Program-made: the position numbers and the translations under genes
In this document: positions 1-64,000 of the stretch, one piece after another
Layout: each line of letters starts with the position of its first letter
How positions within the stretch are numbered: the first letter of the stretch is position 1
The notes under the pieces: generated by a model
The model's input: only the letters and a program-made list of their open reading frames with translations
Told to the model about the DNA's origin: nothing
The model's database searches: none
Origin: Candidatus Latescibacterota bacterium
GTDB lineage: Bacteria > Latescibacterota > UBA2968
DNA: 64,000 nt
NCBI GenBank assembly: GCA_965198115.1
Contig: OZ240241.1
Location: 3,040,001 to 3,104,000 of the forward strand
Reading direction: 5' to 3'

Positions 1-433
1 CAACCCACCTCAACAGCCGCGTCGTCGACGTCTTCCTCAGAACCGTCGCCCCTACCCCATCGGAACCTCAGTCGAGATCGTGAGCGACGAACACAAAGGC
101 TACCAAGGGGTCGTGGCCGACGTCGACGATTCTCGCCTAGATAGACCCAAGATCCGCCTCCTGTTCGACGAAACGGGTGAACGAATCGGCGCCATCGATC
201 TCGACTTGCGTGAGCGGGAGGACGTCCAAGTTGTTTCGGTGCGGGGTCCTGAGCCTGAAATGGAGCCTCTCGGCAGCTCGACTGTCTCATCCTCCACCCA
301 ACCGGCGCAAGAACAGACGCCAGTCGGCGAAGAAGAAGCCGACGAAATCGAATTCATCGACGCCGGAGACGAGGAAGTCGACGACGATGACGAGATCGAG
401 TTCATCAACTTGGACGATGAGGAAGACGCGTAG
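1..433 (+). CDS. 3' end of probable HD-GYP/HD-domain protein with acidic tail (partial; 1-nt frameshift near 51)
   Basis: Frame 3 reads HLNSRVVDVFLRTVAP and continues in frame 2 as YPIGTSVEI, typical of the HD-GYP C-terminus. The shift falls in a C run. Confidence 0.55.
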   Translation, partial: NPPQQPRRRRLPQNRRPYPIGTSVEIVSDEHKGYQGVVADVDDSRLDRPKIRLLFDETGERIGAIDLDLREREDVQVVSVRGPEPEMEPLGSSTVSSSTQPAQEQTPVGEEEADEIEFIDAGDEEVDDDDEIEFINLDDEEDA

Positions 434-592
434 TTCCCTTCATCCATCAAACCTGTCTCGATCGGCCCACCTTCGATCTTCAACCCGCCAAACACCGTCC
501 TCCCAGACCATCACCGCAAGCCGTGGTCCTAAAATCGTCCCCGTCCCACAAGAACGAACTACCAGCTTCTTTCCGTTTAGACAGCAAATCTG

Positions 593-1969
593 TCAGCGTC
601 CCCGCTTCAATCGCACGACGACTTCCACGTGTACAGTCTGTGGAAACATGTCGACCGGCTGCACGGCCGTGACCCCGTAGCCTTCTCGCCGAAACCTCTG
701 GACGTCACGCGCGAGCGTCACCGGGTTGCACGAGACGTATACGATGCGTCTCGGCGAGTGGGCGATCACGCGACCGACCACGTCGTGCTCGATGCCTGCG
801 CGTGGGGGATTGATCGTGAAAACATCCACAGGGCCATCGACCGAGGCTCCCCACACCTCTCCGCCTGCGTCGTCACAGCAGATCTCACAGCCTGCGATTC
901 CGTTCAGCTCGACATTGCGACGGGCATCCTCCACCGCGGTCTGCGAGACTTCGACCCCCACGACGGAGGCCCCCGCCTTCGCGCAGAGCATGCTCAGGAC
1001 ACCAACGCCGCAATAGAGATCCACGACACTGGAACCGGGTACGACACCAGCCTGGCCAACCGCGACCTCGTAGAGTCGCTCGGACTGAATCGGGTTGACC
1101 TGCGTGAACGTCTGGGGTGACAGTTGAAGCTCGAGCCCCGAACGCACGTCCCTCAGTCGGTCTTTCCCAGCGATCACCCGTTGATCTCTGGGAGGGGCGT
1201 GGCGTGACCGTTTGCGGTTGACGTGGACGATCACATTCGTTCCGTCGCCGCCTCCCGTAACGAGTCTACAGATAGGTGTTTGGCCGAAGAGACCACGAGG
1301 GTCACCATCGTTTCATTGCCCGATTCGCGGACGACGAGCCCCCGGAGGACCCCCGTCCGTCGTGACTCATCGTAAGGCCGAAGCCGCGTCGCACCGAGAA
1401 CACGCCCGATGCGTCGTCGGGTTTCATTCGCTTCGACGGACTGCAGCTGGCAATCTTCGACGGGAAATACTCCGGCTTCGTCAGCCCGATGAAGACCGGG
1501 ATAGGTCGTGCCATCCGGCGCCGCACCGAAGGCGTAGTCCACACGATCTCGATACCGTAGCTCGACCGGAGATGGCAGCACGTCCGGAACGTCGACCCGT
1601 ACCCCCCCTGTCCTCGAGTGCGGAAACGACCATCTCTCTCTTGAGCCGCAGCTGATCGGCATAGTCGAGGACCTGCCATTGACATCCACCGCATATGGCA
1701 GCGTGGGAACACGGTGGTTCTCGTCGAACAACACCGAATCGAACCGTTTCAACGATCTCCGCGTGGGCCCCCGTATCCCCGACCTTCACCGGACCCAGAC
1801 GAACCACGTCGCCAGGAAGTCCCCCCGGAACGTAGACCCGTCTCCCGTCATCCAACACATACCCCAGCCCTCCGGGCACGATACCCACCACGTTGGCTGT
1901 CCCGGTGCGTCCATCTTGTTCGCGCTTTTGGTCTAGCTTATCTTGCACCGTTCTTCTCACGTGATTCAT
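593..1969 (-). CDS. rlmD: 23S rRNA (uracil-5)-methyltransferase RlmD/TrmA family, split by frameshifts
   Basis: Three overlapping ORFs carry a TRAM-like start (VPGGLPGDVV), the Fe-S motif CSHAAICGGCQWQ, FTQVN, DLYCGVG, NPPRAG, YVSCNP and DMFPQTVHVE. Start uncertain. Confidence 0.85.
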
Positions 1970-1985
1970 CTGAACTGGAACAAAG

Positions 1986-2495
1986 ATGCCTCATCACATT
2001 TTTCTCGTGGATGACGAAGAAGCCGTCCGACTCATTCTGAACGACCTGTTCGAGAGCCGGGGCTACCGAATCTCGCAGGCAGTCGACGGGGCGGAGGCGC
2101 TCGAAAAGCTCAAAAGCACGAAAACAGAAGACGCGCCGGACCTGATTCTCGCCGACTACCAAATGCCCAACCTGAACGGGGTCGACTTCCTGATCGCCGC
2201 TCACGACATCTGCCCCGAGGCCATCCGCATCCTCCTCACCGCTCACGGTGACCTCGAAGTGGCTGTCAACGCCATCAACGATGCCCGAGTTTACAAGTTC
2301 ATCACAAAGCCGTGGAACAACCGCGATCTGCTCATCACGGTTCAGCGTGCGCTCGAGCACTACGACTTGATTCGCGAAAACCGCGCATTCGCCGATATGT
2401 TGGAGATGATGGTCGAAGAAAGCTCCGAAGAAATGGGTCGTCTACGCGAAGCACTCATAGAAATGGCGGCCAGAATACGCGGCCTCATCGATTAA
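1986..2495 (+). CDS. Response regulator (receiver domain plus C-terminal coiled coil)
   Basis: LVDDE, ADYQMP (phospho-Asp), LLTAHG and KPW motifs. Confidence 0.9.
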   Translation: MPHHIFLVDDEEAVRLILNDLFESRGYRISQAVDGAEALEKLKSTKTEDAPDLILADYQMPNLNGVDFLIAAHDICPEAIRILLTAHGDLEVAVNAINDARVYKFITKPWNNRDLLITVQRALEHYDLIRENRAFADMLEMMVEESSEEMGRLREALIEMAARIRGLID

Positions 2496-2542
2496 TCGCC
2501 TCTCGATTCCTTCCACCCACTAATTCCTCGCATCAGCCGCGC

Positions 2543-2569
2543 TAAAGCTTTCCCGTCTCCTGCCGATGG
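2543..2569 (+). promoter_or_regulatory. Putative sigma28 (FliA/SigD) promoter
   Basis: TAAA (2543-2546), N15, GCCGATGG (2562-2569); consensus is TAAA-N15-GCCGATAA. Confidence 0.6.
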
Positions 2570-2575
2570 TACCAA

Positions 2576-2877
2576 TAGGACTAGACCCAAACGGACGTCG
2601 TAAACCCGTTCGTCTCGGTCGGGAGCGGCAGAAAGCTCGAGACGAACCCTTCCCCAAGGCGGTGATGCGCTATGCTAAACCCGGTCACCTCCCTCACGAA
2701 CCGGGTGGAAGAGCGAGAACGCGGTCGGGATCGATCGAAACGTCGTGTACCCAAACGCAATAGGGACGACGACGAAAAGCATCCGCACGAAGAGCATCGT
2801 GGGGACCACGTCGACCTGACAGCCTGAACTTCTGCCATAAGAATCGGCCCGTCTGTTTCAGACGGGCCGTTTCGTTT
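2576..2877 (+). ncRNA. Candidate structured ncRNA, unassigned
   Basis: Intergenic, bounded by promoter and terminator. Helices 2608-2617/2638-2647, 2679-2685/2700-2706, 2721-2735/2810-2823 and 2741-2752/2763-2771, plus two possible pseudoknots. Confidence 0.55.
2845..2877 (+). terminator. Intrinsic terminator
   Basis: CGGCCCGTCTG-ttt-CAGACGGGCCG (11-bp perfect stem) followed by TTTCGTTT. Confidence 0.85.
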
Positions 2878-4040
2878 CATCCCCGTACCTCATCATACAG
2901 TCCTTCCAGCGCCGCCGCTTGTTTCCCGAGATCGTGATACGATTCTACGTGCGCTCGACCGGCAACCGCGAGACGCTCGGGCAGGGTGTCGTCTTTCGCG
3001 ATGCTACAGAGTGCATCGGAGAGCGCGTCGACGTCTCGCTCCTCCGTCAGGAGACTGCACGTGCCGTCAGGCGCCACGAAAGGGATGTCGGCGTGTCGGG
3101 TGCTCACGATCGGCGTGCCGCACGCCATCGCTTCCAGGAGCGCGACGGGTGCGCCACCCTCCGTGTCCCCATCGCTGGCGGTCACACTTGGATACAGAAG
3201 GACTCCGCACGTCTTCAGGAAACGAATCGCGGCATCGTGCGTGAGTGCGCCGTGAAATCGAACACGGCCCGCGATTCCCAAACGCCCCACCTCGGCCTCT
3301 ATGTCACCCCTCAGGGGACCATCACCCACCAATTCCAGCGTGATGTCCCGGTCATCCTTGAACGCACGCGCGAATGCCTGCACGCCGTAGGTGTGGCCCT
3401 TCTTCTCCCGAAAGGACGCATACATCAGGACCCGCTCGAAGGACCTGGAGGCCGGCGACACGTAGTCGAGTTTCGCCAGATCGGTCCCGAGCCGGTGTAC
3501 GCGGATTCGCGACCCGGGACATCCCAGCCGCTCGATGCGATCGGCCATGGCAGGCCCCTCGGCCAGGAAGAGATCGCCACGATCGAAGAGTGTCCTCAGA
3601 CGCCTTTTCCATAGCGGGATCCCGGGCAATGACGATGCGTCGAAGCCGTAGAAGGTCGTCACGATCGGAATCCTCGCATCGGCTGCCGCCGAAAGACACC
3701 GAAATCCCTCGTGGCCGTGGTGGGCGTGTGCGACGACCGCATCCTCACGCCGCATTACGTCGCCATAGCCCTGGTGCTGACCGCTGATCTTCCTTCTTAG
3801 ACGATGCCAGCCACGTCGCAGAGGATGAACGGCCGACAGATCGTAGACGGCCTCGAACGGAAACAGCGTCTCATTCTGAACCGTCTGTGTGAGAACGATC
3901 GGACGATACCGTCGCAGGCTGCGAACCTGATCGTAAAGCCAGACCGTCGTCAGCTCGAGAAACGGATCTGCACAGTGCGCGACGACCGGACTACGTTCGG
4001 CGGCAAAGTCGAGGGTCTGATCGGATTCGATCGTGTCCAA
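2877..4040 (-). CDS. Glycosyltransferase family 4 (WcaL-like)
   Basis: FREKKG, PSVTASDGDTEGGAPVALLEAMACG motifs. Confidence 0.9.
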   Translation of the reverse strand: MDTIESDQTLDFAAERSPVVAHCADPFLELTTVWLYDQVRSLRRYRPIVLTQTVQNETLFPFEAVYDLSAVHPLRRGWHRLRRKISGQHQGYGDVMRREDAVVAHAHHGHEGFRCLSAAADARIPIVTTFYGFDASSLPGIPLWKRRLRTLFDRGDLFLAEGPAMADRIERLGCPGSRIRVHRLGTDLAKLDYVSPASRSFERVLMYASFREKKGHTYGVQAFARAFKDDRDITLELVGDGPLRGDIEAEVGRLGIAGRVRFHGALTHDAAIRFLKTCGVLLYPSVTASDGDTEGGAPVALLEAMACGTPIVSTRHADIPFVAPDGTCSLLTEERDVDALSDALCSIAKDDTLPERLAVAGRAHVESYHDLGKQAAALEGLYDEVRG

Positions 4041-4054
4041 GGAGGCAAAGAAAA

Positions 4055-5474
4055 GGCTCTATCCGGGTTTCTCAACGGTGAAACTATAGAATGACAAGGT
4101 CATAGATCGTTCCCTACGCTTGGTTGTGTGTGTAGGACAATCAAAGCGAAGGGGGTGCGACCTATGACCGGGAGCAGATTACTATCGAAACTGCTGAGAT
4201 TCAAGGGGTTCCGTGTTGTCAGCTGGTGGTTTGAGGGGAGAAGCTGCTTCGTCATCGCCGTAAAGCCACATAAGAATGGTTGTTGTTGTCCGGAGTTCGG
4301 CCGTCGAGGTAAAATCGTCCGCACAATGCCCCATCCGCGTCGGTGGCGTGACATTCCGGTGTGCGGGTGGAGGGTCTGGCTTCTCTACCATCCTCGGGAG
4401 ATTCGGTGTCCTACCCACGGTCGTGTGGTCGAGGAGATTCCGTGGGCGGAGCGGTTCTCTCGGGTGACGTATCGCTTCGAGTATGCCATGCTGCGCTACT
4501 GCCAGACCATGACGCAGAAGGCGGCGTCCGAGTTACTGCGCATCTCTGCCTCGACGCTGTCGGATCTCCTTCACCGATCCATCACGCGGCTTCGTGAAGG
4601 TCATCGTATCCGAGGGCTCAAAACCATCGGGATCGACGAGATCTCCTACGCCAAGCGTCACAGGTACGCCACGCTCGTTTACGATCTGGACCGCTCCTGC
4701 GTGGTGTGGGTTGGCCGCGGCAGGGCGCGTAAAACGATCGATCGGTTCTTCACAGAGGCTCTCAGTCCCTACCAGAGATCCAAGATCGAGTGGGCCTGCT
4801 GCGACATGAGCGAAGCTTACATCGGAGCCATCCAGGAACACTGTCCGAATGCCAAGCTGGTCCTCGATCGCTTTCACATCGTCAAGGCTCTCAATGCCGC
4901 CGTTGACGAGGTCCGTAAGGACCAGTGGCGTAAAGCTGCCCCGGATGAGCGCAAAGCCATGAAGGGCCTCCGATGGCTCCTCTACCGGCACTCAGCGACA
5001 CGCTCCAGAGGGGATACTCGGACACTCAAAGCACTGGAGAAGGCGAACTACCGAATCTATAGAGCCTGGAGACTCAAGGACGAGTTCGAGCAGTTCTGGG
5101 AATACAAAGCGCCCTGGGCTGCCGAACGCTTCCTGAAATGCTGGACGACGTCCGCACTCAGAAGTCGACTTGAACCCCTGCGAAAGTTCGTCAGGACCCT
5201 GCGACAGCACTTCTTCGGCGTCCTCGCATTCGTGAACACGCGTCTTACCAACGCCATCGCCGAAGGCCTCAACCGAATCGTCCAAATCGTCAAGAACCGA
5301 GCCAGCGGATTCCGCACACTCGACGCATTCAACGATATGATCTTCCTTACCGTCGGAGACATAAACATCCCTGAGCAGATTCCGAAGAGGTTCCGCACAC
5401 TCTAACCGCGCCCCCATGCCAGGAACCACGGCACCTTCACCCACTTCAGCTCGTTGAGAGATCCGGATATAGCC
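4055..5474 (+). mobile_element. ISL3-family IS, copy 1 (1420 bp)
   Basis: Imperfect 23-bp IRs GGCTCTATCCGGGTTTCTCAACG / CGTTGAGAGATCCGGATATAGCC. 8-bp TSD AAAGAAAA at 4047-4054 and 5475-5482. Confidence 0.95.
4164..5405 (+). CDS. ISL3 family transposase
   Basis: IGIDEIS, CCDMS, DRFHIVK and TNAIAEGLN motifs. Zinc-finger CPEC reads CPEF in this copy. Confidence 0.95.
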   Translation: MTGSRLLSKLLRFKGFRVVSWWFEGRSCFVIAVKPHKNGCCCPEFGRRGKIVRTMPHPRRWRDIPVCGWRVWLLYHPREIRCPTHGRVVEEIPWAERFSRVTYRFEYAMLRYCQTMTQKAASELLRISASTLSDLLHRSITRLREGHRIRGLKTIGIDEISYAKRHRYATLVYDLDRSCVVWVGRGRARKTIDRFFTEALSPYQRSKIEWACCDMSEAYIGAIQEHCPNAKLVLDRFHIVKALNAAVDEVRKDQWRKAAPDERKAMKGLRWLLYRHSATRSRGDTRTLKALEKANYRIYRAWRLKDEFEQFWEYKAPWAAERFLKCWTTSALRSRLEPLRKFVRTLRQHFFGVLAFVNTRLTNAIAEGLNRIVQIVKNRASGFRTLDAFNDMIFLTVGDINIPEQIPKRFRTL

Positions 5475-5479
5475 AAAGA

Positions 5480-5514
5480 AAAACGGCCTTTCGAAAGGTT
5501 CGACAGGCCGTTTT
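5480..5514 (-). terminator. Intrinsic terminator hairpin of the 5530-5835 gene
   Basis: AAAACGGCCT...AGGCCGTTTT inverted repeat. ISL3 copy 1 inserted into its adjacent A tract. Confidence 0.65.
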
Positions 5515-5529
5515 GGAAAGTGATGTGCG

Positions 5530-5835
5530 TCAGTCGCCGGTTACGTCGACCAGATTGCCGGTTTCGCCAGGCTGATCGTTCGAATTCGTATCGCGTGTCT
5601 GCTCCTGTTCTTCCCGGAGCTGATCGGCCTGATCGGCCGTGGCGCCACGTTCGGGCTGCGCGGGTGCCGGTCTGTCGGTTTGTGCTTGTCGTGCGGCGGC
5701 CGAGATTTCGACCCGATCGGCACTGGCCGCCTCTGGGCGCGCGGCTTCGGCCGGTTCCTCCGCGCGATCGGCCCGGGGGGTATCTGGACGGGCCACTTCC
5801 GGTCGGGCAACTTGCCCGTCGACTCTGTTCGGCAT
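5530..5835 (-). CDS. Small low-complexity protein with FlgM-like motif
   Basis: AAGGAGGT RBS before MPNRVDG. Contains DRVEISAAAR and ends GNLVDVTGD. Confidence 0.6.
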   Translation of the reverse strand: MPNRVDGQVARPEVARPDTPRADRAEEPAEAARPEAASADRVEISAAARQAQTDRPAPAQPERGATADQADQLREEQEQTRDTNSNDQPGETGNLVDVTGD

Positions 5836-5956
5836 CGCTACCTCCTTGCAGGTGGAATCGAGACGCTTCCGTGCTCGATGAACACCTTGACACCTTCTTG
5901 GTGCTGCTGATAACTTAGCGAACAACTCTAGCCAATACAACCACTTTTACGAATTC

Positions 5957-7435
5957 TTGGCCTCTACTCAAGACTACCTTGCCATCGATCTGGGCGCGTC
6001 CAGCGGGCGTTCTCTGCTCGGGCGGTTCGACGGCCGATCGATTCATCTCGAAGAGACTCACCGGTTCCATAACAGGGGCTTACCCGTAGGAAACGCCCTC
6101 TACTGGGACTTTCTGGGCCTGTATGGCGAGGTCCTCACAGGCATCCGAAAGAGTGCCGAAAAAGGTGCTCTCACCTCGATCGGAATCGACACGTGGGGGG
6201 TCGATTTCGGCCTCCTGGACAAGAACGACGAGATCCTCGCGAGTCCCCGCTGCTATCGGGATCCCCGGACTCAGAGTACCATGGACGCCCTGTCCGAGGT
6301 CGTCCCGCGGGACCGTGTTTTCGACCAAACCGGCATCCAGTTCCTCGAGATCAACACGCTCTTCCAGCTCTATGCGATGGTTTGCGAGGGGTCCCCGCAA
6401 CTAGACATCGCGAAAACCTTCCTGACCGTCCCCGATCTGTTCAATTTTATGCTGACCGGCCAAAAGGTCTGCGAGTTCACGAACGCGACCACCACGCAGT
6501 GTTACAACCCTCGGGAACGTCGCTGGGCCACGGAGTTGCTCGACGCGCTTTCGATTCCGACGGGCATGCTGCCCGACATCGTGCCCCCGGGTACACGGCT
6601 CGGCCCTCTTCTCGACGTGGTATCCGAAGAAACCGGTGCGGGACCCGTCGACGTCATTGCCCCTGCGTGTCACGACACGGGATCGGCCGTGGCGGCCGCG
6701 CCCCTGACATCACCCGACGCACTCTACATCTCGTGCGGAACGTGGGCGCTCATGGGCGCCGAGCTTCTAAAGCCCACCATCACCCCGGCCGCGCTCGAAC
6801 ACAATTTCACGAACGAGGGCGGTGTCTGCGACACTTTCCGCTTCCTAAAGAACATTGTGGGTCTCTGGATCATCCAGGAATGTAAGCGGACGTGGGACCT
6901 GGCCGGCAAGGTCTACGACTTCGGTACGCTCACGGAGTTGGCACGATCCTCATCGCCCTTCGTCAGCTTTATCGATCCCGACCACGGCGATTTCGTCGCG
7001 CCCGGCGACATGCCCTCACGGATTCGTGCTTTTTGCGAAAGGACCGGCCAAAGGTCCCCTGAAGACGAGGGCGCGGTCATTCGGTGCGCGCTGGAATCCC
7101 TCGCGCTGAAGGCGCGACACGTCCTCGGACAACTTCGCACAACGTTGGGACGGACCTTCGACACGATCCACATTGTGGGTGGCGGAATCCAGAACACGTT
7201 GCTGTGTCAGCTCACGGCCGATGCCACGGGATGCGAGGTGCTCGCGGGCCCGGTCGAAGCCACGGCGATGGGGAACATCCTGGTACAGGCCATGGCATCG
7301 GGCGAAATCGAATCCCTCGACGAGGCGCGTCAGGTTGTTCGCGAATCGATCGAGATCGCCACTTACACACCCGCCGACCGTGATGCTTGGGATGAAGCGT
7401 ATGGTCGGTTTCAGGATCTGATTGAACCTTCGTAA
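5957..7435 (+). CDS. rhaB: Rhamnulokinase (FGGY family)
   Basis: LAIDLGASSGR, GIDTWGVDF, HDTGSA, NFTNEGG, LKNIVGLW and GPVEATAMGN motifs. Confidence 0.9.
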   Translation: MASTQDYLAIDLGASSGRSLLGRFDGRSIHLEETHRFHNRGLPVGNALYWDFLGLYGEVLTGIRKSAEKGALTSIGIDTWGVDFGLLDKNDEILASPRCYRDPRTQSTMDALSEVVPRDRVFDQTGIQFLEINTLFQLYAMVCEGSPQLDIAKTFLTVPDLFNFMLTGQKVCEFTNATTTQCYNPRERRWATELLDALSIPTGMLPDIVPPGTRLGPLLDVVSEETGAGPVDVIAPACHDTGSAVAAAPLTSPDALYISCGTWALMGAELLKPTITPAALEHNFTNEGGVCDTFRFLKNIVGLWIIQECKRTWDLAGKVYDFGTLTELARSSSPFVSFIDPDHGDFVAPGDMPSRIRAFCERTGQRSPEDEGAVIRCALESLALKARHVLGQLRTTLGRTFDTIHIVGGGIQNTLLCQLTADATGCEVLAGPVEATAMGNILVQAMASGEIESLDEARQVVRESIEIATYTPADRDAWDEAYGRFQDLIEPS

Positions 7436-7451
7436 AACGCACACGGAATGG

Positions 7452-7543
7452 TGTCCCCGTGCAGAGCACGGGGATGAGCGTGCTGCGTTGTCTTTCCAAA
7501 TTTAGTAATGCGCTCGCTCGCCCCTGGGCTCTGCCCGGGGGCG
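7452..7543. repeat. Dispersed palindromic intergenic repeat (family B)
   Basis: GTCCCCGTGCAGAGCACGGGA...CGCTCGCCCCTGGGCTCTGCCCGGGGGCG. Homologous to 48352-48528. Confidence 0.6.
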
Positions 7544-7579
7544 CGGGTTTGGTTCCGAATAGGAGCGAGCGAAAAGAAT

Positions 7580-8284
7580 ATGAAACCAACGACCATCGCG
7601 AAAACGCTCTCGCGTGAGGCAGGTGCCCTGTCCTTCGGGCCGCCTGTTACGCACGTATACAATCCGCTGGACTATGCGTGGGGTGCACATAGGGCTTACC
7701 TCGATCGGTACTGCAATCCCGACGCTACCGTTTTATTGTTGGGCATGAATCCTGGACCGTGGGGCATGGTGCAGACGGGTGTGCCGTTCGGCGAAGTCGA
7801 ACTCGTACGCGATTGGATGGACATCACGTCAGGCGTGAAGCGTCCTTCTTCCGAACATCCCAAACGCCCGATCGACGGTTTCGAATGCCACCGAAGCGAA
7901 GTCAGTGGTCGGCGCCTCTGGGGATGGGCGCGTGATCGCTTCGGCTCGCCCGGCGCATTCTTCGATCGATTCTTCGTCTGGAACTTCTGTCCCCTCGCCT
8001 TCCTGGAAGAGGGAGGACGAAATCGCACGCCGGATAAACTGTCATCCGAGGAGCGAGATTGCCTCTTCGAGATCTGCGACCGAGCTCTCGCCCGGATCGT
8101 CGAATACGTTTCACCTGAATGGGTTCTAGGCGTCGGAAAGTTCGCAGAGGGGCGTGCGAAGATGGCGCTTCCTGACAACACCCGGATCGGGACGATTCTA
8201 CATCCGAGCCCTGCGAGTCCGATTGCCAATCGAGGATGGGCCGAGCAGGCGGAAAAACAGTTAAAACAATTGAAAATTATGTAA
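7580..8284 (+). CDS. smug1: Single-strand selective monofunctional uracil-DNA glycosylase (SMUG1, family 3 UDG)
   Basis: GMNPGPWGMVQTGVPFG, SEVSGRR and HPSPASP motifs. Confidence 0.92.
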   Translation: MKPTTIAKTLSREAGALSFGPPVTHVYNPLDYAWGAHRAYLDRYCNPDATVLLLGMNPGPWGMVQTGVPFGEVELVRDWMDITSGVKRPSSEHPKRPIDGFECHRSEVSGRRLWGWARDRFGSPGAFFDRFFVWNFCPLAFLEEGGRNRTPDKLSSEERDCLFEICDRALARIVEYVSPEWVLGVGKFAEGRAKMALPDNTRIGTILHPSPASPIANRGWAEQAEKQLKQLKIM

Positions 8285-8323
8285 TTAAGGAACTACCAAA
8301 TCGGAAACTCCCCCCATGCCACG

Positions 8324-8560
8324 ATGGCTGGCGTCTGGCTCTATCGCGGCTTTCGTCACGACTTCGATGAAAAACAGCGTCTCGACACTACGCGCGTCGC
8401 ACGAACCGCGTGGCTCGCCTCCTTCCCCGTCCTCTTCGCGCTCTTCGCCTACCACTACCACCTGAGTGGGCCGTTTGCCCTCCTGTGGCTTCCTTCCTAC
8501 TGCTTCAGCACGCTTCTCATCTTCTCGCTCTCCGGAATCTACTACGACCGACGCGGATGA
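8324..8560 (+). CDS. Small membrane protein
   Basis: 78 aa with two hydrophobic segments, co-directional with neighbours. Confidence 0.5.
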   Translation: MAGVWLYRGFRHDFDEKQRLDTTRVARTAWLASFPVLFALFAYHYHLSGPFALLWLPSYCFSTLLIFSLSGIYYDRRG

Positions 8561-8652
8561 GACGCAGGCCGACACGTCTGACCTGATCGTTTTCCACTGT
8601 GACGGTCCACCCTCTCATTTATCTTTAGCTTCTGCCATCGAACTACCGTGCG

Positions 8653-9114
8653 GTGTACCCACAGGAGAGGTGTGTTTACGTGGAAGGTCTGGAAGATCAC
8701 ATCACTGAATATTGCAGCTCCGAGCACTTCTTCTTGCTCGATGACGCGCTGAAACCCCAAGCTGAGGACCTCTTGACCCACTTCTGCGATGGCACAGACG
8801 ACGGTCTGACGAACCAGAGCATCCTAAACGGTTTATCGGCCGTCGCGAACGCCGCCCTGCCGGCTGAGGTCAAGCGCGGCTTCCCTCGTCTTCTGAAGGG
8901 CTACGTCGAGTATCTTGCCGCCACGAGCCACGTGCCCGACCCGGAAGCCTGCACGGATTTCATTCAGGGTGCCGAAACCACCTATATCGCATCCATCCGT
9001 GACGACGGAAGCGTCAAGGGTGAGACCGTTCGCAACCGCCATACGGCTGTAGGCCGAAACGAGCCGTGCCCGTGTGGGTCCGGCAGGAAGTTCAAGAAGT
9101 GTTGCGGTAGATAG
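8653..9114 (+). CDS. SEC-C metal-binding domain protein
   Basis: C-terminal VGRNEPCPCGSGRKFKKCCG. Start uncertain. Confidence 0.85.
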   Translation: MYPQERCVYVEGLEDHITEYCSSEHFFLLDDALKPQAEDLLTHFCDGTDDGLTNQSILNGLSAVANAALPAEVKRGFPRLLKGYVEYLAATSHVPDPEACTDFIQGAETTYIASIRDDGSVKGETVRNRHTAVGRNEPCPCGSGRKFKKCCGR

Positions 9115-9131
9115 CAACGCAGAGATCCTCG

Positions 9132-11063
9132 ATGGCCCTGGCAACCGACCCTCAAACAGACCCCACACCCGGGCGATCGTCCGTCAACGTCTTCTCGCTG
9201 ACGGTCGGGTCGCTTCTCTGCATCTTCGCGACCACATCTGGCACCTTCTCTCGCTACGTCTGGGAGTCGGGCGCACCCGATAACGTCCACCTGACCTACA
9301 CCGTCGTCGCCCCAGTCTTCGTCCTCGTGGTCCTTCTGGCCAGATGGTTGAAACGAAGTCGAGGCGATTGGCTCGTGATCTTCACCATGGCGATGATCGG
9401 GGCCACCATGCCGACCTACTTGATCGGTAGAGGCATGGCGTTTATGGCGATCCCGCACTACGCCGCGTCACCGGAAAACCAGTGGCGCACGTACTTCCTC
9501 GACCAACTGCCAACGTGGGCGATCGTCCAGCCTGGAAACGCGCTCACTTGGTACTACGAGGGTCTCCCACCGGGCGTCGACATTCCATGGTCTCACTGGG
9601 TCGAGCCCTTGTTCTGGTGGGGAACAGTCATCGCGGCGTTTTACGGCATGTGTCTGGCGGTCGTGGTCGTGTTTCGAAAACAGTGGGTCGAGCACGAGCG
9701 GATTCGCTATCCGCTCATGGAAACGGCACTTGCGATCTCCGATCGAGATGACCGCAGCCGGTGGCCCATGGCCATGATGGCGACCCCTGTATTCTGGGCC
9801 GGTTTCGGCGTGTCGTTTCTGATCATCGTCTGGAACGTGCTGGGCTGGTTCATTCCGAGCTTCACGCCGATCGAGTACATCATCGGCGAGATCAAATTCG
9901 GCCCTATTTTCCCGATGATTCCCTTTCGGATGCAGCCCGTCGTCATCGGAATCACCTACTTCGCAAACCAGAACATCGCGTTCAGCCTGTGGTTCTTCAA
10001 TCTGGTCTCGATCTTCTTCATCGGGTTCCTCAACAGCATCGGGGTTACGGCCAATCCGATCATGTTCTACGGAGCACACCATTTCGCCACCGGGGCGATA
10101 ATGCAGGGTGCACTCATCAGCCTCGTCAGCTTCGTGATCTGGAATGGGCGTCGTCATCTCGCACTCGTCTTCCGCAAAGCGATCCACGGCGACCCGTCGA
10201 TCGACGATTCGGACGAGATGATGTCGTATCGATCCGCACTCGTGGGCTTCGTGATCTGCTTCTCGTATCTCTGTGCTTTCCAGTACGCGGTCGGGATGTC
10301 CCTCGCCTACGTCGCGATCTTCATGTCGGGTATGCTGATCCTTTTCATTGGTATGACGCGCATCCTTATCGAGTCGGGCGTCGTCACGCTGCGTGCCCCT
10401 CAATCCCCACAGGATCTGAGCATCTTCACGCTGGGTACGCACGGTCTGACACAGGCCAACTTGATCGGGATTGCCATGACCGGCATCTGGGTCGGTGACT
10501 TGAAGACCACGATCATGCCGGCGCTGGCACACTCGACCAAACTCCACGAAAGTATCGACCACGGTAAGCGAAAGCTCCTCTGGTCGATCCTCGTCGCCAT
10601 GATCGTCGGTGTCCTCGCGACGTTCGTTTGCACGCTCTACGTCCGATACACCCACGGCGGTCTCGAAACGCAAGCCTTCAAAGCCGCGCCCTGGGAGTAC
10701 CTCATTGCACATTCGCGGCAGCGGTCCGGTCCGTTATGGCCGGCCATACAGATGACCTCGTTCGGGATCGTCGTCACGGCGGTGCTGATCCTTCTCCGTT
10801 ACCGATACCCTCTCCTGCCTTTTCATCCGGTCGGGTTCGCGGCCGGACCGGCCTACCCCGTCAATTACATCGTGAGCAGCATCTTCGTCACGTGGACGAT
10901 CAAAGTCGGGCTGCAGAAATTCGGCGGTGGAAAACGCATCGAGGCCGCCAAGCCCTTCTTCATCGGATTGATCCTCGGCCACTTCTTCGGCATGCTCATC
11001 GGCCTCGGCATCGACCGCATCTGGTTTCCGATTCAGGGTCACCGCATCCCGATCGCCCCGTGA
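9132..11063 (+). CDS. Polytopic membrane protein, DUF6785/DUF6784-type (putative transporter)
   Basis: About 16 hydrophobic segments. RKQWVEHERIRYPL, PFHPVGF and AKPFFIGLILG motifs, recalled for this family. Confidence 0.75.
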   Translation: MALATDPQTDPTPGRSSVNVFSLTVGSLLCIFATTSGTFSRYVWESGAPDNVHLTYTVVAPVFVLVVLLARWLKRSRGDWLVIFTMAMIGATMPTYLIGRGMAFMAIPHYAASPENQWRTYFLDQLPTWAIVQPGNALTWYYEGLPPGVDIPWSHWVEPLFWWGTVIAAFYGMCLAVVVVFRKQWVEHERIRYPLMETALAISDRDDRSRWPMAMMATPVFWAGFGVSFLIIVWNVLGWFIPSFTPIEYIIGEIKFGPIFPMIPFRMQPVVIGITYFANQNIAFSLWFFNLVSIFFIGFLNSIGVTANPIMFYGAHHFATGAIMQGALISLVSFVIWNGRRHLALVFRKAIHGDPSIDDSDEMMSYRSALVGFVICFSYLCAFQYAVGMSLAYVAIFMSGMLILFIGMTRILIESGVVTLRAPQSPQDLSIFTLGTHGLTQANLIGIAMTGIWVGDLKTTIMPALAHSTKLHESIDHGKRKLLWSILVAMIVGVLATFVCTLYVRYTHGGLETQAFKAAPWEYLIAHSRQRSGPLWPAIQMTSFGIVVTAVLILLRYRYPLLPFHPVGFAAGPAYPVNYIVSSIFVTWTIKVGLQKFGGGKRIEAAKPFFIGLILGHFFGMLIGLGIDRIWFPIQGHRIPIAP

Positions 11064-14000
11064 TGCGCACTCTCTTACGAACGTGTGTCTTTCTGCTCGG
11101 ATGTGCTCTCTTCACCGTGCTCCTCGCGGCTGACCCCGGGAGCCTGCTGGGCTGGCTCAGGGCCGGCAACGCCGTGACACAGGCGCGCTCGAACGGCCGA
11201 GAGTCGAGTCGCGTCCCTAGGGTGAAGGTCTCGAGAGCCCGGCTCCAGAAGACGATTCAAACGTTCGCGGCGCTCGGGTCGCGTGTTCCGGGCTACCCCG
11301 GTCACCGAACCGCCTACCTTAAGACGTGCGAAACCTTCGAATCCCTCGGATACGACGTTCAAGTCGACAGCTTCGACGTTGCAGTCCCGATCGACCACGG
11401 TGGCTCTTTGCGAGTCGTCGAGACCGGTGAGACGTATCCCATCCACGCCTTTTGGCCAAACCACGTTCAGCCACCGACGCTGCCCGAGGGCGGCGTCACG
11501 GGTCCGCTGGTCTACGGAGGCCGGGGAACGCTGGCCGAACTCGATGGACATTCTATCGAGGGCAGTGTCGTACTGCTCGACTTCGGTTGCGGCAAGAACT
11601 ACCTGCGTGTTCGGAGCCTGGGGGCCACCGCGCTCCTCTTCTACGACGACGGCAAGGTGACGCGGGCCGAAGCGGAAGACAAGATGTTGAACGTTCCCGC
11701 GGACGTCCCCCGATACTGGATTGGCCGGGATGCGGCATTGGCCTTGATCGAGTCTCCCTCCGTCGTACACGTCGACGCTCGAATGTCGTGGGAGGATGTC
11801 ACGGCGTGGAACATCATCGCACGCCCCCCAGACTCATCGTCGCAAACAACGTTGGTTCTCTCATCATTCTACGATGCAATCTCAGTTGTTCCCGCTCTGG
11901 CGCCAGGCGCCGAAAACGCCACAGGTCTGGCGGCGCTGTTCGAAATCGCGCGAGCTCTCGGCGCACGACAGACGCCCAACGAGATTATGTTCGTCGTGAA
12001 CGGAGCACACTTCCAGGCCCTGCGTGGAATCCGTGACTTCGTGTATCGTCACGCCCGCGGGAAATCTCGGGCGGGCTACGAGCCAACCGAGAATCCCGTC
12101 GACTTCGACTACTTTCTCGACGTCGATTTATCGAGTGAATCCCATCAGATTGCCGCCTTCCCGCACGGGACGTTCAATAATTCTAATTACGAGACCCGAC
12201 TCGAGGTAGTCGGCATGCTCGGCTACGTCTCAGGGCTGATGGCGTCCTACGCCGACAGCGTCTTCCCAGGGCAATCCCGACTGATCGACGCGGTGAATCT
12301 CGGAAGGAGAGACTGGAAGGATTACATGGCCAGCGACCTCGGTCTGGACTCTGAGGTCGTCATGCTCGTCGGCCGGAAGGGCATTGGACTCGCAACGGCG
12401 TGGGCCTCTCGAAGACGTGTCGACACACCCGCGGACCTGCCGGACCAGGTGAACCTAAACAACCTCCTCGCCCAGACGGAAGCCCTTGCAGAGGCCATCG
12501 TCATGGCTTTGATCGATCTGAGAGTCGGGGAGGGTCCCGACATTGCCATCACCGACCACGGTCGCTCGATCTCCGGTCAGATTCTGCGCTACGACCGCGA
12601 AGTCGACTTCGCACTCCCCCGCGTTCCCGTGTCAGGTGCGCTGATGACCTACTTCCCCAGGGGGATCGAAGACCCCCGATCGGGTGTTCGTGTCCTCGTC
12701 ACGGACCTAGCGACGGCAGGCCCGACCTACGAACTGAGACACGGCAGCGGACCCGGATTCGGAACCAGGGAAGAAGTGGATCGTGTAGGCCGTTTCAGAT
12801 TCGATATCAGCTATAATCAGTTCTTCAGCAACGCTACAAAACTCAGACTCATGGCCTACGATGTGGATGCGCGAGGTCAGATTACCTACGCTCCCGATTT
12901 TGGGTCGGAAAGCGACTTCCCCACGTGGGCGAACCACAAGAGTCCGTCGAATGAAGTCACGACGGTGCTATTTCCCGCCCGTTCACAGACCCTCATCGAG
13001 ACGATCGACCCCACTTATCTGAACCAGCTCAGTAACACGAAACTCTTGACGGAAGGGGATACGCCCCCCTACGAGTTCGCCTACTTTCCGATCACCAATA
13101 CGGACGATCACGGATCGGGCGAGAGCAGCGTGACCGTGACTTTCGCGCCCTGGAATGAAAAGCGAAACCGGGCACCCGCGCTCAAGGTCCTCATGAGCTC
13201 CGACTTTTTCGGACAGAAACTCCTTCTGCTCAACGCACCGGAGCGACTCCTCGATGAAAAGGTCGGTGTCTGGGAGATCGACGAAAAACTCGAGGCAGAA
13301 TCGCGCGGCAGCGGCTATGAGGCTGGCCTGATCGTTCGGCCATCCTACCAAGCCGCCCGCGACACGTGGATCCTCGACGAGATCCGACTCAAGCGGCTCA
13401 AACAGTACGGCGTCATCAACAATAGAGTCGATCATCTGCACGAAGAGGCCCGAGACGCTCTGCTGAATGCACGAGATCATCTCGCGAACTATAACTACTC
13501 GCGGTTTTTCGCTGAGACACGCCGGGCGTGGAGCCTGGAGGCCCGGGCCTATCCGGAAGTGATGGGCACTGCGACCGACACAGTCCGGGGCGTCATCTTT
13601 TACTTCATCCTGCTGCTTCCCTGTTCGCTTTTCTTCGAGCGCCTTCTCATCGGCGCCACGTCTACGAAGGGCAGACTGCTCGGCTTCGCGGGCTTCTTCT
13701 TCGCCTTCTTCCTGGCACTCCGGTTCATCCATCCGGCGTTCAAACTCACCAATTCACCCTACATCGTCTTCCTCGCCTTCGTTCTGTTCGCGCTTGGCGT
13801 TGGCGCCGCCATCATCATCCTGTCCAAGTTCGGCAAGGAGACGGTCAGACTGCGCCAGGAGGAGACCGGTGTCATCGAGGACGACGTCGGACGGCTCAGC
13901 GTCACGTGGACGGCAATCACACTGGGCGTGTCGAATCTCCGAAAGCGCCCCCTGCGCACGGCGCTGACCATCACCACACTCACTCTTCTCACCTTTACGT

Positions 14001-15691
14001 CCCTGTCGCTGACATCGGTGCAAACGTCCATCAGCTACTTCAGGCTCCCCATCGACAACAAGCCGGAATACGACGGGATGCTCATTCGCGATCGAGCCTG
14101 GCTTCAGCTCGATGAGCCGGTTTACGACTATCTATCGAGCGAATTCGCCGACCGAGCGACGATCGCACCGCGAGTGTGGCTGACCACCCGGGTCCTGGGG
14201 AAGTTGGCCTTCCACGACTTCCCCACATTCGTCGATGGGATTCAGACCGAGCAAAGCAGCTATGTTCACGGTCTTCTCGGACTCAGCGTCCTCGAGCCCA
14301 AGATCACGGGTATCGATCGGTTTCTCGTGGCAGGTGCCTGGTTCGATGACGATCGCGAAGCGTCGTGTATCCTGCCCGGTGACCTTGCGGACATCGTGGG
14401 TATCGACTATCGCCATCTCGGTCGTGCGGAAATCCAGCTGATGGGCAGGAGACTCAAGATCGTAGGGATTGTCGATTCTGACAGCCTGAACGCCTTCAGG
14501 GACCTGGATGGAGAGCGAATGACGCCGCTGCGAATGGACTTCGAGCGTGCGGAGAACGCAACCGACCAAATGCACGACCCGCGGGGCGAAGCGTCGAACG
14601 AGATCGAGCACGCCGCCCACTTTGAAGTGACCAACACGCTCATCGTACCGATCGGGCTCGCGAAGGAACTGGGAGGCGAAATCTACAGCGTGGCGGTGGG
14701 ACGTTTTAATGCGCCGGAAGGGGACGTGGTCGACCTCCGAAAGGAAGCGGAATCGTTCCTCAAGCGGGTCTCGATCACGGCTTTTCTGGGAGAGGGCGAT
14801 CGTGTCGTGGCTTACAGCTCGATGGGCACGATCGGCCTGTCGGGCATTGGCAATCTCTTCCTACCGATCCTTCTGGCGGCGCTGATCGTCCTCAACACGA
14901 TGCTCGGCGCGGTCTACGAACGAACCCGGGAGATCGCCGTCTACACCTCCGTTGGCCTCGCGCCCAACCACGTTGGAGCCCTCTTCATAGCGGAAGCCTC
15001 GGTCTACGCGACCGTGGCGGCCGTACTCGGCTACCTCATCGGACAGGCCGCAGTCGTTGCCCTCACGGCAACGGAGATCGGTCTGGGCGGACTCGAAGTA
15101 AACTACTCTTCACTGGCGGTCGTGTGGGTCACACTCGTCGTGATGAGCACGACCTTCGCGTCGACGATCTATCCGGCCCGGCAGGCATCCAACCTCGCCG
15201 TACCCGACGTGACTCGTCAGTGGGATCTCCCTGACCCGGATGGCGATCGACTGACCTTCCCGTTTCCTTTCACCGTAGGACGAGACGATGTGCTCAGCCT
15301 GACGACCTATCTCGTACGGATCTTCGAGTCCTACGAGGAAGGAACCGCGACGGCTTTCGAGGTCGCCCGCCTCGATTTTCGCGAACGATCACACGCCGAC
15401 AACGATCCCAGCTACTCAGTCGGCCTCACCGCTTGGCTCCCACCCTACGATTTCGGAATCAGCCAGGACGTGGAGATGCGCATCGTTCCGTCAGAGGATG
15501 GTCATCACCTCTACAACATCGATGTCCAGATCGATCGCCTGAGTGGCGACCACGGACTGTGGCTTCACGCGAACCGGGCTTTTCTCAACGCCGTTCGTAA
15601 ACAGTTCCTCGTCTGGCGAACCGCCTCGACGGAAGAGAAAGCACGGTATTCCCGCGAAGGCCGAGAGATGCTGGACGTCCAGCCCGCCTGA
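11063..15691 (+). CDS. 1542-aa membrane protein: degenerate M28 peptidase-like ectodomain fused to FtsX/MacB-like permease
   Basis: TGATG overlap with the upstream stop. SFYDAISVVPALAPGAENATG (M28-like), NLRKRPLRTALT and NTMLGAVYERTREIAVYTSVG (FtsX). Confidence 0.8.
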   Translation: MRTLLRTCVFLLGCALFTVLLAADPGSLLGWLRAGNAVTQARSNGRESSRVPRVKVSRARLQKTIQTFAALGSRVPGYPGHRTAYLKTCETFESLGYDVQVDSFDVAVPIDHGGSLRVVETGETYPIHAFWPNHVQPPTLPEGGVTGPLVYGGRGTLAELDGHSIEGSVVLLDFGCGKNYLRVRSLGATALLFYDDGKVTRAEAEDKMLNVPADVPRYWIGRDAALALIESPSVVHVDARMSWEDVTAWNIIARPPDSSSQTTLVLSSFYDAISVVPALAPGAENATGLAALFEIARALGARQTPNEIMFVVNGAHFQALRGIRDFVYRHARGKSRAGYEPTENPVDFDYFLDVDLSSESHQIAAFPHGTFNNSNYETRLEVVGMLGYVSGLMASYADSVFPGQSRLIDAVNLGRRDWKDYMASDLGLDSEVVMLVGRKGIGLATAWASRRRVDTPADLPDQVNLNNLLAQTEALAEAIVMALIDLRVGEGPDIAITDHGRSISGQILRYDREVDFALPRVPVSGALMTYFPRGIEDPRSGVRVLVTDLATAGPTYELRHGSGPGFGTREEVDRVGRFRFDISYNQFFSNATKLRLMAYDVDARGQITYAPDFGSESDFPTWANHKSPSNEVTTVLFPARSQTLIETIDPTYLNQLSNTKLLTEGDTPPYEFAYFPITNTDDHGSGESSVTVTFAPWNEKRNRAPALKVLMSSDFFGQKLLLLNAPERLLDEKVGVWEIDEKLEAESRGSGYEAGLIVRPSYQAARDTWILDEIRLKRLKQYGVINNRVDHLHEEARDALLNARDHLANYNYSRFFAETRRAWSLEARAYPEVMGTATDTVRGVIFYFILLLPCSLFFERLLIGATSTKGRLLGFAGFFFAFFLALRFIHPAFKLTNSPYIVFLAFVLFALGVGAAIIILSKFGKETVRLRQEETGVIEDDVGRLSVTWTAITLGVSNLRKRPLRTALTITTLTLLTFTSLSLTSVQTSISYFRLPIDNKPEYDGMLIRDRAWLQLDEPVYDYLSSEFADRATIAPRVWLTTRVLGKLAFHDFPTFVDGIQTEQSSYVHGLLGLSVLEPKITGIDRFLVAGAWFDDDREASCILPGDLADIVGIDYRHLGRAEIQLMGRRLKIVGIVDSDSLNAFRDLDGERMTPLRMDFERAENATDQMHDPRGEASNEIEHAAHFEVTNTLIVPIGLAKELGGEIYSVAVGRFNAPEGDVVDLRKEAESFLKRVSITAFLGEGDRVVAYSSMGTIGLSGIGNLFLPILLAALIVLNTMLGAVYERTREIAVYTSVGLAPNHVGALFIAEASVYATVAAVLGYLIGQAAVVALTATEIGLGGLEVNYSSLAVVWVTLVVMSTTFASTIYPARQASNLAVPDVTRQWDLPDPDGDRLTFPFPFTVGRDDVLSLTTYLVRIFESYEEGTATAFEVARLDFRERSHADNDPSYSVGLTAWLPPYDFGISQDVEMRIVPSEDGHHLYNIDVQIDRLSGDHGLWLHANRAFLNAVRKQFLVWRTASTEEKARYSREGREMLDVQPA

Positions 15692-15713
15692 CTCGCCCAC
15701 TGCCTGAATGGCT

Positions 15714-15741
15714 GCAAAAGTGGCCCCGGGGCCACTTTTGC
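15714..15741. terminator. Perfect 28-bp palindrome between convergent genes (probable bidirectional terminator)
   Basis: GCAAAAGTGGCCCC|GGGGCCACTTTTGC. Confidence 0.65.
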
Positions 15742-15777
15742 TGCACACACTCACCGCACGGCCCCCCACAAATCGGT

Positions 15778-17259
15778 TCACACCGGCAGCCCAATCTCGT
15801 CCCCTACTTCCTTCTGCCAGGTTCGTAGGCGGGCTTTCAGATCCTTCACTCTCCCGCTTTCTTCCGGATCGTCATAGCGGTTGACCATCTCGACCGGGTC
15901 ATCGTTCAGGTCGTAGAGCTCGCACCTGTCGTGATTGCTCAGATTCAGCTTCCACCGATCGGCTGACACGATCGTCCGCCACGGCGTCGACATAGCAGGA
16001 TTGACGTTCGCCTCCCCCGGAATCGGATGCCCGTTGTTGCCGTTCCACTCGACGAACACATCGTTGTCATCGAGTGTCGCTTCGCCCGTCATCACAGGAA
16101 GGCGACTTCGGCCCTGCAAGTGGTCGGGTAACGGTTGGTCGAGCAAGTCCAAACTCGTTGGAAGCAGATCGATGTGACTGAAGTTTCCGGGGATGTTGGC
16201 TTGCTCCCGCTCCTTTCCAGGCATCCGTATCATCAACGGTACCCGGATCGATTCCTCATACATCACGCACTTTCCGAGGATGCCGTGGTCACCGACCATC
16301 TCGCCGTGGTCACTCGTGAAAACCACGATCGTGTCATCCGCTCGCCCGCTCTCATCCAGCGCCTTCAGGATCTTGCCCACGGAGCGATCCACGAGTGAGA
16401 CGTTCCCCCAATACCGTGCGCGAACGGCGCGCCAGCCCTCCTCCGTCCTCAGGTCGAACCCATACTCATCCGACTCCATGTAATACGAGGCCATCACGCG
16501 ATTGAGCAATGACGCGTTCGGCTCGGGCTTCTGACGGAATGACGGGCCGACGGGCAGCCCCGCCGGATCGTATAAATCGTTCAGCGGCCCGGTATGTGGA
16601 GGGTGGGGCTCGAGATAGCTGACGAACGCGACAAAGGGATCGTCTCCTGCGCTGCGAATGAAATCAGCCGTCTGGTCACCGAGAAACGACGCCTTGGTCA
16701 GGTCTTCCTCGAGACTCGCTTCAAAATGTCTCGAGAAGATCCGTTGCCCGAGCATCTCCCGATCGGGTTCGAGCCCACGATCGATCAGAAAATGATGATA
16801 ATCGCTCAGCTGGCCGAGACGATCGTCGCTCGAATAGAATCGACGATAGGAATCTTCCGTACCGACCCACTGGCCAAAGCCGCGCTGGGCGAAGATTTCG
16901 TCGCCGAGGTGCCACTTGCCCAGCCACGCGCACGTGTACTCGTCATCCACGAGTTCAGCGATCGTGGGGACATCGGAAGGAAGCGGGATATTGCAGGAGG
17001 GCACGCGAGCGCGGTGGGGATAGGTACCGGTGAGCAGGGTCGCTCGCGATGGACTACAAACCGGCTGTGAAACATAGGCGTTGTCGAACACGAAACTCTC
17101 TTCCGCCAGCCGATTCAGGTGCGGTACTTCGACGTAGTCATTTCCGTAGCACGCCATCGAATCGGCACGCTGCTGATCGGTCAGGATGAAGAGAAGATTA
17201 GGGCGGGACAAGGAAGAATCCAGGAAGGCGTGTGATCTTAAGGAGCTCCGATTGATCAC
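15778..17259 (-). CDS. Cys-type sulfatase
   Basis: PNLLFILTDQQR, CSPSRATLLTG, GKWHLG and TSDHG motifs. Real start probably TTG at 17211. Confidence 0.92.
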   Translation of the reverse strand: MINRSSLRSHAFLDSSLSRPNLLFILTDQQRADSMACYGNDYVEVPHLNRLAEESFVFDNAYVSQPVCSPSRATLLTGTYPHRARVPSCNIPLPSDVPTIAELVDDEYTCAWLGKWHLGDEIFAQRGFGQWVGTEDSYRRFYSSDDRLGQLSDYHHFLIDRGLEPDREMLGQRIFSRHFEASLEEDLTKASFLGDQTADFIRSAGDDPFVAFVSYLEPHPPHTGPLNDLYDPAGLPVGPSFRQKPEPNASLLNRVMASYYMESDEYGFDLRTEEGWRAVRARYWGNVSLVDRSVGKILKALDESGRADDTIVVFTSDHGEMVGDHGILGKCVMYEESIRVPLMIRMPGKEREQANIPGNFSHIDLLPTSLDLLDQPLPDHLQGRSRLPVMTGEATLDDNDVFVEWNGNNGHPIPGEANVNPAMSTPWRTIVSADRWKLNLSNHDRCELYDLNDDPVEMVNRYDDPEESGRVKDLKARLRTWQKEVGDEIGLPV

Positions 17260-17262
17260 CGT

Positions 17263-17495
17263 TCATCCTGAGTGACCTCAGCGCAAAACCAGTTGCTGCA
17301 GAGCCTAGGGGACATTTGAGGCAGGTCGTATCGTAGGACGAACGGTGGCAATGACAGTATTACGTGACCGATCGCCCCTTCGACTCCGCTCAGGGCTGGC
17401 TCTTCGATATGGCGCACACACTTGCCTCACAGTCTTAGCAGCGTTGCGTCGCGAGTCGCCTACCCTTCGACGAGCTCAGGACAGGCTCAGGATGA
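17263..17495. repeat. REPIN/MITE-like palindromic element (family A), copy 1
   Basis: Terminal IR TCATCCTGAG/CTCAGGATGA. Shares blocks (TCATCCTGAGTGACCT, CAGGTCGTATCG, CTTCGATATGG) with the reverse complement of 26592-26801. Confidence 0.7.
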
Positions 17496-17542
17496 TCGGT
17501 CTGCTCATTGATTCCAACATCGGCGCGTAGCTGCGATTGACG

Positions 17543-18466
17543 TCAGTCGAGATATCTGCGAGGAAATTTCGCCACCATCGTGAATTTGGGGTCGACCATG
17601 TTGCCGAGCCGCATCTGACCGACCTGGCCGAGCAGGTGATAGGCTCGCAGACGATCGAACCCGTAATCGGCAGCCAGCCATTCGATCAGTTCCACCCACG
17701 CGATGCGTGCAGCCGCATCCAGCGGACGTCCACTGCCCGCCACCATCAGAAAGTCGTCACTCAAGATGCGCGGCCACTGAATCTCGTATCCCTTCTTCAG
17801 TCCAAACGTGACCGTAACCTTCGCTGGAATCTCGAGCGCGACGCCCGTCAGTTCGCCATCACCCTGACTCGCGTGGGCATCTCCCGTGAAAAAGTGTGCA
17901 CCCTCCACGAACACGGGAAACCAGACCTCGTTCCCGGGGCGAGTTTCGACGCAGTCCATGTTGCCGCCGTAGTAATCGGGCGTCAGGGCATTCACCGCCT
18001 CGATCTTCGGCGCGACGCCCATCGTACCCATGAACGGCTCGTAAGGAATTGTGCGCTTCTCATCGAACCGAATGCCACTCTCGTCGATCGGAAGAAACAG
18101 CCATTGCTCTTCCAGCGCTTCCTGCAGCATCGGGTCGGGCTTCGTCGACGTGAGACCGCCGAAGTAAGGTATCAGCCCCGTCACGGCGTGATCACGCGTC
18201 GGCTCGATCGAATCGATTCTGACGACCAGCGTGTCACCCGGCTCGGCCCCTTCCACATAGATCGGACCTGTCTGGGGATTCAGAAATGGGTAGGTGCAAA
18301 CGTCCGCGAAACGTTCCACCTCGGGCGTCATCTTGTTCTCAAACGCGTCTACCGTGTGGATGCAGACCGTCTCACCAACGTCGACCCTCGTGATCGGAGG
18401 ATGAAAGGGTGAGTAGGTGTAGCAGTAAGGGCCGTCCTGATGAATTTGTCGAATGTCCGATCCCAA
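17543..18466 (-). CDS. Acetamidase/formamidase family protein
   Basis: NPQTGPIYVEGAEPGD, GGNMD and GDAHASQGDGE motifs. Confidence 0.92.
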   Translation of the reverse strand: MGSDIRQIHQDGPYCYTYSPFHPPITRVDVGETVCIHTVDAFENKMTPEVERFADVCTYPFLNPQTGPIYVEGAEPGDTLVVRIDSIEPTRDHAVTGLIPYFGGLTSTKPDPMLQEALEEQWLFLPIDESGIRFDEKRTIPYEPFMGTMGVAPKIEAVNALTPDYYGGNMDCVETRPGNEVWFPVFVEGAHFFTGDAHASQGDGELTGVALEIPAKVTVTFGLKKGYEIQWPRILSDDFLMVAGSGRPLDAAARIAWVELIEWLAADYGFDRLRAYHLLGQVGQMRLGNMVDPKFTMVAKFPRRYLD

Positions 18467-18479
18467 GACGATCCTCCGT

Positions 18480-19252
18480 CTAGTCTCTCACCTGACCGCA
18501 CGCACTGACAAGTTCAGCGGAAGAGACCGTGTAGCCGATGTTGAGTTCTGTATCGCGAACGGCATTCCTCGTGATGTCCATCGTACCCAGAGTATCTTCT
18601 GTTTCGATGGCGGTCGTACAGTCCCTCACCAGGATGATTTCATAGCCCCGGTCCTTCATCGCCCGCATCCCATAGCTCTTGAAGGGCACGCAGATGTTGG
18701 CCGCAAAACCGACGTAGAACAGGTAGAGGATACCTCTTTGATGAAGCAAGTCGTGAAGGTCGTCTCCCGTTTCCACGACCACGTCGTCACCTTCTGGCTC
18801 CACTTCCGGGATGATGCACCGATCCTTCGAGATCTGGGCGACGGCCTCACGCCCGGACTCGACCGATGGGGCGAGACCCTCGTAAACGCCTCTCTTTTCT
18901 CAAATCTGCAGGCGGCCAATCCACTCTCGGTTCTTCAGCGACCTCTCCACACCCAACGGTATGCAGCCGATCTGGATACTTGGGTGCTGCATCCGATCCA
19001 GGTGCGTGGATCACTGAGGCTCCGACACTCCGAAAGACCTCCATCAATGGTCGGATGTTTCCGAGTGTGATCTCGCGCCCACGATCAAGGTGCGTAGCGA
19101 TGTGGTGGTCGCTCCAGACATCGACCAGCACCAATGCCATCTCCTCACGCCGTAGACGCCGCGGCAATGTCCGATGGCAGATGGCAGATGTCCGCTTCAC
19201 TGATGCCCACGACACGCGGCCTGTGGTAGTACCGAATCCGAAGATCAATCAA
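18480..19252 (-). pseudogene. Isochorismatase-like cysteine hydrolase, frameshifted (possibly sequencing error)
   Basis: ALVLVDVW...VIHAP in ORF 18847-19248 and YVGFAANICV...VRDCT in ORF 18480-18803. Confidence 0.7.
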
Positions 19253-19295
19253 TTTCTAAATTTCCTATTTCCCTAATTTCCTAATGGCTTGCCGT

Positions 19296-20417
19296 TCACC
19301 CGCTCAAGACCTGACGCATCCGCTCCGCGACTTCGTGCTGCTCACCAGCCCGCATGTTGTGCGCGTTGATAACAATCGTGTCGTCGCCGTTCGTACTCAA
19401 GTGAATGCGGGGCGTTCCGCTGTCCAACTCCTCGGCCACTTTTGCGGCGTCCTTCCCGAGCACGTCTTTGTCTATCACGAAGTGACACCCCAACGCGACG
19501 AAACTGTTATTCCGAACGGACTTCATCTCCTTAACCGTCGGGATGCCCTCCAGTCGCCGCATGATGTCGTCGTACATCTCCTGCATATCTGCGATTCGTT
19601 TGTCGTGGTCCATCCCGAGCCAGTTGTCGAACGCCGCGACGAACCCCAGAACCTCCTGCCGATCCACCTTCATCCCCCGACCGAACGGGCGCGGACCGAT
19701 GAACCCGTGATCGACGGCGGCTTCGACCAACTCCCGCTTTCCGCACAAAAAGCCCGTCGAGTGAGGCGCCTGGAAGTACTTACCGCCGAAGCAGACCAGA
19801 TCGGCGGAGCGTGCGTTCTCGATGAACTCGTCAAGCGGATAGATCTGGGCGGCCGCGTCGGCGATCACCGGAACCCCGTGGCTGTGCGAGATCTCGATCA
19901 CTTCATCCAGCGACGGACATTCCGGATTCGGATCCGATTTGATGAGGAAAGCGCAGGCGGCGGTATTGGGGCCGAAAGCCGTGTTCAGCTCTTCCGTCGT
20001 CGTGCCCGAGTCATCTCCCACCAGGACCATCTTCGCCCCGGCGATCGTGTAGGCGCGGTCGTAACCGTAGCGATGCTTCTGCATCAGCAAAACTTCGTTC
20101 TTCATTCCGGTCGTATCGGGCAACTGATCGGCCAACTCGCGATCCTTGCCGGTCATGCACGCGGCCACGCTCAAGACGAGTGCCCCGTAGCAGCCCGAGG
20201 TGATGTAGGCCGCCTCCACGCCCAACTGCTTGGCAAGATGTTCCCCAGTCACTTCTAGCAGTTCACGCATTTCAACGAATCCTACGTTGCCGTCTTCCAA
20301 GGCTTGAAGCACCTCGGGATAGGGCTTCGACCCGCCCCACGCCGTTACGCTGCCGCTCGCGTTCACGACGCGACGCGCACCGAACTGCTCATAAATCTGA
20401 CTCTTAGCTTCGGCCAT
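19296..20417 (-). CDS. SelA-like PLP-dependent enzyme (DgaE-like)
   Basis: VVNASGSVTAWGGS, ADAAAQ, FGGKYF (PLP lysine) and GRGMKV motifs. Confidence 0.85.
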   Translation of the reverse strand: MAEAKSQIYEQFGARRVVNASGSVTAWGGSKPYPEVLQALEDGNVGFVEMRELLEVTGEHLAKQLGVEAAYITSGCYGALVLSVAACMTGKDRELADQLPDTTGMKNEVLLMQKHRYGYDRAYTIAGAKMVLVGDDSGTTTEELNTAFGPNTAACAFLIKSDPNPECPSLDEVIEISHSHGVPVIADAAAQIYPLDEFIENARSADLVCFGGKYFQAPHSTGFLCGKRELVEAAVDHGFIGPRPFGRGMKVDRQEVLGFVAAFDNWLGMDHDKRIADMQEMYDDIMRRLEGIPTVKEMKSVRNNSFVALGCHFVIDKDVLGKDAAKVAEELDSGTPRIHLSTNGDDTIVINAHNMRAGEQHEVAERMRQVLSG

Positions 20418-20569
20418 TGCTTTCTCCTTTTGGCACGTGTAACTGGCCTCGAAACAACGAGCTATTTCGATGACCGACACTTCGACTCACGCTCAGTGTG
20501 ACGCTATTTCTAGATGAGGGAACACTGAACACTGACAACTGGGTGCGGCAAGCGACCCAGGCTGTGGAC

Positions 20570-23500
20570 TCAGGCTGACAGAAAAGCGGTCAGCGTCCAG
20601 CAGATGGCTGCACAACCGGCTGCGAAACTCGCCTGTGGAATCCGTGTCTTCACGTGGTCCATCAGATCGCAACCGGTCGATATGGAACTAAGTACCGTTG
20701 TATCCGAGATGGGCGAACATTGGTCGCCGAATACGCTGCCGTCCATCACCGCGGCGAAGCAGATCGTCATGTAAAATTCGGGATGGGCGAAACCATTCGC
20801 GCCTGCCACCGCCCACGCCAGCGGGAAGGCTACGGCATACGTCCCCCAGCTGGTGCCGGTCGAGAACGCGATGATGATCGTCAGCACCTGCAGTATCACC
20901 GGCAGCAGCCAGAATGGGACGGAATCGCTGAGCAGGTGTACGAGGTAGGCGCCGCCACCGGCCTCCTTGCTCACGCCGCCGATCGTGATGGCGAGCAACA
21001 GGATCACCGAGCCGCCAACCACACCCTTCATGCCATCGGTGATGCCGTTCATCAAGTCCTTAAGCGCCATGCCCTTTCCGAGAGCGAGCAAGGCCGCAAC
21101 CAGAAGAGCAATCCCGAACGCCCACAGCACGTTCGGTGAACCGAAGGCGACGAACGTCCCGATCGCGATTCCGATCAGCAGAACGAGCGGAAGCACGAAA
21201 TCGATCAGGTGTGGCTTGTAGCCCTCTGGGACGTGCGCGGACTGCAACTCGGCCGCGGACAGCGGATTCGAACCGGGATCATCCAGCTGACCGGTCGACC
21301 GGGAGCGCTCAATGGCTGCCACCATCCGCTTCCCCAGGAACAGGGGTTTCTCGATGCTCAGGAGAAACGTACCGAGCACGGCAAAAATCGCATAGAAACA
21401 GAACGGCACACTTTTAAATGGCTCTATCCGGGTTTCTCAACGGTGAAACTATAGAATGACAAGGTCATAGATCGTTCCCTACGCTTGGTTGTGTGTGTAG
21501 GACAATCAAAGCGAAGGGGGTGCGACCTATGACCGGGAGCAGATTACTATCGAAACTGCTGAGATTCAAGGGGTTCCGTGTTGTCAGCTGGTGGTTTGAG
21601 GGGAGAAGCTGCTTCGTCATCGCCGTAAAGCCACATAAGAATGGTTGTTGTTGTCCGGAGTGCGGCCGTCGAGGTAAAATCGTCCGCACAATGCCCCATC
21701 CGCGTCGGTGGCGTGACATTCCGGTGTGCGGGTGGAGGGTCTGGCTTCTCTACCATCCTCGGGAGATTCGGTGTCCTACCCACGGTCGTGTGGTCGAGGA
21801 GATTCCGTGGGCGGAGCGGTTCTCTCGGGTGACGTATCGCTTCGAGTATGCCATGCTGCGCTACTGCCAGACCATGACGCAGAAGGCGGCGTCCGAGTTG
21901 CTGCGCATCTCTGCCTCGACGCTGTCGGATCTCCTTCACCGATCCATCACGCGGCTTCGTGAAGGTCATCGTATCCGAGGGCTCAAAACCATCGGGATCG
22001 ACGAGATCTCCTACGCCAAGCGTCACAGGTACGCCACGCTCGTTTACGATCTGGACCGCTCCTGCGTGGGTGTGGGTTGGCCGCGGCAGGGCGCGTAAAA
22101 CGATCGATCGGTTCTTCACAGAGGCTCTCAGTCCCTACCAGAGATCCAAGATCGAGTGGGCCTGCTGCGACATGAGCGAAGCTTACATCGGAGCCATCCA
22201 GGAATATTGTCCGAATGCCAAGCTGGTCCTCGATCGCTTTCACATCGTCAAGGCTCTCAATGCCGCCGTTGACGAGGTCCGTAAGGACCAGTGGCGTAAA
22301 GCTGCCCCGGATGAGCGCAAAGCCATGAAGGGCCTCCGATGGCTCCTCTACCGGCACTCAGCGACACGCTCCAGAGGGGATACTCGGACACTCAAAGCAC
22401 TGGAGAAGGCGAACTACCGAATCTATAGAGCCTGGAGACTCAAGGACGAGTTCGAGCAGTTCTGGGAATACAAAGCGCCCTGGGCTGCCGAACGCTTCCT
22501 GAAATGCTGGACGACGTCCGCACTCAGAAGTCGACTTGAACCCCTGCGAAAGTTCGTCAGGACCCTGCGACAGCACTTCTTCGGCGTCCTCGCATTCGTG
22601 AACACGCGTCTTACCAACGCCATCGCCGAAGGCCTCAACCGAATCGTCCAAATCGTCAAGAACCGAGCCAGCGGATTCCGCACACTCGACGCATTCAACG
22701 ATATGATCTTCCTTACCGTCGGAGACATAAACATCCCTGAGCAGATTCCGAAGAGGTTCCGCACACGCTAACCGCGCCCCCATGCCAGGAACCACGGCAC
22801 CTTCACCCACTTCATCTCGTTGAGAGATCCGGATATAGCCGTTTAAAGAAGAAAACAATCCTATCAGCCTCCGTCGCAAGAAAGCTGACACCCGCTACGT
22901 AAATGAAGGCCTGGATGTAGCTAGGCCACGCGTTGAACGCGAGCTGAGACGCGATCGGAGATGCCGTCGAATCGACAATGTAGGATAGCTCTTCGTGGCT
23001 GACGTTTTGATCGTCCGCGAGCGGTTTGACCGTCGTCCCGACCAGTACAGTACTCACGGTCCCACCCTGGAAGAAAACGATCCCCAGACACCAGGCCACC
23101 AGCTTCGCGGATTTCGGGCCCCGCACGAACCGGCGCGCCATGAACTCGGCGAAAGCCTGGGCGCCACCGGACCTGGACCACACGCCGAGGAGACCGCCCA
23201 GCAGCCACAGATACAACACCAGCACGCTCGCCGCAGCCGTGGTCGAAAGAGACGCCACTAACACGTCACCCGTCAGGTCGTATCGTCCAAGGACGAGGGC
23301 CCCAGAGACCACGCCACCGAGCAGCGATGTGATCGGCTCCTTCGTGATCCAGCACAGAACGATCGCCACGAGGGCCGGCAAGAGTGACCAATGCGCAAAG
23401 TGTGAACGCAGGTCGAGCCGGTAATACGATCGCCCGTTGTCCCCATCGCGCCACACGAACTCGTGCGAAATGTCGGGAGTCGTTTCCAGCCGCGCAGGAT

Positions 23501-23726
23501 GAAGCATCGCCTCGCCGAACGCGACCACGTCGCTTAGATTCCTCGGTTTCCCGCGCTCGATAAAATAGAGTCCCCCCGCATCGTCCTCGTGCACGTCCAA
23601 TCGTGTTTCGTCGACCGACAGGGTCGGCTGAACGCTCGTGCCGACCCAGAAGGACGTGGCCAGACCGACCAAGAGGATCCAGACCACTTTCTTGTCGATC
23701 AGGAACTGCTTCAGCGATGTGCTCAT
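20570..23726 (-). pseudogene. NhaC-family Na+/H+ antiporter-like transporter interrupted by ISL3 copy 2
   Basis: N-part 22841-23726 (EELSYIVDSTASP) and C-part 20570-21419 ([21 protein letters not shown]) rejoin in frame as [13 protein letters not shown]. Confidence 0.9.
21420..22840 (+). mobile_element. ISL3-family IS, copy 2 (1421 bp; transposase has +1 G frameshift near 22069)
   Basis: Near-identical to copy 1 with the same IRs. Flanks TTTTAAAT / GTTTAAAG (imperfect TSD). Confidence 0.95.
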
Positions 23727-23825
23727 TCAATCCCTTTCGTGGCAGGCGAGTAACCGAACGTTGTGCGCCGCACCAATCAGGGCAGACAACCGGGATCAGG
23801 CAAGGACCTAATTCGCACAGGTCAT

Positions 23826-25190
23826 CTACCGCATCGCCTCGATCCGACGACGGTACTCATCCGGATCACCGGGCCATTCGACGATCTCTGCGTTCTGCGC
23901 GTTCGACGTGGGCAACCATTCGGCGTGCGTGTCCTTCACGGTCTGCAATGACGGATCCCCGGCCAGGTTGGTCCACTCGAACTCATCCGCATGGTGGTCG
24001 TAGAGCTCCTCGGACCCGTCCGCATACCGGATATAGCGCCAGCGCTCCGAACGCACCGCGTGATTGCCTCGACCGTACGTCGTGACCGAAGGGCATTCCC
24101 AGTCTCGTTCCGGATTCTCCAAAAGTGGCCGGATGCTTTGACCCTCGAGTTCGGCCCTCTCGGGAAGACCACATAGGTCCGACAACGTCGGGTAGACATC
24201 GATCAGGCCGACGGGTTTGCTGCATCGACCACGTGCGAAGCCGGGTGCCGAAATGAGCAGTGGTACCCGTGTCGCTTCCTCCCACAGGGTACTCTTCTTC
24301 CAGTGCTGTTTTTCACCCAGGTGCCATCCGTGATCGGCCCATAGAACAACGACGGTGTTGTCCGCGTGAGCACTCGCCTCGAGGCCCGCCATCAACCGGC
24401 CGATTTGCGCATCGGCAAAGTGGATGCAGGCCAGGTAGGCGGCCACCGCATCCGCCCACCTACCTTCGTCCCGAAGTCGTGCGTGAACGTTCGCATTCAC
24501 CCAACGTCGTGCAACGTCTGCCACATCGTCCAGATCATCCTCACGCACGTCCGGAAGCCGCGTTGAGGATGGATCGAAGCGCTCGCAATAGCTCCTTGGC
24601 GTAACCCACGTCAGATGCGTCACCGTCTGACCGCACGTCAGAAAGAAAGGTCGATCGTGGTCTTGCCCGAGTTGATCCAGGCAATAGTCCACGGCCTGGT
24701 AGTCGGTCATCTCCTTCTCGTCGACGTCAAGGGCCCCCCAGTCTACGTTGCCCATGTCGACCATTCTGTTCAGTGGGCCTTCGTAAAACGGAGCCGGCGG
24801 TGTTTGATTGTATAGACCAGGCGAGTAGCTGTCCCACGACGCCGGATCTGGGAACTTGCCGTGATAGACCTTCCCACAGCCCGTGGCCACATACCCGTTC
24901 GCCCGAAAATGCTGAGGCAGCGTTACGCACGTTCGCCCGACCTCCGAGAAACGGAACGGTTGTCGATTGTTGTAAACCCCGGTCGTGGATGGACGCAACC
25001 CCGACATCAGACTGGCCCGTGACGGATTGCAGATCGGCGCCTGACAGTAGGCACGCTCGAACACCATACTCCGCTCGGCCAGGCGATTGAGATTGGGCGT
25101 GACCGCGTCGGGATGCCGCCCGAGGAATCCGACATAGTGATTCATGTCGTCGAACGAAATGAACAGCACGTTGTATGCGTCACCGGACAT
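23826..25190 (-). CDS. Cys-type sulfatase (iduronate-2-sulfatase/choline-sulfatase-like)
   Basis: NVLFISFDDMN, CNPSRASLMSG, GKVYH and WADHGWHLGEK motifs. Confidence 0.9.
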   Translation of the reverse strand: MSGDAYNVLFISFDDMNHYVGFLGRHPDAVTPNLNRLAERSMVFERAYCQAPICNPSRASLMSGLRPSTTGVYNNRQPFRFSEVGRTCVTLPQHFRANGYVATGCGKVYHGKFPDPASWDSYSPGLYNQTPPAPFYEGPLNRMVDMGNVDWGALDVDEKEMTDYQAVDYCLDQLGQDHDRPFFLTCGQTVTHLTWVTPRSYCERFDPSSTRLPDVREDDLDDVADVARRWVNANVHARLRDEGRWADAVAAYLACIHFADAQIGRLMAGLEASAHADNTVVVLWADHGWHLGEKQHWKKSTLWEEATRVPLLISAPGFARGRCSKPVGLIDVYPTLSDLCGLPERAELEGQSIRPLLENPERDWECPSVTTYGRGNHAVRSERWRYIRYADGSEELYDHHADEFEWTNLAGDPSLQTVKDTHAEWLPTSNAQNAEIVEWPGDPDEYRRRIEAMR

Positions 25191-25321
25191 GGGACCTACT
25201 TGACAATCGATCCACGTGCACTCTCGCTTCACACCACCATTGCGTTCTGCTTGCTTCCGGTCAATCTACACGTATCACAAGACCACCGCAACTTATGGGA
25301 CCAACGCTTTTCGGAGACGAC

Positions 25322-26526
25322 ATGACCGAATCCGATCGTAAAAACATTCTCGAGGCACATCGCCCCGACCGACTCTTTCCGGGCGAACCTCAGCTCGGCG
25401 GCTGGTATACAGAGGAAGAGATCGACGCAACCGTCGACGCCATCCGGAGCTCCACGGACTATCGCATCGGATTCGGATTCATCGTCGAAGAGATTACACA
25501 ATTCGAGGAGGCCTTCGCCCGCTATTGTGGAACTGACTTCGCCGTCTCCGTCAGCACGGCGAGTGTCGGTCTCGACATGGCGGTGCGCGCCCTCGACCTC
25601 CAACCCGGAGACGAAGTGATCGTCCCGGCCATCAACTTCAAAGCGTCCGCACTGGCCATCCTCGGCGCGGGCGGCACGCCCATCTTCTGCGAGATCGACC
25701 CCAGAACCTTTTGCGCGGACCCCGCAGACGTGGCCAGACGCATCACCCCACGAACGCGGGCGATTCTGCCCGTCCACATGAACGGTCTTTCGGCAGCCAC
25801 GGACGAGCTCGTCGAAGTCGCTGATTCACACGGCTCGCCAGAGGCCCCGATTCGCGTCATCGGTGATGCTGCGCGGGCGTGTGGTGGAGGTACAAGGGAG
25901 GAAAGATCGGTAAGGCAGGCTGGGCGACCGTTTTCAGTTTCCACACGATGAAACTCATGTCGACCCTCGGCGAGGGCGGCATGATCACGACGGATGACCC
26001 AGAGTTCGCTCGTCAACTCCGTGGGATGCGTCAGTGGGGTGGTGAATCAGAGGGATGGGGCTCGAGCTACAAACTGACGAAGGTGCAGGCCGCCGTCGGG
26101 AGCGTTCGGCTCAGGCGGCTCGACGAGATGCTGGCGCTGCGAGGGAAACGGGCAAAGGAGCGGATCGCCCTCCTCGAAGGCCTGCCGTATCACACCATGC
26201 CCTACGAACCGCCGGATTGTACCCACACCTACTACCTCTTCACGCTGCTCGCGCCTCCTGAGTGGGCAGGTCCCAGGCGAGATCGAATGATCGAAATCCT
26301 TCGCGACGATTACCTTGTGGGCTGCATGGTCGGGAACCCACCCGTCTGGGAAGGGCATCCCCTTCTACGACAGGTGGCGCAGGGTCAGATCGAACACTTG
26401 CCCGTTACAGAGGACATCGGCCGGCGGCTCTTCTGCGTCGGTCTGCATCCCCAGATGACCGAGGAGGATAATGCCTACATCGCGGCGGCCATCTGGGAGA
26501 CAACTGCACGGGTGGAACGAGAGTAA
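25322..26526 (+). CDS. DegT/DnrJ/EryC1/StrS aminotransferase (1-nt frameshift near 25890)
   Basis: PGDEVIVP, ILPVHMNG and DAARACG, then FSFHTMKLMSTLGEGG in the next frame. Confidence 0.85.
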
Positions 26527-26591
26527 CGGGGACTTCAACGCAGGGGACGGAGAGAGAAGCCTAGTATGGTGGTAACGGCATCACCGACCGA

Positions 26592-26801
26592 TCATCCTGA
26601 GTTGGTGGCTCGCCGACGGCCATTCCGGTGCTGTGGCGAGTTTGGATGATCACCATATCGAAGGACGATCGGTCGTCCTTCGATATGGCCACCGGCCGTC
26701 CCTTCGACTCCGCTCAGGGCAAGCTCTTCGATACGACCTGTCAACGGTTGTCCTAAATGGCCTTCGCAGACTGCCTTTCGTGGCAAGGTCACTCAGGATG
26801 A
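26592..26801. repeat. REPIN/MITE-like palindromic element (family A), copy 2, opposite orientation
   Basis: Terminal IR TCATCCTGAG/CTCAGGATGA. Internal hairpin CCATATCGAAGGACGA...TCGTCCTTCGATATGG. Lies between convergent genes. Confidence 0.7.
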
Positions 26802-26860
26802 CCGGTGGTTAGCGATGGTCCGGCTTCTAATTTCTCGTGTGCATTCAAAAGCAAGATGAC

Positions 26861-28159
26861 TCACCGTCGCTCGAAGGCTTCGCCCGACGCCGCATGCGTA
26901 TCCATCTCGCCTACAGCAACTCCTGCACCGATCTCCACCGATCCGAAGACCCCGTCGTAGCCCGGTGTGATGTGCACGTGACCCTCCCTCATTCGGCAGA
27001 TCACTTCGGCAATTTCGCCGAACCCGGCCTTTGCGATCGAATCCGTCGGAATGCTCCGCAAGATTTCCAGCTCCGGTCCGAGCGAATTCAGCATCGTCTC
27101 ATAGATACCCTGCACGCGTTTGGAACTTGGCCCGACGTCGACGACAACGGAGATCAGCTCAGAAAGACCGATCAGGCTTTCGAAATGCACGACACGCTCC
27201 GTGTTGCCTTCGTCCCTGTCGGCGAGTTGCTCGATCCGGTTCAACACGCCCATCGTAAGGGGTTTCCCACACACAGGGCACAGTGCTTCCGCAGCCGCAC
27301 TTTCCCTCGGGGATAGGCAGACATCGCACTTCCGGTGTCCGTCGTAGTGGTATTTCCCCTCCTCCGAAAAAAACTCAATCGTGCTGACTCGGGAAAGGTC
27401 GTTCGCTTTTATCACGTGGCGGATGTCGAAGAAGGACAAATCCGCGTCGAAACAGGTCGCTTCCCTACCCAACTTCTTCGGTGAGTGAGCGTCCGAGTTG
27501 GAAACGAGCGCGAAATCATCCAACATCGACAGGCGACCGTTCATCGCAGGGTCCGACGACAAACCGGTTTCCACGGCGTGGATGTGAGGGAGCATATCTT
27601 CGAAGCATTCCTCGAGCGAGTCGAACCCCGACCGCGCACCCAGAGCCGAAAAGTGGGGTGTCCAGATGTGGGCGGGGACGAACAGCACGTCTTCGGATGC
27701 CTCGAGACAGATTTCGACCAGGTCTCGACTTTCCAGACCCAGTATCGGACGACCGTCGGACTTCAAGTTTCCAATCGACGACAGACGCGCATTGAGCCGG
27801 TCCACGGCGTCGAAATCGGGCATCATCACCACGTGATGCACCTTCCGCGTTCGATCTTCCTTCTTGTAGATCAGACTGATCTCGACCGTAAGCATGAATC
27901 GAACATCCCGTTGACAACTCTCCGGAACGGTCTCTTCGACAGGTCGTAGCAGTCCCCTTCTCAGTCGGCAGAGCCCTTCCCCATCAGGCTCCAACCTCTC
28001 TTTCAGCTCGGCGAGCCAGACCGGATGCGTAAAGTCACCGGTCCCGACCACGTCGATGCCCTTCAGAGCGCTCCACCGATGCAGGTTCTCGCACGTGAGA
28101 TCCTTGCTCGTAGCCATGCTGAACCGCGAATGGAGGTGAAGATCGGCGGTGAATTTCAA
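26861..28159 (-). CDS. Endonuclease Q family PHP-domain protein
   Basis: ADLHLHSRFS, GTGDFTHP, AHIWTPHF, SNSDAHS, GKYHYDGHRKC and CPVCG motifs. Confidence 0.85.
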   Translation of the reverse strand: MKFTADLHLHSRFSMATSKDLTCENLHRWSALKGIDVVGTGDFTHPVWLAELKERLEPDGEGLCRLRRGLLRPVEETVPESCQRDVRFMLTVEISLIYKKEDRTRKVHHVVMMPDFDAVDRLNARLSSIGNLKSDGRPILGLESRDLVEICLEASEDVLFVPAHIWTPHFSALGARSGFDSLEECFEDMLPHIHAVETGLSSDPAMNGRLSMLDDFALVSNSDAHSPKKLGREATCFDADLSFFDIRHVIKANDLSRVSTIEFFSEEGKYHYDGHRKCDVCLSPRESAAAEALCPVCGKPLTMGVLNRIEQLADRDEGNTERVVHFESLIGLSELISVVVDVGPSSKRVQGIYETMLNSLGPELEILRSIPTDSIAKAGFGEIAEVICRMREGHVHITPGYDGVFGSVEIGAGVAVGEMDTHAASGEAFERR

Positions 28160-28325
28160 GTCATTTCCCCGCGTCGAAATGATCTAGTAGCAATCAGTTG
28201 ACCCGTTTCAAATGTCTTTGCAATTAAGTGCCGAGGGGCACGTTCCCTTGAATCTGGTAGCAGCCTCCGGTTGCAACGCTCCACCCTATCTTGACTACCC
28301 TGGGCACCGCACCTATTTTCTGCCC

Positions 28326-29159
28326 GTGACCGACACGATCAACATCGGAAAACCCCTGTCCGCCTCCTGCGTCGAGCAGTTCCGCGATGAAGGCTACACG
28401 TTAATCCCATCGTTCTTTTCTGTCCGGGAAATCGAGGCGATGCGTGCGGAACTGGATCGCTTCTGCCGCGAGGATTTGATCAGGAACGTCGCGACGGATG
28501 ATGATGGGGAAACGCACTCTAAGCGGATGCACAATCTTCAGATCTGCCCGATCACACCCAGGAGTGACTTCTACCGATCGCTCCCGTATCACCCGCGTGT
28601 GAGTGCCGCTGTCGGCCAGCTGATCGGGGATCCGTTCGTCTTCTACCTCGACCAGATCTTCCTAAAACCCGCCAGGACGGGCATCGGTACCGATTGGCAC
28701 CAGGACAACGCCTACTTCAAGGTGGCCGACCCGACCAAAGGCACCGCGATGTGGGTCGCCTTGCACGACGCGAACCAGGGAAATGGTACCCTCCACGTCA
28801 TTCCGCGCAGCTACCTCGAAAGCTACGCCCACGATCGGGACCCCCGAAGTGACCATCACATTCACTGTCCCGTGCCCGAAGAGAGGGCCGTCTCCATCGA
28901 ATTACCTGCCGGAGGTGTGGCCTTCTTCAACTACGGAACCGCGCACTCGACGAAAGCCAACCTGAGCGACCTGGACCGCGCGGGTCTGGCCCTCCACTTT
29001 CTCCGAACCGACTTCATCCCCGACCACGTACTCCAGAGCGACAAGCCACGTCGATACGCGCACGTGACGGGACCGGATGCCACGGGCGGTCTAAGCGAGT
29101 ATGGATCGACGATTGCCGGAACCTGGGACGATCAGGTCAACCGTCTGCTCACAACCTGA
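28326..29159 (+). CDS. Phytanoyl-CoA dioxygenase (PhyH) family 2OG-Fe(II) oxygenase
   Basis: WHQDNAYF, WVALHDA...NGTLHVIP and a distal H (TAHST). Start uncertain. Confidence 0.88.
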   Translation: MTDTINIGKPLSASCVEQFRDEGYTLIPSFFSVREIEAMRAELDRFCREDLIRNVATDDDGETHSKRMHNLQICPITPRSDFYRSLPYHPRVSAAVGQLIGDPFVFYLDQIFLKPARTGIGTDWHQDNAYFKVADPTKGTAMWVALHDANQGNGTLHVIPRSYLESYAHDRDPRSDHHIHCPVPEERAVSIELPAGGVAFFNYGTAHSTKANLSDLDRAGLALHFLRTDFIPDHVLQSDKPRRYAHVTGPDATGGLSEYGSTIAGTWDDQVNRLLTT

Positions 29160-29167
29160 CGACCTCA

Positions 29168-30540
29168 ATGAGCATCCAGTATATCGGCCTCGGCGCTTCC
29201 GGCGAAATCGGCGATTCTGCGCACTACCTCGACATCGAAGGCACATCCATCCTCCTCGACGCCGGCGTCCACCCGCGCCACGAGGGTCTGGAAAGTTTGC
29301 CCGACTACGAACGCATCCGCGACGTCGATCTCGAGCCATCCTCGTCTCCCACTGTCACCTGGACCATCTCGGGTCTCTCCCCATCGCTCTCACGTATTTC
29401 CCCCACGCACGTGTCTTTATGTCCGACGCCGGCGCTGCGCTCGCCCCCGTGATGCTCGGACACACCGTCAAAGTCATGGAACGCCTCCGAATAGAGGCAG
29501 GCATCGAGGACTATCCTCTGTACACTCTCGAGGACGTCGACGCCGTGTCCTATGTCTTTCAGGGCGTGCGAACGGACCGTGCTTTTCCCATCTATAGCAC
29601 ACTCCGAGGAGGTGCGGATCTTCAGGCACGACTTTACGATGCGGGTCACATTCTGGGTGCCGTCGGAATCTGGTTGCAGGGAAACGGGCAAACAGTCTTC
29701 TACACGAGTGACACCTGCATCCAGGATCAGGAAATCATCCCCGGCGCCGTCTACCCCGATCGCGTGGACATTCTCATCTGTGAGTGTACGCTCGGGGCCA
29801 ATGAACGGGCCGAGCATCTGACGCGTGACGTTGAAATCGGGAGATTCGCGACGAGCATCAACAAGGTGCTGGACTGGGACGGCACCGTGTTGATTCCGGC
29901 ATTCAGCCTCGGTCGGACACAGGAGATGCTCGCGCTCTTGCACAGGTTGCGGGCGTCCGGGGACATTCGCGACGTTGAAATCTACAGTGCCGGGTTCGGT
30001 TCCCAAATCTCCCGAATCTACGACCGGACCACTGAACGCTCACGACGTCATCGCGACGAGGTCTGGCTCGCCCACCTCGACATTCGGCGTCTCCCTCCCG
30101 GCGACGTGACCCGAGGACGACACATGAAGGAGCCGAGCATTCTCGTCGTCTCCTCCGGCATGATGGCCGAACACACCATGTCTTACAGGATCGCCGAGAA
30201 GATGCTGCCTTACGATCATCACGGTATCTTTTTTGTCGGCTACTGTGACCCGAGCATGCCCGGTCATCGGGTCGCGACGGCAGAAAAGGGCCAGGTCTTG
30301 CAGATGACGGAAGGGGGGCGATCGATACCGGTCGCCTGCCACATCGACCGTTTCCACTTTTCTGCTCATTCCCACAGACGCGACCTGCTGGAACTGATCA
30401 AACGATTGGCCCCCCGCACGCTCCTACTCGTGCACGGCGCCCGCCTGCAGCCGACTGGATGGAATCAGAGGTAAAGGCTTGAGGACCCAGGTATTCGGGT
30501 CGTTCAACCCGAGCGAGGGTGTGAGATCGAACTGGCTTAG
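29168..30540 (+). CDS. MBL-fold beta-CASP hydrolase (RNase-like), several frameshifts
   Basis: LLDAG, SHCHLDHLG, AGHILG, PAFSLGRTQE, SSGM, HFSAH and LVHG. Shifts near 29335 and 30440-30480. Confidence 0.85.
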
Positions 30541-30592
30541 ACGTCGAGAGGAGGAGATCGCTTCAACGGGCAGTCGAATTGGGCTGAAGGCT

Positions 30593-30883
30593 TTACGGCG
30601 GCTCGCTGAATCGTACTTTCTTGATCCGCTCGGCCACGTGGATAGAAGCCTGATTGATTCGTCGGTCCCCGCGATCGAACGTCGACAGCTCCAGATACGG
30701 CAGATTGACAGCTACGATCGTGCCTCTCATCGTTTCACCGCTCTTCATCACAACGCGAACTTCGTCACCGGGCTTCAGCGACTCGAGGTCGTGGACCACC
30801 TGGTAGGATTGGTAGGTGTGGGTGCTCGCACAACCAGCGACGATGACAAGCAAAGCAAGTAGTGTCAGATTGAGACGCTTCAT
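30593..30883 (-). CDS. Small lipoprotein
   Basis: Signal peptide with VAGC lipobox and a beta-rich SH3/Sm-like body. Confidence 0.7.
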   Translation of the reverse strand: MKRLNLTLLALLVIVAGCASTHTYQSYQVVHDLESLKPGDEVRVVMKSGETMRGTIVAVNLPYLELSTFDRGDRRINQASIHVAERIKKVRFSEPP

Positions 30884-30918
30884 AGGTTCGACTCAGAGTG
30901 TGTGCGGTCGATGAATCG

Positions 30919-31821
30919 CTACGACGGCTCCAACGTGAAGGTCTGCAGGCGCTCGACGGGACGGAATTTGTGCTTGTATCGACGGAGACCCGGAAGTCCA
31001 AGATCTCCCGCGTCGTTCACTGTGCAGTAGTCCCGCATCGACTCGTAGACGCAATGCCTGAGGAACTCAGACGCACCACGTACATCGGGATCCGTCTTGG
31101 CCACGAAGAAACACGCTTCATCCCGGTTCAGTGGCCCCGCCATCGCGAACCCCAGCACGCGATCGTCCTCCTCCAGAATCCATCCACGCAAGTCTTCAAC
31201 GCCCCAATCCGAAAATCGATCCAGCGCCGCCCGCGTATATCCCCAATCGAGCAAAAAAGGGTGCCGTCGGCCCTGGCGTCGACGCCAATGGCGCAGAAGA
31301 TCGTCGCAGCCGGTCACGTCCGCCGGCGTCAAGGGTCGGAACCGCCCACCGACGTCACGACCAAACCGATGAACGCGTTTCCTCAGATCTCTAAACCTTC
31401 GTCCCGACATCGCGGAAACGGCTTTGGGGTCGTAGACGAATTCTCGGTCCTTCTCTTCTGCCCGAAGACCGAGCACCATTCCTGTCTCCGCATCCTTCGC
31501 ATCCGCCCACAGAATACGTGGCTCGTCGCCGCCATTCAACTCCATCAGTGCGGCCCGTCCACGGGACCACACCTCTTCCGTGAACGGCAACGGAGGAACG
31601 ACGAGATCGACCCGCAATCCGTTGCGACCGTCGGAGTGCGCGATGATCCAGGTTGCGCCCTCCCACTCAGAGACACGCACGACCCGTCGAGGTGGAAGAC
31701 TGTAGCAGCAGAGAAACGGAACGAAGTAGCACCAGATGCGCTTGCCGTGAGCGTCAAAGAGCGTTCGCAGGCTTCGCGTCTGAGATGCCTCGATTGGAGG
31801 ACCTTCAAGGGGTGCGCCCAC
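30919..31821 (-). CDS. DUF2156 / aminoacyl-phosphatidylglycerol synthase C-terminal-like (GNAT-fold) protein
   Basis: EFVYD...GRRFRDLRKRVHRF, FVAKTD and VNDAGDLGLPGLRRYKHKFRP motifs. Confidence 0.75.
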   Translation of the reverse strand: MGAPLEGPPIEASQTRSLRTLFDAHGKRIWCYFVPFLCCYSLPPRRVVRVSEWEGATWIIAHSDGRNGLRVDLVVPPLPFTEEVWSRGRAALMELNGGDEPRILWADAKDAETGMVLGLRAEEKDREFVYDPKAVSAMSGRRFRDLRKRVHRFGRDVGGRFRPLTPADVTGCDDLLRHWRRRQGRRHPFLLDWGYTRAALDRFSDWGVEDLRGWILEEDDRVLGFAMAGPLNRDEACFFVAKTDPDVRGASEFLRHCVYESMRDYCTVNDAGDLGLPGLRRYKHKFRPVERLQTFTLEPS

Positions 31822-32839
31822 GCTGTCGGCCCCTTCTAAAATCCGCCGTATACATCGGGCCGTCGTACCGGCCGGAAGCGGCAGCCGGCTCGGCCGTCGT
31901 CGAAACGCAGCGGATCATCTGGCTCTGCCCCGCCAACAGTTGGGCGCCCACATAGTCGTTGAACGTCGGCAGCATCTCGACAGGCGCCAGACCGGATCGG
32001 AGAATCCGATCGATCGCGTCCGCCGTCTCGAGGGGCGATCGACGCCCGAAGCAAATGAACGCCTGCTTGCCCACGGCGGGAACGAGCGCCTCTGTCCCCC
32101 GTGCAACGAACAGACCCAGGCCATCGAGGGTATAGGGTGGGTCCGTGAAGAAAACATCGAACGTCCGCTCCATCCTGTCGGGAAGCGGAGACCGAAGGTC
32201 GTGGTGAATCGCCTCGATCGGAAGACTTTCGCGCGATGCCGTCTCGTTGATGAATGAAACGAGACGGGTATCGACCTCGGCGACGGACAACTCGTGGGAG
32301 CCCAACCCTAGTTCGCGCGCCGTCAGCGCGACGGCTAACGAAGTCAGGTCGTCATCACCCAGGAAAATGACGCGCCGTCCTTCGATCGCGTCATTTTCGT
32401 AGAGGTAGACCGCACGCCGAACGATCGTGTCGCACGTCGCGTGCGACTGATCCAACGTCTGGTCCACGCCAGGACGATGGGAAGCGAAGTCTTCAAGGGC
32501 TTCTGAAACGGACTCGAGCCCGAGGGGCGTCTCGGGCAAAGGCGTGGGAAAGATCCGACGGCACCTGAGTCCAACTTCGGTCTCGACGATCCGCACGCCC
32601 GCATCGGTCAGCGCGATGCCCGCGCCCCTCGTGAGCAGACCCCGCCCTTCCAGCTCACCCCGAACCGCCGCGATCACGGGTACCGGAATACCAAGGTCCC
32701 GTGCCACATCGCGAATTGGCACGGGACCACGGCGAAGAACGGTTCTCAACAAGCGCCGAACACCCTCTGGGCCTTCGGCGAGATGCGCGGCTTCCGCGAC
32801 GTCGACAAGCAGGCTACGCCCGGCGGAAGCTTCCGACAA
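31805..32839 (-). CDS. Bis-aminopropylspermidine synthase (BpsA/DUF43)-like protein with N-terminal wHTH
   Basis: LDQSHAT, FLGDDDLTSLA, EVDTRL, HDLR and FDVFFTDPPYT motifs. Confidence 0.8.
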   Translation of the reverse strand: MSEASAGRSLLVDVAEAAHLAEGPEGVRRLLRTVLRRGPVPIRDVARDLGIPVPVIAAVRGELEGRGLLTRGAGIALTDAGVRIVETEVGLRCRRIFPTPLPETPLGLESVSEALEDFASHRPGVDQTLDQSHATCDTIVRRAVYLYENDAIEGRRVIFLGDDDLTSLAVALTARELGLGSHELSVAEVDTRLVSFINETASRESLPIEAIHHDLRSPLPDRMERTFDVFFTDPPYTLDGLGLFVARGTEALVPAVGKQAFICFGRRSPLETADAIDRILRSGLAPVEMLPTFNDYVGAQLLAGQSQMIRCVSTTAEPAAASGRYDGPMYTADFRRGRQRGRTP

Positions 32840-32841
32840 AA

Positions 32842-34050
32842 TCAGTTCTTTTCGGATGAATCATCGTCCCCACTCGACTCGCCCTCATCCGAATCGTCTC
32901 CTTCGGATGCTACGTCCGAGGTCTCACTCTCGGATGAGGCGTCATCCTTGTCGTCGAGACTCGAAAAGTCCAGATCGTCCATGTCCGGATCTTCCCATTC
33001 GAGCAGGTTCTCATCGTCCTTCTTCTGCCTCAGAACGACGTAAATCAAGCTCGCCCCACTCGCGTAGGCCGCCTGGACATAGGCGAGGAAGATTCCGGTC
33101 AGCAGGATCAGCATGACGGCCAGGATTCGTCCGGACCAGATGAGCGATCCGGATCTGCTGCCGCTCCCACTCGCCCAGGGCGACTCCATTTCGTCGAAGG
33201 TGTTCTGAATGATCGTGGTAAAATCGAACGGCGGCATGTAGCTCTGAGCGATCAGCATGATACTGGTCAGTTTGTCTCCCATGCCCAAACCGCACGCCCA
33301 GGTGATCAGACAAAGGGCGCAGGACATCATGCCGCTCAGCAGGACAGCTCCGATCCAGACCGAGACGAGCATCCAGGTCGTGTATGCCAGCATCCGCCAG
33401 GGCTGGCTCCAGCACATGGAGAACGACTGGATGAGAACCTCGAGCGTGTCCTCACCGACGGTACCCACGATGGCCGGTGTGAAGAGTAGCGAGGCGATGA
33501 GTGCCACGACGATGAACACGGCAACCAGCGCAGCGAAAAAGACGGGAATAAAGGCAAGCGCAAAGCCGACTTCGCCCACATACGGGATCAGTCCGGCCAG
33601 CCAACCGATGATCGCGCCTGTGACCACGAAGATGACGAGCAACACCAGCACGGCCACCGGGCCGAGGATCGCCCCGCCCCAATGTCCTTTCACGAATTTC
33701 CAGGCGTCACCCAAGGAGTAAAAGTCGTCACCGCGAAGCTGCTGATAGGTCATCTTGCACATCATGCAAGACGTGATGTAGAACACCACTGCGGCGAACA
33801 CCATCGCAAGAACGTGTAGGATCGTCCCCGTCATCGAAAGCGATTCTGGCGACGCCCCGGGAAACAGACCGTATCGATGCCAGACTTCGCCAGCCGTCGT
33901 TCCCGAAGCCACGAAGCCGATCGTCACAAGCAGCGAGTAGCCCACGTATGCCACGAGCAGCCCACAAAGCCCAGTCCAGACTTTCTTTCCCGACCAACCG
34001 AGTCGAATCACGCGGAACAGATCGCGTATGTCGAAATGGAGCTTGATCAT
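32842..34050 (-). CDS. Uncharacterised multi-pass membrane protein with acidic tail
   Basis: 402 aa, 7-8 hydrophobic segments, ends IYVVLRQKKDD plus D/E/S tail. 2 bp from the downstream gene. Confidence 0.75.
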   Translation of the reverse strand: MIKLHFDIRDLFRVIRLGWSGKKVWTGLCGLLVAYVGYSLLVTIGFVASGTTAGEVWHRYGLFPGASPESLSMTGTILHVLAMVFAAVVFYITSCMMCKMTYQQLRGDDFYSLGDAWKFVKGHWGGAILGPVAVLVLLVIFVVTGAIIGWLAGLIPYVGEVGFALAFIPVFFAALVAVFIVVALIASLLFTPAIVGTVGEDTLEVLIQSFSMCWSQPWRMLAYTTWMLVSVWIGAVLLSGMMSCALCLITWACGLGMGDKLTSIMLIAQSYMPPFDFTTIIQNTFDEMESPWASGSGSRSGSLIWSGRILAVMLILLTGIFLAYVQAAYASGASLIYVVLRQKKDDENLLEWEDPDMDDLDFSSLDDKDDASSESETSDVASEGDDSDEGESSGDDDSSEKN

Positions 34051-34124
34051 GAGCAGTTCTCCGAGCAGGAGTCAGACGAGTGAGGGGGGAATCGCGAGGC
34101 GTAAGGCGTTGAATGACCGCTTCG

Positions 34125-34153
34125 ATTATGAGGTGGGCCCCAGGAGAAGTCAA
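34125..34153 (-). promoter_or_regulatory. sigma70-type promoter of the 34050-30593 operon
   Basis: TTGACT-N17-CATAAT on the minus strand. Confidence 0.65.
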
Positions 34154-34192
34154 GGGAAAAGCCCTTGAAAGAGAATCGTCGAACCCGACACC

Positions 34193-34242
34193 AAAATCGC
34201 CGCGCGAGAGGAACAACCAAAGCCTCTCACGCGGCAAATTTT
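34193..34242 (-). terminator. Intrinsic terminator
   Basis: Minus strand TTGCCGCGTGAGAGG-loop-CCTCTCGCGCGGCGA-TTTT. Confidence 0.75.
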
Positions 34243-34379
34243 CACACGGCGACGACCGTCTCGCGAAGCCACAAAGGACTCCGCCACAGTGACGGATCGT
34301 GTGCCGCTCGGTGACCGAGTTAGATTAGCCAGGTGCGCTGCCAGCGTTCTGCCTCACAGCCTGGCGCACGCACCTAACT
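34243..34379 (-). ncRNA. 3' structured part of a small transcript split by IS256 (5' part at 35754-35813)
   Basis: Hairpins TAGTTAGGTGCGTGCGCCAG/CTGGCAGCGCACCTGGCTA (across the TSD), CTCGGTCACCGAG and CACACG...CGTGTG. No long ORF. Confidence 0.5.
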
Positions 34380-35753
34380 GAGCTATAATCAAAAGGTGTG
34401 GAAAAAGAGAAAGGGCGACCCTACCCTTCCCGTGAGATAGTTGATTCACACAAAACCGGGTGAGAGGCCCGGTTGGGAAGGAGGATCGCCGTGAAGGAAC
34501 ATACGCATAGAGCCCCATTGAAGTCCATGCCGACGTGGGAGACGGTTGACGATTGGATCCGTGAAGAGATCCAGGGCCGGTTCCAGTCCATTCTGGAGGA
34601 GGAGGCGACCGCGTTCTTGGGCCGGTCGTGGTATGAGCGCCGAGCCGAGGTCGATAGCTCCAGGGGCTACAGGAACGGCTACGGCAAGCCCCGGCGTCTC
34701 TCGACGAGCTGCGGAACGATCAAGGTCCGGCGTCCCCGGGTTCGTGGTCTGGAAGAGCGGTTTGAAAGCCGCATCCTCCCCCTGTTCGCCCGGAGAACCA
34801 GGGCCATTGGAGATCTGCTTCCCGACCTTTATCTCCACGGTCTCTCCCAGGGCGACTTCGAGTTGTCTTTGCGTGCGCTGCTCGGTGATGGCGCGCCGCT
34901 TTCGCCGACCTCGATCGCTCGTCTTCGAGGGAAGTGGGAGGTCGACTTCCAGGACTGGAAAGAAAGGCGTCTGGATAATCGCGAACTGGTCTACGCCTGG
35001 GCTGATGGCATCTACGTCAAAGCCGGGCTCGAGCGCGAGAAGGCGTGTCTGCTGGTCGTGATCGGCGCGATGAGCGACGGCAGCAAGGAGATCCTGGCGA
35101 TAGAACCCGGTTATCGAGAGTCTACAGAATCCTGGCTCACGGTGCTACGGGATCTCCGGGATCGCGGGCTCGAACATCCTGTCCTGATCGCCGCGGACGG
35201 GAATATGGGCATCTGGGCGGCCGTTGATCAGGTCTGGCCAGAGAGCCGGCAACAACGGTGCTGGAACCACAAGATCCTCAACGTGCTCGACAAGGTCGCC
35301 AAGCGTGCACAGGCTGAAGCCCGCGCACTGCTCGTCCAGATCCCCTATGCCGGCACGAAAAAGGAGGCCGAGAAGCTCCGGAAACGCTTTGCCGCACGGT
35401 ATCGCTCACAGTTCCCTGCCGCCGTGGAGACGCTCGAAAGAAACTGGGATCGGATGGTCACGTTCTACGACTTCCCGAAGGAACACTGGAAACACCTGAG
35501 AACCACGAACGTCGTCGAGAGCCCCTTTGCTTCCGTTCGGCTTCGCACAAACGCCGCCAGGCGATTCAAGAAAGTCAGGAACGCCACGACTCTCATCTGG
35601 CGTACGCTCAAGGTCGCAGAGAGCCGATTCAGGAAACTCACCGCGCCACACTTGCTACAACAAGTCTACGATCAGAAACACTCAACCGAACCGCAGGTCG
35701 AAGCCGGGAAGATGGCCGCCTGATTTCTTTTACACACCTATTGACCTGAGCTC
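34380..35753 (+). mobile_element. IS256-family IS (1374 bp)
   Basis: IRs GAGCTATAATCAAAAGGTGTG / CACACCTATTGACCTGAGCTC. 9-bp TSD CACCTAACT at 34371-34379 and 35754-35762. Confidence 0.93.
34491..35723 (+). CDS. IS256 family transposase
   Basis: YRNGY, YAWADG, ADG, QRCWNH and RTTNVVES motifs. Confidence 0.95.
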   Translation: MKEHTHRAPLKSMPTWETVDDWIREEIQGRFQSILEEEATAFLGRSWYERRAEVDSSRGYRNGYGKPRRLSTSCGTIKVRRPRVRGLEERFESRILPLFARRTRAIGDLLPDLYLHGLSQGDFELSLRALLGDGAPLSPTSIARLRGKWEVDFQDWKERRLDNRELVYAWADGIYVKAGLEREKACLLVVIGAMSDGSKEILAIEPGYRESTESWLTVLRDLRDRGLEHPVLIAADGNMGIWAAVDQVWPESRQQRCWNHKILNVLDKVAKRAQAEARALLVQIPYAGTKKEAEKLRKRFAARYRSQFPAAVETLERNWDRMVTFYDFPKEHWKHLRTTNVVESPFASVRLRTNAARRFKKVRNATTLIWRTLKVAESRFRKLTAPHLLQQVYDQKHSTEPQVEAGKMAA

Positions 35754-35756
35754 CAC

Positions 35757-35792
35757 CTAACTACAGCCACCTCCACTGGTCATGTCTGTCAT
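35757..35792 (-). CDS. Putative 11-aa peptide MTDMTSGGGCS
   Basis: ATG lies 7 nt downstream of GGAGG within the extended SD AGAAAGGAGGTGGTCC. Ends in TAG. Confidence 0.4.
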   Translation of the reverse strand: MTDMTSGGGCS

Positions 35793-35819
35793 CGGACCAC
35801 CTCCTTTCTGTGTAGGCCC

Positions 35820-35848
35820 AACATAGGCCGCACAAAATTCGAAGTCAA
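35820..35848 (-). promoter_or_regulatory. sigma70-type promoter
   Basis: TTGACT (35848-35843), N17, TATGTT (35825-35820). Predicted TSS near 35813. Confidence 0.6.
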
Positions 35849-35859
35849 TCCGCAAGCCC

Positions 35860-36750
35860 CTAATCGATTGTCACCCGCCTGGGATCGAACGTGTCCCGGA
35901 GGCCATCACCCAGCAGGTTGAACGACAGAACGGTCACGAAGATCGCGCACCCGGGATACGTCAGCACCCAGGGTGCGCTCAGAATCAACTCGCGGCCTCC
36001 GCTCAGCATGGCCCCCCACTCTGGAATCGGTGGCTGTGCACCCAGTCCCAGAAAGCTCAGGCCAGCAGCATCCAGAATCGCTGTTGCGAGACCGAGCGTG
36101 GCCTGTACGATCAGAGGGGCGAGGCAATTCGGCAGGACGGCCGTCGCGACGATCCGTGCGTCGCCTGCTCCCAGCGCCCTGAGCGCCTGTACGTAGTCGG
36201 CTTCGCGAACCGTCAACGTCGATGCCCGAACGAGCCGCGCATATTGGGGAATGGCCACGATGCCGACGGCCAGCATCGCGTGATTCAACCCAGGACCCAG
36301 AATGGCGACGATGCCGATCGCCAGGAGAATGCTCGGAAACGCCAGCATCACATCCATCACACGCATCAGGACCTGGTCGACCGCACCTCCCCTGTAGCCC
36401 GCGATCAAACCGATGGCGGTCCCGATCGAAAGGGCTACACCGACGGCCGCCAACCCGATCTGCAACGAAATCCGACTGCCGTAAACCACGCGGCTAAAAA
36501 TGTCGCGGCCAAAGTCGTCAGTCCCGAACGGATGCTCCCACGAAGGGGGCGAAAGCCGACCGTAGAGATCCTGGGCGAGCGGATCCTGAGTCGCGATCCA
36601 GGGGGCGAAAACCGCGATGACCAGAAAGAGCATCAACAAAAGTCCTCCAGCGACGGCCGACCGATTCGTGCGGTAGCGCCGCCAGAGATGGGAAAGACCA
36701 CTCGTGTGCGCCGGCAGTGCGCCAACTTCGGTGGTGGGGAGATCCTTCAC
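35860..36750 (-). CDS. dppC: Dipeptide/oligopeptide ABC transporter permease
   Basis: HPFGTDDFGRDIFSR and LSFLGLGAQPPIPEWG motifs. Confidence 0.9.
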   Translation of the reverse strand: MKDLPTTEVGALPAHTSGLSHLWRRYRTNRSAVAGGLLLMLFLVIAVFAPWIATQDPLAQDLYGRLSPPSWEHPFGTDDFGRDIFSRVVYGSRISLQIGLAAVGVALSIGTAIGLIAGYRGGAVDQVLMRVMDVMLAFPSILLAIGIVAILGPGLNHAMLAVGIVAIPQYARLVRASTLTVREADYVQALRALGAGDARIVATAVLPNCLAPLIVQATLGLATAILDAAGLSFLGLGAQPPIPEWGAMLSGGRELILSAPWVLTYPGCAIFVTVLSFNLLGDGLRDTFDPRRVTID

Positions 36751-37760
36751 GAGCGCTCCGCATATTTGATCCGTGGATCGAACCAGGCGTAGAGCAGATC
36801 GGCGATCAGGTTGATCAGCACAAAGGTCAGCGACACCAGCAGGACGCCACCCTGGATCGCTCGGAAATCACGTGCGTAAACAGCCAGAAGCAGCCAGCGC
36901 CCGACTCCAGGCCACGCAAAAATCGTCTCCGTAATGACCGCCCCACCGAGCAAATACCCGAACTGGAGACTGATCACCGTCAACACCGGGATGAACGCGT
37001 TCTTCATCGCGTGACGCAGCACGACGAGCCATTCGACCAGGCCCTTTGCGCGCGCCGTTCGCACGTAGTCTTCCTGCAACACCTCCAGCAGGCTTGAACG
37101 GGTCATGCGGGAAATCACGGCCGCGGGCACCGTCCCGAGCGTGAACGCCGGCAGGAACAGATGGTGCAGCGCATCTCCGAACGCTCGGACGTCACCTGCC
37201 AACAGGCTGTCCAACACGAACAGCCCGGTCACGGGCTCGAAATACGTCGTCGCACTCAGACGTCCCGCCACGGGGAACCAACTCACTTGCACCGCGAGCG
37301 CCAGAATCAGGATGAGTCCAAGCCAGAAGATCGGCATCGACACCCCCGCCAGCGATGCCGTCAGTCCGGCAAAGTCCCACACAGAGTTGCGTCGGGTGGC
37401 CGAAAGCACGCCGGCCGACAGTCCGATGATGCACGCGAGCAGCATACTCGCGAGAGTCAGTTCGAAGGTCGCCGGAAAGCGCGCTGCCAGTTCCTCGGCG
37501 ATGGGTGTGTGAGATTTGATCGACCGGCCCAGGTCCCCGGATGCGAGGCCCATCACGTAATGTCCCAATTGCACATACCAGGGTCGATCGAGTCCCAACT
37601 CCTGTCGAAGAAGCGCGAGACTCTCGGGCGTCGCGCGTTCCCCGAGCATCACCTGCGCGGGATCGCCCGGCACGAGGTGAACCATCAGGAACACCGCGAT
37701 CGTAATTCCGAGGAGCGTAGGCACAAGCGATATCAGACGTCTCAGCACATACCCGATCAT
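36747..37760 (-). CDS. dppB: Dipeptide/oligopeptide ABC transporter permease
   Basis: PGDPA, DYVRTARAKGL and ETIFAWPGVG motifs. Confidence 0.9.
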   Translation of the reverse strand: MIGYVLRRLISLVPTLLGITIAVFLMVHLVPGDPAQVMLGERATPESLALLRQELGLDRPWYVQLGHYVMGLASGDLGRSIKSHTPIAEELAARFPATFELTLASMLLACIIGLSAGVLSATRRNSVWDFAGLTASLAGVSMPIFWLGLILILALAVQVSWFPVAGRLSATTYFEPVTGLFVLDSLLAGDVRAFGDALHHLFLPAFTLGTVPAAVISRMTRSSLLEVLQEDYVRTARAKGLVEWLVVLRHAMKNAFIPVLTVISLQFGYLLGGAVITETIFAWPGVGRWLLLAVYARDFRAIQGGVLLVSLTFVLINLIADLLYAWFDPRIKYAERS

Positions 37761-37769
37761 CACAGACAA

Positions 37770-37802
37770 CGGGGCAGGACGTTCCTCAAACGACCTGCCC
37801 CG
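37770..37802 (-). other. Intercistronic hairpin between dppA and dppB
   Basis: CGGGGCAGG...CCTGCCCCG 9-bp stem. Confidence 0.55.
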
Positions 37803-37823
37803 ATCCTTTCGCTATGGACTCAG

Positions 37824-39398
37824 CTATCGTCTTAACGAGACATTCTGAAACCACTTGCTGCCCGTTGGATGAAGACTGAATCCCGTCACATCACGGCCGA
37901 AAGCGGCGGTCTGCGCAACGTGAACCAGAGGCGTCCACGGGGCGTCGCGATGGATGATCTCTTGGGCACGGCGGTAGAGATCGGTTCGCACCGACGTACC
38001 CACCTCAACCTGGGCCTGAACCAGAATGTCGTGAAGCTCTTCGCTGCGGTAGAACGCAATGTTGTTCGCCGGAAAGGCCGTCGCACTCTTGTCGAGCAGT
38101 ACATAGAGGAAGTTGTCCGGATCCCCGTTGTCCCCCGTCCAACCCAATAACCCCATGTCGTGCTGGCCGCGTTGGACCTTGTCCAGGTAGGTGCCCCACT
38201 CGAACGTCACGATCTCTGCATCGATCCCGACCGTGTTCAAGTCCGATTGGATCGCCTGCGCCAATTTCAGTGGTTGGGGCATGTAGGGACGTGGTACCGG
38301 CATCGCCCAGAGAGTCGTCTTGAAACCGTTGGGAAAGCCCGCCTCCGCCAACAACCGCTTCGATCGCTCCGGATCATAGGCGTAGCCCACGATGCCTTCG
38401 TGGTAGCTCCACATGGTAGGCGGTATTGGATTGACCGCCACTTCTGCGAGGCCGTGGTAGAGGTTATCGACGATCGCCTTCTTGTTGATTGCGTGGTTGA
38501 CCGCCCGTCGGACTTTAAGGAGATGAAAGGGGTGCCGGTCCATGTTCATGGCCAGATATCCGACGTTCATGCCCGCCTGCTTCAACAGCTTGAGCTTCGG
38601 GTTCGTCTCGATGTTCGGAATGAAATCGGGGACCAGATTGTCCATCCCATTAATAGCCCCCTGACTGAGCGCGATCAGTCGTACCGAGTTTTCGGGTATG
38701 CTCCTGAAAATCAGTCGTTCCACGGACGGCGCCCCGTCCCAATAGTCGAGGTTTCGTTCCAGCACGATTCGGTCGTCCTTGACCCACTGTGCAAAACGGA
38801 AAGGACCCGTTCCGATCGGATGTCGTGGGTAGTCCTCGCCCCATTTCCTCACAGCCGACGGACTCACGATCGAACAGAAGTTCATGGCCAGGTTCGACAG
38901 GAACGGAGCCGTCGGCCGGTGCAACTCGACCTCAACAATCAGATCGTCGACACCTCGGATGTTTTTCACGATATCGGACATCGACATGCTGTTCCAGTAC
39001 TGGTATGCACCCTCCACCTTGTGGTGAGGATGGTCTACCAAGAACTGACGGCCCAGGGAGAACACCACCGCATCTGTGTTCAACACCGACCCATCGTGGA
39101 ATCTCACACCCGGCCTCAGGGTGAACGTCCACGTGAGCCTATCTTCCGACACGCTCCAGGCTGTCGCCAGACCGGGTTCGACGTCCGTGCTCTCGTCCCG
39201 AAACCGGACCAGCGTATCGTAAATGTTGTCGCACACCTTGAACGACTCGCCATCCGTCTCGAGCGCCGGATCGAGGCCTACCGAGTCCCCACCCCGGCCG
39301 AAAACGAGCGTGGCGGACCGGTCTCCTCCGCAGGAAACCGTCAGAAAAACGAGTGCGAACAAGAGCGAGCGGCCTTTCATCGAATCGAAACCTTTCAT
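37824..39398 (-). CDS. dppA: Dipeptide ABC transporter substrate-binding lipoprotein
   Basis: LTVSC lipobox, PGLATAW, PIGTGPF, AMPVPRPY and GWTGDNGDPDNF motifs. Confidence 0.9.
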   Translation of the reverse strand: MKGFDSMKGRSLLFALVFLTVSCGGDRSATLVFGRGGDSVGLDPALETDGESFKVCDNIYDTLVRFRDESTDVEPGLATAWSVSEDRLTWTFTLRPGVRFHDGSVLNTDAVVFSLGRQFLVDHPHHKVEGAYQYWNSMSMSDIVKNIRGVDDLIVEVELHRPTAPFLSNLAMNFCSIVSPSAVRKWGEDYPRHPIGTGPFRFAQWVKDDRIVLERNLDYWDGAPSVERLIFRSIPENSVRLIALSQGAINGMDNLVPDFIPNIETNPKLKLLKQAGMNVGYLAMNMDRHPFHLLKVRRAVNHAINKKAIVDNLYHGLAEVAVNPIPPTMWSYHEGIVGYAYDPERSKRLLAEAGFPNGFKTTLWAMPVPRPYMPQPLKLAQAIQSDLNTVGIDAEIVTFEWGTYLDKVQRGQHDMGLLGWTGDNGDPDNFLYVLLDKSATAFPANNIAFYRSEELHDILVQAQVEVGTSVRTDLYRRAQEIIHRDAPWTPLVHVAQTAAFGRDVTGFSLHPTGSKWFQNVSLRR

Positions 39399-39463
39399 CC
39401 GAACCTGAAAAAAGTCAGCGGATGCGACGTACGCACCCGCTGAAGTAGGAAGGGAAATCTCCT

Positions 39464-40462
39464 TTATTCGGCGAACGATTCGTCGAACGCACGCCCCGAG
39501 GTCGGAAAGTCCACGCTGTTCACGAACACGCAGGCCTCCTCAGCCCCGTGCTCACGGTCCATTCCGGAATCCTCCCACTCGACCGAGAGAGGCCCGTCGT
39601 AGCCGATGTCGTTCAGGGCGCGGATAATTTCCTCAAAGTCGACGGAGCCCCGACCCAGGGAGCGGAAATCCCACGCGCGATCGGGGTCGCCGAAGTTGGT
39701 ATGCCCGCCAAAAACACCTGCCCGTGTCGGGGTCATCGACAGGTAGGCATCTTTCATGTGCACGTGGTAGATGCGGTTGCTGAATTTACGAATGAATCCG
39801 ACATAGTCGACGTTCTGATAGACGAAATGACTCGGATCGTAGTTGAACCCGAACTCTCGCCGGTTCTTCAACGCCTTGACCGCGCGAGCAGCCGAGGACA
39901 CGTCGAAAGCGATCTCCGTTGGATGGACTTCGAGCGCAAACCGAATCCTGTTCTTCTTGAACACGTCGAGGATCGGGTTCCACCGGTCGGCGAAATCCTG
40001 AAAACCTGCATCGATCGACGCCGGATCGACGGGGGGAAACGAATAGAGCAGGTGCCAGATCGAAGAGCCCGTGAACCCATTCACCACCTTGACGCCGAAC
40101 GCCTTCGCCGCTTCGGCCGTCACCATCATCTCCTTGGCCGCCCGTCGCTGAACCTGCTCCGGTTTGCCGTTCCCCCACACCTTGGGCGGCAGAATCGCCT
40201 GATGACGATCGTCAATCAGGTCGCAGACGGCTTGACCGGCGAGATGGTTGCTGATCGACCAGCACTTCAGTCCGTGCTTCTCGAGCGTATCCCACTTCTC
40301 CCTACAGTACTTGTCACTCGATGCGGCCTTGTGGACGTCGAAGTGATCGCCCCAGCAACCCAGCTCGAGCCCATCGTACCCCCACTCGCTCGCCTTCTGA
40401 GCCAGCACCTCCAGCGGTAGGTCTGCCCATTGTCCTGTGAATAGCGTACACGGCCTCGCCAT
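39464..40462 (-). CDS. Sugar phosphate isomerase/epimerase (xylose isomerase-like TIM barrel)
   Basis: [34 protein letters not shown] and SVEWED motifs. Confidence 0.88.
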
Positions 40463-40485
40463 AATTGTCTCCGGATGAAACACAG

Positions 40486-40558
40486 GTCAGACTGAGCGGA
40501 GTCGAAGTCCGACCTCGTCGCGCAACAATGTCCCCCTTCGACTCCGCTCAGGGTGACA
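40486..40558. repeat. Inverted pair of CTTCGACTCCGCTCAG REP-like units
   Basis: GTCAGACTGAGCGGAGTCGAAG...CTTCGACTCCGCTCAGGGTGAC. Related units at 17378, 17465, 20480, 26702 and 48424. Confidence 0.75.
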
Positions 40559-40560
40559 TC

Positions 40561-41733
40561 CTATACCTTCGGCACCTTCGTCCAACGCTTCGTTTTCGCT
40601 GAATCCAGTACGGCTTCGAGCACAGCCTGGACCTTCGCCCCTTCGTGAAAGTCCGGGGAAACCTTTCTGTTCTTCGCAATCGCTTCCAGAAAGTCACGAA
40701 CCTCGTGGATGAAGGTGTGCTCCCACCCTATGATGTGACCGGGCGGCCACCACGCGTCGAGGTAAGGGTGCGCGCCGTTGTCTCCGACGATGATTTCGCG
40801 AAATCCCTGGGCGTGGGCGGGGTCGTCATCAGAGAAGTACTGGAGCTCATTCATTTTCTCGAGATTGAAGACGAGGCTGCCCTTGTTCCCGTTGATCTCG
40901 AATCGATTGTGGTTTCTTCTTCCTTTCGCGAAACGCGTTGACTCGAACGACCCGAGCGCTCCGTTCTTGAACCGCGCCATGAACAGGCACGCGTCCTCAA
41001 CCGTCACCTTCCCCTTCCGCTTCGACCTGCCACCCTTCGCCCCGAGCGAGGCGTCGATCGCGTCGGAAACCGGCCGTTCCTTGATGAAGGTCTCGGTCAG
41101 TCCGACCACCGAATCGATGTCGCCGACGAGGTGCATCGCGAGATCCGTGATGTGCGCATTCAGATCGCCGTGGGGGCCGGAGCCCGCCTCGCCCTTCTTG
41201 AGGCGCCACACGAGCGGAAAGTCGGGATCCATGATCCAATCCTGCAAATAAACCGCTCGCCAGTGATAAATCTTGCCGATGCGTCCTTCGGCGATCATCT
41301 GCCTGGCCAGGGCAACGGCCGGGACGCGTCGATAGTTGTAGGCAGTCAGTGTCTTCTTGCGTGTCCGCTTCAGTGCCCGGAGCACGTCTCGCGACTCTTT
41401 CAGGTTATTCGTCAGAGGCTTCTCGCAGATGACGTGCTTCCCGGCGTTCAGCGCGGCGATCACCATCGGTGCGTGCTGCCTACCCGGCGTGCACACATCC
41501 ACGATATCGATATCATCCCGTTCGACGACGCGACGCCAGCTCGTCGCCGCCTCTTCCCATCCATATTGCCCGGCTGCCGCAGTTACCGCCTCCTTGTTGC
41601 GGCCGACCAGAACCTTCATGACCGGTTCGATGCCCAGGTCCGGATAGTAATGGCTGACCTGTCGAAACGCGTTGCTGTGCGCCTTCCCCATGAATTGGTA
41701 GCCCAACAGGGCGACATTCATCCGCTTCGCCAT
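40561..41733 (-). CDS. Gfo/Idh/MocA family oxidoreductase
   Basis: GYQFMGKAH, CEKP, YLQDW, DLNAHITD and WWPPGHIIGWEH motifs. Confidence 0.92.
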   Translation of the reverse strand: MAKRMNVALLGYQFMGKAHSNAFRQVSHYYPDLGIEPVMKVLVGRNKEAVTAAAGQYGWEEAATSWRRVVERDDIDIVDVCTPGRQHAPMVIAALNAGKHVICEKPLTNNLKESRDVLRALKRTRKKTLTAYNYRRVPAVALARQMIAEGRIGKIYHWRAVYLQDWIMDPDFPLVWRLKKGEAGSGPHGDLNAHITDLAMHLVGDIDSVVGLTETFIKERPVSDAIDASLGAKGGRSKRKGKVTVEDACLFMARFKNGALGSFESTRFAKGRRNHNRFEINGNKGSLVFNLEKMNELQYFSDDDPAHAQGFREIIVGDNGAHPYLDAWWPPGHIIGWEHTFIHEVRDFLEAIAKNRKVSPDFHEGAKVQAVLEAVLDSAKTKRWTKVPKV

Positions 41734-41827
41734 GAAACCTCCTCGATACCGCCAAATCGCCTTCTTCAAAGTGGCGGGCAATATACACGGCCCCGCTGCC
41801 TGCTGTCAAAACGCCGGGGTGTCGGCC

Positions 41828-42721
41828 TTACGGCCCGAAGGCCCCTGTGGCCCCACGCCCGGAGGCAACGGCTCGGCGTGCGAGCCGAACCGCAGACGCG
41901 ACCGCTTCCGCCAGCGTGCCTCCATCGGCATACACGCTCAAGAAGGCGGCGTTGAAACAGTCACCCACCGAGTGCGTTCCCTCGACAGGTTCGACCGATT
42001 GCCGGACACGTTCGACCTCCGTCGACACGATCGCCCCCTCGCGCCCCCGCTTCACCGCGACGCACGACGGCCCCCACGCCAACACACGGTCTGAAATCGC
42101 ATCCAGGTCCGATTCCGACGTCACAGCCGCGAGTTCCTCTTCCGTTCCAAGCAGAGTGTCGACCTGACGAACGACATCCTTCAGGGGACTCAGGAAGGGA
42201 TCTCTCGCGAACCAGGGTCCCGGATCGAACGCGACTCTTGCATCCGAGTCGCGCGACGTCGCGAACACCTCACGGAGCGTGTCGAGATCATTCATCCCCA
42301 CCTGCCCGAAACCAGCGGCATAGACCCAGTCGAAATGATCCTCGAGGGCCAGCCTCCACGGGATCGGCGATCCGGTGAAGTAGGCCGAGGACCGGCTGCC
42401 CGACTCATCCACGCCGATCACGTTCACGGGCGTCTCGGCGCCCGCTGACGAACGAATGTTGACGTTCGCTTCGCCCAGCTGTCCCCGTGCAATCCGTCCG
42501 AAAGCGTCCTCACCCAGCGACGTCACGAGCGTCACCGCGTGGCCCAGACGACCGAACACGAAAGCTGCGGCGCCTCCGTCGGCGAGCGCAGCCGTCGGCG
42601 CACGATCCAGAAACCGCACATTGAGATCGGTCCACCGGTCGCCGCCAACCGCCTGTGAAGGTAACGCCCCCTGGATCGTGACATCCACCCCGGCGTTTCC
42701 GAGAACCGCGATCTTCGCCAC
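41828..42721 (-). CDS. PfkB family carbohydrate kinase (divergent motifs)
   Basis: LGEDAFG, AFDPGP, VKRGREGA and HSVGDCFNAAF motifs. Confidence 0.8.
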   Translation of the reverse strand: MAKIAVLGNAGVDVTIQGALPSQAVGGDRWTDLNVRFLDRAPTAALADGGAAAFVFGRLGHAVTLVTSLGEDAFGRIARGQLGEANVNIRSSAGAETPVNVIGVDESGSRSSAYFTGSPIPWRLALEDHFDWVYAAGFGQVGMNDLDTLREVFATSRDSDARVAFDPGPWFARDPFLSPLKDVVRQVDTLLGTEEELAAVTSESDLDAISDRVLAWGPSCVAVKRGREGAIVSTEVERVRQSVEPVEGTHSVGDCFNAAFLSVYADGGTLAEAVASAVRLARRAVASGRGATGAFGP

Positions 42722-42761
42722 TCAGACTCTGCCCTCGCGAACGATCCGCCCGAGCCTCCTG

Positions 42762-44183
42762 CTACGCGCGATCGTTCGCATAGTCCGGTCCCCCGATCGG
42801 TCCGAGAAGGTCCAGATTCTTCTTCGGCGTGTCCACCGACGCCAGGAAAGTGTCGAGCGCTTTCCTCATGCGACGTGCGACTGCGGCTTCCTTTCTGATC
42901 AGGTTCCGCTTCTGACCGGGGTCCGCCTTGAGGTCGTAGAGCTCGGGCTTCCCGTCCCTCTCGCCATACGCGATGTAACTCCATCGTTTGTCGGTCACGG
43001 TCGGTCCGCCGTTTTGAATAAAGGTCGAGCTGAAGGCGTGCCGTCTGGGCCACCGGGTCTTGCGATTGCGCAGCAACGGCACGAGCGAGTGCCCGTGAAT
43101 ACCCAGGCCCAGGTCTGCCCGTTTCACCTTGCAAAGATCCATCAGCGTCGGCAACAGGTCCACCGATTGCGTGAGTTCAGCTACGCGACGTCCACCCTTC
43201 AGGCCGGGAGCCGCCACCATCAACGGGATGTGTGCCACTTCTTCGTAGAGCGGCCAGATCCGGTCATCATCCGGGTGGATGTTCGATTTACCCGTCCGGT
43301 TGTGTTCGCCCAAAAACATCCCGTGGTCGCTCGTGAACAAGACGATCGTATCGTCGTAGAGCGACAGCTCTTCGATCTTCGCCAGTACGTGCCCGATCCA
43401 TTTGTTCACGAGGTAGAGCTCGGCGGCGTAGTGCGCCTTCAGATTCTTCAACTCCCGCTTCGTGTAAGCCGATGCCGGGCCATAGTTGGGGTGGATCATC
43501 GGCGGGCCGTCATAGCCCGGCCGATCGTAACGCCGAACCAGATACTCCGGCGGGTCCCAGGGCTCGTGCACATCGAAAAAGTCGACCCACAACAGGAAAG
43601 GCTTGACGTCGTGATTCTCCTCGAGCCACCGACTCACCGAGCGCGCCGTTCGCACGCAGAACCGATCCTCTTCCCACGCCCAGTCACGGTTCGTCCACGT
43701 GTGCATCGTCGCCAGGTTGCCCCACTTCGTCCCGCGCATACGTTCGTCGACACGCGTCTTCTCATCCGCGGGAACGACCAACCGGGGCGGCAAGTTCCCC
43801 TTCAGCAGCGGTCGATCCCCCTCCTGGCCCCGAATCCAATGGGCGCCCGTGAAATCTCGATCGAAGTGATGGCCGCGATTCATAAGATGGGGCGTATCGG
43901 CGATCAGCTGGCTCGTGTAGCCCTCGTCGCCAAAGATCGTAATAAGGACGGGCATATCTCGTTCCAACGGCTGCCAGCCGTGGAAGGGGAAGCTGTAGCG
44001 ACCCGTAAATAGGTCTGTGCGGTTCGGGATTGTCGGGAAACTCGACAGGTAGTGGCGGTCGAAACGGACGGCGCGGCTGGCGAAGCGATCGAGCGCGTCC
44101 GTCCCGATCCATCGGTTCCCGTTGACTCCGAGGTAGTCGTATCGAAACGTGTCGCTGACAAGCACAATGATATTCAAATCCAA
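42762..44183 (-). CDS. Sulfatase-like alkaline phosphatase superfamily hydrolase with Thr at the nucleophile position
   Basis: VSDTFRYD, SFPTIPNRTDLFTGR, FFDVHEPW and TSDHG motifs. Confidence 0.85.
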   Translation of the reverse strand: MDLNIIVLVSDTFRYDYLGVNGNRWIGTDALDRFASRAVRFDRHYLSSFPTIPNRTDLFTGRYSFPFHGWQPLERDMPVLITIFGDEGYTSQLIADTPHLMNRGHHFDRDFTGAHWIRGQEGDRPLLKGNLPPRLVVPADEKTRVDERMRGTKWGNLATMHTWTNRDWAWEEDRFCVRTARSVSRWLEENHDVKPFLLWVDFFDVHEPWDPPEYLVRRYDRPGYDGPPMIHPNYGPASAYTKRELKNLKAHYAAELYLVNKWIGHVLAKIEELSLYDDTIVLFTSDHGMFLGEHNRTGKSNIHPDDDRIWPLYEEVAHIPLMVAAPGLKGGRRVAELTQSVDLLPTLMDLCKVKRADLGLGIHGHSLVPLLRNRKTRWPRRHAFSSTFIQNGGPTVTDKRWSYIAYGERDGKPELYDLKADPGQKRNLIRKEAAVARRMRKALDTFLASVDTPKKNLDLLGPIGGPDYANDRA

Positions 44184-44322
44184 CCTCGCTCACTTGTAAC
44201 TGTGAGGACTATGGTTTCGACGTCATGTTTCGGCGGTTGATCCAGGATGCGGGTAAGCTTGCGGCCCGGGTTGAGGTGTTCGGTGCTTGGGGAAAGTGGG
44301 TCCATACACAAAGCCGAACACC

Positions 44323-45634
44323 TCAGGCGGCATCCTGGTCGATGTCCTTATTCCCTTCGAGACTTCGTGTCTTCGTGGTTAAAGCCCGTAGTGCTCGTTG
44401 ATGGGGCGCTGGTAGTCGTCGACATCGCCATTCAGCACTTCGGCGACCGTAACTTCCCGTCTGATGAGGCCCGATTCGAGGATGGCGTAGGCGAGGGCCA
44501 GGTCGATCGTTCCTTCGTCGCCAGACATTTTGGGACGTCGTCCCTGATCGATGGCCTGGAGCCAGCGAGTTGTTCGAGCGCGTAGGCATCCGTCACGCCG
44601 TTCGGAAACGCCGTATCGTAAGCTTCCCGATCGTTCGACCTCATTCGTCCGACGGCTGATCCGAATTGCCCTTCATCCGTGTAGTAGTTGCCGTCGGAAA
44701 GGGCGCCGCGTGAACCCCAGACGTTCGTCCCCCCCGGCACTCCAATCCGCCGGCCGTGTGCGCTGCGAGCGACCGCTGCGTGCCCCAAAGCTCCGTTCTC
44801 CAACCTGAAGTTTGCGAAAAACGCGTCGTCCACCTCGTTCGGCACCTCTTCCGCCACGGCCGAATCGTCATCGGTCAACAGTACGCGAGTGGGCTCCAGT
44901 ACGCGCCACGTGGCTCCGACGGTTGCGACAGGTCCACAAATGTGGCGAATCCCGTTGAAAAGGTGCACGCCCAGGTCGATCGACACCCCGCCTCCGGCGC
45001 CGAGTCTCGAATGCCTCCACGGCGTACGCGCCGTCGCCAGATCGGGCCGGTGTGAGGGGAATCCGATGATCCCGCGAAAGATCATCTGAACGTCACCGAT
45101 CAGACCTTGCTCGACGATCCACGTAGCCGCTCGTGTTCCCGAGCTGAAATAGACATTCTCGTCGACCGATAGGACGCAGTTCGTCTCTTCGGCGACATCG
45201 CACATCTGCTGTGCCGCCTTCACCGTGATTGCCATCGCCTTTTCGACAGCCACGTGCTTTCCCGCGCGCATTGCGTTGATCGCGATCGTATGGTGGTTGT
45301 CGTGCCCTGTGTAGACGACCACCGCGTCGATCGGCCCCTCCTCGAGCATCGTGCGGTAGTCGGTATAGATGGCAGGTGGCGATCCTGGGTGCAGATCGTC
45401 ATCGATGTACATCTGCGGCGCGTTCAGCGGATCACCGGGCGTCTCGATCGGATCGGGACGCGGACCGGGCCCTTCGCCCCGCTTCCTGAACCTGTGCGCA
45501 TCCTCTTCTTTCCGCGCGCAGAGCGCCGTAATCTCGAACAGGTCACCGAAACCGGCATCCTGCAGAATCTTGAATCCACGGAGATGTGCGTTCAGAATCC
45601 GCGCACACCCGATCACACCGATCCTTATGGCCAT
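44323..45634 (-). CDS. Gfo/Idh/MocA family oxidoreductase (frameshift near 44560)
   Basis: IGVIGCARI, VAVEK and DLGVH motifs. The C-terminus appears to continue in another frame toward ORF 44323-44589, so the true end is uncertain. Confidence 0.75.
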
Positions 45635-45784
45635 ATCATCATCATTTGTCGATTGTCAATGGTGTCAGTGAACCGCGCCTTGATGCCTCGACACTCGGCT
45701 TCGCCCAACTGGTCGTTTCCCGGGCAGGAGCCCCGGTCCTGCACCAATGGGCGCAACAACACCGCTTTGGTCATTGGTCAACGA

Positions 45785-46765
45785 CTAGGTCCACCCCGGC
45801 GTCGTGATCGTATCCGCAATCGGCAGCGCCCGCGAGAGCTCCTCCTCGGACAGCGCATCGATGTCCGAGGCTGCCACGTTGTGCTCGATCTGTTCCCGAT
45901 TCTTCGCCCCCGCAATCGCGCACGACACGCCGGGATGGTCGAGCACGAACCGCAGTGCGGTCTGCACCATCGATCGCCGTTCCGTCTGAAGAAACGCCAA
46001 CTCGGGCAGACGCTTCAGACCGTCGATCGTCTCCTGCCGCTGGAAGCGCTCGTAACGCACGTCTTCGCTGGGCAAGGTCGCCGCGTTCTCACCGAAGTAT
46101 TTACCCGTCAGCATGCCCTTGGCCAAAGGAACTCTTATCAACGTGCCGATACCCTGCGATTTCGCCCAATGCAACAGGGCGTCGGCATCGCGTTCCAGGA
46201 GATTGTATCCGATCTGAAGAACCTCGACGGGTCCCAGCACCTGCAGTTGTTCGATGGCCCTCTGGTTGTTCGTAGAGATGCCGTACCATCGAACCTTGCC
46301 CTCGGCTTTCAACGCGGCCAATGTTTCCATCACCGTCGGCATCGCCCATTCGTAGGGAATGGCGTGCAGCTGATACAGATCGATCGCATCCATCTCCAAA
46401 CGCCTTAAACTGTCTTCACAAGCCCCACGGATCCGTCGGCGAACCGCTGTTTCGTCGTGTCCCTCTTCGTCGATACCACTATTGGGTTGCACCTTCGTAG
46501 CCACAATCCACTTGTCGCGACGCCCCTTGAGCGCCTTTCCCGTCACGATTTCGCTATGGCCGTCGCCGTATCCTTCGGCCGAGTCGATCAGGTTGACACC
46601 CAGTTCTTCCGCGCGATGGATCAGTGCGATCGACTCCTCATCCGTCACACCGGTCCAGCCCGATCGCGACCCATCCCGCTGTTCCCATACACCAGAGATC
46701 GGGAACGCGCCGATCCCGATCTCGCTCACCTTCAAACTCGTGTCGCCGAACGCCCGGTAGTTCAT
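45785..46765 (-). CDS. Aldo/keto reductase
   Basis: IDSAEGYG, VATK, IDLYQLH, GKVRWYGIS and PLAKGMLTGK motifs. Confidence 0.92.
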   Translation of the reverse strand: MNYRAFGDTSLKVSEIGIGAFPISGVWEQRDGSRSGWTGVTDEESIALIHRAEELGVNLIDSAEGYGDGHSEIVTGKALKGRRDKWIVATKVQPNSGIDEEGHDETAVRRRIRGACEDSLRRLEMDAIDLYQLHAIPYEWAMPTVMETLAALKAEGKVRWYGISTNNQRAIEQLQVLGPVEVLQIGYNLLERDADALLHWAKSQGIGTLIRVPLAKGMLTGKYFGENAATLPSEDVRYERFQRQETIDGLKRLPELAFLQTERRSMVQTALRFVLDHPGVSCAIAGAKNREQIEHNVAASDIDALSEEELSRALPIADTITTPGWT

Positions 46766-46787
46766 GTCTGACACCTTCTCGGTTAGG

Positions 46788-48329
46788 CTACGCTTCGATC
46801 GATTCACCCGGCCCGAGCGATTCCTTCCTCGGCGCTTCGCCCGGTCCGTGCCACGAAAAAGCCACGGGTTCATCCCCGCCGTTGTAGAAACGCGTCACTC
46901 CGCCATCCCGGTAGAGTGACAGCACCGTGTCCGGCAGCCGATATCGCTTCTGATCATCCCGCACGTGAAGGGCGGCCGTCACTTCACCTTTGATCTCCCG
47001 GGTACCGAGGAGCAACGGGCCATAGCACCCGGTCACCGCGCCCCAACCCCAGTTGCGTCCGTGGCCTGCAGCAATCGAGCAGATCGCACCACCCATGTCA
47101 GCGTGTTCGCGGCCGCCCCGCAACACCCGCCTGGCGATTGTCAGCTTTCTCTCGGCCTGATCAAACGCCCGTGCCGCGAAGGAGACCTCCCCCGTCACCT
47201 GATACGCAAGTGTGAGCGCGGCCGTACTCGGTTGGTTCGTCGCGATCGTATTGCCCGTGTCGTCGTCCCACTCGCCCCAGAATGTCTGATCCGCCCGCTT
47301 GCCTACCCCCATCCACGTTCGCTTCCGAATCTCGGGGAAGACCATCGCCAGCTCACCCGATGAGGGTTCGGGGAACGACTTCACCTTCTCCCGTATTGTC
47401 TCGTCGTACGTCGCGTCATCGAAGGCCGAGCGGTAATAGGAGATCGCAGCAGCACCGGGGTCTCCGTAGGGATCGTGAAGTTGATCGATCAGAGGCTCGA
47501 CAATGCGCCGCGCCGCATTCCGGAAGACCTCCTCTCGGTTCTCCGCGAATAGATCACCCAAAACGTAAATGGCGCCGGAAGCGAGCAGACACTCCACACC
47601 GATGAGAGGATCGCCCGGGACGTGGTGTCCGTGCTGAGCTGCCTTCCGCTGGTTCTCGGTCGCCTGCGGAGGCATCACAGGCTCGCCCTGTGGGCCCCAC
47701 GCGATCGGCAGGGGACCCTCTGGAACATCGCAAATCATCTTCGCTCTGCGCTGACCATATCGCACCGCCCACTCCACGTACTTCTGATCACCCAGCACCC
47801 GGTGTGCCGCCAGCGCGATATGGATGAATCGAAAGTGCTCCGCGATCTCCTTGACTTCGTCCAGATCGCGGTCGACGGTTTCGGTCCCGATGTCGTAGCC
47901 CCAGAATCGGTTCCGGTCCCAATCGAACCAATCTGGAATGCCCTCGACCCAGTTGCCGATGTGGTGTGCGGCATCTTCGAGCAGTGCAGTCGCTTTCTGA
48001 TCGTCGGGGAACAGACCGATGTAGCGCGGGAGGAATAGCAGAAACGGCTCAGTGCCGTGATGAGCTTCCGCCACCCCCTCATAGCCGTGGTGGCAGTCGC
48101 GCTCGACCCAACCTGCGAGCTGGTCTCTCAGATAGCAGAAGTGCTCGGCAACACCCTCACTGCGCGTCACGAGGTAGTGCGGAAACCACGCCAGCGAGTA
48201 GTTCGCCTCATCCTCCCCCCCGCCGTGTTTACTCGGGGGATCCATACGCCGGCTCTGGTCGAGCCAGCGCTCCATTTCGTCGCGGAGTTTGGAGGCGCTC
48301 TCGTAGGCGCTTTTCAGGTCGCTGCTCAT
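46788..48329 (-). CDS. Hypothetical protein (possible alpha/alpha-toroid)
   Basis: 513-aa uninterrupted ORF, aromatic- and His-rich helical pattern, inside the catabolic run. Confidence 0.7.
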   Translation of the reverse strand: MSSDLKSAYESASKLRDEMERWLDQSRRMDPPSKHGGGEDEANYSLAWFPHYLVTRSEGVAEHFCYLRDQLAGWVERDCHHGYEGVAEAHHGTEPFLLFLPRYIGLFPDDQKATALLEDAAHHIGNWVEGIPDWFDWDRNRFWGYDIGTETVDRDLDEVKEIAEHFRFIHIALAAHRVLGDQKYVEWAVRYGQRRAKMICDVPEGPLPIAWGPQGEPVMPPQATENQRKAAQHGHHVPGDPLIGVECLLASGAIYVLGDLFAENREEVFRNAARRIVEPLIDQLHDPYGDPGAAAISYYRSAFDDATYDETIREKVKSFPEPSSGELAMVFPEIRKRTWMGVGKRADQTFWGEWDDDTGNTIATNQPSTAALTLAYQVTGEVSFAARAFDQAERKLTIARRVLRGGREHADMGGAICSIAAGHGRNWGWGAVTGCYGPLLLGTREIKGEVTAALHVRDDQKRYRLPDTVLSLYRDGGVTRFYNGGDEPVAFSWHGPGEAPRKESLGPGESIEA

Positions 48330-48351
48330 TCGGTAATCCGTTTAACCAAGG

Positions 48352-48528
48352 CGTCCCCGTGCAGAGCACCACTGCCAATAGGTTTAGCTCTGTCGGATGC
48401 AGCTACGCGTCCCTGTGCAAAGCCTTCGACTACGCTCAGGGCAGGCTCCGGGACGAGCACCACGTGTTTGTTCTATTAGGAATGTAGAAGGCGATACGCT
48501 CGCCCTCGTGCTCAAGCACGAGGGCGGT
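48352..48528. repeat. Family B palindromic repeat with nested 24-nt REP unit
   Basis: GTCCCCGTGCAGAGCAC, GTCCCTGTGCAAAGC[CTTCGACTACGCTCAGGGCAGGCT]CCGGGA and CGCCCTCGTGCT-AGCACGAGGGCG. Confidence 0.6.
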
Positions 48529-48572
48529 ATGCGGCTGTCTTGATGGTCCTCAGGCTACGCCTGGGAATGCGA

Positions 48573-49898
48573 CTAACCGATCGCTCTCAACCCTGTCACA
48601 ATCGCATTGCCTACTGTGTCGGCTTGTTCTTCCGTCAGGATGAGCGGGGGCGCAAGATGATAGACACTTTCGGGGCCTGCCATCGCGTGACTCATCTTAC
48701 CCACGATGACGCCTGCATCACGCACTGCTTTTCCGAACGCTCCAGATCTTTCGGCGTCGAGCATCGCACCGTACTCGTCCTGAAGCTCGATCGCGATCAT
48801 CAGACCCTTGCCACGGACTTCCTTGACGTATTGTGAATCGATCGACTGCAATCGCTCCAGGAGGTAGGTGCCGATTTTCTCCGAATTCTCCCACAACCGC
48901 TCACGTACGACAATGTCGACCGCTACGAGCGCCGCAGCGCAGCACGCGGGATGGCCGCCATAGGTCGACACCTGAGAGAATTCGACTTCGTCTGCCGCGT
49001 CGCCCTTGAATGCGTCGAAGACCTCATCCGTCACCGCACAGGCCCCGATCGGCAAGTAGCCGCTCGAAAGTCCCTTCGCGATCGTCATCATATCCGGAAC
49101 CACACCCCAATGTTCACAGGCGAACATCTTCCCCGTTCGTCCGAAACCGGTAATGACCTCGTCGAGAATGAGCAACACGCCGTAGTGATCGCAGATTTCG
49201 CGTATACGCGGGAAATAATCGTCCGGAGGCACCAGGACGCCACCGCCTCCGATGACGGGCTCGGCGATCACAGCCGCCACCGTGTCGGGGCTCTCTCGTT
49301 CGATCACCTTGGCGATATCATCGGGTCCGTGGGTCGGGGGCGGCTCCACGTGGACAAACCCCGGCACGAGCGGCTCGAACATCCGTTTGCGTCCGACCTG
49401 ACCGGTCGCGGATGCGGCCCCCATCGTGAAACCGTGATAACCCTGGTATCGAGCGATGATCTTGTGACGATTCTCACCGGGATGCCGTTGTCTTCCACAC
49501 TGTCGCGCGGCCTTGAGGGCGGTTTCGTTGGCCTCGGATCCGCTGTTGACGAAGAAAAACCGATTCAGGTCCCCCGGTAACAGCTCCGCCAGTTTCGCTG
49601 CGAGCTGTGCGGCCGGCGCAACGATCTGCGTCTGAGGATAGGAGGCCAGACGTTGCATCTGGTCGGTCACGGCATCGACGATTTCCTGACGACCGTAGCC
49701 GACGTTCACGTTCCAGATCCCGGCATACGCATCCAGATACTCGCGTCCGTCAGCATCCTTGAGCATCGCACCAGAACCTTCGACGATGACGAGCAGATCC
49801 TCGGGACCGATCGACTCGTGCTGCACCATCGGGTGCCACACGTGTGCACGGTCGTGTGCTCGAATCTCTTTCGTATCCATCGTTGCACTGTCTGCCAT
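48573..49898 (-). CDS. Class III aminotransferase (omega-amino acid/taurine:pyruvate type)
   Basis: [30 protein letters not shown] and [10 protein letters not shown] motifs. Confidence 0.92.
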
Positions 49899-50077
49899 GA
49901 CGGTCCTTTCGCAAAAACCTTGACGCTCCCGAAGGGCAACACCTTCTTTGTTACCCGCTGAAAGGTGCGAGAAGTGGGATTTTTCCCCTTTCGCGCGGCA
50001 TCATACCGCTTTAAAAAAGTGAAGTCAAGTCACCGGCCCCGACCTGATCGAGCGGGGCCATTTTCGCGGGGTTCACA

Positions 50078-51115
50078 ATGTCAGAAGATCAACGCGTCGA
50101 TGCAGACGCCTTGGAAACGTTTACACGACAAGTGTTCGAAAAGGCCGGTCTGCCACCCGAAGACGCGGCGGTGGAAGCCGAAGTCCTCGTTTGGGCAAAC
50201 CTGCGCGGCGTCGACTCGCACGGTGTGCAGCGGATTCCGAGCTACCTCGATATGATCGAGAGCGGAGGGATGAACCCAACGCCGGACATCAAGACCATTA
50301 AGGAATCCCCCGCTCTCCTCTTTGTGGATGCGGACCGGGCAATGGGCCCCGTCGTAACGGTCAAAGCGATGAATGCGGTGATCGAGAAAGCCAAAAACGT
50401 CGGCATCGGCTGGGCCCTGATCAGGAAGGTGACCCACCAGGGTGCGATGGGCTACTACGCGGAGATGGCGGCGACTCAGGGACTCGCGGGCATCGCGATC
50501 GTATGCAGCCCCCCCAACATGGCCCCCTTTGGTGCGAAGGCCGCGGGTGTCCACAACAGCCCGATCGCCTTCTCCTTCCCAGCGGGAAAGCGCAAGCACG
50601 TCACGCTCGATATGGCCACGAGCATCGCGGCTGGTGGCAAACTGAGCGTGGCCGCCGACAAGCGCGTCCCGATTCCCGACACGTGGGCCCTGGATGCCGA
50701 GGGCCGTCCCACCACAGACCCCAGCACTGCCTCCGTCCTGATGCCGGCAGGTGGGCCAAAGGGATCCGGTCTGGCCCTCATATTCCAGTGTCTGACGAGC
50801 CAGATGGCGAACAACCCGCTTGTTGTCCCGGCCCTTCGCGGGGAGAAGGGACTCCACAACCAGAACAGCGTCGTCGCCGCGGTCGACATCAGCTTTTTCA
50901 CGGACGTCGACGAGTATCGCACACAGCTCGACGACCTTGTAGACGAGATCAAGAAGCTTCCTCGCGCCGACGGCGTCGACGAGATCTTCACGCCAGGCGA
51001 GCCCGAGCAGCGGATGTTCGAAGATCGTTCGGCAAACGGTATCCCGCTCCCACCCGGGACCGTCGAAAAGCTTCGATCTTCCGCCAAACAGCTCGACTTG
51101 ACATCGCCCGTCTGA
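50078..51115 (+). CDS. Ldh_2 family oxidoreductase (sulfolactate/ureidoglycolate/malate dehydrogenase-like)
   Basis: RGVDSHG, HQGAMGYY, NSPIAF, LDMATS and GGPKGSGL motifs. Confidence 0.9.
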   Translation: MSEDQRVDADALETFTRQVFEKAGLPPEDAAVEAEVLVWANLRGVDSHGVQRIPSYLDMIESGGMNPTPDIKTIKESPALLFVDADRAMGPVVTVKAMNAVIEKAKNVGIGWALIRKVTHQGAMGYYAEMAATQGLAGIAIVCSPPNMAPFGAKAAGVHNSPIAFSFPAGKRKHVTLDMATSIAAGGKLSVAADKRVPIPDTWALDAEGRPTTDPSTASVLMPAGGPKGSGLALIFQCLTSQMANNPLVVPALRGEKGLHNQNSVVAAVDISFFTDVDEYRTQLDDLVDEIKKLPRADGVDEIFTPGEPEQRMFEDRSANGIPLPPGTVEKLRSSAKQLDLTSPV

Positions 51116-51118
51116 TCG

Positions 51119-52438
51119 TTGTCCAACCCAGAACACCACACCGTAACGATCGTCGGCGGCGGACCGGCAGGGCTGCCGTTGGCCGTCATCCTCGGGGGCC
51201 TGTGGCCGGTCTACCGCGGAAGCGAGCTGTTCAAACAGCGCTACGGTCCATTCCACGACTTCCTGGCCCGGCACGATGACACACTCCTGGCACTGGATTT
51301 CCGCGAAATCGTCGACAAAGGCATCGCGCCGGTCGACCTGTTTCGGCTTCTCCATCATCCCGGGAAAAAGTTCAGATCTCTCGAGCAGATTGCATACACC
51401 TTCGAGGAGAAAGACCCGCTCGACTATGTCCTCATCACACGAGAAAAAATAGGGGGCCTCTGGAACAACGTTCCTCACAACCTTCTGACCCTTTCTCCGG
51501 GTCAGTGGATGGAATTCGGATTTTACCCCCTTCGACAGTGGGCTGACGAAAACGACATCGACTTCGACGTCAACGCACTCATCGTCAGACACCGCCTCCT
51601 CGATTATTACCACAGCATTCCCGAGCGGTTCGGACTGACCGATCGAATCCGGACACACGAAAACGTCGAAGCGATCGAACCGCACGAACGTGGCTTCCTG
51701 GTCACCACCAAGGAACTCGAAACCGGTGAGCAACGGACCTACACCAGCGAGTTTCTGGTCTACGCTGCGGGCCAACGATGCATCCTCAGAAAGCTGAAGG
51801 CGCCCGGAGCCGATCTGCCCTTCGTCACACACCGCTATGACAGACCGGAGGATTTCCCCGGCCATCGTGCGATGGTCGTCGGGGGTGGTCGATCGGCCGA
51901 TTGGGCGGCAACCGAACTCTTCGACGCAGGAAGAGACGTCACCTACGTTCAGCGACAGTCGGAGGCCCGACATCTTCCCCTGATACGCGACAGCTTTCAC
52001 CTGCCGTATTACGTACGCATTGCGGAAATAATGCAGACACCCTCCGAACGCTGGCGTCTGCATTACGAAACCCAAATCATTCGCATCGAGCAGAACGAAT
52101 CGAGGGGACGCGTTCACCTCCGCACGAAGGGCGAGGAACGCACGGTCGACGTCGACCACGTCATCCTCGAAATCGGGGGCATCGCCGACTACAGTCTGTT
52201 CCACGGTTTTCCCGAATTGAGCCTGCTCGACAAATACGACGACTATCGTTTCCAGTTGAAGCAGATGCGCGTGCACCCGCACAGCTACGAATCGATCGAC
52301 GTGCCGAATCTCTACGCGGGAGGATACCTGGCGGAGGGGATCGGCCTTGTTATCTACGCGATGCACGGCACGACGTATGCCATCGCCGCAGACATCTTGC
52401 AAAAACAAGGCCTGGTGGAATGCAAAATGCATAAGTGA
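51119..52438 (+). CDS. FAD/NAD(P)-dependent oxidoreductase, OSGIN-like
   Basis: Two Rossmann motifs ([14 protein letters not shown]) and GGLWNNVPHNLLTLSPGQWM. Confidence 0.8.
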   Translation: MSNPEHHTVTIVGGGPAGLPLAVILGGLWPVYRGSELFKQRYGPFHDFLARHDDTLLALDFREIVDKGIAPVDLFRLLHHPGKKFRSLEQIAYTFEEKDPLDYVLITREKIGGLWNNVPHNLLTLSPGQWMEFGFYPLRQWADENDIDFDVNALIVRHRLLDYYHSIPERFGLTDRIRTHENVEAIEPHERGFLVTTKELETGEQRTYTSEFLVYAAGQRCILRKLKAPGADLPFVTHRYDRPEDFPGHRAMVVGGGRSADWAATELFDAGRDVTYVQRQSEARHLPLIRDSFHLPYYVRIAEIMQTPSERWRLHYETQIIRIEQNESRGRVHLRTKGEERTVDVDHVILEIGGIADYSLFHGFPELSLLDKYDDYRFQLKQMRVHPHSYESIDVPNLYAGGYLAEGIGLVIYAMHGTTYAIAADILQKQGLVECKMHK

Positions 52439-53026
52439 AAGTGCAAAACGGTAGACGAGTTTCCTTCTCCCTCCTGCCTTCTGCCTACTCACTCAATTGA
52501 GGTTTTCAATGGCCGAGACAGTTACAATCACCGATGTCCAAACCATTCTCACTCAGCCGGCCGGCTCCCGGCTCATCATAGTAAAGATCCTCACATCGGA
52601 CGATGGACTTTACGGGCTGGGTTGCGCGACGTTTACCCAGCGCTTCAGGGCCGTCCACACCGCGATCGAACAGCACCTCAACCCGTTCCTGATCGGCCGT
52701 GACGTCGACCGGATCGAGGAGACGTGGCAGATGTCGATGGTCAACAGCTATTGGCGGAACGGCCCCGTGCTCAACAACGCCATCTCCGGCGTCGACGAGG
52801 CGCTGTGGGACATCAAGGGCAAACGTGCGGGGATGCCCCTTTACCAACTGTTGGGGGGAAAGTGTCGGGAGGCCGCTGACACGTATGCCCACGCGGGCGG
52901 AAGGGACAAACACGAGGTCGTCGACAGCGTCCTCCATTACAAGGGCAATAACATAGTTGACACACCCACATCTCTGGGATATATTATGGGTGTAACAGGA
53001 ACCTTAACCCGGAGACGAGGGACACG

Positions 53027-53990
53027 ATGCCTACCAACGACGACCCCAAGACCCTGCTCGAAGCCATCCAGTTCTTTGCCGACGAGGACGTTGCCTTTGA
53101 CTTTGTCGTGAAAATGCGCTGGGGTTCCGATGGCCCGGCCTGCCAGCATTGCGGCGAGTGCAACCCGTCCTTCGTCAAGACGCGCCGGGTGTTCAAGTGC
53201 CGTAAGCAACGCAAGCAGTTCTCCGTCCGCGTCGGGACCATCTTCGAGGAATCCAAGATCGGTTTGTCGAAATGGCTTCCGGCGATGTGGATGATTGCGA
53301 ACTGCAAGAACGGCGTCAGTTCCTACGAACTGGGCCGTGCGCTCGGCGTCACACAAAAGTCCGCGTGGTTTATGCTCCACCGTATCCGTCTTGCGATGCA
53401 GGACGATGATCCGGACGACAAATTCGGCGGGCACGTTGAGGTAGATGAAACCTTCATCGGCGGCAAGGCCCGAAACATGCACAAGGATCGAAAAGAGCGA
53501 GTCATCAAAGGTCGTGGCCCTGAAGGCAAGATCGCCGTCATGGGGTTGCTCCAACGTCACGGCGAAGATGATGGATCGAAGGTCCGCACCCGCATCGTCA
53601 GCAACCGAAAGAAGACACAACTCCAGGGGCAAGTCCGCATGAACGTCGAACCGGACTCCAGTGTCTACTCCGACGAACTCGCTTCGTATGAAGGGCTGGA
53701 TGGACGACTTCGCTCATCAGGTCATCAATCACGCTGAGAAGTATGTTGACGGGCTCATCCATACGAACGGTATGGAGAACTTCTGGAGCTTGCTCAAGCG
53801 CGCCCTGAGTGGAACCTATGTCAGCGTCGAACCCTTTCATCTTTTCCGTTACCTCGATGAGCAAAGCTGGAGATTCAACAACCGCAAAGGAACAGACGGT
53901 ATGCGATTCCTGAAGGTCGTAAAGTCGATCATCGACAAGCGCCTCACCTACTCCGAACTGATTGGAGACGAACGGTGGCAGACCGCGTAA
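53027..53990 (+). CDS. IS1595 family transposase (frameshift near 53700)
   Basis: CQHC zinc ribbon, VEVDETFIGG and YSDE, then HTNGMENFWSLLKR...YLDEQSWRFN in the next frame. Confidence 0.9.
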
Positions 53991-54124
53991 CGAAACCCGA
54001 TCATCCCCGGACCGCCGCAGAGGCCCGAAGCGACGACCGTAAAGATGGACGGTCGTCGCTTGACCGTTTGGCGGAACTGACAAAGCGAATCCTCAAAGTG
54101 GACCCGTCCAAGATCGAGAAATGA
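53975..54124 (+). CDS. Small 49-aa IS1595-associated protein
   Basis: GTG start after GGAG. Reads ...LDRLAELTKRILKVDPSKIEK, and its stop overlaps the next ATG (ATGA). Confidence 0.5.
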   Translation: MADRVTKPDHPRTAAEARSDDRKDGRSSLDRLAELTKRILKVDPSKIEK

Positions 54125-54696
54125 TTAACCCAAAACAGCTATCAAATTGGCCTGACGACATAGAAGTAGAAGTTGGGATTGACGCCGTTTCCCGAATGTC
54201 GCCGAAGATAGCAGCTCTCGGGATGCAAGTTATCAGTGCTTGGTCCTATGTACAAATGGAACAGGTGTTAGCCGTAACCCATATGCTGAAGGCCGACTAT
54301 GCCGTAATGGCATCCGTTTTCGAGTCTCTAACGGGAGCTCGACGAATTGCTCTCAGAGCAGCAGCACAAAAAGCACTATCATCGGAAGACTTCAAGCTAT
54401 ACGAACAAGTAGGAAACTCTCTTGATACGGCAGCCAGGCACAGAGACCGATTCGCACATTGGCTCTGGATGTATTCCCCAGACATTCCTGATTCGTTACT
54501 CCTGCAAGATCCGTCTCATTTCTCCAACGCCGAGATTTCATACTCTCAGTTCAGGGCCGATCTGAACAAGGTCGGCCCCTTCATAGTCGATATGGATGCT
54601 GATGAAATTCAATCAGCTATGGATAGGATCAAAGCTCCACAACCAGACCCGATCAACCGGGCGGAGACACAGGTCTACTCCAGAGAACTCATCAAG

Positions 54697-56084
54697 GGTC
54701 AAGTCCCATAGTCAGTTGAAACTCATCGGGCTCCGTGGTATTCATGCTCTCTGCCGAGCATCTTGATTGTCGCCGAGATTCAGGTTGTTTTTCAGTGCTT
54801 GCCTGAGCAGCGGGAGGTGTTTGTATCCGCTCACGCGTCGCAGGCGTGGTTCGATGTCGAGGAGTGCGGCCGCGACCCATCTGTGTCGCTGAGGAGAGTT
54901 GTTCCAGCGGTTGACCTTCCGTATCAGGTTGCCGGTCATGCTGTTGAGCGCCTCGATGCAATTGGTGGTTCGGAAGCTTCGCTTCAAGAACGGGAGCATC
55001 CCCAGCCGGTGGAGGGTCAGGGTTTCCTCCAGTCCTTCCTCGAGGCTTGCCACGGCAGACTGATTCATCAGCTTGAGTTCGGGTTTGAGTGATTCGAGTG
55101 CGGCCTTTGCCTCCTCGTAGGTGTCGCAGTCATAGGCTTTCTGAAGTTTCCGTCGAACTCTTGGACGTTCTGCCTCCGGGAGGTAGCTGACGACGTTCTC
55201 GCGCTTGTGCCACTGACAGCGATGCACGCACACATCCCCTTTGAGGGCTTTGGTGACGGCACTGCGGAGTCCCTTTGAGCCGTCCAGCACAACGAGAAGG
55301 CCCTGGTCGTAGCACAGGCCTCTCCGGATGAGATCCTGGATCAGCTGACGGCAGATCCGTTCGTTCTCCGTCGCCGATTCGACGAAGCCCAGGGGGATCT
55401 TCTGGCCGTCCGTCGTGACGCCCGGAGCGATCACGATCTCTTCGTCGGCAAAGCTCTTTCCGTCGATGAACAGGGCGACCAAGTCGTAGTCGTCGAGCGG
55501 TCGTTCCTGGAACTGCTTCAGCTTCTTTGCGGTGGCTTTGATGAACCGTCGCGAGACGGAGGATGCCGAGATTCCGAACGCTTCGGGTACCGACTCTGCA
55601 CAGGCTCTGTAGTTGCGACAGGAGATTCCCTTGAGCACACGAAGCAGCAGCTTCTCATCCATCGCTCTGGGCCTCTGCATCCCCCGGTATGCGGCCAGAG
55701 AAACCTCCGTATCGGACTCGACGTCGCGCACACGGGGAACGGCCACCGGCAGCTTCTGGTCCATCAGATACACGGACCCTTTCTGGCTTCCCCATCGACG
55801 ATGCGACTGCTCTGAACCCTTACGCGCATACCGAACGCCTGCGAGCTGCTCCACCTCCTGCTGGAGCACGTCGGCAACGGCCTCCAGACCCAGCGGAATC
55901 AGCGCCCGGATCACCGATAAACGCGTCTCCAAATCCATAACGTCTGACCCAACCTTGACTTCGCCATCCCCTGCAAATAGCTTCTCCATCGTGGGCTCCT
56001 TTCTTACGGGTACACGCTCTCACACGTCTACCCACAACGTAAGTTTGGAGCCCTTTAAGTTTCAACTAGGATAGGGACCTCACC
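54697..56084 (-). mobile_element. IS256-family IS (1388 bp), distinct from the 34380 element
   Basis: IRs GGTCAAGTCCCATAGTCAGTTGAAACT / AGTTTCAACTAGGATAGGGACCTCACC. 9-bp TSD CTCATCAAG at 54688-54696 and 56085-56093. Confidence 0.9.
54742..55989 (-). CDS. IS256 family transposase
   Basis: VPRVRD, LFIDG, VLDG, RCQWHK and RTTNCIE motifs. Confidence 0.93.
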   Translation of the reverse strand: MEKLFAGDGEVKVGSDVMDLETRLSVIRALIPLGLEAVADVLQQEVEQLAGVRYARKGSEQSHRRWGSQKGSVYLMDQKLPVAVPRVRDVESDTEVSLAAYRGMQRPRAMDEKLLLRVLKGISCRNYRACAESVPEAFGISASSVSRRFIKATAKKLKQFQERPLDDYDLVALFIDGKSFADEEIVIAPGVTTDGQKIPLGFVESATENERICRQLIQDLIRRGLCYDQGLLVVLDGSKGLRSAVTKALKGDVCVHRCQWHKRENVVSYLPEAERPRVRRKLQKAYDCDTYEEAKAALESLKPELKLMNQSAVASLEEGLEETLTLHRLGMLPFLKRSFRTTNCIEALNSMTGNLIRKVNRWNNSPQRHRWVAAALLDIEPRLRRVSGYKHLPLLRQALKNNLNLGDNQDARQRA

Positions 56085-56131
56085 CTCATCAAGTATCACA
56101 TCAAGAGAGCTTAGGGTTCGCGAATAAATAA

Positions 56132-57515
56132 GGCTCTATCCGGGTTTCTCAACGGTGAAACTATAGAATGACAAGGTCATAGATCGTTCCCTACGCTTGG
56201 TTGTGTGTGTAGGACAATCAAAGCGAAGGGGGTGCGACCTATGACCGGGAGCAGATTACTATCGAAACTGCTGAGATTCAAGGGGTTCCGTGTTGTCAGC
56301 TGGTGGTTTGAGGGGAGGAGCTGTTTCGTCATCGCCGTAAAGCCACATAAGAATGGTTGTTGTTGTCCGGAGTGCGGCCGTCGAGGTAAAATCGTCCGCA
56401 CAATGCCCCATCCGCGTCGGTGGCGTGACATTCCGGTGTGCGGGTGGAGGGTCTGGCTTCTCTACCATCCTCGGGAGATTCGGTGTCCTACCCACGGTCG
56501 TGTGGTCGAGGAGATTCCGTGGGCGGAGCGGTTGCGCTACTGCCAGACCATGACGCAGAAGGCGGCGTCCGAGTTACTGCGCATCTCTGCCTCGACGCTG
56601 TCGGATCTCCTTCACCGATCCATCACGCGGCTTCGTGAAGGTCATCGTATCCGAGGGCTCAAAACCATCGGGATCGACGAGATCTCCTACGCCAAGCGTC
56701 ACAGGTACGCCACGCTCGTTTACGATCTGGACCGCTCCTGCGTGGTGTGGGTTGGCCGCGGCAGGGCGCGTAAAACGATCGATCGGTTCTTCACAGAGGC
56801 TCTCAGTCCCTACCGGAGATCCAAGATCGAGTGGGCCTGCTGCGACATGAGCGAAGCTTACATCGGAGCCATCCAGGAACACTGTCCGAATGCCAAGCTG
56901 GTCCTCGATCGCTTTCACATCGTCAAGGCTCTCAATGCCGCCGTTGACGAGGTCCGTAAGGACCAGTGGCGTAAAGCTGCCCCGGATGAGCGCAAAGCCA
57001 TGAAGGGCCTCCGATGGCTCCTCTACCGGCACTCAGCGACACGCTCCAGAGGGGATACTCGGACACTCAAAGCACTGGAGAAGGCGAACTACCGAATCTA
57101 TAGAGCCTGGAGACTCAAGGACGAGTTCGAGCAGTTCTGGGAATACAAAGCGCCCTGGGCTGCCGAACGCTTCCTGAAATGCTGGACGACGTCCGCACTC
57201 AGAAGTCGACTTGAACCCCTGCGAAAGTTCGTCAGGACCCTGCGACAGCACTTCTTCGGCGTCCTCGCATTCGTGAACACGCGTCTTACCAACGCCATCG
57301 CCGAAGGCCTCAACCGAATCGTCCAAATCGTCAAGAACCGAGCCAGCGGATTCCGCACACTCGACGCATTCAACGATATGATCTTCCTTACCGTCGGAGA
57401 CATAAACATCCCTGAGCAGATTCCGAAGAGGTTCCGCACACTCTAACCGCGCCCCCATGCCAGGAACCACGGCACCTTCACCCACTTCATCTCGTTGAGA
57501 GATCCAGATATAGCC
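56132..57515 (+). mobile_element. ISL3-family IS, copy 3 (1384 bp; 36-bp in-frame deletion), inserted in the ISAzo13 terminal IR
   Basis: Same IRs as copy 1. 8-bp TSD ATAAATAA at 56124-56131 and 57516-57523. Transposase 56241-57446 lacks FSRVTYRFEYAM. Confidence 0.95.
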
Positions 57516-57533
57516 ATAAATAAACGGTCGATC

Positions 57534-58742
57534 TCAATGTTGAGCCATTGGCCGGATCGTGTAGTTCCAGTCGCCGTGGAAATCGTGCGGAGTGAGATCG
57601 ATTTGGGTCATCTGTTCATCGGTCACCTTGACCCCGTTAGGGTAGGGTCGCTTGTCGATCTCGGAGCGTACTCGGAGACCGGCTTGAGTGGTCGTTCCGG
57701 CAATGAGATTCACGGTTGCAGCCAGGCTGACCAGGGGCTTGCCTCGCCAGTTCATAGCGATGAAGGAGAACAGGCGATGTTCGATCTTGTTCCACTTACT
57801 AGTGCCAGGAGGGTAGTGGCATACGGTGATCGTCAGGCCAGTGCGATTCGCAAAGCGCTGCAGCTCCCACTTCCACAGCCGCGTCTTGGCGCCGTTGCTG
57901 CCGCCTGCGTCCGCCGTGATTAGCAGATGCGTCGAAGTGCCGTAGGCGGGCCGTCCCATGTTCTTCCACCAACTTCGGATCGCATTCACGGCGAAGCTGG
58001 CCGTGTCGTGATCGATACCGACACTTACCCAGCCTTCATCACGGCTCAGATCATACACTCCATAAGGGATCGCCTTGCCCTGAGCAGGCACTATGAAATC
58101 GTGTACCTTCACACGCTCCGGGTCTCCCTTGGGTCGCCATTCTCGGCCAGGATTCTTGAAGTCGCCGATCAACTCTTTCTTCTTGGTGTCCACCGAGATA
58201 ACGGGAAGGCCCTGCTGCTGCTGCTGGCTAATCCGATCATCGAGGTAAACGAACTGAGCGTCCCGATCCGGGTGTGCAGATCCCTCCCTTGTCTTCCGAT
58301 TCGCCTGCAGCGTGTAATCGTGTTCGTGCAGGAGATTGGCAACGATCCTGGGGCTCACCGAATGCCCCATCGCTTGCAACTCGGCGGCCAGTTTGCGAGT
58401 GCTCTTCGATGTCCATCTCAGAGGATTGTCGTCAGGCGACCCCGCAGTCGTTGGCTCGACCAGATCATTCAGGTCCTGCCACAGCGTCGGGTCCGTGTCG
58501 GCCTTCCGCTTACGACCGCCGCCTGGACGCCGGATGCGAGCCGGGTCCAAAGGTTCGTCCGACCTCAACTCCTGAATGCCACGAAAGATCCGCTCTCTGG
58601 ACATTCCTGTCGCCAGAGCCACAATCGCGATCCCACCGTGACCCAACGCTTCGGCTTCCGTGGCGGCCCACAGACGACGCGTGCGTTCCGTCAGCACCGG
58701 AGCCAAGGCTTCATACTTCGTTCGGAGAGTTTCGACGTCCAC
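57534..58742 (-). CDS. ISAzo13 family transposase
   Basis: ISVDTKKKELIG, HDT, TADAGGSNG, PPGTSKWNKIEHRLFS and FHGDWNY motifs. Confidence 0.93.
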   Translation of the reverse strand: MDVETLRTKYEALAPVLTERTRRLWAATEAEALGHGGIAIVALATGMSRERIFRGIQELRSDEPLDPARIRRPGGGRKRKADTDPTLWQDLNDLVEPTTAGSPDDNPLRWTSKSTRKLAAELQAMGHSVSPRIVANLLHEHDYTLQANRKTREGSAHPDRDAQFVYLDDRISQQQQQGLPVISVDTKKKELIGDFKNPGREWRPKGDPERVKVHDFIVPAQGKAIPYGVYDLSRDEGWVSVGIDHDTASFAVNAIRSWWKNMGRPAYGTSTHLLITADAGGSNGAKTRLWKWELQRFANRTGLTITVCHYPPGTSKWNKIEHRLFSFIAMNWRGKPLVSLAATVNLIAGTTTQAGLRVRSEIDKRPYPNGVKVTDEQMTQIDLTPHDFHGDWNYTIRPMAQH

Positions 58743-59888
58743 ACTCCGAGCGTAAGATCATTACCTTGAAAAGTGCAGCACTTATTTCGTGGCAAACCCT
58801 TATCTGGCTCAGCAGCTTGTTCGCCGTCTTCGCTGGCTTTCTGAGGGGCAACCATCGTATATAGCTGATCAAGTACGCCAAGACATACCGGCTCTGCTAC
58901 ATGCCGCGCACCATTTCGGTATTCAGGGCAATAGTAGCGAATGCAGTTAATAACCTCCTCCTCTATCACCTCAAGTAACTTCTCCGTCTTTATTGTGATC
59001 ATGTCTGGTATCGGCCTGTCCTTCTGAGTATAGCCCATTTCGGGTGTGCTTTCTATATTATTACCATTACAAGGAACAAGGCTACCGACACATCCGGATT
59101 CAGATGGGCGGCTATGGGGGCCAATCGGACTCTATACAGAAACCTGAAGGTTCACCCGAAGGGGCTTACTACCATCCACGCGAATATTGTCGGCTGATGG
59201 TCGATATGATCGAACACGTCCGAGCAGAGGTCGGCCCCGAAATCGAACTTCTTCACGACATTCACGAACGGCTTCGACCGATCGACGCCGTCCAGTTTGC
59301 CAAGGACCTCGAACCCTACAAGCTCTTCTTCCTCGAGGACGCACTCGCCCCTGAAGACATCGAGTGGTTCCGGAACATCCGTGAACAGTGTGCGACGCCA
59401 CAGGCGATGGGCGAACTGTTCAACCATCCACGTGAATGGACCCCGCTGATCGAGAACCGGCTGATCGATTTCATTCGAATGCACGTCAGTCAGATGGGAG
59501 GGATCACGCCGGCACGCAGCGTGGCGTCCTTCGCGAACATATATAATGTTCGCACCGCGTGGCACGGCCCGGGCGATACGTCCCCCGTCGGGCACGCCGC
59601 CAACCTGCACCTCGATCTGTGGGCACCCAACTTTGGCATCCAGGAATGGTGCCGATTCAACGACCTGTGCTACGAAATGTTTCCCGGGTTACCCGAAGTC
59701 AGGTCGGGCTATATGTATCCGAACGATCGGCCCGGGCTCGGGATCGACATCGACGAAGATCTCGCAGCAAAGCATCCCTGCACCGATGAAGTCATCCAAT
59801 GGACGCAGACGCGAGCCCCCGACGGGTCGCCATGCGACCTTGACATTGAGTATCGAAAATCGAGCATCCTCAAACCCCGAGGCGCTGA

Positions 59889-60724
59889 ATGCCCTTGCCT
59901 GGAACGATACCCAGAAGATCATCGATCTGACGCCCCAAAACCCCTACGAGCGCTTCGACGACGGTCGTCCCAAGGTTCCAGACGACATCATCGGGCGAAT
60001 GAAGCACGTGACCTCGGAAGAAGCGTGGGGCGTCCTCAACAGTAGTGACTATCAACTCGCTTTCGAAGGCGACTGGCAGATCCTCCATCCCGACCAGATC
60101 CTCGTCGGGCGCGCCGTTACCTGTCGGTATGTGCCCACACGGCCCGACCTGAACGAGGTCATCCAGGCCATGGGAGCCCAGGAGGGGCGGATCGGGGGCC
60201 AGAACTCCTGGGCCATCGACACGCTTCTACCGAACGATGTGATCGTCGTCGACCTGTTCGGCAAGATCGTCTGGGGCACCTTCGCTGGAGACAACCTCGC
60301 GACGGCGATCGCGTCCAACACCGACGGTGGCGGCATGGTCGTCTACGGCGGCATGCGTGACTACCAACGCGTCGTAGAACTCGAGAACTTCAACGGCTTC
60401 ATCAAGGGACTCGACCCCACACCTATCCGAGACGTCACCCTCGTCGAGATCAACGTCCCCGTCCGCATCGGTGACGCGACGTGTTTGCCCGGTGACGTTG
60501 TTCTCGGCACACCCACCGGGGTCACTTTTATTCCACCGCATCTTGCCGAGGCGGTTGTCGAACGGTCCGAAAGTGTACGTCTCCGCGATTACTTCGGGCA
60601 GATGCGGATACGTGAAGGTATCTACACACCGGGCGAGGTCGATCGTAAATGGTCGGAAGAGATGGAAGAGGATTTCGAGGAATGGGGTGAGACGCACAAT
60701 CTGGAGACAGAGGGGTTGATATAG
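59889..60724 (+). CDS. RraA/HMG-aldolase family protein
   Basis: DGRPKVPD, LVGRAVT, GDNLAT, GGMRD and PGDVVLG motifs. Start obscured by a probable 1-nt deletion near 59897. Confidence 0.82.
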
Positions 60725-60764
60725 TCTGTTAACAGACCACGTTCAGGGACGTTAATGCGGTGGC

Positions 60765-60818
60765 CCTCACCCGTCTGGACGGGAGTCCAGACACCCTCTC
60801 CCGCTTGCGGGAGAGGGG
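60765..60818. repeat. REP-like palindrome next to the DUF559 gene
   Basis: CCCTCACCC...TCTGGAC/GTCCAGA...CCCTCTCCCGC-TT-GCGGGAGAGGG. Confidence 0.6.
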
Positions 60819-60827
60819 TTTCGGGCA

Positions 60828-61243
60828 ATGGCTTTTATGGATATGCGAGCACCGAAAGTAATACGGGAGCGGGCGATTGAGCTCAGGCAACGCTCCACGG
60901 CCGCAGAAAGTGTCCTGTGGCAGCGATTGCGGAATAGGAAGGCCGGAGGTCTCAAGTTCCGTAGACAGCACCCGATCGGCCGTTACATCGTGGACTTCTA
61001 TTGCGCGGAGGCGCGTCTTGTCGTTGAGGTGGACGGCCCGGTGCATCGTCGTCAGAGGGAATATGATCGAACGCGTACGAAAACCTGGAATCACGCGGCT
61101 ACAAGGTCATCCGCTACACCAACGAGGAAGTGCTGAACGAAACCACCAGTGTTGTGGAGAGGATTGTGAAAGTAGCGATCTCCCGTCAAACGGGAGATCC
61201 TGTTCAGGGTGAGGGCCAGGGAGAAACCGATGAACGACGTTAA
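60828..61243 (+). CDS. DUF559 (Vsr-like PD-(D/E)xK) endonuclease, frameshift near 61080
   Basis: ESVLWQRLR, KFRRQHPIGRYIVDFYC and VEVDG, then LESRGYKVIRYTNEEV in the next frame. Confidence 0.85.
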
Positions 61244-62479
61244 CACCAGCAGCAGACCATCCGACCTCAGGATCACGGACATGCGGGTTGCGCGTCTGGT
61301 CGACTGCCCGATGAGGTCCAATCTGATCCGGCTGGATACGAATCAGGACATCTATGGGCTCGGCGAGGTGCGGGACGGAGCGAGCGCCATCTACGCGCTG
61401 ATGCTCAAGAGGCAGCTGCTTGGCGAGAACCCCTGCGACGTGGATCGGCTGTTCAGGAAGATCAAGCAATTCGGCGGGCACGCGCGTCAGGGCGGTGGGG
61501 TCTGTGCTGTGGAAATGGCGTTGATGGATTTGCTGGCAAAGCATACGGCGTTCCCGCCTATCAGCTGGCAGGCGGAAGGTTCCGCGATCGAGTGCGCATC
61601 TACTGTGACACCAATTCGACACCCGACGCAGAACAGATGGGCAAACGCCTGCAGGGCAGGATCGAGATGGGCTTCACCTTTCTCAAGATTGACATCGGCC
61701 TGCGCTTACTGAAAGACGTCGACGGCGCCATCTCCGCGCCGGACGGTATGCTCGAAACAACGCAGGTCATGCACCCCTTCACCGGCATCCAGATCACGGA
61801 CAAGGGCATCGACTGGCTCTGTGATTACGTAGCCACCGTTCGAGAATTGATCGGCTACGACATCCCGCTCGCTTCAGACCATTTCGGGCATATGGGCATC
61901 GAATCGTGCATCAGGTTGGGTAAACGCCTGGATCGCTTCAATCTCGCGTGGCTCGAAGACCTGGTCCCCTGGCAGTTCACGAATCAATACGTGAAGCTGT
62001 CAGAAGCGTGCGATACGCCGATCTGCACGGGCGAGGACATCTACCTCAAGGAGGGATTTCAGGATCTGTTCGAGAATCGGGCGATCGCTGTCTGCCATCC
62101 TGATCTCGCCACCTCCGGCGGCATCCTCGAAACAAAAAAGATCGGCGACCTCGCTCAAGACCACGGGATCTCGATGGCGCTTCATATGGCAGCCACCCCT
62201 GTCGCGCAAATGGCCAGCGTGCACTGTGCGGCTGCGACAGAGAACTTTCTCGTGCTGGAAAACCACGCCGTCGATCATCCTGACTGGAACGACCTGGTCA
62301 CGGGCCTGCCCAATCCGATCATCCAGGATGGCTACATCGCCGTCCCGGAAACACCAGGGCTCGGCGTGGACTTGAACGAGGAAGCCATTCGCGCCCACCT
62401 GCATCTGGACTATCCCGGCTACTTCGAACCCACGCCCGAATGGGACGCGGAACCGGTGAACGATCGGCTCTGGAGCTAG
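61230..62479 (+). CDS. Mandelate racemase/muconate lactonizing enzyme family protein (frameshift near 61530)
   Basis: GLGEVRDG and EMALMDL, then FLKID, SDHFGH, WLED, TGED and PGLG motifs. Confidence 0.88.
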
Positions 62480-62604
62480 TAAACCGTAGACCACCTCTCA
62501 CGTCGTTCGAGGCAGGCTACACACACGGAATACACGGACGGGAGGAACTGATCCAGATCGAGACCCTCGGGAAGGACGATCTCACTATGCAGGACGGAAC
62601 CAAA

Positions 62605-62789
62605 ACCACGAGACACACGAAATACACGAACTCGTCGGCCCCGGTACAGAGGAGAGAACACCTCCGGCGGTTCACTTAAAGAGCGAAGAAATTTCAGGTA
62701 CCAACTCCGAATAGGGGAATGATGGAGGCGTGGTAGCAGCAATGGCCTGGGGTTCGCATCCCTTTCGTGTCTTTCGTGTATTTCGTGGT
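62605..62789. repeat. Inverted pair of 9-mer-periodic repeats
   Basis: ACCACGAGACACACGAAATACACGAA (62605-62630) versus TTCGTGTCTTTCGTGTATTTCGTGGT (62764-62789). Related motif at 44355-44380. Confidence 0.7.
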
Positions 62790-62814
62790 AGAGTCTTCAA
62801 AGGCAGGAGTAATC

Positions 62815-63683
62815 ATGATCAACATTGGGATTGTTGGTGCGGAGAACAGTCACACGGTGGCTATTGCACGCATTTTAAACATCCAGAAAAGGTGCCCGGA
62901 TTCAGGCTGACGACGGTGTGGGGAGAATCACGACGCTATGCGATCGATGCGAGCGAACGGGGTGAGATTCCGACCATCGTGAGGGATCCCGCCGATATGA
63001 TCGGCTAGGTCGATGCGGCCATCGTCGACCACAGGCACGCCAAATACCATCTTCCCGCGGTCAAGCCGTTGCTCGAAGCGAAGATCCCTCTGTTCGTCGA
63101 CAAACCCTTTTGTTATCGCGTCGCCGAAGGCAAAGCCTTCCTCGCACGTGCGAAGCGACTGCGGGTGCCCGTCACGTCGTTCTCGGTCCTTCCAAAGCAG
63201 AAAGCGTTCGCCGATCTGAACCGGCAAGTCAAGAAGGTCGGTAGCATCCAATCGGTCGTATCGACAGGACCGTGCGACATCCGATCGAAACACGGAGGTG
63301 TCTTCTTCTACGGAGTCCACTAGGTCGATATGGTCGTCCGCCTTCTGAACCACGACGTGACACACGCAGAAATCCACCGGCACAAGATCAATCACTCGGC
63401 CACGTTTTACTCAGGGTCCGGCGCCGTCTCGACGCTGAACCTGATCAACGAAGGTCGCCCAGCCTTTCACGTTTCCGTCATTGGCGGCAAGGGGCGTGTC
63501 GACGCCGAGATCGCTTATGACGGCAACCCCTATCTGACGGGTGTACGCACATTTTGCAGGATGTTCAGAACGGGAAAAAACGACGAGACGCCGACGACGA
63601 TCTTGACACCCATCGCGGCGATGCAGGCGATGGAAAGATCTCTGAAGACTCGGAAGCGGGTGAAGCTGCCATCGATTGATTGA
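62815..63683 (+). pseudogene. Gfo/Idh/MocA oxidoreductase with one frameshift and two in-frame TAG codons
   Basis: IGIVGAENSH, FVDKP and FFYGVH motifs. TAG at 63006-63008 and 63321-63323. Confidence 0.8.
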
Positions 63684-63735
63684 GTTGAAGGATCTCGTAG
63701 GGCCACGGCACACCGTGGCCCTCCTCAATAGATGA

Positions 63736-63769
63736 AAAAGAGGGCGATCTAGGTCGCCCTCTCTCTTTT
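63736..63769. terminator. Bidirectional terminator
   Basis: AAAAAGAGGGCGATCTAGGTCGCCCTCTCTCTTT between convergent genes. Confidence 0.75.
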
Positions 63770-63783
63770 ACGTGGGCGGCTTG

Positions 63784-64000
63784 CTAGTCGCGGTCGGCTG
63801 GTGCGACCGGCGTCATTCCGAGTCGTTCGTAGAAGTTGGCCTCGGTGGGCACGTAAAGGGGAACACTCTCGGCATCGAACAAGAGATGGTGTGTGGGTGA
63901 GAAGCGGAGCCCTTTTGCCCTGGCGCGCGAAGACAGCTTGAGGATATGGCCCGCGCTGCCCGTCGCCGTCAACAAAGCGACGGCAAAAACCTTGGGCTTG
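63784..64000 (-). CDS. C-terminus of a DNA polymerase X-like protein (partial)
   Basis: TATGSAGH...ARAKG...TEANFYERLGMTPVAPADR resembles the PolX thumb motif. Confidence 0.65.
   Translation of the reverse strand, partial: KPKVFAVALLTATGSAGHILKLSSRARAKGLRFSPTHHLLFDAESVPLYVPTEANFYERLGMTPVAPADRD

Follow-up and report, generated by a model that had tools for sequence, protein, structure and literature searches.

What kind of gene lies in two pieces on either side of an IS256-family element on the minus strand of this Latescibacterota contig, and is it the RNA or its encoded peptide that has been conserved? In the window, i.e. the whole stretch of 64,000 nt that was analysed, the element occupies positions 34380-35753 (+), measures 1374 bp, has 26-nt inverted ends and carries, on the strand opposite to the RNA, a Mutator-type transposase gene (34473-35723; PF00872, E 3e-61). 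A 9-bp target-site duplication flanks it, with the 3'-side copy at 34371-34379 and the promoter-side copy at 35754-35762. All family traits, i.e. Mutator-type transposase, terminal inverted repeats and an 8-9 bp duplication, are thus present, and nothing about them is unusual. The genome contains 126 full copies of >98% identity (duplications of 8 bp in 74 and of 9 bp in 19 of them); this genome-wide expansion also includes numerous fragments and a second, related IS that is about 74% identical. The preliminary description had proposed that removal of the element and of one copy of the duplication restores a minus-strand unit, and all coordinates agree with this: the halves rejoined by coordinates give 238 nt with a fold z of -3.6, and they resemble the intact copy of the same genus, L003 (198 of 245 aligned columns match; z -3.2). 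The locus is a conserved stand-alone RNA gene that has been cut in two by IS256.

The promoter-side half opens with a sigma70-type promoter, TTGACT-17-TATGTT (35820-35848, minus strand; -35 at 35848-35843, 17-nt spacer, -10 at 35825-35820), for which a start site near 35813 is predicted from sequence only. Its elements are kept in 8/8 aligned homologues, and L003 matches the consensus at 10/12 positions. A first Shine-Dalgarno block, SD1, follows at 35794-35809 (-). Its pairing had been proposed with the canonical 16S tail and holds for the organism's own 16S gene, of which the genome has one: SD1 pairs with its 3' region over 16 nt including one G-U, or over 17 nt if a second G-U is allowed, 16 nt being an upper figure because it was counted on the 16S gene and not on the mature 16S end. 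The duplex with this tail amounts to -30 kcal/mol, and among all GGAGG-seeded sites in 8.4 Mb SD1 is the longest 16S-tail match outside the rRNA gene. Those flanking positions of SD1 that our search patterns left free keep the 16S pairing in the homologues (purine 74/74, T 74/74, C 69/74), and an upstream G beside SD1 is kept in 103/111. Other strong SDs before tiny ORFs occur in this genome at G000:C1:5956000 (+), 1348610 and 3615843 (+), where we noted 8 codons ending in Cys-Cys-Ser and a duplicated 4-codon ORF ahead of a second SD; none of these sites matches our model R1.

One base after SD1, the 11-codon mini-ORF MTDMTSGGGCS begins (35757-35792, minus strand; ATG at 35792, TAG at 35759-35757), which is intact despite the insertion. 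A second SD, SD2 (GGAGGTGG, 35767-35774, minus strand), lies inside it, with a core GAGGTG that begins 14 nt before the stop and also forms the 5' arm of the closing helix. Promoter, SD1, ORF and pre-stop SD2 are thus where they had been described, and their layout is kept in homologues. A further ORF that had been suggested to start from a GTG after the stop did not hold up, as it varies from 7 to 97 codons in 40 homologues; an RTG is found in 39/40 close homologues, but near the stop in only 7/170 other members, and we rejected this candidate.

The detached 3' half comprises a long post-stop hairpin followed by an anti-SD-like arm (together 34310-34370, minus strand), an order-specific multistem (34246-34308, minus strand) and a terminator-like hairpin with a short U tract (34193-34237, minus strand), the U tracts being longer in relatives. 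Fold prediction and covariation indicate that the anti-SD-like arm beyond the first hairpin (34317-34310) is the partner of SD2; in the window, one change turns a U-A pair of this arm into U-G. In 16 sequences, 24 of 63 predicted pairs have changed on both sides, the consensus structure having been predicted from the same alignment, and these changes lie mainly in the multistem (helices 5-6, 15/19 pairs) and in the terminator (helix 7, 6/11 pairs). In the predicted fold, the 5' part of SD1 is open, its 3' half is paired with a short ORF segment, and SD2 is buried. For the SD2 helix, the free terminal pair is kept in 37/46 with 26 double changes, the inner CAG having been used for the choice of rows. 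The 13 types of SD2 arm match their own partner with 2.54 of 4 pairs, compared to 1.36 by chance (0/20000), in the 140 of 193 cores that could be anchored, whereas 53 could not; a looser best-match test gave a modest difference (0.84 vs 0.78; 36/50 atypical arms). The alternative pairing of the preliminary description, a fold-back of TCCTTTGTG onto the 5' SD, needs a 2-nt bulge, and TCCTTT or CCTTTC occurs in only 4/42 homologues, so that we abandoned it. An ATCTC in the post-stop loop and an AGATG in the terminator arm co-occur in 38/41 homologues (e.g. L004) and are both missing in this genus (window 34340-34360 and 34225-34235); a loop-to-terminator contact is possible, and no compensatory change was seen.

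How widely is this unit conserved? Uninterrupted homologues, on which the preliminary description had made its case depend, do exist. BLAST with the 3' half found them in 8/60 relatives, all uninterrupted and all with promoter, SD1, 11-codon ORF, SD2, hairpins and terminator. The unit was also detected, with a pattern drawn from its 5' part, in 30/30 genomes of the family and in 21/22 of the sister family, almost always once, and a covariance model built from 46 copies gave full-length matches of 74-97 bits in 29/29 and 18/19 sampled genomes, i.e. intact copies in 47/48 sampled relatives of the order; in a third family, 55/64 genomes gave weaker matches. The ORF has 11 codons in all order-level homologues examined. 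Beyond the phylum, Actinomycetota copies that had been left out of the building of model R1 score 54-79 bits with it, and among the matches listed from two pattern scans (about 250 and 3900 stretches estimated in total) the layout recurs in Actinomycetota, Acidobacteriota, Binatota, Zixiibacteriota, Sumerlaeota, Planctomycetota, Armatimonadota and others. Several deviating loci were seen on the way: a shorter second variant with 10 codons in the Arg-Trp frame in another family (L251-L253), a similar pattern match besides the normal copy in one genome (G052:C1:6904619), and, where a 16S-antisense pattern matched next to a tRNA, a weak group I intron match of 35 bits (L290:101-316).

The view that the RNA has no known relatives is not supported, given its likeness to three described RNAs. 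The closest in layout are rreB and rreR of Alphaproteobacteria, which are likewise stand-alone short transcripts. They are complementary to the 16S 3' end over 16-17 nt and have a very short ORF, an SD whose 5' seed is open and whose remainder lies in a hairpin, and a peptide that is not conserved between lineages. A complement of at least 16 nt before a short ORF, which characterizes the rre type, is found here as well (the upper figure, with one G-U), and so are, judged by sequence and conservation, an own promoter and terminator around that ORF. The locus differs in its phylum, in its ATG start, in its 11 codons (14-18 there), in its length of about 240 nt, in the near-perfect second SD within a long closing helix, and in the extra 3' multistem. 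The complementarity of rreB/rreR enters a GTG start, whereas here the ATG follows one base after the 16-nt block, but an ATG case is also listed (PMC5711450). By eye, the peptide does not resemble the 14- and 18-codon peptides of RreB/RreR type, but RreB and RreR are mutually unlike, too. rreB co-sediments with the 30S subunit, is weakly translated and far rarer than ribosomes, and its half-life rises from 10 to 37 min once the start codon is removed; a 20-fold overproduction left growth unchanged, and synthetic RreB and RreR peptides were unstructured, although RreB is translated and both peptides are conserved inside their own clades (PMC5711450). An open seed in the SD has been proposed for rreB by Hahn et al. 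(PMC5711450). The accessible text of that paper mentions neither a second SD nor members beyond Alphaproteobacteria. Rre-like long-SD mini-ORFs of 24-32 codons also occur in Beta- and Gammaproteobacteria (L307, L348, L358, L363, L383, L286), which exceeds the range given in PMC5711450.

The second relative is Ms_IGR-5 (RF02471), which over the first 130 positions shares the order of motifs, i.e. 5' ACAC, SD1, GAGGUGGCUG, stop, hairpin, AAUC and CAGUCACC, but has its ORF in another frame and a different 3' end; moreover, its Rfam consensus structure leaves SD2 unpaired with CAGUCACC, unlike the pairing found here. The nearest intact copy scores 40.6 bits with RF02471 (E 1.8e-6), and all 10 Latescibacterota-type copies tested (26.9-41.2 bits) stay below the cut-off of 45. 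As far as the sources were accessible, Streptomyces and mycobacteria express Ms_IGR-5, which carries an NAD cap in M. smegmatis and is called uncharacterised (PMC8079986, PMC8780764, 10.1101/2021.12.14.472595, PMC10454040), and homologues have ribosome footprints in two mycobacteria (PMC4974804, likewise accessible in part); scr4389 is not established as the identity of the Streptomyces copy. Thirdly, the Caulobacter sRNA CC2171 (RF01867) has the same 5' SD block, and the accessible part of one source describes it as confirmed by Northern blot and without function (10.1101/2022.01.24.477521). Two rre-type loci score above the cut-off of its model (75 bits) and rreB-type loci reach 42-59 bits; the 5' half in the window gives 13.9 bits, from the SD block only, and copies from other families of the phylum at most 37.4. 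At gathering level, Rfam has no match in the whole window, and none to RF02471 at the split locus, because IS256 splits the RNA. In the literature covered, i.e. mainly openly accessible text other than the original Ms_IGR-5 and CC2171 papers, we saw no paper that connects rre with CC2171 and Ms_IGR-5, and none in which a pre-stop SD is described. The RNA of this locus is to be regarded as a variant of a known but unexplained kind and as a distant relative of Ms_IGR-5, and by analogy it would work like the rreB/rreR mini-mRNAs.

What exactly is conserved in this kind of RNA? Of SD length, ORF length and peptide, which had been named as candidates, the SDs stood the comparison together with the distance between SD2 and the stop; across lineages, ORF length, frame and peptide did not. 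Among the matches listed, 255 of 269 loci have a short ORF that ends 9-21 nt after SD2, and 14 were dropped (13 mostly ordinary genes and one cut by a contig end), which left 193 distinct cores. In 188 of these, the stop follows 13-15 nt after the beginning of GAGGTG, a count that is slightly favoured by the choice, where several start codons were possible, of one giving such a stop; the stop codon itself was absent from the search patterns. ORF length varies between 10 and 18 codons, peptides differ, and the ORF passes over the core in frame 0, +1 or +2 in 164, 24 and 5 cores, respectively, so that SD2 encodes Glu-Val, Gly-Gly (as at this locus) or Arg-Trp; frames +1 and +2 are both found inside Latescibacterota. 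As the distance is fixed over three frames, the RNA and not the peptide appears to be the conserved thing. Kinship among the sequences means that such counts overstate the number of independent events.

Since SD2 had been part of the query in the first sets, a third scan was done without it (about 3200 stretches estimated in total), which gave mostly alphaproteobacterial rre-type genes. Across 101 distinct ORFs of the rre type, pairing with the anti-SD is strongest 13-17 nt ahead of the stop, at -6.93 kcal/mol, compared to -3.43 +/- 0.27 in codon shuffles (0/200) and -3.08 at the ends of long ORFs of this genome. The peak is strong in Rhodobacterales and Sphingomonadales; in Hyphomicrobiales, the set to which rreB itself belongs, it is weak (-3.75, n=12). 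The Bradyrhizobium ORFs open with the same codons as the rreB primers in the supplement of PMC5711450. From weaker model matches, 19 of 20 regions turned out to be further units with TTG, GTG or ATG starts in two frames and with G(A/G)GGT 13-14 nt before the stop, and the remaining one is a partial duplicate (L448, G014:C1:4613928-4613971), in which the 5' end of the RNA is fused to unrelated sequence. In L435, L436 and L442 the ORF is four codons longer than the helix arm predicts, and a G run lies 13 nt before the new stop. What is added to the known picture is thus the fixed SD2-stop distance over three frames, the pre-stop anti-SD peak and the position of SD2 in a covarying helix.

How might such an RNA work? 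We propose that the locus is an IS256-split, conserved mini-mRNA of the rre/Ms_IGR-5 type, in which the ribosome, and not the peptide, likely mediates the function, and we give this reading about an even chance. A stand-alone, conserved RNA of ribosome-binding type, as had been suggested, is supported by the sequence comparisons. The open 5' part of SD1 would capture a 30S subunit, and the helix in which SD2 is hidden would be unzipped as the 11 codons are slowly translated. Once exposed, SD2 could base-pair with the 16S tail of the ribosome that has reached the stop codon. Because SD2 lies 13-15 nt before the stop, a terminating ribosome would have it 4-6 nt away from the codon in its P site, which is an ordinary SD spacing, and with the stop in the A site the ribosome may be held, and fold or decay of the RNA changed. 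Most likely, the outcome would be a translation-dependent switch of RNA fold and lifetime that reports free ribosomes. That the 30S subunit is bound tightly, that translation is weak and that decay depends on the start codon is taken over by analogy from rreB (PMC5711450); the opening of the helix, the holding of the ribosome at the stop and the resulting switch are what we infer for the present RNA. The persistence of this genome with its only detected copy broken speaks against such a mechanism.

What alternatives exist for this ribosome-directed mechanism? The conserved thing could be a micropeptide gene, with a functional peptide of 10-18 residues in each lineage that is kept low by the long SD and by structure. 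For this speak the ORF itself, whose start and stop are kept in the 255 of 269 loci listed, the conservation of RreB/RreR within clades and the translation of RreB (PMC5711450), the nearly invariant codons 5-10 within the order, a Thr kept by four synonymous codons in 66/71 Actinomycetota, and a Cys in 110 of the 193 peptides from the matches listed. The shared core, however, encodes EV, GG or RW depending on the frame, the Thr lies inside a nucleotide motif and is preceded by a codon that varies between R, G and W, and the unstructured synthetic peptides and the overproduction without growth effect (PMC5711450) speak against a peptide function, so that we consider a micropeptide unlikely. A structured regulatory or protein-binding sRNA, for which translation from SD1 would do no more than set the stability and SD2 would be a mere helix arm without any event at the stop, is in our view improbable as well. 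It would agree with the strong covariation throughout, with the start-codon-dependent decay of rreB (PMC5711450) and with the weak SD2 in Hyphomicrobiales, and the G-richness of SD2 could indeed be kept for folding alone, as SD2 is a helix arm, too. But it leaves the constant distance from G-tract to stop across frames and ORF lengths unexplained, and also the three loci that gained four codons.

The genomic neighbourhood bears on a further possibility, namely that the RNA serves the rplM-rpsI operon as a leader or attenuator coupled to translation. By tblastn, rplM is the next gene after the RNA on the same strand in 34 of 37 relatives from the order, with rplM-rpsI 300-550 nt downstream (loci L254-L279, L408-L426), and an upstream ORF with a terminator has an attenuator-like layout. 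Behind the terminator, however, lies a separate promoter of the next gene (TTGACT-17-CATAAT, 34125-34153, minus strand), which is not part of the RNA, is found at the same site in L003 and has its TTGAC box in 8/8 homologues checked; the place of rplM is taken by another gene in this genome, whose rplM is about 430 kb away, and in 2/37 relatives (in this genome at window 32842-34050, and in G001 and G010, a 402-aa membrane protein without Pfam match); neighbours in other phyla differ and are often convergent; and the consensus fold showed no antiterminator. A leader function is therefore quite improbable. Further downstream in the window, a branched-chain polyamine synthase-like gene (PF01861; 31805-32839, minus strand) and an LPG synthase C-terminal-like gene (PF09924; 30919-31821, minus strand) were seen.

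A plain ribosome sponge, by which 30S subunits would be stored or taken out of use, would agree with the stable SD1 duplex and with the co-sedimentation of rreB (PMC5711450), but ORF and SD2 would be superfluous, rreB is far rarer than ribosomes, and its 20-fold overproduction did not slow growth (PMC5711450); of the earlier suggestion of a ribosome-binding or -sequestering RNA, a ribosome-binding type is supported by sequence comparison, simple sequestration is doubtful, and we regard the sponge as very improbable.

Type I toxin mRNAs have a strong SD, a short ORF for a small hydrophobic peptide, a structured 3' part and an antisense antitoxin RNA. The suggestion that the locus is such an mRNA, with its SD hidden by its own 3' end, has this general layout on its side and is already close to refuted, as the peptide is too short (11 residues) and hydrophilic (family GRAVY mean -0.32, maximum 1.37), neither the frame nor the proposed fold-back is conserved, no opposite-strand promoter was found in a consensus scan of one intact copy (L003), and the gene is a single copy at a fixed chromosomal place.

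What does the insertion mean for this genome? As the duplication sits on the last codon and the stop, promoter, SD1, ORF, SD2 and stop remain together and untouched, and only the structured 3' half is detached, the helix partner, multistem and terminator now being 1.4 kb from the promoter-side half. The preliminary view that this copy is disabled hence needs to be divided: the folded RNA is likely lost, and with its helix partner, multistem and terminator cut off the proposed switch is likely lost as well, whereas the peptide could still be made. Any transcript of the split 5' half would run antisense into the transposase gene. In a search of this genome for a second copy, model R1 found the split copy, a chance match in a coding region and the 16S tail only, so that without a detected backup the folded RNA is probably dispensable for this IS-rich genome. 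In contigs of run X1, possibly the source sample, both flanks are continuous with the IS ends, and no empty-site allele was found among the contigs of four further runs including X1, contigs being known to drop rare variants. In four metatranscriptome runs of one study, of which the contigs were used, contigs cover IS256, and run X9 contains a 233-nt contig (depth 67.8) that extends 93 nt beyond the predicted start site; as this contig stems from an intact relative and overruns the start, it demonstrates neither transcription of the present copy nor the start site.

In a wider and clearly more tentative view, which we hold to be possible but rather doubtful, rreB/rreR, CC2171, Ms_IGR-5 and the copies described here could be one ancient “translate-to-unlock” RNA class of many phyla, in which the reading of a throw-away ORF exposes a second SD that clamps the ribosome at the stop. 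Such an RNA would be a dedicated sensor or holder of terminating ribosomes, in this order beside rplM-rpsI, and the IS allele would be a natural cut that separates the clamp from the lock. A single-copy RNA without known function is maintained in Actinomycetota, Acidobacteriota, Alphaproteobacteria and a large number of uncultured phyla, and the broken copy described here shows that one genome at least lives on when the folded form is missing. The frame switches point to the ribosome on the stop codon, and not to the peptide, as the place to look.
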